Assembly (NCBI GenBank): GCA_976226885.1
Contig: OZ320315.1
Coordinates: 43,090,001-43,154,000, forward strand
DNA length: 64,000 nt
From: Iphione sp. A-MEVVRFRX5
Taxonomy: Eukaryota
Reading direction: 5' to 3'
Shown in pieces: positions 1-64,000 of the stretch; the stretch's first letter is position 1, and each line of letters starts with the position of its first letter. Position numbers and translations under genes: made by a program. Below the pieces are notes generated by a model. The model saw only the letters and a list, made by a program, of their open reading frames with translations, was not told the origin of the DNA and ran no database searches.

Positions 1-1632
1 TCAGAGGAATAAATCTTTAAGCCCATTGACTGTATATTTCTAGGACTTAATCCTCTCTAAGTAGGTACTCAAGACGGTCGGGTTTATCGTCTCTGCCTAC
101 ATGCAGGAGGCCCAGGACAAATGGAAACGTCTGTCTCTTTTTTTACCACTCCCATGAACATGTCTACCTGTCTAATGAACGCCCGATTGTTTTAACACTC
201 TAGTAACCACCGATACATCGGATATTAGTATAAATGTAGTTTTTTTGGACGATGGATAGGATGCATTCTGTTCGATATTGTTGTAGTGACCTCAAAGACA
301 ACGACGCACATGATCCTGACCAGACTTGACTTTGGTCTCGGATGAAACTAGTACGTGTACATTGTCACCGGCCTGCTCATTGTTTGTCTTCACAGATCAT
401 CTCTGTTACTTCTGTATTATTCGTGTTTGCCGTCTTCGGGAAGGACAGTTTACCAACGACAGTGTGCCATATACATCCACATATCCACATGCATTCTAGA
501 TATTTCCAAAGAGTATCCTTTGGTATGAATACACAGGCACGCACAGTATAGGCACTTTCTCACTTTGTACATGTACGGAGGCATACATATAGAAGAATGA
601 GTTTCTATATTTGGTTAGAACAAGAAGATGTCTGAAGATGTCTAAGTTAAAAACAAATGCGTGTGTACTTGTAAAGCGTGGGATGGCGCCGTCCCCCGTC
701 TACCCTCACTACCCACTCGAAGCGTAACATGGATCATTTTACTGTCCTTCCTCGTAGAGAGAGTAGATATATCTAAGTGCAAGTATACATGTAATACTCT
801 CGCAAGTTGTTTAGCCTTCTCTGATAACGATGTATGAGAAAAACCTCCATGAACAATACTGTCTCCGTGTCACATAAATACATTTCTATCCCCGGTAGGT
901 TATGCAGAACCCAGCAACACACGCAACAGATACAAAATTTGCTTTATTTTTCATTTATCAGTGATCTGTATCAATATTCATTGAAGACCAGTCTTCTCAC
1001 AAGCATAGCAAATGTAATTTTCTTGTTATGCCTAGCCATGATCCACTGTACATATTATGTACAGTGAAGCATGGCCAGAGGACCTCCATTTAGGAAGGAG
1101 TAGAGAATGTTATAACATGCTCTATTTGATATGGACTACTTTTTGTCTGCAATAGCAATCAAGTACATAACCTAAACTTGACGAATAGAAGCACAGATTC
1201 TCCTTATGTAACAGATACATAAACCAAAGCTTATGGAGGTGTTGATGCAGAACACCACATAATACCAAAACTTCCAAACCAAAAAAAAAGGTCAATTCTC
1301 CCTTTTGATACAGAGGAGAAAATCCACCAGATGAAATGCTTGTTTAAGGAGAAACCATCAATTCCAAAAGTCCTATGTCTGTAAATTTTCTTGATGGGCA
1401 GGGTAGATTATAATACGCACACATTTTCTGAAAAAAATGACATATAATTTCATACATGTTTACAAATACATGTATACTTTGTGGTGATCGCATACTGCAA
1501 TCATTTAATTTTGTCTTGGGACGGAAGAGTGTTCCAGCTGCTGTGATCCGTATCTTAATTTGGCTTTTCATCTTAGTTGAGACATGGTTGTAATGTCTTG
1601 CAGATTTCAGTTGCACAATAAGATTTTAAGAA

Positions 1633-1862
1633 GTTTCCATGCACGCATGTCAGAATGCACATCCGTGCATGTTTCAGTGCATATTTTTTTGAAACTATGA
1701 TTAACATGATGAGTGTACCCATGTAAGTGTGTCAGTGTGTGTCTGTGCATGCCCATGTGTAGCCATGTTTGAAAAATGGAACAGGTCCCATATCAGCTTA
1801 ATAGAAACATACCTGTGCATGGTCTCACATGGACAGACACGCCAACATGCGTGCATGGGAAC
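1633..1862. repeat. Small inverted-repeat element (possible old MITE)
   Basis: GTTTCCATGCACGCATGT (1633-1650) vs ACATGCGTGCATGGGAAC (1845-1862), 17/18 complementary. No TSD established. Confidence 0.4.
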
Positions 1863-3829
1863 CCAGCCTAAATCTTGAAAATTTGTGAAATAAGTTTGCC
1901 AGCATATTGAAATCTTAACCTGAGACCTCATTGGTTAATCAAATGACATACAATTAGGCACATAAAAGCACATACATGTCAAAGAGCAGGGAAACCTAAA
2001 TAAAAATGTACCTTCTTGCAACCTAATACTTGTGTCACCTCTCTTCTTGAACAAGCAAGAACAAACAAGAGCATTCCTCCAGCTGTAACGTTATTCTTGA
2101 TTTACTTGCTACCATATAATCAACTCATGCTTACTGAGCACTCTGTTTACAAATATTCCTCATATCCAAATGTATTCTAAAAGAACGATAAGACATAAAA
2201 TATATTATTACAATTTCCTTTCTCAAATGTTTCCTTTTGTTGAAATAAAATTCTCAGAAACAGATATTGTCCAGTAAACATAGGCTGACCGTATATTCTT
2301 TATATGAATGCAGTAAAGAGGGTAATGAATGTGATCAGTTACTTACTATCACTTAATCAATTTATTGTGACCTTTTATATGTGACTCATGTTGTCCTAAT
2401 AGCTGGTATATGATTGTGGCTTCAAGCTACTCTCTACCATAAACTTCAAATGGAGGGTTTTATCTGTAGACTGGCAAGACGTCTTGAGCATACATGTAGG
2501 GTAATAAAAATGTGGATGGATGTGGCTGTGGTACTGACATTGTACTAGGCATTTCACATCATTTTCTCCTCCTGTTTTTCCTTCTCCGCCTCCTCTTCTT
2601 CCTTATGCTCTCTCTCCACTGTCACTCACTGCTAGCTGCTTCTCTGACAACAGCTTCTATCGCTGTAACTAATGTGGAAACCTATTGTGCAGGTAGACCT
2701 GCATTAGTTACTTGGGTATTTACATATATGTATTTTATAAGTTACTTGTGTACTTGACTTATCTGATGGAATTAAATGTATCTGGGACCTGTCCCTAGCT
2801 GTGTAAAAAATAATGTATATGCAGTTGTGCATAGAACTGTCAACTCTGTCACTCAGGTGTATGAATAGACCTCAAGAATCACACACATTAGACCTCAAGA
2901 ATCACACACATCAGAAATTCAGTAGAGCTAATCAAATGGGACACCCAAGTTGAGAATTTTAGAGGTCTCTCTATATTTTCTATTAATGTAAATGGATTCT
3001 CAGAAAAGGGTTTTTAAGAAATTGAAATTATTCGACTGCCATGTAAATAATAATACCAAAATCAGTTTCAATCATATATTAACCATTGCAACGGACATTT
3101 GATGCTAATGAAAACATACAGTTATGAAGGAGTATTAAGTTAATTTATTTGTTTATCCTATCAAGCCTTTATGGTCATTACTTGTTATATATACATATAG
3201 ACCAACACTAACACAGAGTGGAGTGAAACGAAGCTCTCTTTATTCATGACATAAAAATATAAACTTTCGTGGAGAATGCATTATGATACACGAAACGTCT
3301 TGGATAGAACAACATTGCTTGGTAACTCCATGGAGACATACATACATAAACCTGGCAACAACCAAAGGGAAGTGTTTGTGTCTATATTCATATATACGTC
3401 ATATATATCATATATGGTCGGTTTTTATATCCTAGTGAAAAGTTATACCATGGAATGCTACTCCCAGGACTTATGGTGAGAATAGCTATTTCCTCCCGGG
3501 GGGGGGGGCTTAAGGGTTTCAGTAATATTTCAATGTATTCCATCTACTTCACTTAATTGTCATTGTTAGAACTGCATTTAGGTACGTCACAGAATTATAA
3601 ATAAGTCTGTGACGTATGTCACTTTGTTGATGGGGAAAGATAATGCTGCTATATTTAATTATACAACTGTTTGGTATGTATTTGAGCTCATTAAATTTAC
3701 GTCACTTTACTGTGATTTGATGCAAAAATTTGCACAGCCATTCAAACCACTTCTAGTTATCCCATTTGGCTGAAACAAAGTTAAGTTTTGCTGTGAAATC
3801 GAAGTAAAAATGAAACATTTTTACTGCAA

Positions 3830-4300
3830 GACGTCGTTACATGTTTGATTGAAATTACACAATTATAGGTACATACACAAATATAATGAACATATAGTAA
3901 GTCTAGCAAGAATCTATAATTTAAGTAACATTATAAAAATCTGAAAAAAAAGAGAAAGGGGGTGATGTCAGAGGGGGGTCCCCCACATTGATGAAAGGAA
4001 AAATAGGAATATTTCTGGAGGTTATGCTAAAGATGCATTCAATTTATGAAAAGATGGCAAACATTTCCGGAGGTAGGGCTAAAGATGCATTGAGTTGATG
4101 AAAAATGGCATTTCACTGGAGGTTTGGCTAAAGATGCATCAAACTTACAAGAAAGTGGCAAATATTTTTGGAGGTTTTGTTAAACATGGCACTCATTTAT
4201 GAAAAATAGCATTATGAAAAAAGGAAAGAATAGGGGGATGGGGGACTCCCCCACATTAATTAAAGGGAAAGTATTTTTTCAATCAAATATCTAACAATGA
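3830..4300 (+). repeat. Interspersed repeat with ~58-bp internal tandem units; inverted homolog at ~19660-20040
   Basis: GGAGGT...GCTAAAGATGCAT units repeat about 4 times. AAGAATCTATAA...AAAAAAAGAGAAAG.GGG...CCCCCACATT matches the reverse complement of ~19900-20000. Confidence 0.7.
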
Positions 4301-6354
4301 TCTATCCTTTAACAAAGAACAATATGAATGATGAATGATTTATTTAGGAGAATAAACCCACCACCCTGGAAGGAATAGCTATTCCCTCCAATGACTCGGA
4401 TTTGTGTCTTGTAAACCTGGAATAGGCCCTTATTCCACCTGGAGGTTTCATTCCACAGAATACATATATATTGATCTAAAAACCGGCCATATGATCAAAT
4501 AACAGTGTTGTAAAAGATATACTGTATATTCATATTCACATATATATGTACACATGTATATAAGAACGTCCAATATATCAGTGGAATAGTACATGTAAAT
4601 GAAATGGAAATCATTCCTAGAGATATTGTATGATATGGACAAACGGTCGATGTGGAAAGCATTATATAAACTCAGTGTTACGTAAATATTATCTACTATA
4701 AGGACAATTATATATCGCAGTGTAAGCGAAGTATGGTAAAAAAATGTACTTTTATTTTGTCAGTGTTTTAACAAAATGAACTTCCGGCGACCTGAACATA
4801 AATCAAACGCTCCTTCCTAAGTAACTGGTGAATGTCACTTTGTTTCAGAGTCCATTTAGTAACACTGGCTCATTGTGTCTACTCCGCATCATGTTGGCAG
4901 CATGCTTCTAAGCCTAACACGTCTATGTTTACTCAGCACTGTGTCGAAATGGCGAGTAATGGCTTCTGCTGGGTGGTCTGTGGAGTTGGGCTTAAAACGA
5001 ATGATTGAATGCTGATTGGAGCTGCTTATTTATTGCATGTGTGGGTTGATCGAACGATAATCTGATAATTATGGCCATTTCTGCAATGCACGTATTAAAA
5101 TAAAGATACTTACCTTTGTGTAAGGGGCATAATAGATTCTTTTAATTTGCCACTAATTATACGGTCTATCACCGGCTACCAGCAATATTGAGTAGGAGTT
5201 TTCAATTGATTATATCTCTGGAATTGCATTCAACACACATTAGTCCATGACTTAAAGCTAAAATTAGACGTTGGAAGAACCCAGTCAGAGGTTGATTTGG
5301 TACAATTTGTTACCTGTAGATCGCGCCGCGGTCTTTTTTTCAGGGTCGTCTCGGTTTAGACGGCTTTGTGAGTTTGTCGCACGCAAGGTCTCTACCCTCT
5401 CAAATTTAATAACATCCCCCCATTCCTTACATTCATTTCTGTACTCTATCAAAACATCCGTCTGGCTCACTTCAAATACTCTTGACTCTAATACAATTTC
5501 TTTTCAAAATAATGGTGGAGACATGTTGTCCTTCCCTGAAGATATACCCTCCTCCAAAGGGATTTGCTTTATATGTGTCGTCCCGCCATTGTTATTGTAT
5601 ATTACTCCACACAGATATAGGACTTGAGTGTGAACTATTGATTGTTTTTCGGTTTAACTTGTGCTACGCCTGAAAATCTATATCGTCTGGCTTAACCGTA
5701 TTCTCATAGCAACCTTGAACGAGAGAACAATAGGGTTTGGGCGGGACTGATGTACCCCTGTAGTGTTTATTGGGTGGTGGAATTTATTGATATGAAACTT
5801 TGGGTCAAGTGGAGGAGGAGGGGCTGCGAGCGGATGTTAGGTTTTGTAGTGCGATAGTTGCCATGGAAAGCGTCGACTGTTTTTTCTTGGAATATACCAA
5901 GTCTATGAGGCTCGTGCATGCACTAGAACTCGAGATGCATTAATCATGAAAGTGTTGTAGTCTTCGTGTAAGAGACCTCTCAGACTATGATTAAATTGTA
6001 CGTGAAAGCTCGAATGGTTGATTAGATGGTTGTTGCTGCTCTCCCGTTCAGGCATCATTAATTCGTGCACTGTAATGGTTTTCATTGGTTCGTTATAACT
6101 CTGTTGGATTTTTAAATTAACTGAATAATTACGTTGCATGTACGTAATTTTCGACAGATGCATTCTTCAATGGGTTTCAGTGTTTTGTCTGAAAAGGACA
6201 TAAAATGATTAAATGATTAGAGTCCAATTAGCATCTGTGTAACGTATCAGTTGTATGGTCTCCATGACACCTGCGTGTGGACAATGTGTGTGGTCGTAAA
6301 ATGTAACCTGAAGACTGGCACGTCTGAGTGTGAAGTAGCTGCTTCTACGCTTTA

Positions 6355-6984
6355 GGCCCGGTTTCCTTATCTGCGGAGAGCTGCGTGCGTTCCAGTGCGG
6401 AAAACGCACCCATTTTATGGTCCAGTTGATTTTAATGAAGGGTGTTCCTTATCTGCGGTGGTGTCCGTGTGCGTTGCTGTGCGGTGCCCGTTTTCGGACC
6501 CTTCCCGTAAATTCCACGCACACGGACGGCAACGCAGGGCAACCCACTGCTATTTCCTCATTTTGACTGAATTTGGCTGAATTTGGCTGACTTTTGACTG
6601 ATGATACCGCACATATCTGCACATTTCCGCACAAAATCGTTTTTTTCCCGAATTTTTCTGCACATTTTTGCCGGTTTTCGGCCGAATTTGCATGAAATAA
6701 GCTGTTTTTCGGCCGATTTTGCATGAAATTTGCCGGTTTTCGGCCGAATTTGCATGAAATACGCGTTTTTCGGGACAATTTGCATGGAATTTGCCGGTTT
6801 TCGGCGTTTTTTTGCCGTTTTTTCGTATTTTCCAGTCATAAAACGCACTGCTCCGCACTGCTCCGCACTGATTGTCAAAGGACACCCCTGTGCGTTTCAG
6901 TGCGGAAACACCTGCGGTTGCGTTTCCCGCACTGAAACGCACACGCATACCAACGCAGGTCGCCGCACATAAGGAAACCGGGCC
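6355..6984. mobile_element. PIF/Harbinger-type MITE (630 bp)
   Basis: TIR GGCCCGGTTTCCTTAT / ATAAGGAAACCGGGCC, with TTA on both flanks (6352-6354, 6985-6987). Internal ~20-bp CCGAATTTGCATGAAAT-type repeats. Confidence 0.85.
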
Positions 6985-9199
6985 TTAATATAAGAAGGAA
7001 AACGTCTCCGGTTGCCTTTTCTGTGAGTCACTGATCTTTGATCCGAAATGCATACCTTCTCACAAAGTTTGACTAAAAAGGCTACCACTGCCAGTCACTC
7101 ATGTCAACTAAGAATGCATCGGACTAAAAAAGCGACTATGGTTACGTATCTTGTCTGAGGCAATACAAGGCCCTTTCGCTTTGTTTTGCTTTACCTTCGC
7201 ACCCATTGATTCGTATCCCCGCTCTAGCTTGGTGGTTCCTTTGTACTCCATCTCGAGAGTCTTTGCGGCCTCACTGTCTTATATCATGAGTATACTCGCC
7301 TAGTATTGCTTGTGTCAGTGGCTCCAGCCACATAGCCACAGGCTTACAATTGCAGGCTGCATTCAGTCGCTATTTTAAACCTGATTCACACTGATAGTTT
7401 ACGCTGAACTAACGTATTTAGGACTACTTGCTGCATGCTAGCAGAGCTAGGAAAGCCTCTGCACAGATACTTATTTAAAAGGTGTCGCTTTGTGTTCTCT
7501 AAGTACGAATGTACACCTCATTCGGTAATTCACTCATCATAAACGTGCTGGATAGATCAGAAAAAAAGACAAATTTGTCAATGTGTAGGATCGAAGGAAA
7601 TTTAACTTGCTGACCCTTTAGGCTATGAGGAGTTTCGCCATTAGCATCTTCCATCAGGAAGTCGGCGACACATGCAAGGCAGGAAACTGTTGTTTTGACC
7701 TTTATAATTGCTAATCTAGGAGCACAAAAGTTTTCATGTGATCTAATCATGACTGTATTCGTTTGCTAAATAACGTAAAATATACTACATATACAACGCA
7801 TCAGGTGAAATATTTTTGGAAAGAGTAGAGCAAGTCATAATGGCAGTACTGATGATTGTACTGATTATTACTCTACATATATAAAACGTTGCCTGAAAAT
7901 AGGTCCGGCCATGAGACTGTCATCTCATACTGATATGGTTTTACAAAAACACAGTATCTATCTTACTGCAGGATATATTAGTATGTTGGTGGCCCAAAGA
8001 AAGATGTTTATTCTTATCTTTTGTATCTAGAATAACTCTTACTAAAACAGTATGATATATGTGGCACTATTTTCCTTACATTGAGTAGGAATACGTATGC
8101 CTATGTATGCACAGTCAAGCAGAAATGAGGGTTGTAACATGGTATCCCCAAACCTGTACTTTGACCCTCCCCCCCCAACTCTCCTCACATAGCTCTGACC
8201 CATCTCCGCCCACCCCTTAAAACCACACACACACACCACCCAACCAGTGCAGGTGCCGAAGGCGCTTGTTGAAGATAAAACACACTTATGTTTAATCTAT
8301 TTTTTACTGACACTACTTTGATGTTAATCTCTTAAAATGTGAATCTGGTTGAGGTAAGCTGCAAAAGTATTGTTTAAGACTTAATGGCCATGCATACATA
8401 CATGTACATTAGAACTTCTTCACATTGTCGTCGGCTCACCTAGGCTGTCGATATGCAATTCTGGTCAAATTGGCGGGGAACAGATCATTTCTCTATATAA
8501 TCTTATAATTGTGGCAAAACATTAAAAATGCAGTCACCCTGTGGTAGCTGTATATTGCGCACCAAAGCAACATACCATATTGACTATGGTTCAGTGTCAC
8601 TGCCCAAGGAGGTGGGGTTGGGGGTTCACTTCACCCTAGGGTATGTAGCAGCGATGAAAATCATTAGAATAACTTTAGAACAGTTTCAGGGTATGCTTAA
8701 TGATGTCTATAATGCAAGCTGCATACCTATAGACAATGCACAATTATTAACATGACACTGGAAATGAGGGGGTATACTGATGGTTGCAGCTTGAATATGA
8801 TTGGAATTGCAGTCAACAAGCCACCGCGGCCACTTTTGCTCGGAATGGTGTTAAAGTTCTACTGCATTTGCACTCTGTAGCTGTATGTCTTGAGACACAA
8901 GTCTGAATCTATGAAAAGAATCCTGCAGGTATCTATATGCATATCTACACATGATGAAAGTGTCTGTGGATCTGCTGAAAAACACATAGTACTATCCCCA
9001 TGTGTGCAAACCTTCCAGACCTGCCATTTTGTACATGGACATCGGAAGGACCACTCCAAGCAGTTAAGGTAGAATTATCCCCAAGCATGCAAACCCTCTG
9101 TACCTGTCACCTGACATGTGTGGGCAGAGCAGCAAACATGCCAGGCACCTGGACCTCATGCATGCCTGCAATAAGCCCAAAACCAGGTGAATAGACCTA

Positions 9200-9440
9200 A
9201 AAGAATGCAAATATCAGGCAAACGTGGCCAGAAAATGGTGGAACTCAGGAAAATCATCCCCAAAAGAAAAAAATGCGGGCAACTTTGGCAGAAAAACAGG
9301 AATGTCAGGCAAATCGGCCAAAAACAGTACAATTCAGACAAATTTGGCTGAAAATGGGAAACAGGCATATTTGGCAAAAAAAAAGGGCAAACCTCAGGCA
9401 TATTTGGCTGAAAAATAGCAACCCTCAAGCATATTTGCCT
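9200..9440. repeat. Degenerate short tandem repeat (GGCA(A/T)ATTTGGC..AAAA)
   Basis: Repeated GGCATATTTGGC/GGCAAATCGGCC motifs followed by A-tracts. Confidence 0.6.
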
Positions 9441-12400
9441 GATATATGCCCATACAGACAGTGCACATAACCCATGCACATGGGGATAAGCCCTGCATCA
9501 GGTGACGGGGAGGTCTGGGCAGCCGGCTTCACATACCAGGTGGTGAACGGACAGTTTGCATGCATGGGGATAGCGCTTACATGCTCTTCTGATCTTCATG
9601 CATGTAAATCTGTAATGACACATAGATGAGCATGGAAATGCGGCTACTGGTGACAGGGGGATGTAAATAGGAGATAATGTATAAGCCAGGAGGCTCATTT
9701 TCTTGTAGAGATATATGAGTATAAGAGAGACATCATAAATAAAGTTCTCTTCTTTTCCATTGATGTACTGATGCGAAAAACAAAGCTCTGAGGACCTGTC
9801 CTTTTCTGTAAGAATGCAGGATCTACATTTGTTACGTGATATTTATATGATAAAGTGGCAAAAACACAGGATTTGCTCTTTCCACATACGTACATGACCT
9901 ATTAACAATAAATACAGACGCACAGACACATACATTATTCTTCTTTTTTCTACCATAACGTATACACAGATTCGTAAATCAAGCTACTGGCACCAAAACA
10001 TTGCCCCAGAAGACACAGCAACACACGGGAAAGGTATCAGAATATATCAGCTATAATGTCTAATATTTTTTACAGTCGTATTAATGAGAAAAATGGTACC
10101 AGTTGTGCCAGAATCAATCCCTCTCCAAACATATAATTTGTGTCCAAAAATACGTGTACGTGCATATGGATCTACAGTCATCTCTATCCACGCTATCACT
10201 TGTTTATTTCGTGTACACTCTATGCACAGACTGTGCACCTACATACTCCTGACTGTTGGGCATTAAATGAGAAATTACAGGCTTTTCTTCTGTATTTAAA
10301 GACTGCCATAAAAAACTAATGAGAATTTGATTTTCTGCCAGGAATTGTTTAAAGCAATGAAGATTTGTTCGCAGAACTCTATTAAACCGACGTTACTTTA
10401 ATTAATTGAACATTTTGTATGAAATTAAGAGACATTAGAGAGCTGCACTTGGAAAAAAGATATTGCAAGGCGGGGATTCGGTTGTCGAAACGTGAGGCTG
10501 AGTAGCACAAAGAAGGTATTGTAAGGTTTTATACGCTGACAGCTAACGCAGATGTTGACTGCCATGTAAGCGAGTATGCCTACAATGGACAGCATTTCTC
10601 AGTTGTGAAATTTACCCTATATTTCGCCAAGTATCATGTCAAATACCACACACCTCACCTACTTCTTTAGATTTCGGTCTGGCATAGTCTAGACAGACTC
10701 ACAATGCACATAAAAAGGAAAAATAAGCACAAATGTACACAGTGGGTTTCGAAACATTCTTATAATAATTCTTTTGTACCGAGGGAGAAAAATAAGGAAT
10801 TGTCCAGAACTGCTACAATCCACTCTGCTAAAACATTTTTGAAATCTTTATATGATTACAGCCATGTGTTCTTATTATTTTGAACAATCCATGTTCACAG
10901 TTGTAGAATTTGTTAGTCATCGAAGCATGATTGTACTGTTGGGGGAGAAAATATTCCAATATGGAAAACGTTTTATCCATCTGCACATGCACAGTCTCAC
11001 AAAAGGTTTCATACTTTGTTCACATTTCAAAAGATATCGTTCGCCAGCCATATAGATCTAGCCTGACTTCGACTCTAAGCAGGCGACAAAAAGTGTCAAG
11101 TGGAATAAAGATGGAAGCGATCCTGTATAGGTAGGTGTCAAGGGGGATGAAGTGGTAGAGATCCCTTCGCTAAATGATTCCCTTTTCATGAAAGCACGTT
11201 TAAATATTACTGTCAGATGAACGACTTGCAAGAAAAGATCAAATGTTGGTCAAACAGACCCCCTAAGAAGTAAAACGCATCTATCGTTACAGCCTTTCCA
11301 CAACTCACCATGCTTTATCCACCAAGCCGCCCTACCTTTTCATTCATGCCATTGTGCATTGTGTATTGACACACACGCTGGCATTCACGGACCCAGGGGT
11401 AAAATATAGTCAATATCACATCCACTTCAATGTGGAACTCATACATTCAATGATCTAGGGGAGAAAGACGACTCTCAAGTAGATATCGATGCGTCAAATT
11501 ACCCCATGGCTTTGTGGCTGTCGAGCAAAACAGCTGCCAAAGGAGCGCAACTTTATACGTGACGGTGGTCTTCCTACCCTCTCGATTCAGGCCATATTGT
11601 GAGCAGTGTTCAGCATGAATAGTACGAACTACAGGAGTTGAACACGTTGACAAGAGGGGGTGACAACCCAGGCCCTCCGAGTCCTCAGATCACCGTTGCC
11701 ATTGCTCTGCTTTATTTGTGTTTTTCTTCTCATTCCCTTAAAAAAAAGAGGGAAGCTGGACTTTCAGGTGGCGGGTGAAGGCATGACAAGCAATGTAAGA
11801 GGGTAGCACATGAAAGAGCTACCACACAAAGTATGGCAGTTCGGCACTGGACCCCCAAGAGTGTGCTTAGATAGCGGATAACCGGCGCCGTGTCTCCAGC
11901 GAGAAAAGGCTTTCGGAACACCAGCACAATGTGAGAGTATTTATTTTCCTCGTCACAAAAGAAACCGACAGAATGAGCTAATTCACTTAAAATGAGCCGG
12001 AAGTTGCGACTTTTTTCCCCTTACTTTTTCACACAACGATGTTGTGAATAATAGGTACAGGCTTCAGTGTTTTATTGGTGTGATAGCTCATTCTATTCGT
12101 TATCCTTGAACCAATAAATACCATGCGATTCTTTTAGTTCTTGATTTCGACAAATTTAACAGATGCTGTCAAAGGTTAAGTTATAGCGATTTAGAAATCG
12201 ATAAGGGATTTTATATGACTTTATTTCCCATTCGAACGTCTCTATGGTGTCGTTAACTGCACTGTTCACGTAGACAGGCACGTCCCATCAACGCTTCATG
12301 GCTGATTGCAAGAAATGCATCTGACCACCCACAATTACATCGCGCGATGTGGTCCAATCTAATAGTGAGGTGTAGAGGTGGGGAGATGTGTCAGCCGCCA

Positions 12401-13739
12401 GGCCTGTCTGGACTGACAGCTTCACCTGTCACACGCCTACATTAAACTGTAACACCAGCGCCCCTATCGGGGCAGTAAACTGAGGGGGGCAGCCTTGGTA
12501 CCTTCGGAGATTACAGCCTAGTATCAGGCCAACGGTGAACCTATGGAAAGCGACATATTCCCCTGCAAGTATTCAGTGGCGAATTCCGCTTCATGACACT
12601 TCTCTCTCTAGTGTACAACGTCTGTCCGTGTCATTTCTTGTAGAATATCCTCAGCAATTAAGATTCTATGACAATTTTGTTCCACTTGGATGTACTGTAC
12701 TTGTTACACTGTAGAGTAATATTTTCAGCTGTGCCCATCAGAGTACGATCGCTGAGGGGTGTGGATAGCAGACGACAGATGTGACCTTGTTTCCGGGTCG
12801 TTATGACATTTGGCAGTCGTCTTCAAGTGCTGCAAGCTTAGCAAGCAAAGATATATGAGACTATGTAGGTTGCCACCTGGCAAGGGATGTTTTCGCAAAT
12901 TGGCTAAATCTACTCAATCTTGTAGCGTATGTATATTCATTCTTACTGGCACCACTCGAAAGTAACCAGCATCCGAAACGAGTGCAATATCTTCCAAGTG
13001 TCATCAGTTAAATTTAAGAAGGGGTTTCTCACTGGCGGGTCCTTTTGGGCATCACTCAGTCTAGTCACTTACCCAACCCAATATTTTTTGCCTGTTTTCC
13101 AGTAGCAAAAAGGTTACAGTGTCGTTATCTGTTGAGGGCCCTTGAGTCAGGAGAAATCCCCTGAGAGGTTCCCGGCCGTCGTTTGACTAAAACGGAAGTG
13201 GCTTGTTTGTAAACTATGTGCGAGTCTCGCCTGGTAATGGCAAGCTTTGCCTGGCCACAGTGACCAGGGGGGTTTTAAAATGAAAAACTTACTTTCCTTA
13301 GCCATGTAAACTTTTACCAAACGATTGATTTTTTTTTCGATTTGTTCCCCGGATTCCATATTCAGACGCTATGTATAATAGATGCAGAATCATGAGCACT
13401 GCTGATCTCTACTGAAATATATAATACAGCGAGCAGCCAAACGCATACACCAACGTGGTCCACACAATCTGAAATCAGAGCAGTCAGGAGTATTGTACAG
13501 GCTATCACTTAGCCCCAGTTTCCATGTGTTCAGGTTTTCTTTTTGGACCCCACGTATGTGTATCCAGGAAAAAAATATCCTTTGGCTGTCACAAGGGTTG
13601 TTTCCTTGAGTCTGCATCTGATTTCTATCTTGATTCTGGCATCTGGAAATGTCCATGGACCAAAAACAGGCAGCGTCCATGGATTTACATATTATCTGGA
13701 CTCTGGACACACTAGTAGCATCAAACTGACAGTTTTTCT

Positions 13740-13890
13740 CAGGCAGTTTACATAGATTTGACAGGAATTCAGCAAGATCTACAGACAAAAACCAAAGAAT
13801 TTACATAGATTTAACAGAAATTGAATGAGATCTACACAAAAAACTGGATAGTTTACACAGATCTGACGGGAATTGAATGAGATCCGCAAA
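13740..13890. repeat. Degenerate ~50-55-bp tandem repeat
   Basis: TTACA(C/T)AGAT(T/C)T(G/A)AC(A/G)G(G/A)AATT recurs about 3 times. Confidence 0.6.
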
Positions 13891-16800
13891 AAAAATACAA
13901 CCACGCACACAATAGAGAGATTCAAACAAATGAGGACATATGGAACCCGGTCTTACAAATAATACTTGCCAGCAAAGAAGGCTGACCACGTTGTGGCGAG
14001 CTACTGTACATATGCCCATAGGTGAAAGACTGTCGACACAGAATGCACTGCCCTGCTTACTATCACGATGAAAAACCTCTGGCTGAAAACGGCAGACAAG
14101 GATTGTGCTTACAATACTTTTCCACATTAATGCATCCATACAAATGCAATCATAGCCAAATGTCCATTGTGAGAGTACCTGGTTGCTTAGAATACTTTGC
14201 TCTATCCATCACCACAAATTCTGAGTTTATGTACCTCAGGTAGTGGTGAAGTCGGCTTGGCAAAGGTCCAATTCTGGTTGGGCTATAGGTTTGGTCCCTA
14301 GCTGCCTGTATTTATCAGAAATAGACATTCCTCGTGGTGTCCTCTAGAATGTTGTTCATTTGGTGTTTCTGAGGGCGCATCATGTACACATATGTGTAAT
14401 GTGACTGTAGCAAACACCATAGCTCACTGTTATCCACATACTGTTTGTTTAATGTTAAGCAGTCGTACTGGTACTTTACATATCACGATCTTAATGTATT
14501 AAGATGTCAGCAGGAAATGGAAGAACTTCAGGTAGAAACTCGACTAGTACACGCCCAGATATGATAAGCAACAGGAAACTTAACATTGGATAGCCAGGAC
14601 ATAATCAAGTCATTAAATGTCTAAGGTAAAATTGTCTTGGCTGTTGCACATTTACAGAGTGTCTTTCGATACCGAATCGCATTCTGTTTAACTTACAAGT
14701 GAGAACTTTATGAGACCATAACTCCTCTTGCTTTGCGTGGGATATCCAATATTCTAAGTATGTGTATACATGTAGACGCTTGTTCTGTATTTCTTTATTA
14801 TTGAAATGTTGGAATTACCCGTCGCAGGGGATCAATTAATTGAATAAGAGGTATTTCCTTCAGAAAAATATCTGTCCCTGCATTGTATTTGGAAATTCGG
14901 AATGCTTGCAATTCACTCTTCATGTAGATTCTTTTTCCTTCAGATGAGTTTCCTTGTCCACGTTAGAAAATCAAACGATCTTTATGTAGAAAATGTTTCT
15001 GTTGACGGTTGTGTATCACTACCTTTTATTAGTAACATGAAGGGACGTAGACAAATTACATTACTCACTTCCATTCTGCTGAGGGAAGAACAATTTCATA
15101 ACCACGCCTTCATGTCACGTTTGAACTGTCACTTCTTTTCTGTCATGTTTGGGTGCCCCTACACATAAGTACATACTGATAAAAGGGTAGACATTCTTCT
15201 CTCCTAAATATGTCAATTACTAATGATTCATATAGGCAAAGTGAAACTACGATCCTCATAAATGCCGTTTGGACCATACAAAGAATGTTGATGATTGTGG
15301 TGACGGAGTGTGTAAATACGGGCATGGAGAACTTTTCCTGTTGGATGAACTCGGAGGTGCCCTCACTTCCCACCGTGAATTGATAACCTATAACCAAGAA
15401 TAGCCTGCCTATCGAGGGTATGTCAGGGTGATGCTGGACAGGCGGGGTACTGGCCAAGTATAGCAGAGCCGCCGCTAAATTAGGCCCATAAATATAAATT
15501 CCTCGAGCATTGTTTGCTTCAGTGGAATGCCCCTTAAGACAGACATGGCTCTTGAGGACGGATTTATGATCACGGCGGTTTATCTCCGTCTATCGGTTGA
15601 AGGGACACGCGCGAGAGTAATGTCTCTCATCTGACTGCAGCGGGGTTTTGGATTTAGCAACAAACCCCTTGTGCACCAGACTACCTTGGGACTTGATGGC
15701 CATGGCGATTGACAGCAGAGAGTAACCTGACGTAGCGCAAAGACATTCATCGTCTTCAATCCAGGTTCCCATTTCACTTCTAATTCAACGACTACTGGTA
15801 TGTAGCAGGATGAACACGTGATGCTCTTATTGCACCGTGCTGACTGTATTTGACGTTTTCAAATGGCACACAGTTAGCAACGTGTCGTAACAGACGATTG
15901 ATAAACGTTTTGATTAACGTTTCAGTTCATGAAGGTATTTGATGAATGGGTTATGTGGATATTCTTCAAAGAAACATAATCAGTTTTTATGGTTAACCGA
16001 ACATTTTGCCTAGATGGAGCATATTGTCTGCTTTAACTAACCATATACATGTAGAACATTTTCATGTGTTGATTCATGTACAAATGGTAGAAGAGTGCCT
16101 TAAGGCTTACTTCCAAAAGGTGGGTTATCTAATGTGTACTCTTCCTGTAGAATGTCCTGGCACCATTGGATTGCAAGGTTAAATAAAATTTGAAAAAAAT
16201 GTGCAGATAGAACTGCAATATCTAAATTTTTCCTATTATTATTAGTGGACTTCAAATTACGCAATCTAAAGCACTTGCCACTTGCCGTCATTTGTGAGGC
16301 TCCCATGTCTGTTCGGTCAATGAAAAGCATGTTCATAGTCCATGACTATGAACACTTCAAAACATGGACTACCAGTTAAAGATGTTCTTATCTGTGTCAC
16401 TGTTTGTGAACATTTCTTTCAGAAACAATACACTAATAAAGGCACATTCTACACGTTTTCTCTCAAGTGTCATGACCAAATCCTTGTATTGACGGATATT
16501 CTCAAGGGACGAGCACGTGTAGTTTTATCCAGATAGGATCTGCATATTCTATCTCCCAGATGATACATACTATATTTTCCTAAGTCAGGCTTTTTTGCTT
16601 TGTTTAATGTGTTTCTCTCTCCCTTTAAGACCTCTCCGAGGAACATATTTCTAGCAGAGATCGTGGAGAGAGGTTAAGTGAATCCGATCCAGAAAATCAG
16701 AGACGACACGTTTACGAGAGCTCCAGGCAGATCATACTCATATAGAAACACAGCCCCGCCTGCAATGACTGTACCTGAAGAAGGATTTACCCACACGGTC

Positions 16801-17160
16801 AGATTTGCCGGAGAAGCCTTGACTCCTGACACTAGAGGGTACTTGTTGAATGACGTCTGGATCTCAGATGGGGTTAGAAGCGAATTTAGAAGCATAAACA
16901 GACCGTTGTTGGTATATGAAGGCACCTGTGAAAACAGAAATCTAGGCGCATAAGGGAACATAACACTTACAATAGCAGCAGACTTCCAGGACATCGCTCG
17001 ATGTTTATTTGAATATTAGTGGAAACTTTATAGCCATCGCTCCATGTAGTTACGACAAGATGGAATGCAGGTGTATAAATGGGTTTGTAGGTACTTGTCG
17101 GGCACTCTGACCTTGGGGAATTGCCGATAAAAACGGGTTAGGGTGGATACATTGGAGACG

Positions 17161-17162
<2 letters not shown>

Positions 17163-17212
<50 letters not shown>
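17163..17212. repeat. (GA)n microsatellite
   Basis: About 25 perfect GA units. Confidence 0.98.
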
Positions 17213-17218
<6 letters not shown>

Positions 17219-19408
17219 GAAGAAATAATGACAGAAAAGAGGAAATGAGGGAAAATGGAGAGATGAAAAGTGGGGAGACGAGAGAAATTGATATACATTG
17301 CAAATCTATGGGGATTCAGACTGCATACACTTAACAGTCATCTAAACTAAACTGGCTGTGCAACCAAACCATCTGCCATTCCTACTCGTGCAGACAGTTC
17401 ACAGACAAACCCCCAGACAGCCTTTACATTATAGCGACCAAACACTTTCCGGGGCTACACCTCAGCGCTCTTGTAAGCTGATCTGAAGAGCCGTCTCGTG
17501 TAGAGGATACCAACATTTCCATGAGCTCTTTCATCCTCAGAGTATCAGAGAAGCACAACTACATGTAAATAACCGATTCGATCATATGCTACAAATTATG
17601 TGAGACAAATATACAAGTAAACATACCTGTATATGTATAACCAGTTAACATTTGTATTTATATTTTTCGACCATGAAACGCGTCAGTGGCACTTCACAAC
17701 TGACAGCGCGTCTTTTCAATACTCTCATAAAGAATGTCATGTGTCAATACACGGTGTTTATGTATACATATTACAGTCTGTAATCACATGACCGAGGAAT
17801 CGTCAAACTAAGAGCATCTAGTGCCAGAGTGTAGTGAGGTATACTTTTGACCCAGATCGACTCGGGTTTCTTGGCCCCTGCTATTGAGCTGGTGACCCAC
17901 GTTGGATCTCATTAGTAACAAATACACGCTTACATGTACATGCACATGTATATCGCAGGAACATGACTCAGTCGTGCGATACTAGTGCGCAACATGTGCA
18001 TTGGACGCCCTGTAGACGACGAGCATAGCATTATTTAACGGTGGTCCGACTGTAAGAGTAATCAAAGGAAAGTGGCCTCAGTCCCATCAGTGGTGACCGC
18101 TGATCCATCACCGTGGGCCACGTGCAGTGTCCAGAGGCGAGCGAGGTATGGCCATCTGGCCAAGTGTATACTAAATGTTCCGCCTATACCACACCAGTTG
18201 AAGCTTGGGAGAAGCAGACCGAAAGCTGCAAATCTCGCAAGACTATAAACTTTCGCCATGCATCCTGAAATGTTCTTGAGGAATTCATTCTACGAATTTT
18301 TGGAATGACAGTATTTATCATGTGGACATAGTCATTGCCTTCTCTGTGCAACAGTTACTACTGTTCTACATGTACTTTGAAAGGTATAATCTACATACAT
18401 ATGCATATACATGTATGTACATCTTTGGGAAGATGAAGATATACATGTATTACAATCTTCTCATAAAAAGGAATGTAATCCAGAAATGTTATTCATTTGT
18501 TCAAAAAAACAAGCAATATTCATGAAACGACTGATTCTTCAAGAAGGAAATTTGTGACCGAATCAAATTTAGAACACAATATTCATAATAGGCTATTTTA
18601 AGAACCTCATATTATAGGGAGTAACCATGGCGAGGCCTTTTCACCTTTTCATGTTTTCACACGTTTGGCTGGGTTGGCACCCTTCTAGTGATAAGATGCA
18701 TTATGCTTTTTAGAACATTTGTCGATCAAAGTTTCACACCAGATATATTATCAGCAGAAAGTAAACTTGCTCAGGTTGTGTTTAGCTTCAGCTGCCACAA
18801 TGCAACCTTTTGGGTCAGATAAGTCTTCCTTAAATAGGATGTCTCAAGGATACTGTCGTCAGAATTAAGTAGAGTAACGACAGTTCCTCTTAGATTTGCA
18901 CCAAGGACACAACGCCCAGTGTACTTCGTTTATTCAAAGTGTCAAATCCACGTTATGTCCAGTAACACCCTGGAAACAGCCTTTCAAATTATGTTGTGTA
19001 CCTGTTTGGAAAAGGACTCCGTAACAATTTCAAGGCCAGTCATAGAAACCAGTACTGTTCATCCCATAATATCTACACACTGCGGGAAAATGCAAGACAA
19101 TACACTTCAGATAATTTGTTTGGATCCCGCAAAGTCTGATAAGAAATTCAGTATCGAGTGAAAAGGCGCATAGACATTATAAATGGCAGTCAAGTATTAT
19201 TGATGCGTGTAAATACAATTTCAGTAAATAAGGCGCCTTCTCTACAGAAGTCTGCAAACAATACTTATATTTTGATGACATATTCCTCGCCTGTCACATT
19301 AGTCAAGCTTCCTAGTTTTTTCTATATGTTTTTGAAGACTTTCACACGTACGGATGGTTCCCTGCAGGAAGGAGAGTATAAAAATCGGTTAAGGGTAGAT
19401 ATAGGCAG

Positions 19409-20348
19409 TTAAAGCTCCCCTGCGATCCATTCCTCTCTATATTCCTACCATCCCCCCGAGTACTTTATTCTCATGTAGTTTCACCGTTGGTTTGCTTTAT
19501 ACTGTGTATATTTGGAGAGGGGGGAGATCAGTAGATCTGCTGCAGATTTGATCCCCGGTTTGCTGCTTGACTTGTGCAGTCTATACATAGCCTACATGGC
19601 TGTCAGCACCTTTGTCAACTGGGAGTGAGGGACTGCATAATGGTTACATGATTTATCAAATGGAAAAAGTAATATATATTTATTATTATCAATTAATATG
19701 GGAAGAGACCTCCACACCGCCAATTTTTCCCTTTTTCATGAATTAAAGGTATTTTCAGCATAACCTCCGGTGAGATTTTTCCATATTTTCATGAACATAC
19801 AGTAAACGTTGCACTATATTCGTGAATTTAGCATAATCCTTGGCAAAACTTGGTGCAATTTCCTAAATTAAAGGCATCTTTCACATAGCCTCCAGTAAAA
19901 TTTCCTGTTTTTTATCAATTAATGTGGGGGAAGAGGCCTCATCCCACTTTCTCTTTTTTTGAATGTAATAGTGTTCGTTACTTTATAGATTCTTTATAAA
20001 CATGTGCACTGTATTTTTTCACGCAGTTCATTAACTTATGTTTATTAATCTGAGAGTGACAAACCCTCTTGACTGAGGCAGCAAGTTGCTTAGTTGAAGG
20101 GAGGGGCACTGTAAGCTAAATATAGTCCTTAGGACTATTTTGTGACAAATAAAGAACCCAGGGTAACCAAACCCTTTTGACTGGGTCTCTGCTGTGATTA
20201 CTTGAATGGCCTAAGCTTCTTGGCATTATCAACACATCACACACTTGTACGCGGGGGGCCTAGATAAAGCCCTCGTCTACAACATTATGCATACATAAAG
20301 AGCTTGGCTCATGCCTCGCAATTTATATGGCATAATGTTGTCGACTCA
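19409..20348 (-). mobile_element. Degenerate non-autonomous Crypton derivative
   Basis: 19409 TTAAAGCTCCCCTGCGATCCATTCCTCTCTATATTCCTACCATCCCCCCGAGTAC aligns with 52724 TTAAACCACCCCTACAACCCCATTCTCTCTATGTTCCTACCATCCCCCCGAGTAC. 20262-20348 is a diverged hairpin (CAACATTATGC...GCATAATGTTG) resembling 55872-55974. No coding capacity; right end eroded. Confidence 0.6.
19660..20040 (-). repeat. Inverted copy of the 3830-4300 repeat, lying within the Crypton derivative
   Basis: Reverse-complement similarity visible by eye (AATGTGGGGGAAGAGGCCTCATCCCACTTTCTCTTTTTTTG...TATAGATTCTT). Confidence 0.65.
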
Positions 20349-23243
20349 TACATCGACAACTACAAACATATCTATTCCAATGCAACATTATTGGGGTACT
20401 AAGATCTTACTTTTAGGTCAGAGAATTGAGACTAAACGAGGCAAATAATGTTCACATGCATCTGTTATTAATTAACCCATGGTCACAGGCGCCTGGAACA
20501 CAGTGTGTGTTTTCGTGAGGTTATTTGACCGGTTACTCTTATCTAACATCATTGGGCTCATGCTTCTAGCGATTAGACAACCCTGGCGAAGAGGGCAGAT
20601 CTAAATACGAACACCGCACACAGACCCTCTCACCCATCTCCACACCCACCGCACTAGAGACATACGAGCTGAGTATGAACTCAACCCACGTCCAGACAAC
20701 TCGTCCTCATCCACATTAGAGCAGCTCATCGCCACCAGTCTACATGTGGCTTAGCCGTCTCTACACACCGAGAGAGAACTGATAATAACAACTAATGATC
20801 CACTGTCTAAACTCCATCGGAATAGTCATATCCAGGATGAGGTCTCGGCAAGAAGGATCCAGGGGAAAGAGGCGTATCCTGACAGTGATCGAAACCGGGC
20901 ATTACATCAGATCCAGCCTCGCGGGATTTTAACTGTGTTTTATAGGCCTACCAATAATATGGAATTACAGGTCTTGCTTTGAAAAGACAGGCACGCCTCT
21001 CCAGCCATCTGTACATTGTTATACAATCATATTCGGCGCACATGGAAAGTTATACCGTCAACATGCTCGTTTTATTTGGTCTATTCATAGTGCACTCAGG
21101 CTCACATAAACAGTCTGTCGGACGCAACGAATATCTATGTTATTCTGTTTTGCGAAAATAAGCAAAAAGACCCTTGGACGATTTTTTATCTTTGTCGTTG
21201 TTCCCCTGCAAAAGATAGAGACAGTTGGAGAACACAAGCGACGACGGGTCTGTTGTCGACTAAGGAAAGGCATTCACCCCCGTCTGTCGGGGAGGCAACC
21301 CGTACACTCAGGACCTGCTCAACACAGCAGTCTCGAGAGGACTGGAGCTGCTCTCGATTTTCATTCACTCTGAGAGCATCTATACCGCTCATGGATATAG
21401 AGTGTCGTTTGTTTAAATATATCGGAGGGGCGCATAGTTTCGCCGAAAACCTCGACTAGTCTCTGTATATTCTTGATAAAAAGTCTGAAACAGTTTTATT
21501 GATAAGTCTCGTTGTGAAGAGAAAACGTTGGCATCTCCCTCTATCAAAAGCACCGGTCGGCCACCTTGGTTGCCAAGATGCGCTATATGATTACAAATGT
21601 ACTGTCAACATTTATTTGTGGATCTGCTTTTGTGAAGACTACAACAACCAAAAAACTGTCTACTTGTTTCCATGGCTTTTGATCGGCCAACCTGGATTGT
21701 AGCCAGCGACAGAGTAGCCAGTCCTTTCACCCTATTGCCCACAAGGAGGTGGGAAGCGCCACGAGTATGCGGGCTCCGCACTCTACAAGCAACCGCTGGG
21801 AAAGAGAATACGTTCATAATGTTATTTCTTGGAGAAGCTCAAGAGATTAAAAATCAAGTTGAATAGTTGATTTTCTCTCGAGTTACACATCAGAACTGCA
21901 AGCCCTCCAGTGAAGAGATCGTCTTCAAGCTGGCCTGGATATCTGGGCGATCTAGGGTCAGCAGAGACGAACAGAACTCGGCGTCGGACGGGTCACGAGG
22001 AAATCGGCCGAGGGTAAACCCGACGTGCCAAACCCCTTCCCTGCACACTGGACAGTGGGTTTACTACATGGTGTTCCCATAAATACACGCCGGTGGAGAA
22101 TGCGCATGGAGCCCCCTGGAGGGACAGCAGCATATTCCAGACTACAGTTTTAACTGGGTGGTTGTCAGTTGCCACATCTGCCTTGCGAAAGGGATTTATA
22201 TCCATGCACAGATCGAGATATAGCTTTACAGCTGTTCTCCTTTTGGAACGGGCAGTGAAACGATACAGTAACTTTCAATGACACATTGTCCTTGCGCAGG
22301 TGGATGAAAAGGAACTTTAGAAGAAAAAGACTTCAAAATCTTTCCTGATTTTCCATAACACTTGCATGGCGTTCAGATCATGCACATGTAAATTTTGCTG
22401 CGAACTCTGAAGGAACTTTATGGTTTTGTACCGGAGACAAGGGACGTCGCTTTCGTGGAGCAGTCGGTGACTAAGTTTTCTTGTTTTATCAAGGAAAGGA
22501 TCGACGCAAAAAAGGGACGTTATTCCCATTTGTTATTTCTTAGGGGTAGCTTTCGCTTATTCTGATGCTGACCTCGACTAAACCACTCATCTCACATTCA
22601 GTATGAGACTCTCTGTCCTGAGGAAATGGTACGGTGGACTCGGTTGCGACTCCCGTCTAAGTCGCCTGTATGCATGATACTCATGAGAGATATTTAGAGG
22701 GCACCGTGACAGTATAATCTTCAGTTGCCGGGATTCAAACGTTGCCAAAACACGAACAAAACGTTATATCTGGTTGCTAGGCTACAGAAGGATCCAGGCC
22801 TTATGTAAGGATGCCTACCATATTGCACCACCGCCCACCCTGTCTGTCGTGGTGCTGATGGGGGCACGACGAGTAGGGTCGACTATAAAGTGACTGGAGC
22901 CGGCCAGGATCTTCAGTTTCTCTGATAAAGAAGGGCACAAACCCCGTAACACCCTCAGAAGGAGGTTTTGTACTGCCAGACATCGTCAGTTGGTGAAAAA
23001 ATATGCCGATTTTCACCACTTAAGTCTACACATACGCTGGAAACTAAAGCGTCTTTTTGATTCATGTCCAGTTTTCTGATTGGGACTACATATGAAATAC
23101 GGAGTGCTGTTAAAAGAGGACCCACCAGGATCAACATCAAGATGTGAAAGTTTATTTTGATAGTATCAACGTGATATTTTTCGGGAAAATCGTTTTTTGT
23201 TGCTCAAATGTGTTATACAGATTTGGCATGATGCTTGTGTTAG

Positions 23244-23435
23244 GAGTGAACTGTAAGGGCCCTGGCTCCAGCCCAGATGAAAAGCCTGAACGCACTTGTC
23301 ATCGGGATGGTCCTCGGGAGATGGATCCAGAAAATGCAAATGTAGAAGAAAGTGGAAATGGCAATAAAGAGGCAGGCGACGACGAACGAGAACCAAGGCC
23401 ACTTCAGTCCAGCATGAAATGGGAGGATTTTTTCG
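23244..23435 (+). CDS. Candidate internal coding exon (acidic, low complexity)
   Basis: TGCTTGTGTTAG acceptor, 192-nt stop-free phase 1-1 frame (..VNCKGPGSSPDEKPERTCHRDGPREMDPENANVEESGNGNKEAGDDEREPRPLQSSMKWEDFF), GTAAGA donor. Purine-rich against its flanks. Confidence 0.35.
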
Positions 23436-24184
23436 GTAAGAGTTGGTACTTTTCCTTACTATCTCCTCTGAAAGAAGTAAATGGAATCCAAACTCAGCTG
23501 TTATCTATTAAAGAAGCACGAGTGAAACTCGAAACGGATGATTTGCTGGGCACGCTCTGACACCGTGGTTCCTTTAACCAACTTTGAACTCAGCACATCT
23601 TACAAGAGTTTACTGAGTTAGATAACTTACCAAGAGGGCTGAAAATGGCTCTATACATTGTATATGTATACACACAGACATATACATCTAAGCATACATT
23701 GCACACATATTATATATAAGTAAATACGTGCGTTAGATTGAATTGTGCACAGTTCTCCAGCAGTGAATCGCCCTATAAACCAGCTTAAATTGAACAACTA
23801 TGATCTGATTCATTGTCATGGATTTTAAGAAGCGTATATAGCAGGTAAAACATTCTGTCCCCATTCACATACGTGCATTCAATGATGAATATTCTTCTAC
23901 ATGTACAATGTAGTGACCTTGGACTTTAAAGTTCTGTCGCATCTGTCGGTTGAATGAAACATGTTGCAGAAACACCTTTAAATATAGACTTCAATTCAAC
24001 GGTAGAGTCAGTCCTCCCTTGCCATTGTAGCACTTTTTGACTTGACTCGGCGGCCCACTTAACTCGTTTTTGTGTGATCTTTCAAGCTAACCACGACACC
24101 AACATTTCTCATGTGTTCTCCGCGTTCAGTGTTCAAACCAACCAATATTGTCTGACATCAGAGGGTTCAAATAACCTTCTGTTG

Positions 24185-24187
<3 letters not shown>

Positions 24188-24236
<49 letters not shown>
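24188..24236. repeat. (CT)n microsatellite
   Basis: About 24 CT units. Confidence 0.98.
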
Positions 24237-24244
<8 letters not shown>

Positions 24245-25558
24245 TTGCCTGCATGCAACTGGTGCCCTGAAATATACCTTCTGTTTAATATTTTAATGAT
24301 CTCCCGCTCGTTTCTGTATTTCTCTTTCCTTTTTCATCCATTATCTTTTTACTACCTTGTTTTATTGCTTTCAAACTACGACTGCACACCGAAAGGCTTT
24401 TCTTGGTGAGGAGATATTACGGATAGGATTGCAGCTTGCCAACTATATTTGTATTTCATTTTACAGGGAACCACGAGAAAATGATATGCACAAATAGCCT
24501 TTGCGCTCTGCACTGCGACATGCTCTTTGAAAGTAAATCCAATCGGATTACAACTGCTACTTAGCCTCCACGAGAGTCACTCTTTTCGTCTCTTTCCTAA
24601 AGGTCACTTGAAGAAAATTTTGATCATTACTGATTTCTTTCCTCCTGATTCTCCTGCCAGACTAGCCGCGCAAACAGGCGACAACAAAGGAGATTTGGAT
24701 GCTGGCCACACACTTGTTTTAGAATAAATGAACCCCCTTGCACACGACTGAAGATACATGTACATGTACTCTTTCGGATCCTCGGAAATATACCTCGTGT
24801 CTAGTCCGCTATTACATTGCGTTTTATATACATGTACACATTTCATACAATGTTGACTTAAAAAAGGTTTCATTCACTAAGCTCGTTTGCACTTGCAAGT
24901 ATACTGCTAATTAATTCTCTTGCAGTTCCATTTGTAGAAGTGGGTCAATTGATAAAACTGGAGACAAAGTTCAACTTGTTATAGGTTTGTGAGTAAACAT
25001 CCATATCATATAGGGCCGCATATTGCTGTCGCCTAAGGAATCACAAATAATAATGAACTGGGTGTGTGTTTGTCCGCGCTGCGTCGCCATGCTTTCTTTG
25101 CTTCGTGTCTGGCGCCTAAAACCTGTAGGGGTCCGCCTGCCTAAATCCCAAGTCTGCACTGCCAGGTTTTCTTTAACTGCTGGAGGTGCTCGGCGTGACA
25201 CCGCCACTGCCCGCCCAACGCCCTTGTCGGTGAGCTGTTTGTGGTCAGTGGAGTGAGCCGATTTTGGTTCCAATTTAATGCCTGGTGCACAAAGTAGAAC
25301 TGGCTCGTCCTCTGTTGTGTAGCAGACCTACTACGTGTGGATGTCGCAATGATAGACTGAAACCAAGAATTTCCTGACGTAGGCTACACATTAATCATAT
25401 CATCTGCGTACAAAAAGAGGGCCTCCCATACGGTGAACAATAATGCTTGAGAATATGCATGTGTAAAAAGAAAGCTACCTTGTAATCGTCTGGAAAGAAT
25501 TTGAAAACACACACTGTTTTATCATTTCATCATATAATAAAAATACAGTTCTCACTCA

Positions 25559-25709
25559 NNNNNNNNNNNNNNNNNNNNNNNNNNNNNNNNNNNNNNNNNN
25601 NNNNNNNNNNNNNNNNNNNNNNNNNNNNNNNNNNNNNNNNNNNNNNNNNNNNNNNNNNNNNNNNNNNNNNNNNNNNNNNNNNNNNNNNNNNNNNNNNNNN
25701 NNNNNNNNN
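25559..25709. other. Assembly gap (N run)
   Basis: 151 Ns. Confidence 1.
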
Positions 25710-26062
25710 TTATTGACTATATATTGATTAAATCACTATTACAAGCCTACAAGAGAAGGGGCTGATTTCCAAATCTATACCTTACCGGTACCTCATAAAA
25801 GGTCATTTTTGATGACACCCATGACACAAGGTCCAGACTGTGCAGTTTCAAATTTCAAATACATGTAGATTCACTACGCAGGGGTCAGGTTTGCTTTTTT
25901 CTTCATCAAGGAAAATTTGAGATGGTAAAATCAGCGTTCAAACTATTGATATACCGTACACTTGTATACATATTTACTATATGTCCACTTGACGACTGGA
26001 TAGACAAATATTTATTTCACAAAACACATATACTCGTATAAACATAAAGAATAACAGTAGTA

Positions 26063-26237
26063 CAGTGGAAACCCTATTTGCGACCCCATCAATTTGCGAC
26101 CTTTCTGGCTAATACGACCACCTGAGGTGGGAACAAAAGCCTTGAATCCTTGTACGAACAATACCCCCCAAATTTGCCAATTGATGCGACTACTTCAGCC
26201 AGGAACCAAGGGATGGTTGCAAATAAGGTTTCAACTG
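26063..26237. mobile_element. Tigger/pogo-type MITE (175 bp)
   Basis: TA flanks. TIRs CAGTGGAAACCCTATTTGCGACC and (revcomp) CAGTTGAAACCTTATTTGCAACC. Internal GCGACC motifs like those in the Tigger ends. Confidence 0.82.
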
Positions 26238-27513
26238 TAGGCCTACATAGATTTATCACGAAGTCCGCAAGTTGTTTATGTTCAAGTTGAAACCTCTCCA
26301 GCTTCTTAAAAATAAAAAAAATATATATAATTGTTCGAGCGACCACTTGTAAAAAATCAAGGGGTTATGTCCATTATAGTATACCTCTGTACCGGTACTG
26401 TAGGGAAAATACATTTTGTGAGGCAGATGGATGATGCCAGTGGTACTACATATGAACACGAACAGTTGTGTCCAGATTGGCTAGATGTAGGGGAAATAAC
26501 TTGGTTAGTACATACTGATTTACAGAACTGCACTCTAAAAAAAATACGGCATTAAAAAATGCGCATCAGGTGGACCAGTCCTCGGGTCCAGAACTTTAGT
26601 GTATTCTTTGCATGGGTGAGGGCGTGACAGTGCTTTAGAATAGCGCTGGTCCGCCGCTGGACATCTCTGCCACATGGCGCTCGTTCATGTTTCACTGCCT
26701 CAACTAACGACGTGCGGTAGAGATTGTGGAGTTTGGAGGGTGGGTGGGGGTGGGGGTTGAAGTGGGCCGAGTGGCCACTCTCTGCACCCACCGCGACAGC
26801 AACACAGTCAGCGAGCGAATATGGATGTAAGAGGCTGAAGCCAGTCCGGGGCCGAGAACTTTCTCACTTCGACTGCCCGATACCTTCATAAGGTGGGTAC
26901 CGATATGACACATGCATATGTTTTATAGTTTATACGAATGTACCTGGTAAAGTTAATCGCACGATGCCGCACATGAGACTGGAATGATGTACACGGTGTA
27001 GTGTATGTGGTACGTGAAGTGACAACAGACGCCACGCGACGAGTCCGTCGAAGGGAAGGAAGACGAGGTTACTGACGAGAGGGATAACTGTCACAAAGGA
27101 GAACATACATAAAGACCAAAAGTTCTCTAACTGACATGCAGAGCATGTTTTGAACTGATGTGGATTATTTGTTATGGCTTAGGCTCTTCATGAATTTTTT
27201 TTGTGGAATACATTCGCCTCCCAAGTCCCTGGCTCGGGCCCTGGCTTCGCTGTGCACTGGGCCTCTGGAAGCCTGCACTGATTATAGGTAAGCTGTATTC
27301 TTTGCAAGCTCTTCGCATGCATACGAATGTGTCGGATTTAAATTGAAAGATGACTTACCTAATGTGATGTTAAATGAAGACGGGAGTTTAAAAGATCCAT
27401 CCTAGTTGGCTCTCTGTTCCAACGTTGTCGTTCGTGCCTTGCCTCATGTCTCATGATTACATTTACACTCAAAATCACGCACGGAAGTTCCGTGTATGTA
27501 CATGTAGATATTA

Positions 27514-28005
27514 GGCCGGCTTTCCTTGTGTCCGGAAATCACCTGCATAGGCCAGACTGTGTGGTGCATGAAAAAACGATTATATGCCAATCACCAGGAG
27601 TGTACCCATGTAGACAGGTGCGTGGTGCGTAGAGGTGCATGGCTGAAAAACGACCCTGGGCCGTAAATTTCCGCACCACGCACATGTATGCACCAGTAGG
27701 ATAGATAAATGGACCTTTTCCATCTCTTGATAGATGTTGTGAATTATTTTCTTATTTGCATATCATTTGGATAAAAACTGCACAGTTTCCACAGATATGC
27801 TTCAAACTCCATGAAAGACTGCACAATTTCCACTGATATGCCTAAACCTCCATGCATACATACATACATGTACATACTGTGACTCTGTGTGTCTCTCTCC
27901 CTCCCCCATGTCTCTCTCTCTCTCTCCATGCATACATGGAAAGCACCCCTCCGTCTGCACTGCCACGCAGTGCGTAGAATTTTCCGGACACAAGGAAAGC
28001 CGGCC
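27514..28005. mobile_element. PIF/Harbinger-type MITE (492 bp)
   Basis: Perfect 25-bp TIR GGCCGGCTTTCCTTGTGTCCGGAAA, with TTA on both flanks (27511-27513, 28006-28008). Confidence 0.88.
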
Positions 28006-29772
28006 TTAGGAGTCAATACAACAGTGTATAAAGTCAGTGGTAAAGTTTTATATCAAGACTTTTAATATGCAATAATAAACAGCAAATCCCGAAAACGTAT
28101 TCGCCTTGACACTTGTTTGCATTGATGCTTGTCACAAGTAGTTAAATGCTTGCCATCTGATGCCTCTACGGGAGATACTACTCTGAGAATCAGTTCAAAA
28201 AGCTGTCCATCGAGAACATGCTGTTCTATTGTTTTGATATGCAAACAACTCCTTCATTCCCTTAGCTCTGCGTTGTCCTCCACACAGAGCAACAGTCACC
28301 TCAGTTGATTAGCAACATGGATGAAGCGATAGGAAAGTTTCATTATCAAAGGACCACTGTGCGATTTTATGTTAGCCCCTAGTGGTGACCCTGGGCCTGG
28401 CGCTCTGACGGCAGTTCCAAAGCCAGTGCCCCACGTTGTGAAACTAGGGCAGGACCGTGTACTGCCTCAGTCCTCGCTGCATGTATTTTACTCCTCGGCC
28501 TGTGCAGTTTCAGAGCCAGTGAATACACGATTGTACCATACATCTTCACTGTGGGGTGACAGTAAAGGATGCATAGAAGAACAGAAAGAATAAAGCATAA
28601 TGGCTTTTCCATTGACATTTTTTAGCGGTTATCAGCCCTGTCCAAACCGGCTATGCTTCAATATTGATCCCATCACTTGACAGCCGACCAATTTGATGGG
28701 ACAGATAACCGACGAGGAACTGCATGGGGGGTGGCCCTAAAGACTGCCGTTGATTGCAGCGTTTAATGTGTGTAGTTCAAGTGTACATGTAGTTGACATA
28801 CAGTTGTTATTCAGAAAGACCAGGACCCTTCATTGTTTGCTATTTGCCAACACCCATACCTTGGATTGTTGAGCACCTTTCTCCCCGTTTTTGCAGCTTA
28901 CACTGCTTACGAGCCTCCGGGAATAGTATGGCCTTACCATAAATCCTTCCGTTTTTTATTTATGTTTACGTGTTTATAGAAGGAAGCGAAATTAGCGTCC
29001 ATGGCGCGTCCGTGGCGCGTCACTGCCGCTTTCAAATTGTTATTGTTCAGACCTTTTTGTATTTTTGACATATTTTTCTCCCAAGCGAAGCATTTTTTTG
29101 TGGGGGTTCCGAACCGGCAAGTCCTTTGATCATTGTCTCCTCAACGATAGTGTAAGACATCATTTCCTTGGAAATGACCAATCATCGTTTATGTAGGTTC
29201 ATGTAAGATGGAGTGAGAAAAAAGTCCCAAACAGCCTGAACAAATCTGTTGACATGTTTATTATTTCCCCACGGAATGTTTGTGCTTGTTGTGGCACTTG
29301 ATATAATGGAGTCTGCAGACGCGTTCCATAGCAACCCCCACTGGTCCATGAATTCAGGGACTTGGTAGATGTTTACCAAAAATGCTGTCAGTACGCCGGG
29401 CATAAATCATAATCAGTCCTTTTCCTGGAAAATAGCAAGGGGTGATAAATGATGTTTAGATCCCAGCAGGTGATTCTTAGACTTAATCATCATCATCATG
29501 ACCCCAGTGGAAACCCCAGCAGCTTTTCGATAGCCTTTAGTGGCACCTGTAAGTCTGTGCGATCCTTTGGTCTGCTAGAAAGTATTCTGCCGAGAGTAAA
29601 ACTTGGTCTTTAACTGGAGTGAGGCCGGTCTAAGTTGTGATTCACGCATAAGCCCCACTGAGGTATTGATATTGAACAGAGGTCAAAACAGTGACGTTCA
29701 GACAGCCAGTGTTGTCACTGGCCATGACGGATGGGGGGAGGACTGTACACTGTCAGATCATCTCATTAAGAG

Positions 29773-30044
29773 AACCACTTAGTTAAACGAGTTTACGAAG
29801 TTTGACTACGGTTAATCTAGTGATAAAAGTGACGTCATATCAAGGGATGAGCTGTGCGCTATCTAGCCATTATTTGCCAATTCCGTGGTGCCGGGATACA
29901 GGACCCAGAGGGCCGGGAAGGGAGCCATTCCGTGTGCGTCAAGTGACGTCTCGGTAGCTGCCAGGGCGGGCCCTTGATATGACGTCACTTTTATCACTAG
30001 ATTAACCGTAGTCAAACTTCGTAAACTCGTTTAACTAAGTGGTT
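29773..30044. mobile_element. 272-bp foldback/MITE with 74-bp perfect inverted repeats
   Basis: 29773-29846 is the exact reverse complement of 29971-30044. Shares GGTTAATC..GTGA..AGTGACGTCAT.CAAGGG and a 31-bp internal block (29841-29871 = revcomp 36233-36263) with the adjacent large element. Confidence 0.85.
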
Positions 30045-31467
30045 AATCACGTGATCAGTGACGTCATCCAAGGGATGCTTTGTCTATTTCGCCTGTATCC
30101 CTGCACCACCTGGGTGATGACTGAGACCCCCAAGAACAGGGGGTGTGCCGTTATCACCCTGATAATCCAACAGTGAATTTGCGGGAGACTGAGTCGTAGT
30201 AAGTTCAATAAAGGCATCAGCCCGGTTTTTATTCCTGAATGCAAAACCATCAGCAATAAACAAATGCAACCACTACAACTTCCCTATCGTGTAGGCGGCC
30301 CTATCAGTCTATGGGCCGTTCCAGGGTCTACTGTCCCAATAAAGCCCCACATGGGCCCAAATTGAGAAAAAATATTTGGTGTGTTGGTCTTTATTTCTGA
30401 ATCAAAACCATTCCAATGGATGAGGGGGGGGCAGCAGTAATACGCAAAGAACCTGTTGAGCAGTGTAATTTGGAGGTGCTGACACCCGTTAAGTGTACTG
30501 TGTACTAACTTCCTATGAGCAGTTTGTGCTGTCTGCGCACTCTCTGGTGTCTTAGATGGGTGGCCGTCGGGCAAGGCCCCTTGTGGCCGGACTCGTCCGT
30601 GGCTGCGATGTGGGTCGCTAGGTGTTTGTAGACCCCAAGCGGCTTGTCCTCAAGTGATTGGGGTGTCCGCATTAGATTGCCCGCCGTATCTCTTGGGGGT
30701 TGGGGGCGCTGGCAGGCCGGGCCGTGCCAGCATCCCGGTCGGGGTAGGGGTCAGCTCACTTCGTACCTACAAGGTCTGCACCCTCTGCCCCGGGCCGGGT
30801 AGCTCCGTCTTATGGTGGAGGCCCCCCTGTCAGGGGTGTGTGGGCACTACCCAAGCTGGCTAATCCGCTAGCGGCTGGGCTACTTCCCAGGCCTCCTTGC
30901 TACTCGCCTCAGCACAACTTGGCTCAGTGCGACCCATGGATGGGCCTTGTGGCGCGTGGTTGCATGGCGTAGGCACGGTCTTCCCTCAGTGGTAACGGTG
31001 CCGGCGCTGTTGCAGGGTACCACCTGAGTGGGGCTAAGCCCCCATCGCCACCAGTGTTTCTGGTTGGGCTCAGCCTGAAAATTGCACACCCTCCTAGGGT
31101 GGGGGCCCGACATCCCTAATCAGCTGTTTTGAACTACCTTACTGGGTGAGGCCATCCCATCTCCAGCAGCCCTACCGGCTATCTGTTCCCGCCCCCCCCC
31201 TCTTTTCCCGGAGGGGTGTTGGCGTAATTGATCATATGTCCCATCTCTTCATAGCTGTTGAAGGGCCTCGTCCGAGTGACACGTCCCCAGCGCTTGGCTG
31301 GGGGCCCTTGGGTTCATGGCCAGTGTCAGGCCGGAATGGTAATTTTTTTTTGGGTGGTGGTCCATCTAGTTAGACAAGTTTTAACGACGTTTGACTACTG
31401 GCCTTGCATGTCTGCCCCAAGCCCAGGGCTGAATAGGTCCCCTGGTGGCAGTGCCTGAGCCAGCCCC

Positions 31468-34400
31468 AGCTCCGCAATAGAGATTCGTAGAACTGATGCG
31501 TCTTAGACATTGCGTAGCAGGCCGGGGGGTCTATGCCAGTCCAATGAGAAAATTTTTAAAAAGGGACAAGACCAGTGTTTTGTGTCCCCTGGTGGCTCTG
31601 GTACATCCCAACTCACACCAGGTGTCCGTGAGGCCCAGAAGGGCAGGACTGGCAAGTTTTGTGATGATCCGCAGCCGTTGCATGTCTGCACGAAAAAACC
31701 ACCCAAATCTCCGCAACGAGAGCTCGTAGAGCGAAACGGATTTCACCGTCGCGTTGTGGGCCAGACGATCTATGCTGATCCACTGAAAGAATTAAGAGGC
31801 AGAAACAGGGTTTTTACCCCTCCCCTGGTGGTTCTGGCACCCCCAAACTCGCCCCGGGCACCCGTAGGGCCCTCTGGGAAAGGGCTGGCAAGTTTAGTGG
31901 TGATCCAGGGACATTGTATGTCCGCACAAAACCACCCATATCTCCGCAATGGGGGTTCATAGGGCCAAACGGATTTCGCCGTCATGTTGCGGGTCGCGAG
32001 GTCTATATAGGTTCGTTGAAAGAAATTAAGTGGGCAAAACTGTCGTTTTTGCCACCCCTGGTGGTCATGGCTCTTCCGAACTTGCTCTGCACATGTACCA
32101 GGCCCCTGAGGGCAGGACTGGCAAGTTTGGTGGTGATATGGGAGCCTTGCGGTTCTGCACAAAGCCACCCATTGCTCCGCAACTAGAGCTCGTAGAGCAA
32201 AACGGATTCCATCCTCGTGTTGCGGGCCGAGTGATCTATATAGATCTGGTGAGAACTTTAAGTGGACAAAACCATCGTTTTTCCAACTCCTGGTGGTTGT
32301 GGCACCTCCAAACTCGCTCTGGACGTCCCCAGAACCCCCAAGGGTAGGACTGGCAAGATTGGTGGTGATGCGGAGGCTTTTCGGTTCCGCACAAAACCGC
32401 CTGTAGCTCTGCAACGAGAGCTCGTAGGGCAAAACGGATTTCCCTATCTTCTTGCGGGCCAAGAGATCTATATAGCTCCGATGAAGAAATTGAGTGGACA
32501 AAACCATAGTTTTTGTCTCTCCTGGTGGTTGTGGCACCCCCAAACTTGCTCTGGACGCCCGTGGAGCCCCAGAGGGTAGGACTGGCGAGTTTGGTGGCGA
32601 TCCGGGAACCTTGCGGTTCCGCATAGAACCACCGGTAGCTCCGCAACGAGAGCTTGTAGAGCCAAACGGATTTCACCATCTTGTTGTGGGCCAAGAGGTC
32701 TATACCGATCCGATGAAAAATTTAAGTGGACAAAACGTCGTTTTTGTCTCTCCTGGTGGTTGTAGCACCCCCAAACTCGCACTGGATGTCCCTGGGACCC
32801 CAGAGGGTAGGACTGCCGAGTTTGGTGGTGATCCGGGAACCTTGCGGTACTGCACAAAACCACCCATAGCTCCGCAACCAGGGCTCGTAGAGCACAACGG
32901 ATTTCACCATAGTGTTGCGGGCCAAGAGGTCTATATAGATCCGGTGAAAGGATTAAGTGGACAAAAACGTCGTTTTTGTCTCTCCTGGTGGTTGTAGCAC
33001 CCCCAAACTCGCTCCTGACGTCCGTGGGGCCCCCCAGGGTAGGACTGGCGAGTTTGGTGGTGATCCGAGAACCTTGCGGTTCCGCACAAACCCACCGATA
33101 ACTCCGCAACGAGGGCTCGTAGAGCAAAACGGATTTCACCATCAAGTTGCGGGCCAAGAAATCTATATAGATCCGATGCAAATTTGAAGTGGACAAAAAC
33201 GTCATTTTTTGTCTCTCATGGTGGTTGTAGCACCCCTAAACCTCGCTCCAGACGTCTGTTGGTCCCCAGCGGGTAGGACTGGCGAGTTTGGTGGTGATCC
33301 GGGAACCTTGCGGTTCCACCCAAAACCACCGATAGCTCCGCAACAAAAACTCGTAGAGCAAAATGGGTTGCACCATCGTGTTGCGGGCCAGGAGACCCAT
33401 ATAGGTCCGACGAGAGAATTAAGTGGACGAAAGCATCGTTTTTGTCTCTCCTGGTGGCTGTGGCACCCCCAAACTCGCTCCGGGCGTCCGTTGGGCCCCA
33501 GAGGGTAGGACTAGCGAGTTTGGTGGTGATCCAGGAACCTTGCGGTTCCGCACAAAACCACCGATAGCTCCGCAACAAGAGCTCATAGAGCAGAACGGAT
33601 TTCACCAACGTGTTGCGGGCCAGGGGATCTAAATAGATCCGATGAGAAAATTAAATGGGCAAAGACGTTGTTTTTGTCTATCCTGGTGGTTGTAGCACCC
33701 CCAAACTCGCTCGGAACGTCCGTGCGGCCCCTGAGGGTAGGACTGGCGAGTTTGGTGGTGATCCGGGAACCTTGCGGTTCCGCACAAAACCACCCATAGC
33801 TCCGCAACGAAGGCTCGTAGAGCAAAACGGATTTCACCATCGTGTTGCGGGCCACGAGATCTATATAGATCTGACAAGATAATTAAGTGGACAAAAACGT
33901 CATTTTTGTCTCTCCTGGTGGTTGTAGCACCCCCCAAGCTCGCTCCTAGCATCCGTGGGGCCCCAGCGGGCAGGACTGGCGAGTTTGGTGGTGATCAAGG
34001 AACCTTACGGTTCTGCACAAAACCACCGCTAACTCCGCAACGATGGCTCGTAGAGCAAAACGGATTGCACCATCGTGTTGCGGGCCAAGAGATTTATATA
34101 GGTCCGATGAGAAAAATAAATGGACAAAACCAATGTTTTTGTCTATCCTGGTGGTTGTAGCACCCCCAAACTCGCTCCGAACGTCTGTGGAGCCCCAGAG
34201 GGTAGGGCTGGCAAGTTTGGTGGTGATCCGGGAACCTTGGGGTTCTGCACAAAACCACCTATAGCTCCGCAACGAAGGCTCGTAGAGCAAAACGGATTTC
34301 ACCATCCTGTTGCGGGCCAGGGGATCTATATAGATCCAACGAGAAAGTTAAGTGGACAAAAACGTCGTTTTTGTCTCTCCTGGTGGTTGTAGTACCCCCA

Positions 34401-34793
34401 AACTCGCTCCGGTTGTCCGTGGGGGCCCAGAGGGTAGGGCTGGCGAGTCTGGTGGTGATACGGGAACCTTGCGGTTCCGCACAAAAAACCACCGATAGCT
34501 CCGCAACGAGAGCTCGTAGAGCAGAACGGATTTCACCATCGTGTTGCGGGCCAACCGATCTATATATGTCCGATGAGAAAACTAACTGGACAAAAACGTT
34601 GTTATTGTCTCTCCTGGTGGTTATGGCGCCTCCAAACTCGGTCCAAATGTCCGTAGAGCCCCTGAGGGTAGGACTGGTGAGTTTGGTGGCGATCCGACGA
34701 TATTGCGGTACTGCACAAAACCACCAATAGCTCCGCAACGGAGGCTTGTAGAGCAAAACGGGTTGCACCATCGTGTTGCGGGCCAGGAGATCT
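31468..34793. repeat. Tandem satellite array, ~232-bp unit, ~14 copies
   Basis: The marker AGGGTAGGACTG recurs at 32341, 32573, 32804, 33036 and onward (231-232 bp spacing). The leftmost units are the most diverged. Confidence 0.97.
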
Positions 34794-35669
34794 GTAAGGA
34801 TCGACTCTTAGCTAAAAAACCCAGAGTCTGTCCAGTTTTTGTAGAAAACTTGTTTTGGAGATCTTGCTGAAGTCTAGATGCTTGAAGGCTTGAGAAGTCT
34901 GAAGGCAGCTGGAGTCTTGCGAAGTCTTGTTGGAGTCTTGAGAGCGTCTTGTAGTCTTGGTGCTCAAGAACGGCTCCAACTCAAGAGCCGTTGTAGCTAC
35001 GGACCTGAAATTTGGTATGCATATACCCAAGGTCTAGACACAGGTGCCACAGAAGTTTGAACAATGTTGAACAACTTCGGGATATTTGTTGTCCGAGACA
35101 CTGCGGAGTGCGTTTTCGCGCACCAGAAAAACCGCTATAAGTTCGGCAAAAATTGTTGCATCGCCTTGATTTTTGGTATGTACATAGCCCCGAGTACAGC
35201 GCAAGTGCTCTGCGAATTTTTGCCCAATCGGCCAACGGCGGGCCGAATGCGGGGTGGGGGAGTCCTAGCTCCTCGTTGATGCACCGGGGGCTTCTTTTTG
35301 CGCGAAAAGCGCCGTTATTTCTGTTACATAAGCGGGAGTATCTCCCGAGTAACTGACTGCAGTGGCAGTTACATCAGAGCAACGGCGACGCGGTAGTGAC
35401 GCGGTGACGGGCGGGTGACCCAGATTTTCAAACTGACGTTGTGACCGTTAGATTGGCATTCTGGCGCCAGAATTTGAACTGAACACTGTGGGCCAGCCAG
35501 GCAACCGTTGACCCAATTTTGGGCGTCCTCGGACCAACTTCGATTTTTTGGTCTTTTTTGGACTCAAGAATGCTCTTGGCCTCGAGGATTTACTTCTGTG
35601 ATGCACAGTTACCTCCAGAGGACTTTTTCTCCCAGGATTTAGCCCATATGGGAACCTTTGAGGAGAGGT

Positions 35670-36017
35670 CAGGTGTGACTCCACCTGGCTCCGAGGATTT
35701 ATACCTGGGGATTCAACAGGCTACCTCAAGGAGACTTTCTCCCAGGATTTATACACACATTTCTGCATGTGACCTGAAGGAGACTTCTGGCAAGGCAAGG
35801 GACGTTACCAACGTGTAACCAGGCCAGGTGCACTCCTATGTGCAGTAAAACAGGTGTTACTCCACCTGGCTCCGAGGATTTATACCTGGGGATTCGACAG
35901 GATACCTCAAGGAGACTTTCTCCCAGGATTTATACACACATTTCTGCATGTGACCTGAAGGAGACTTCTGGCAAGGCAAGGGACGTTACCAACGTGTAAC
36001 CAGGCCAGGTGCACTCC
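35670..36017. repeat. Near-identical tandem duplication, 181-bp period, 2 copies
   Basis: CAGGTGT(G/T)ACTCCACCTGGCTCCGAGG...CCAGGTGCACTCC at 35670-35836 and 35851-36017. Confidence 0.95.
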
Positions 36018-39000
36018 AGTGCAGCCAAAGGTAAGTGATCTTGGCAAAAATCACCCTTTGACCAAAAGTTTTGCATACCAGGACTAAAGTCAGCCAGAAG
36101 GGGGGGCCTCATTCAATCCTTGTACACAACGGTTGTGCCTTCCCCCTACAACACTTGCTGTAGGGTGAAAACACGGCTAGGTTACTGGAGCATGCGTACG
36201 GTACGTCCGCACACTCCAAGCAACAAGCACAGAATGGCTAGATAGCGCACAGCTCATCCCTTGGATGACGTCACTGATCACGTGATTAACTATTAACCTC
36301 CATAGATTACCACCACGTCCGATTTTACCGCCACACGCAGCCATTTTATCGATGGCATCGAGGAGGACTTTCTCCGGATTTTCTAGAGGCTGAATTCCTA
36401 GGTCACGAAATCCAGTGATCAGATTTCCTTCACGCTCATATTTCCCAAACAAAATACTTACGACATGGACGTGGGAAGGGGCGCGTGCGCCTTTGACTGG
36501 AGGTTCAACTCCATGCGTGTCACATGGTCATTTTTTTTTGTTCTAAAAGCCTTCATGGTGCAAGGAGGACAATGTGCTAATGATGTCGTTCATGAAAATT
36601 GGGAGCATTATTTGGTAGTCCTCACGGAAATGGTGACTCAAACTCGTCATAACCCTGTCGTAACCTCGGCGATGATTAAGTTGCGTCGCGATAGGGATGC
36701 CTTCCGTGACCCATAAAAGCTTTTTAATGAAAGATTTTTGTCATATAGTAGCAACTGACAGCTCTTGTCTTGTAGTGGGCCGACTACAGGACCTGCACAG
36801 AGACTCCTGAAGACAGTAGAGCCTCTGAATGCGTTTTTTTTTCACCTGTTGGACTAGTGTGACTTACATTTGATTTTAATTTTAGTGTGAAGTGTCTGGT
36901 ATTACAGGACTGATTTAAGATTATATTAACGAGTCCTGATCCATTTGTCTTGTCTGGTTCTGACAAAGGAGCAGAAAGAACCTTAACACGCCAAGATATC
37001 TTTTCGGAAATTGGAATTCTGTTAAATCAGTAATAGAATCTGAACTGAGACTATCTGAACAAGAAGGGTAGGCGGCGCACCCAGAGAAACTAAATACATT
37101 CATCCGGGGCCTATTCGGCAAGCCTTCTGGGTGGTCAGGTGCTGGGGGTACGGACGGCTAACCACAATAGACTACGCTCCGTCCCTTGTATGCATTACAA
37201 GTGACCCATCAAGGAAGGTTTGCCCCCGAGGACACCCATGTTTTTTTTTGTGTTCTGTAAAAACTCGCAGCTTCTTGGAGTTTCTTCAAGTAACGTCAAG
37301 AAGCTCCAAACTAGTCATTACTTCTGTTCCTCTGAATTGTATATCCTCACCGACAAATAGAAATGGCAATACAAGATACAGTTTGGTCGTCTGCCTGTCT
37401 CCACCCCCACCTCCACCTCCACCCCTGTTTCTATCTTCCCTTTTTTAAAAGCACAGCAATTGCCTGATCTACGGTAAGTGCGTATACAGTGCTGAAAATC
37501 CATCAGCATCATGTCGGAATCGTATTTTAATTATGTTAAATGGAACTTGGCTATTTGCTGCGGAACATATGCAGCCTTTTGAGTTGATGGCTGAGAAGTT
37601 TGCATGGTCTTTTCAATGAAAGTCAGTCGTTGCTGAGATCTTTATGGTTTTGTAGGGGGAAATGACCGTTCTCAAGAGGGTGGGATTTACACACCAGAAA
37701 TGACTGAAGAAGGGCCTTCTGGCCGGGCCATGAGAGTTTGGGTTGGTTGACTTCGTTCGGATATGACCCGGGTTGACCCTGTCCGCGTCGGTTTGGCGTC
37801 CACGGCGGGACATTCCCAGGTTTATGACTTACAAACCAGCTGATAATTTTGCAGTCCAGCATCTCTGTGATGTTTCATGTTGTGTCGGAGTGATTGGTTA
37901 ACGCCGACGGCTGCATGAAAGGGTATTTTTAACGTAAGTGCAACGTGTAGCAAATAACGAAAATCACCCACGGTGACCCACGTACGTGAACAAAATCAAC
38001 AAAGACCATAGATCACGACAGTTTCACTGTGTTATGTTACTTTAGTGAACTAATGCAATTTATTTGCTCACGTATCGCATATGGTTCGAGACTTAGCACA
38101 GAGAAAGCGTTGCTTGTCCCTAGGCTTTGGCTTAACAAGTTTTAACATACACACGCACATAAATGTACACTGTTCTACCCTCTGTGCACTTGATCCCCGA
38201 GTTTATATTCCGTCCTAATCATAATCGCTTCAGCATGACGTACACCGTAATCGCGAGGCTCCATAAAACACGGTTAGTAAGAGCGCTATGAAATTTTGAG
38301 CACTTTTAATGTTCCCTGATGGTATATCAATATGGTGGAGTTGTCTATCTATCTCCGCCCTTTAACACGCTTGACGCTCACACCGGTGCCTGGCAGGAAC
38401 GCCGATAATGAATGAAGCATGCCGTTCACACTTTCCCCGACGGGGGAAAAAATGGCGGAATGTATGGCAATCCTCTAGCACTAGATGCCTGTCAATCGCT
38501 TCACATATCACATCTTTTTTTACTCGTAACTGAACCTCTCAGAATTTTCTGAGTGGCTTACGACAGGTAATCTGTATATCGTAATCTTTTGATTATGAGC
38601 GAACCGTTCAGTATGGAATTGAAATTGTGCAGAAATTTTCAGCTGTGCAAAAAAAAACCAACTCCGAAACAAAACTACATACATGTACATGTTTTTTCTC
38701 TGCACTTCTATCTCTATTTCTCCCCAGGGAACTTTGGAACAAGGAATGCGTCCGCCCAAAACGTTTTCTATATCCACAGAAACAGATCAGATACTGTGGG
38801 GAGAAGAAACAACAAAAGCTCTATTGGGGTACATTGAGATCTGCAGTTTATTTTCCAAGTGATAACATTGACAGAAAAGATGGCCCCAGGAAACGTGGCA
38901 CTCACAGCATGGTCTGCACTCCTCACTGGCCGCGCCACCCAAGTCGACTGACTGCTGGAGGAGACGCACCTAACATATGGGACGGAGGAGACCACGCCTA

Positions 39001-53070: not shown

Positions 53071-55398
53071 TCATGAAAATTCCATTTTGAAAGTTCCGTT
53101 ACCATGTTTCACAATGAGAATTCTTATGCTATCAGGAAGTGTTATAGAAAGCGTTTCTCCTTGGTTTTCTGCTTCTGCTTTACTGTTACTGACTTTTGAG
53201 TTTACAGAAATTTCACTTCTCGGTTGTACATTTTCTGGAGGTTTTTGTGATTGTTCTTCAATCTGAGCATGTAATAAATCGAGTCCCAAGTCAAAACTGG
53301 CGACGTCTTCATTCTGGTCTTTCTGTTTGGGTGCCTCTGGACACATAGCGGATTGGGCTGGTACGGATTGGGCTGGTACGGATTGGGCTGGTACCTCTGC
53401 TGATACGTCTGCCGCAGGTACACTGGGTAGGGGCGGCTGCAATAGATCACTCACACGTTGTTGCATATCAATAGATTCCCTTTTGTAATTTCTTATTGCA
53501 GAAGATCTATGACCACTACGTACTGCAATGGCTTGCTCATCTATTCCCTTTTCATATAGTCTCGTACAAAGGGTCGCTTTACCCGAATGCCCTGTAATAT
53601 GGCGTCCCTCCATATTAATGCCCGCTTCTGTACACATTTTGTACATGTACTTATCTAGTGTATGAATTCCCACCGGTTGTAAAGAAAATGATATCTTCCC
53701 CTCCAGATTTGGTAATGGTCTTCTATAAAAACGTCCTTCAGTGGGAACTTCGTCCAAATATTTTTTGAACAGATTCACAATACAACGAGGGTTATGAGGA
53801 TTGCTATAGTGGCGAACAAGTCTTGGCTTTGCCTTACACTCATTGGCTCCTGTTACTGCTTTGGCTAGACGCCCATGATAGGTCATATACTCCCGATTTT
53901 CTTGATCCAAATCAATTGAATATTGTGAGACATCTAAATTACCATGCTCATCCCTGGCACGAAAGCCAAATATTTTGCAATTATAAAAGTATGTGCCATA
54001 AGATAAACCTTTGGCTGTATTAACATTAATAACCCCAGAATCCCATAGTTGTCTCTCGTCTTGCTCCGTGATAACATCGGCCCTTTTGGGATGAGTGCCC
54101 ATACCTGTGGCTATTAGTTCCTTTCTACGTGCATCCAACGCATCGCGAAAAGTTTTGAAGTACGTGTCGTCTTTCTTGAGGAGCCACACATCTCGTTTCC
54201 CTAATTCGTCTCGAATATGTCTCTGCAACCCTGCTGCTATACTTGTCAGAGAACCTGCAAAATAAATCAGTATGTTAGAAATATTTCAAGGCTATTTTCC
54301 TTTCTGTTTCCCTCATCTTTATAGATATTTACCTGGGGGGTATGGACTGCCGTCTTTTTTACACACTTCTGTTATAAACTGGGCTAACCAGTAATCTAAC
54401 AGATAGTATTCTTGGTGATCCAGACCAGGTATGGGCCAATTAGTGTCTTCTCTTGTTGCAGGGTGCCAATTGCGCCATACTCGCCAATCACGAAAAATAG
54501 CCACAGCCCAGCACGAGGATGATCGAGTTGACTTCGGTATGCGACGTTTGATACGTTCCTCTAACTCTTTTCCGGTTTGCAACACACCAAATCGTTCAGG
54601 CCCTGTGGATCCTTGTCTGGTTCCTTCATCAATGGGTCGAATCGGCCTCTCTATAAATATGCAAAGGCAATGTATCAATATTGAGCCACATTTCCATTTC
54701 TAGTACAATTTACTTTCCAAACCGAAATTACCAAAATCAACCATGACATTTACCTGATCCAGCCGCAGATGACACCACTCGAGGTTGTTTAGGAGGTACA
54801 GGTTCCGATATAGTCCGACCAAGCACAGGACGTAGCTGTTTTTCTGGAACAGAAATATTGGAAAGTAAATAACCCAAAATACCCATTTTAGTGACATTCT
54901 ATATATTATCACAACATTTAATACACAACAAACCTACTTACCAGAACCAGCGGCAGCTGAAACGGTAGATGATCGTTTCGAACTATCTTTCCTCTCTGAT
55001 CCAGATTCAGCTGAAAACACAATAAATAATACTATTCTCATTCAACAATAAAACATTCTACATAAATAAAATCCATTCCAATTTGCCTAAGAAATACTTG
55101 AAAGTCCACATGGAAAAAAGCAATTACCAGATGCAGTAGCCGCAGAAACCACTCGTGTAGGGTGTGGAGGCGAACGATCGACACTAGCACTAGCCTTTGC
55201 CGAAATCGCAGTAATAACATCAGAAACCGGTGTAGAAGAACCCTGAGGAAATTCTTCCCATAAAACCTCCAATTGAGCTTCCTCCTCATCCTGAGAAAAC
55301 TCGTCGTCCTTCTTGTCACCATGAAAGACCTCAGGAGGCACTTCCACTTGACTCAAGGTCCTCTCCTCGAAAGAGTTGTTCACTGAAGATTCAGCCAT
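53071..55398 (-). CDS. Crypton-type tyrosine recombinase (DUF3504-like), spliced, 643 aa
   Basis: Manually assembled exons (minus): 55398-55128, 55010-54942, 54843-54754, 54650-54333, 54254-53071. Four GT-AG phase-1 introns of 117, 98, 103 and 78 nt give a stop-free 1932-nt CDS. YR catalytic-type motifs GFRARDEH, ITGHSGKAT, RSGHRS and AIRNYKR. Upstream Crypton-like segment IPKSTRSSSCWAVAIFRDW...LDYWLAQFITEVCKKDGSPYPP. Confidence 0.9.
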
Positions 55399-55654
55399 GT
55401 CCAGCAACGATACGTTCACCACGAGAGTTACACATAAAGTGTACAGTACATTATTCGAGCAGCCTTTTTATAATGTCCGATCAGCACCTGCCACGTGTAC
55501 AATTCTAAATTGGAGCCGAAAACACAGACAAAACAATATCCTTGATCGCACTTCAGCCGCGTCACCCGAGCCAATTGCAATTTATAGTTCGCGCACCCCT
55601 AGGCATTGAGTAATAAAACCTACTTGACTGGTACACGGCAGTGCCATTGGCGAC

Positions 55655-55773
55655 TCAAACCTTCTAGACTGATAGGGGGGGGGGGTGCATTCAAACCTTC
55701 TAAACCATTCAAACCTTCTAAACCGAGAGCTCGGGGGGGCATTGAAACCTTTGAAACCTTCTAAACCGAGAGC
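55655..55773. repeat. Short repeats (AAACCTTCTAAACC, about 4 copies) upstream of the Crypton gene
   Basis: Directly visible repeated motif between the ATG and the terminal hairpin. Confidence 0.75.
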
Positions 55774-55871
55774 TGGGCCATGAGAGCCACCTCGTCTATC
55801 GACTCGGTGGACCAATGCTTCTTGGGGTAATCGACAAATCGTACAGTTGTTGGGGGGGGTGGGTTTAAATC

Positions 55872-55974
55872 AGATAATGTCCTCGGACCTGTACATTATG
55901 GGTTATATAATGTACTCGGCGCCCTGGCGCCTCGTCCATTATAACCCATAATGTACGGTCCTCGTACATTATCT
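55872..55974. repeat. Crypton subterminal imperfect palindrome (~103 bp)
   Basis: AGATAATGTCCTCGGACCTGTACATTATGGGTTATATAATGTACTCGGCGCC-CT-GGCGCCTCGTCCATTATAACCCATAATGTACGGTCCTCGTACATTATCT. The arms are near reverse complements, built from repeated ATAATG(T/G)(A/C)C motifs. Confidence 0.9.
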
Positions 55975-58900
55975 ACCATTTAACTGTCAGGAGACCCAAC
56001 ATAACCTCCTACACTTGCTCGCATAACGCTGCTCTGGCTGTGGTGTACAACTTGTCAGCAATTCCGTGACGTAAACCGACACGACAAAGTATCCGACACT
56101 ACAGTGTTCAAGTGATTGCGAATACACGGGTAGGTTTGTCTACTCGACACACTGCTGAAGTGGTCACTCCTCATAACGCCATTTACCGTCATTGCTTATG
56201 TCTGCATGCGTCCACTTTAAAGAAAAAAAAATGTAGAGTGCTTTCATGTAATTTGATTTAGACGTGTCTGTTCCACATGCAGCTGTTTGGTGTGTGATGT
56301 TCAATGCTACGTGCAGCTTAGAGAGAATGACATTGATAACTAGAGAGAGAATAGCAAGATTATTATCATTATCCACGACATGAACGCTAGTGCCACGGAC
56401 GACAAAGAAGGTACAGAGATAGACATATTGACACGAAACTAACAAGCTTTCATTAGGTGTTTATTTGATTGATTTTGCATTTTCATAAGTTAACATATGT
56501 ATACCTGACGACAAGAGAGGTGACACCACAATAAACAGTAGGTTCATAGTTTTTTTTCAAGTTTTTGTTTCAAGGAGTATCCACTAGAAGTTGTTGTTTT
56601 CATCACGAAATTATATTTGCCTGATTCGTCTGTTTGACAGTTGACTCCCTCACGTCGTAACTTGCTTACCTCACGATGTGGGTTCGTCCCTGATGTACTT
56701 ATCAGAGGCTCTATCTTATCGTCCTGCTGTACTCACCTGGCACAGTTTGCATTTAATCACTGTAATGTATCAATCATTAACCTTCCTGGATAGTGAAAGT
56801 AGAAATACTCTATCTACTAATAGATTGGTTTTTAAATGCCTGAGCCCTTGTTAAATTCAGTCTCAGGGGGCGATTTTTTTTCCGTTTCATTAAATATCAC
56901 AATATTGGGGCTAATACCTTAACAATAGTCTTCTTTGTATGCGCTCTCACCCTTGAACATCCAGAGATGAGGTCAGTGAGGCAATTTAAACCTTTCATGC
57001 GCATTCTCCAAAGATGAAAGGGTATTGTCTCAAACTTTCTATAAAATAAAACAAGTATATATTTTTTTAATAAAGCGGAGATGTTTTGACCACTAGAGAC
57101 CCTGACTCACTGAAGTGGAAGCCGCTCTCCTCCTACGAGCTCCGTGTGCAGAGGTGAAGGCCCTGCTTCCTGTAATCAAAGGAGACGGCCTGACGCCTGC
57201 CGTCCAGACATCGGCCAAACTGCAGACTCGAACTATTCGGTCAGGCCTTGCTGCTGTCATCGCCTCGGCCCAAGCCACTGCTGCACGGCTCATTTGAGAG
57301 GTGACCAGGCCAGAGGGTCACCTACTTCTACTTTTTACGCCCCCCCCCCTCCCGTCGTCTACTGGTAGACATATGTCCATCACTGCTGCACCCGAGAATA
57401 AAGACGTCCGGCTGCCCAGTGAAAATAAGCAGCAGGCCGTACTACTTCTAGTACTAGTAGTACTAATACTAGCGGTGGAGAGATAAAACTGCCATGCACA
57501 GTTTGTTTATGTAGAGAGAAATACAAGTTCATAGCACTAGAGGTCCATGCACAGCGGCCGTCTTTCCATGTGTCAAACAACTCGGTCCTGGATGTGTGGC
57601 TGTGATTCGCAAGAAAAACCAGAAACATTTGCTATGTGCCTATCCATGGGTCCGGACATCACCCATATGGATGAGTGAGCATAATGCTGATCAGTTGTAG
57701 ACCTGTTCTCCAGCGTGCATGAGACTCTGGTCCTAGCTGTCAAGATGGTCTCCATGGGTTGCTTTGCCTATTGTGTAGTTGATTCGTGTGCATGGAGAGA
57801 CCATCATGGAGGATTTTCCTGGAGAATCATCCATGATGATATGAAACACTGCACCGTGCAGTATGTACTGTGTTAAATACCGGTACATGGAAAACACTGC
57901 CTTACTTTCCATTGTGAATTTAATGTTAGGTAAACTCTTTACATTTAGAATTAGGCAGGTAATTCAACAACCGTACGAAATTATTCGTTGCAATTTACTC
58001 AATAGTGCCAGTGTTTACTCTCATGCTACATACATGTATTACAGATTGTGTAACACAATGAATCTAATCATGCCCATCCGAGGGGCGTCAACAGTGCAGT
58101 AGAACCCGGAACACTGCACCGATATGACCTCTAGAACACTCCACAGGCATGAAATAAATGTATATTATACGTGTACTGTATATGTGCATGTACGTCAGCA
58201 TTCTGACGTCGACAGAATGTTTTAGCGAGCATGCATATCAAGAACATTGTACTTAGCTCTCCGTATATGCAACAGAATCTTATTTGTTGAGGGTGAAGAA
58301 GTTCGAAACGTGACTGATATAATAGATAAAAAGGTAAGTGGGTGACATAAAAATGACGTCCTCAGGTTCCACGTGGCATTTCTTTTACATATTTGCTGCT
58401 TCAAAGAGTCGATCTGCGTTTAGTTGTTTATCCGAACTATTTAATTCTTCTCGGTCAGTGAATTGCTGTATAAGGGAAACACTTAATATATGCATATTGT
58501 AGTGTTAACAATGCAATAAGGAACATCCTCATAGCCTAGCCCATGCTTCCTTAGGTGCACATTCCAGTGGCCTGGTGAAACGTGCCCTCATTGCTCCTAT
58601 GTTAAGTACATCATATATGTAGTTCCATGTATCGGTATGCATTTTCGGGATAGAGGGTTACGTTACTGCACCCCTGAACACAGCCTGAATAGGCTGGAAC
58701 AGATCCGCACAGGGATCATATTAACGACTGTCACAGCACCATCCAAACATATATGCATATGGGTTATACGTTTTAGCGCAGAATTTGTACACATCGGGCA
58801 CGTATATGTGCATTTTTCCATGTGCACACTGATTTGAATGCATCCACTGATATCAACGTCAAGCGGTGCATTTCTTTTCCGTGTGTGCATGTGTGTGTGT

Positions 58901-60274
58901 GTGTGTACATAAATCGTCTCATGTTCAATAGGAGGTGTATTAATTCACTGATTTTGGAGGGGCACCAATTTGCCTAGCCTAGCCGCGTACAAAATAGGGG
59001 TATCACCATGTCGACATGGTGGGTTTTACGTGTACACGTTGATCTTTTCATGCACTTACACCGTTGTGTGAAACTCACCATTAAGATGCATACATGTAAT
59101 GATATAATACCAGATGTCCTCTTGCAGTGCTTTCCTATGGGATAGTGCATCCATTTGTGTTGTAACCCATCCCAGATGGATTGGCGAAACGCAAATGGAT
59201 GCGTTTTTCCTATGCTAATGTGAGCATGTCAAGAGAGTAACTAAAAGCCTTGGTTCAGATTGTTATGCGATCACATAAACACATCCTTTAGGTGGTCTTT
59301 CCATACATCCGAATATTCTGCAAGACAGCGGGGTGTCCACGGACGAAACGCAGCCGTGTGCGTGAAGGCCTTTCCATGTGGCCGTGGTCAATACAATAGA
59401 TGAAACGACCCCTAGGGGAACTCTTGAGAACTGATATTGGTAGAAAATGATAGTATCACGCACCACGCACACGGATCCGGGGCCGGGGAGACCGGACAAT
59501 GTTGGATTTTGACAACGGACGCGGACCCTTGTGCGTGAAATACGCACACATTGGTAGGGTTCATTGAAATACAGTGAGCTGAGTTATCACACACTGACGA
59601 CCCCGGTTCCGTGTGCGTAATCTACGGATGTATGGAAAGACCACCTTAGTGTTATCAATGTGTACACATGTAAAACTTACCTTGTGAATAAAATGGAAAC
59701 TGGACATGTCCAGTCTGATAAAAGGGAAAAACACCCATAATTGCATCCATCGCCGTTGATGTTTGAATCAGTGGGCACATAGAAAATGCACCTCAGTGAG
59801 GGGTAGACATGACCAACTTGTTATACCACAACTCCTGCTAAGGCCATCGTTATTAAAGGTCATTAGTATGTATGGCCAGTGTTTTATTACGCCTCTGTTG
59901 ATATAGGATTCAGTGGTAGGTAGCTGCACGCAGCTGGGTCTAGCCCTTATATCAGGGGGGCACTCGATACACTCTCGTAGTAATAGATAGGCTAAGGCCC
60001 ATCCACTGCCGATGTCCATGGCAACGTGCCTCAGGTTACCAGCGGGCTGAGTGGTCATCGTCAGAGCACTCCAGGCCCCGTTTACGCCGACATTGTGTAC
60101 ATAGTGGCTATACCTATTTCGTAATGACCTGCACTTCAACGAATATTTACGAAAATAACCTGGGTTTAGGGCTCCAACTCCAGATCGTCACATCTGTAGG
60201 CCGCGCACCCATCCAAAATTTTAACAGTTCTGAGAGACGGAGGGACTGATAGAGGTATTTGTCAGAAGCATGTA

Positions 60275-60330
60275 CAGTGGAACCCCAATAATACAGTCAC
60301 CCTCTGTTCCAAACAAAAGGGGCTGCAATG
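60275..60330 (+). mobile_element. Orphan Tigger-like terminal fragment
   Basis: TA followed by CAGTGGAACCCCAATAATACAGTCACC, resembling the TIR of the MITE at 26063. No partner TIR seen in the window. Confidence 0.45.
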
Positions 60331-60440
60331 GCCTGTTAACCGCCTAGCTGAGTACAGGCGAACCCGCCTATTGCGACCACCTAAGGGACTGAGCCTAAGT
60401 GGTCGCATTAGGCAGGTGGTCGCCCAAGGCATTGGGTGCC

Positions 60441-60795
60441 TCCCTCTCTCTCTATGTCCCTCTCTCTGTATCCCTCTCTCTCTCTATGTCCCTCTCTCTG
60501 TATCCCTCTCTCTCTCTATGTCCCTCTCTCTGTATCCCTCTCTCTCTCTATGTCCCTCTCTATGTGTCCTTCTCTATGGGGAATATTATGGGGAAAAGAA
60601 GTCTGAATCAACTGAATATTATGGGGAAAAAGTCCAAGTTAACTGAATATTATGGGGAAAAAGTCCAAGTTAACTGAATATTATGGGGAAAAAGTCCAAG
60701 TTAACTGAATATTATGGGGAAAAGAAGTCTAAATTAACTGAATATTATGGGGAAAAGAAGTCTAAATTAACTGAATATTATGGGGAAAAGAAGTG
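60441..60795. repeat. Two adjacent minisatellites inside the Tigger 3' region
   Basis: ~32-bp (CCCTCTCTCTCTATGTCCCTCTCTCTGTAT)-like units at 60441-60560, then ~31-bp (AACTGAATATTATGGGGAAAAAGTCCAAGTT)-like units, about 7 copies, at 60579-60795. Confidence 0.9.
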
Positions 60796-60864
60796 TACAT
60801 GTACATTAACTGAATGTAAAATGAAGAAATACAACTGACTTCAAGAATAACATTTACATACATT

Positions 60865-60870
60865 TATTGC
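60865..60870 (-). terminator. Putative poly(A) signal of the transposase mRNA
   Basis: Minus-strand AATAAA ~55 nt after the stop codon, followed by T/G-rich sequence. Confidence 0.5.
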
Positions 60871-60925
60871 AATGAGAAATGGATATGCTTAATAAATAAA
60901 TTGTATCATAGTCCATGTGGATCAG

Positions 60926-62521
60926 TTACTCCTTCTTAAAAAACTGGTGGAGTGTTGGCTGTACCCTGATCCTTTGGGCCTGGTTTTTCTCAAGAATGTT
61001 AATAATGTCCATGACAGGGTCCAATGCAGGGGCAATACCCTTGGACAGGCAATACACCCTAACATGATCCAGCATGTTGAGGATCTCATGATGATTGTGC
61101 TGGCTTCCTGGGATGGGATCATCATCAGCATCATCATCATCATCACCATCCCTGGATTCCTCATCTGGTACCTGTAGACCAGCCTTCTCCTTGGCCTCCT
61201 CAATGATACGTTGTTCCCACCCCATGTCCTGGGGATCATGAGATGGGCAGCTGGTCATCTCCTCATAGTCCTCCCTGGTCAGAGCTGTCCCTGGGAGGTG
61301 AAGTCCTTCATGTGTCCTTCTGAGGAGCTCTGCCAGGGGGATCTCCTCCTCATCTTCCTCCTCAGGCTGTGACTGGCTGAGGTCAGCATCACCTGGGTCA
61401 GGGGATACTCCTGCCTTCTTGAAGCACTTGAAGACTGTGCTGGCTGGCACAGCCTTCACAGCTGCCTTCATCCAGGTGATGGCCATGTGGACATCAACAC
61501 TTTTGATGATCTGCTGGGAGTCTGCTCCACTGTCCAACTTGGCCAGCACATGCCTGAGGACTGCTTTCTGATAGTGGCTCTTCACACATTTGATGATCCC
61601 CTGGTCAAGGGGCTGCAGCAGGGAAGTGGTGTTGGCAGGGAGGAAGACCAACTTCACATTGGACACCTTCAGATGATGTGGATGTGAAGGGGCATTGTCC
61701 AAGATCAATGCCACTTTCCTGCCCTGGGCCTTCATCTTCTTGTTGAAGGCCTGGAGCCACTCCTCAAAGATTGAAGAGACCATCCAGGCCTTCTTGTTGG
61801 ACCTCCATGTCACTGGTAAATCATTGAGGTCCAAATTCCTGAAGGCCCTGGGTCTTGCAGCCTTCCCAATGACCAGGGGCTTCTCAAAGTGTCCAGCCAT
61901 TGATACACAGAGGGCAAGAGTCAACCTCTCCTTACTCTTCTTACCCCCAGCTGTGTCACTGCCCTTCACAGCAAGGGTTCTGTCTGGGAGGACCCGGAAG
62001 AAGATACCAGTCTCATCCATGTTGAAGATGTCTTCTTCCTTGTATCCCTCAAGGAGGGTGGGCAGCCTCTCATGCCACTGCTCTACTGCCCCCTCAGGGA
62101 CACTGGCCCTCTCTCCAGACAACTTGACCCCTGAGATGCAGTGCCTCTTCTTGAATCTGTGGAGCCATCCCTCAGAGGCAGAGAAGTTGTCTATCCCCAG
62201 TTCCTTGCTGATATGCTGGGCTCTCTCCCTGATCAATGGTCCTGAGACAGGGACCTGGGAATCCCTGGCTGTCTGAAACCAGGTGAAGACTGTCTCATCC
62301 ATGAGGGTGAGGTCAGGGGATAGATGTCTTCTCTTGGCCTGAGGGTTGAAGGACCTATCAAAGTCCTCCATGATGGATGCCTTCCTCTTCAAGATGTTGT
62401 GGACTTGGGTCTTGCCTATGTTGAATTGGCTGGCAAGAGTCCTCTGACTTTTACCCTCACTAGCCTGGATCAGTTTCACCTTCTCAGCAAGACACAGTTC
62501 TCTTCTCTTGGGGGAAGACAT
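60926..62521 (-). CDS. pogo/Tigger-family transposase (CENP-B-like HTH + DDE_1), 531 aa, intact
   Basis: Uninterrupted ORF. N-terminal psq/CENP-B HTH (RRELCLAEKVKLI...LASQFNIGKTQVHNILK), second HTH (FSASEGWLHRFKKRH) and catalytic motifs NMDETG, ILDNAPSH and LQPLDQG. There are 30 residues between the 2nd and 3rd Asp (DD30D). Acidic C-terminal tail. Confidence 0.96.
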   Translation of the reverse strand: MSSPKRRELCLAEKVKLIQASEGKSQRTLASQFNIGKTQVHNILKRKASIMEDFDRSFNPQAKRRHLSPDLTLMDETVFTWFQTARDSQVPVSGPLIRERAQHISKELGIDNFSASEGWLHRFKKRHCISGVKLSGERASVPEGAVEQWHERLPTLLEGYKEEDIFNMDETGIFFRVLPDRTLAVKGSDTAGGKKSKERLTLALCVSMAGHFEKPLVIGKAARPRAFRNLDLNDLPVTWRSNKKAWMVSSIFEEWLQAFNKKMKAQGRKVALILDNAPSHPHHLKVSNVKLVFLPANTTSLLQPLDQGIIKCVKSHYQKAVLRHVLAKLDSGADSQQIIKSVDVHMAITWMKAAVKAVPASTVFKCFKKAGVSPDPGDADLSQSQPEEEDEEEIPLAELLRRTHEGLHLPGTALTREDYEEMTSCPSHDPQDMGWEQRIIEEAKEKAGLQVPDEESRDGDDDDDADDDPIPGSQHNHHEILNMLDHVRVYCLSKGIAPALDPVMDIINILEKNQAQRIRVQPTLHQFFKKE

Positions 62522-62524
62522 CTT

Positions 62525-62812
62525 GAAGTGCTGGAGTGGTCGGCAGAAGTGCTGGAGTGGTCGGCAGAAGGTCTGGAGCAGTCGGCAGAAGTGCTGGAGT
62601 GGTGGGCAGAAGTGCTGGAGTGGTCGGCAGACGTGACGGCGCGGTCGGCAGAAGGTCTGGAGTGGTGGGCAGAAGTGCTGGAGTGGTCGGCAGACGTGAC
62701 GGTGCGGTCGGCAGAAGGTCTGGAGCAGTCGGCAGAAGTGCTGGAGTGGTGGGCAGAAGTGCTGGAGTGGTCGGCAGACGTGACGGCGCGGTCGGCAGAA
62801 GGTCTGGAGCAG
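62525..62812. repeat. 21-bp variant minisatellite (~14 units) in the transposase 5'UTR
   Basis: Units such as GAAGTGCTGGAGTGGTCGGCA, GAAGGTCTGGAGCAGTCGGCA and GACGTGACGGCGCGGTCGGCA, directly abutting the ATG. Confidence 0.9.
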
Positions 62813-62819
62813 TGCTGGT

Positions 62820-62853
62820 GAATGATTCAGAGGTTCAGCTGTGCTCCCTTATA
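62820..62853 (-). promoter_or_regulatory. Putative TATA box + Initiator of the Tigger transposase
   Basis: Minus-strand TATAAG (62853-62848) and TCATTC (62825-62820; matches invertebrate Inr TCAKTY). The Inr A (62823) lies 30 nt from the first T of TATA. Confidence 0.6.
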
Positions 62854-62874
62854 TCCCACCGTGGAGCCAGGAAA

Positions 62875-63335
62875 CCCTCAAACAAGCGCGACAGGAGCTC
62901 CTCTAAGGTCGGTTCCCATCAAATTGGCGGGTATCAGGGCCGGTGGTCGCCCCGGATACCCTCAAACAAGCGCGACAGGAGCTCCTCTAAGGTCGGTTCC
63001 CTTCAAATTGGCGGGTATCAGGGCCGGTGGTCGCCCTGGATACCCTCAGAAAACGCTAACTTTGCTTGAGCCCCCGCCGTCAGACCCTCAAATAGGCAGG
63101 ACACAAGCCCGTGGTCGCCCCAGATACCCTCAAACAAGCATGACAGAAGTTCCTCTAAGGTTGTTTTCATAGAGTTTTGTGGATACCGGGGCCGGCGGTC
63201 GCCCCGGATACCCTCAGACAAGCACGACAGGAGTTCCTCTAGGGTTGTTTTCATAGTGTTTCGTGGGTATCAGGGCCGGCGGTCGCCCGGATACCCTCAG
63301 AAAATGCTAACTTTGCTTGAGCCCCCGCCGTCAGG
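62875..63335. repeat. ~84-bp degenerate tandem repeats upstream of the Tigger promoter
   Basis: CCCTCAAACAAGCGCGACAGGAGCTCCTCTAAGG...GGGTATCAGGGCCGGTGGTCGCCC recurs at 62875 and 62959, with diverged copies to ~63335. Confidence 0.85.
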
Positions 63336-64000
63336 GTCGTTTTCGTAGCGGTGGTCGCAATAGACACCTTGAAATCATAGTTTTTGTTCTTAAAATGCTG
63401 GTCTTAATAGGCGAATGGTCGCCCAAACCAGTGGTCACCATAGGCGAAGTATCCCATATAGAGAATGTACTAAAATTCCATCCGATCTGAGCAAAAGTGG
63501 TCGCCATAGGCGAGTGGTCGCCCCAAGCGTATGGTCGCATGGTGGGGTTCTCCTGTATTTGAACCACACCAATTACATCCCATTTCATGGGAAACATTCA
63601 GATTCATGGTAAACATGCCAAGTATGTTCTCCTATATGTGTAGTGTAAAGACAGACAAAACAGGCAGGCTACGGCATCGTTCACATATAACCGGATATTT
63701 GCGTTCTGCACCCGGACACAGGAGAGATTTTTTTCCAGCCTGCCTTTACTACTATAGGCATTCACATACATACAGATATTTCCAGACACGGACACGGGTG
63801 CGTATTTCAAACCGTCTTGGATGGGTTTGGTCCAGATACATGTCCAGATTCCTATAGACACAATGTTGAAGGGACACCTGACTACCATATGGAAGCAATT
63901 AACTACTGAGCACTGCAGGTGGTCCCTCCGGACCCATGTCCGGGGACAGATTTTTCATCAGGATGCATGTGAACAGGCCCTACCTGCTTACAACCATGCC

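Follow-up and report, generated by a model that had tools for sequence, protein, structure and literature searches.

A Tigger transposon of Iphione sp. with a nearly CpG-free transposase gene: signs of methylation-type decay and of selection against CpG

The transposase gene of a pogo/Tigger DNA transposon in Iphione sp. contains 2 CpG dinucleotides, against 108.4 expected from its base composition (observed/expected ratio, o/e, 0.018). The gene is an ORF of 1596 nt at 60926..62521 on the minus strand of the window, which is the whole 64,000-nucleotide stretch of DNA that was analysed. On balance, we favour the explanation that this is a recently active autonomous Tigger whose core is held essentially CpG-free in this genome by methylation-type decay together with selection in the propagating lineages.

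The element and its activity

The ORF encodes a 531 aa protein with three Pfam domains, all above their curated cut-offs: DDE_1 (E=5.5e-43, profile 1-177 of 177), HTH_Tnp_Tc5 (E=2.1e-17), and CENP-B_N (E=2.7e-07). Conserved motifs assign the triad to D169 (NMDET), D275 (LDNAPSH), and D306 (PLDQG). The last two aspartates are spaced 30 residues apart (DD30D), and the Tigger range is 29-36 residues (PMC7386202). The arrangement TA/CAGG...CCTG/TA was found in 24/24 copies with both ends found (of 30) and at every lone end, and the flanks are unrelated. Judged by its domains, DD30D triad, TA duplication, and short inverted ends, the element is a pogo/Tigger DNA transposon, and it resembles known members in all of these features and in its single intronless ORF (PMC7386202).

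A genome search returned 1123 candidate copies, the best 40 of which are 97-100% identical, and 26/30 fetched copies are intact. Private divergence among copies is about 0.19% per site, and the third-position pairwise distance in the window family is 2.4%. Private variants are spread evenly over the codon positions (27:35:31). Shared variants stand at 11:8:34; 29 of them are synonymous and 24 non-synonymous, whereas 21% synonymous would be expected at random. This skew of shared variants toward third positions and synonymous changes indicates that the lineages have passed a filter on transposase function. So many almost identical copies, with both ORF and ends intact, indicate that the transposon is autonomous and recently active, and the view of the sequence-only reading that the intact ORF is not a decayed dead copy was supported. 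A domesticated host gene of the TIGD/CENP-B-like type, whose promoter is a CpG island and whose body is methylated, would likewise keep its ORF intact by purifying selection, and TIGD genes have a matching domain set. This interpretation is refuted by the copy number, with more than 1100 candidates and the best 40 at such high identity, and by the intact ends, as each copy checked has a TA duplication and termini of its own and lies in unrelated DNA.

The complete element (3201 bp) occupies 60355..63555 on the minus strand, as do all the internal features described here. Similarity among 30 genomic copies begins and ends at these positions, and copy length ranges from 3065 to 3593 bp. Comparison of both ends of the copies places the TA target-site duplication at 63556..63557 (5' side) and 60353..60354 (3' side). 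The terminal inverted repeats lie at 63543..63555 (5', CAGGAGAACCCC...) and 60355..60367 (3', reverse complement CAGGCGAACCCG...). The 5' subterminal region (63300..63542) contains spaced GCGACCA motifs, which are conserved among copies while the spacers differ in mosaic blocks, and 15 CpG are found over 63300-63555 (o/e about 1). It is followed by an 84-bp tandem array of about five units, each with a CGACC word (62870..63299, 29 CpG). The predicted core promoter (62820..62853) consists of TATAAG at 62848-62853 and an initiator-like ATCATTC at 62820-62826, 27 nt downstream. The same 27-nt spacing between TATA and ATCATTC/CTCATTC is common to the window family and two sister lineages, and the third sister lineage has the TATAAG box only, at the equivalent place. 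The interval from the predicted start site to the ATG holds a 21-bp/84-bp tandem array whose unit contains CCGACCAC (62525..62813; 21 CpG, o/e 0.9), and its copy number differs among element copies. Known pogo/Tigger elements differ in this respect, as the 5' part here is unusually long (about 1 kb) and has tandem arrays repeating a word that also occurs beside the ends. Downstream of the ORF, a candidate polyadenylation signal, AATAAA, is predicted at 60863..60868, 57 nt past the stop codon. The 3' internal region (60433..60925) combines unique sequence with two arrays, a 31-bp one at 60581-60794 and a GA-rich 32-bp one at 60441-60575. The 3' subterminal region (60368..60432) has CGACC motifs, two forward and one reverse, and 5 CpG are found over 60355-60432.

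CpG content of the element, its lineages, and its relatives

The ORF has a GC content of 0.522, and its two CpGs, at 61209 and 61995, are each position 1 of an Arg codon (CGT and CGG). The sequence-only reading had reported two CpGs, both in Arg codons, where about 100 would be expected at roughly 50% GC, and exact counting bears this out. Uniform synonymous codon usage would give the ORF 86 CpG, and synonymous codon shuffling with its own usage gave 47 +/- 4 (minimum 34 in 2000 shuffles). CpG controls came from three sources: the window itself, the DNA flanking the fetched copies, and other species. When o/e was computed in tiles of 1.6 kb, a check that had been proposed at the outset, every tile outside the element was at 0.235 or above (median 0.71). 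The Crypton ORF (53071-54102), which had been read correctly as undepleted, has an o/e of 0.67, and two RT ORF fragments from the same genome have 0.25 and 0.84; these few ORFs make up the comparison with other classes of transposon here. A low-CpG stretch at 1-11 kb of the window was searched for a host gene and gave no informative ORF.

A step in CpG density had also been placed at the ATG. On the 5' side it stands, as the 1034 nt upstream of the ORF (62522-63555) contain 66 CpG (o/e 0.80), the closest of them 21 nt before the ATG. On the 3' side, the CpG-free run passes the stop codon and continues through 493 nt of internal DNA, with 0 CpG against 16 expected, although this tract is largely tandem repeat and therefore offers few independent units. 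The description of the upstream DNA as a CpG-dense promoter resembling a CpG island was overstated. Its o/e of 0.80 is near the window median of 0.71, one third of its CpGs belong to a CGACC word that is iterated there and recurs beside both ends, and its o/e without this word is 0.55. Moreover, the predicted core promoter (TATA/initiator region) and leader are CpG-free in the three sister lineages.

All 30 copies of the window family have an ORF with 1-5 CpG, and the CpG purge therefore belongs to the lineage as a whole. One synonymous CpG, in an ACG Thr codon, is carried by 20/30 copies, which means that a single CpG is tolerated or that its loss is still under way. Three further Tigger lineages in the same genome, with proteins 46%, 45%, and 38% identical, show o/e values of 0.00-0.045 in the ORF; their upstream DNA gives values mostly of 0.54-0.93 where the copy is full-length, and 0.30 in the single cl2 copy. 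In contrast, the ORFs of 11 relatives examined from outside this genome have o/e values of 0.34-1.06, and CGN accounts for 199/323 of their Arg codons against 6/120 in the Tiggers of this genome. The CGN codons that remain sit at non-homologous positions in the four lineages, so no functional CpG is conserved. Since four lineages are purged here and 11 relatives elsewhere are not, the purge is host-specific and was neither inherited nor imported.

This distribution bears directly on horizontal transfer, which the sequence-only reading had offered as an alternative. A CpG-poor ORF would have arrived from a heavily methylated donor, with re-equilibration pending. Tigger elements often transfer horizontally (PMC9219625), and the closest outside protein matches, named 'tigger transposable element-derived protein 4/6-like', are 48-49% identical. 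Nevertheless, transfer is very improbable, because the CpG-free state is found in four long-diverged lineages here (38-46% identity) and in 0/11 relatives elsewhere, and the shared-variant test described below indicates that it is actively maintained in this genome. We also know of no genome-wide equilibrium that reaches an o/e of 0.02 in an intact gene.

Mutational decay and selection against CpG

The lost CpGs have left the products of methylation-type mutation. TpG o/e is 1.48 and CpA o/e is 1.46 in the window ORF (exact count), and over the four lineages they are 1.46-1.58 and 1.45-1.50, respectively. Before codons that start with G, C is replaced by T, and in NCN codons G is replaced by A. 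Transitions among inserted copies occurred at 7/10 residual ORF CpG positions and at 112/1640 other C/G positions (odds ratio 32), and the same comparison with private variants only gave an odds ratio of 11. The mutability of residual ORF CpGs is about 10-15 times that of other C/G, as would be expected if the ORF body were methylated in the germline. CpGs in the 5' arrays show a modest excess of mutability, in poor alignments spoiled by differences in array length. A RIP-like spectrum limited to transitions was ruled out, as private transitions and transversions stand at 56:35 and 75:57.

The amount of decay can be compared with the CpG content that remains. Two-state synonymous sites end in C or G at 590/773 and 601/811 sites in non-CpG contexts, against 2/239 and 1/161 in CpG contexts. 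Synonymous CpG use over the four lineages is therefore 3/400 (0.75%), whereas the measured mutability of about 15-fold predicts approximately 16-18%, or about 68 CpG; a bias of about 400-fold would be needed to reach 3. This gap between prediction and observation indicates that methylation decay and purifying selection on the protein are insufficient at that mutability. The sequence-only reading had inferred a long-methylated lineage under purifying selection. The intact ORF, the TpG/CpA excess, and the 10-15-fold mutability agree with that proposal, and the near absence of synonymous CpG does not.

Mutation alone could still account for the pattern if germline methylation were so dense, perhaps in active, transcribed master copies, that decay emptied the synonymous CpGs. 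The TpG/CpA excess and the hypermutable residual CpGs are what it predicts, and young transposons are preferred methylation targets in several invertebrates (PMC8857917). We regard this as a serious but rather improbable alternative. In addition to the shortfall in synonymous CpG, even the lowest tile of the window beyond the element has an o/e of about 0.24, and CpGs gained during the short history of the family (third-position distance 2.4%) would mostly persist, yet no shared gain was found against 16 shared control variants.

The last point comes from a comparison of synonymous variants in two families. CpG-creating transitions common to at least two copies were found at 0/102 and 0/95 sites, whereas the same mutation types in other contexts were shared at 8/85 sites of the first family (p=0.0015) and 8/95 of the second (p=0.0067). 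Pooled over both families, the comparison is 0/197 against 16/180 shared sites (p=5e-6), where the direction of every shared variant is assumed from its frequency. As private variants, CpG-creating changes arise at a normal rate (6/288 vs 14/471 and 5/287 vs 10/472), and the shared-versus-private table, [[0,4],[16,7]], gave p=0.019. The selection test thereby depends on 16 control events, on 4 CpG gains that are private, and on two families only. New CpGs are nearly all confined to single copies. These results suggest that the propagating lineages are under selection against CpG, beyond methylation wear. The earlier alternative of selection to avoid CpG gains support from them, as CpG-creating synonymous changes in this test were private and never shared.

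Such selection could instead act on RNA, if the transposase mRNA were sensed or destabilised through its CpG, and perhaps its UpA, much as ZAP in vertebrates senses viral RNA rich in CpG, and the transcript had been recoded. The support for selection against CpG fits this, and TpA is also low in the ORFs (o/e 0.30-0.38 in the four lineages, 0.40-0.70 in the outside relatives), but low TpA is expected anyway at a GC3 of 0.63. The boundaries of the CpG-free DNA make RNA-level selection unlikely. If the predicted TATA and initiator mark the real start, the 5' UTR of the window family holds 21 CpGs; the CpG-free stretch of the sister lineages starts upstream of the predicted start site, and that of the window element continues about 430 nt beyond the candidate AATAAA. 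To our knowledge, no CpG-RNA sensor has been described from non-vertebrates.

Proposed mechanism, parallels, and significance

In the favoured explanation, decay and selection at the DNA level would together keep a functional core CpG-free. This core would comprise the ORF and the 3' internal DNA, and in the sister lineages also the core promoter and leader. The first force would be methylation-type mutation of CpG to TpG/CpA, whose signature is observed and whose source would be methylation. The second is seen statistically, in that copies gaining a core CpG appear to have founded no successful sublineages; its likely cause is that core CpGs would offer a target to the CpG methylation and silencing machinery of the host. 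The repeat arrays at the termini and just inside them would be the one place where CpGs persist. There, the CGACC word, with about one third of the array CpGs, may be a putative transposase-binding site kept by function, and the iterated word GCGACCAC may be the target of the N-terminal DNA-binding domain of the transposase.

A broader and more tentative proposal, which we consider possible, is that a strong CpG-directed host defence drove at least four independent Tigger lineages to converge on CpG-free cores with CpGs only in arrays of the end-binding word, and that methylation of these arrays may switch transposition. Methylation-sensitive transposase binding occurs in maize Ac and bacterial Tn10.

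A partial parallel is ONSEN (ATCOPIA78) of Arabidopsis, a mobile element without symmetric maintenance-methylation sites, which has been read as an escape from stable silencing (PMC3907296). CG and CHG sites are absent from its LTR promoter, and the LTR is 28% GC (PMC3907296), so that their lack is far less improbable than 2 CpG against 108 expected. As in ONSEN, methylatable symmetric sites have been lost from the functional part of the window element. However, ONSEN is a plant retrotransposon with a stripped promoter, and the window element is an animal DNA transposon with a stripped coding core, whose repeat-rich 5' part retains CpGs. In vertebrate-infecting RNA viruses, CpG suppression linked to the ZAP sensor also involves synonymous CpG removal from a genetic parasite by selection in a given host (as reviewed in PMC12802575). 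That mechanism acts on RNA and in vertebrates, whereas the CpG-free boundaries here fit the DNA better than the predicted transcript. In human LINE-1, propagating and dead copies also differ in CpG content, but intact L1 copies are atypically CpG-rich (PMC12802575) and the propagating lineages here are CpG-free in the core. Invertebrate host genes with body methylation, whose CpG-rich 5' end is unmethylated, resemble the element in keeping CpG at the 5' end over a depleted body with a TpG/CpA excess (PMC8857917). They differ in that the depletion here exceeds that of even the lowest-CpG DNA in the window by a factor of at least 10, and in that the 5' part is not above the genomic background without the repeated motif (o/e 0.55).

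Full-text literature searches on this topic brought up no animal DNA transposon described as having such a CpG pattern, which is not proof of absence. Whether DNA methylation defends invertebrate genomes from transposons is still debated. If the favoured explanation is true, CpG-free propagating lineages would be evolutionary evidence from the parasite side that CpG-directed silencing costs transposons fitness. A natural CpG-free transposase gene would also provide a clean experimental handle, as its expression, methylation, and mobility could be set against those of a version recoded synonymously to be rich in CpG.

Identity and layout of the element

The open reading frame (ORF) at window 60926-62521 (-) encodes a 531-aa product with CENP-B_N, HTH_Tnp_Tc5, and a full-length DDE_1 domain. 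Its catalytic triad is D169/D275/D306 (DD30D), a spacing that falls within the Tigger range (PMC7386202). The ORF belongs to a 3201-bp element (60355-63555, -) with TA duplications and CAGG...CCTG imperfect inverted ends, and the domains, triad spacing, target duplication, and ends together identify a pogo/Tigger member. A domesticated gene was rejected, as the element is a transposon. Searching the 1.18 Gb genome gave 1123 candidate matches, and the best 40 of these candidate copies are 97-100% identical. The ORF, described as intact in the sequence-only reading, is also intact in 26 of 30 fetched copies. TA followed by CAGG, or CCTG followed by TA, stands at every end checked, and the flanks are unrelated between copies. 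Element length varies from 3065 to 3593 bp because the internal arrays differ in size.

In gene orientation, the inverted end leads into about 250 nt in which GCGACCA words occur at intervals, then an 84-bp array (roughly five units), a predicted TATAAG box whose initiator-like ATCATTC lies 27 nt downstream, a 21/84-bp array, and the ORF. A candidate AATAAA lies 57 nt after the stop codon; beyond it come two arrays (31-bp and 32-bp), a short subterminal region where CGACC occurs three more times, and the other inverted end. An ATC/GAT trinucleotide run in the ORF (window 61118-61150) encodes DDDDDADDD, an acidic stretch in the C-terminal portion of the transposase. In three copies fetched from the same genome, the open frame reaches farther upstream across the 21-bp (7-codon) array, so that the ORFs measure 632-661 aa (L010:1501-3486(-), L020:1198-3096(+), and L029:1497-3398(-)).

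CpG depletion of the ORF and the CpG-rich 5' region

The ORF had been read as nearly CpG-free, and exact counting bears this out: only 2 CpGs (61209 and 61995) occur in window 60926-62521, where 108.4 are expected (observed/expected ratio, o/e, 0.018 at GC 0.522). Both TpG (o/e 1.48) and CpA (1.46) are raised. At the codon level, CpG avoidance is total. Codons end in C in 0 of 177 cases before a G-starting codon and in 163 of 354 elsewhere, NCG accounts for 0 of 115 NCN codons, and 29 of 31 Arg codons are AGR. Synonymous-codon shuffling that kept the ORF's own usage left 47 ± 4 CpGs, with a minimum of 34. As an observation, the CpG depletion of the ORF is solid.

The background is far less depleted. 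Tiles of 1.6 kb in the window outside the element have a median CpG o/e of 0.71 and a lowest value of 0.235, and the flanks of sister copies give a pooled 0.54 (45 flanks, 28 other loci). The controls from other superfamilies were three ORFs: a Crypton 7 kb away (identity by Pfam), which has an o/e of 0.67 and is not depleted, as had been noticed earlier, and two RT fragments flanking Tigger copies, L008:3852-4595(+) and L014:3683-4597(+), which contrast strongly (0.25 and 0.84). The lowest CpG o/e of the window outside the element (0.24-0.30) is found at 1000-3200 and 7800-9800, where TpG is raised; an ORF search there returned no informative ORF, and these stretches may be methylated host DNA. 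A 412-nt flank piece outside the element in copy L021 has a CpG o/e of 0.047 at GC 0.46 and may be part of a different CpG-free element.

CpG is abundant upstream of the ATG, as proposed (66 in 1034 nt, o/e 0.80). This 5' kilobase is not the usual CpG island that had been suggested, since its o/e is near the window median. The word CGACC occurs there 21 times against 1.8 expected and holds 21 of the 66 CpGs; without these, the o/e falls to 0.55. CGACC is also present beside both element ends, and 5'-end alignments show conserved GCGACCA words separated by spacers that vary in mosaic blocks. Most simply, these words are putative transposase-binding sites preserved by their function. Between copies, the 250 nt at the 5' terminus (window 63300-63555 and the matching part of copies L002-L030) differ by a mean of 12%, compared with 2.4% at ORF third positions. 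This suggests subfamily recombination or fast spacer turnover, or else unusually constrained synonymous sites.

Host specificity and mutational decay

All 30 copies carry 1-5 CpGs per ORF (majority state 3); therefore, the depletion is older than the insertions. A DDE_1 search of the same genome revealed three further Tigger lineages with 46%, 45%, and 38% protein identity, whose ORFs have a CpG o/e of 0.00-0.045 at GC 0.49-0.52. Their upstream DNA mostly has an o/e of 0.54-0.93 in full-length copies and 0.30 in the single copy of one lineage (cl2). Since synonymous sites are saturated at 38-46% protein identity, the shared CpG-free state must have been maintained in each lineage. All four CpG-free ORFs (window 60926-62521, L031, L032, and L033) are also strongly depleted in TpA (o/e 0.30-0.38). 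GC3 in these ORFs spans 0.58-0.64, the genome as a whole being at about 41-45% GC.

In eleven relatives taken from elsewhere (four marine or other metagenome contigs, two ENA assemblies, Oscarella, Lineus, Ptychodera, Mercenaria, and Branchiostoma), the ORF has a CpG o/e of 0.34-1.06, and CGN makes up 199 of 323 Arg codons, compared with 6 of 120 in the four lineages here. The purge is therefore not ancestral to the clade, and horizontal import, offered earlier as an alternative, is not plausible when four diverged lineages share the purge and eleven relatives elsewhere lack it. Judging from these comparisons, the CpG-free state is imposed in the Iphione genome. That the purge is host-specific and convergent is a solid conclusion.

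Lost CpGs show C to T before G and G to A after C, the pattern of deamination of methylated C. Among copies of two families, transitions affect 7 of 10 residual CpG positions compared with 112 of 1640 other C/G positions (odds ratio 32; 11 with private variants alone), and per-copy rates are 6.1% and 0.42%, respectively. This indicates a roughly 10-15-fold CpG hypermutability in inserted copies, which we read as germline methylation of the element body. Decay at this rate does not account for so deep a purge, because it predicts far more CpG than is seen. Outside CpG contexts, C or G is favoured about 3:1 at two-state synonymous sites of the four lineages (590/773 and 601/811). When these odds are divided by 15, about 42 C-ending codons in 239 before G and about 26 NCG codons in 161 would be expected, whereas 2 and 1, respectively, are observed. 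The bias required is near 400-fold.

Probable selection against CpG in the core

Private variants fall on the three codon positions in a neutral-looking ratio of 27:35:31. Variants shared by at least two copies look filtered (11:8:34; 29 synonymous and 24 non-synonymous, with 21% synonymous expected at random) and therefore mark lineages that went on transposing. Private CpG-creating transitions at all codon positions are no rarer than others, with 6/288 against 14/471 in the window's family and 5/287 against 10/472 in the 38% lineage. The selection test took synonymous T>C and A>G changes at third positions and set those that create CpG against those in other contexts. Shared CpG-creating changes number 0/102 against 8/85 controls in the window's family (p=0.0015), 0/95 against 8/95 in the 38% lineage (p=0.0067), and 0/197 against 16/180 when pooled (p=5e-6); the shared-versus-private table [[0,4],[16,7]] gives p=0.019. 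An inventory of every CpG per copy found new CpGs to be private, except for one non-synonymous change in three copies. CpGs thus arise normally, and their carriers leave no descendants. The window's family is young (third-position pairwise distance 2.4%), so most new CpGs would still be present at a 15-fold faster rate of loss. A far higher loss rate limited to master copies could instead be invoked, but it finds no support here. These sequence counts, modest in number, support selection against CpG in the core.

The predicted transcript boundaries argue against selection through an RNA-level sensor. A TATA-like box upstream of the ATG (predicted; window 62820-62853, and in the fetched sequences L046, L032, L033, L049, and L059) recurs across Tigger lineages only 38-46% identical in protein, and an ATCATTC/CTCATTC initiator word lies 27 nt downstream of it in the window's family and two sister lineages. 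In these two, box and initiator lie about 57-60 nt before the ATG; the third has only a TATAAG box at -80 to -89. CTCCAG-type short repeats stand right before the ATG in each lineage. The nearest CpG in the sister lineages is 95-166 nt upstream of the ATG, and their predicted core promoter and leader are therefore CpG-free. In the window's family, expansion of the 21-bp array has pushed the predicted start to 241-305 nt upstream of the ATG. If this prediction holds, the leader of this family would be CpG-rich, which speaks against such a sensor, as does the CpG-free 3' stretch running about 430 nt beyond the candidate AATAAA.

The closest precedents differ from this system. The ONSEN LTR lacks CG/CHG sites, but the stripped part there is the promoter (PMC3907296). 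Viral CpG suppression acts on RNA and is known from vertebrates, and human L1 is opposite in sign, its competent copies being CpG-rich (PMC12802575). Full-text literature searches on the topic yielded no description of an animal DNA transposon whose CpG-free core is maintained by selection. By a back-of-envelope estimate, a very small selective cost of CpG per core site would be enough, roughly a few hundred times the mutation rate.
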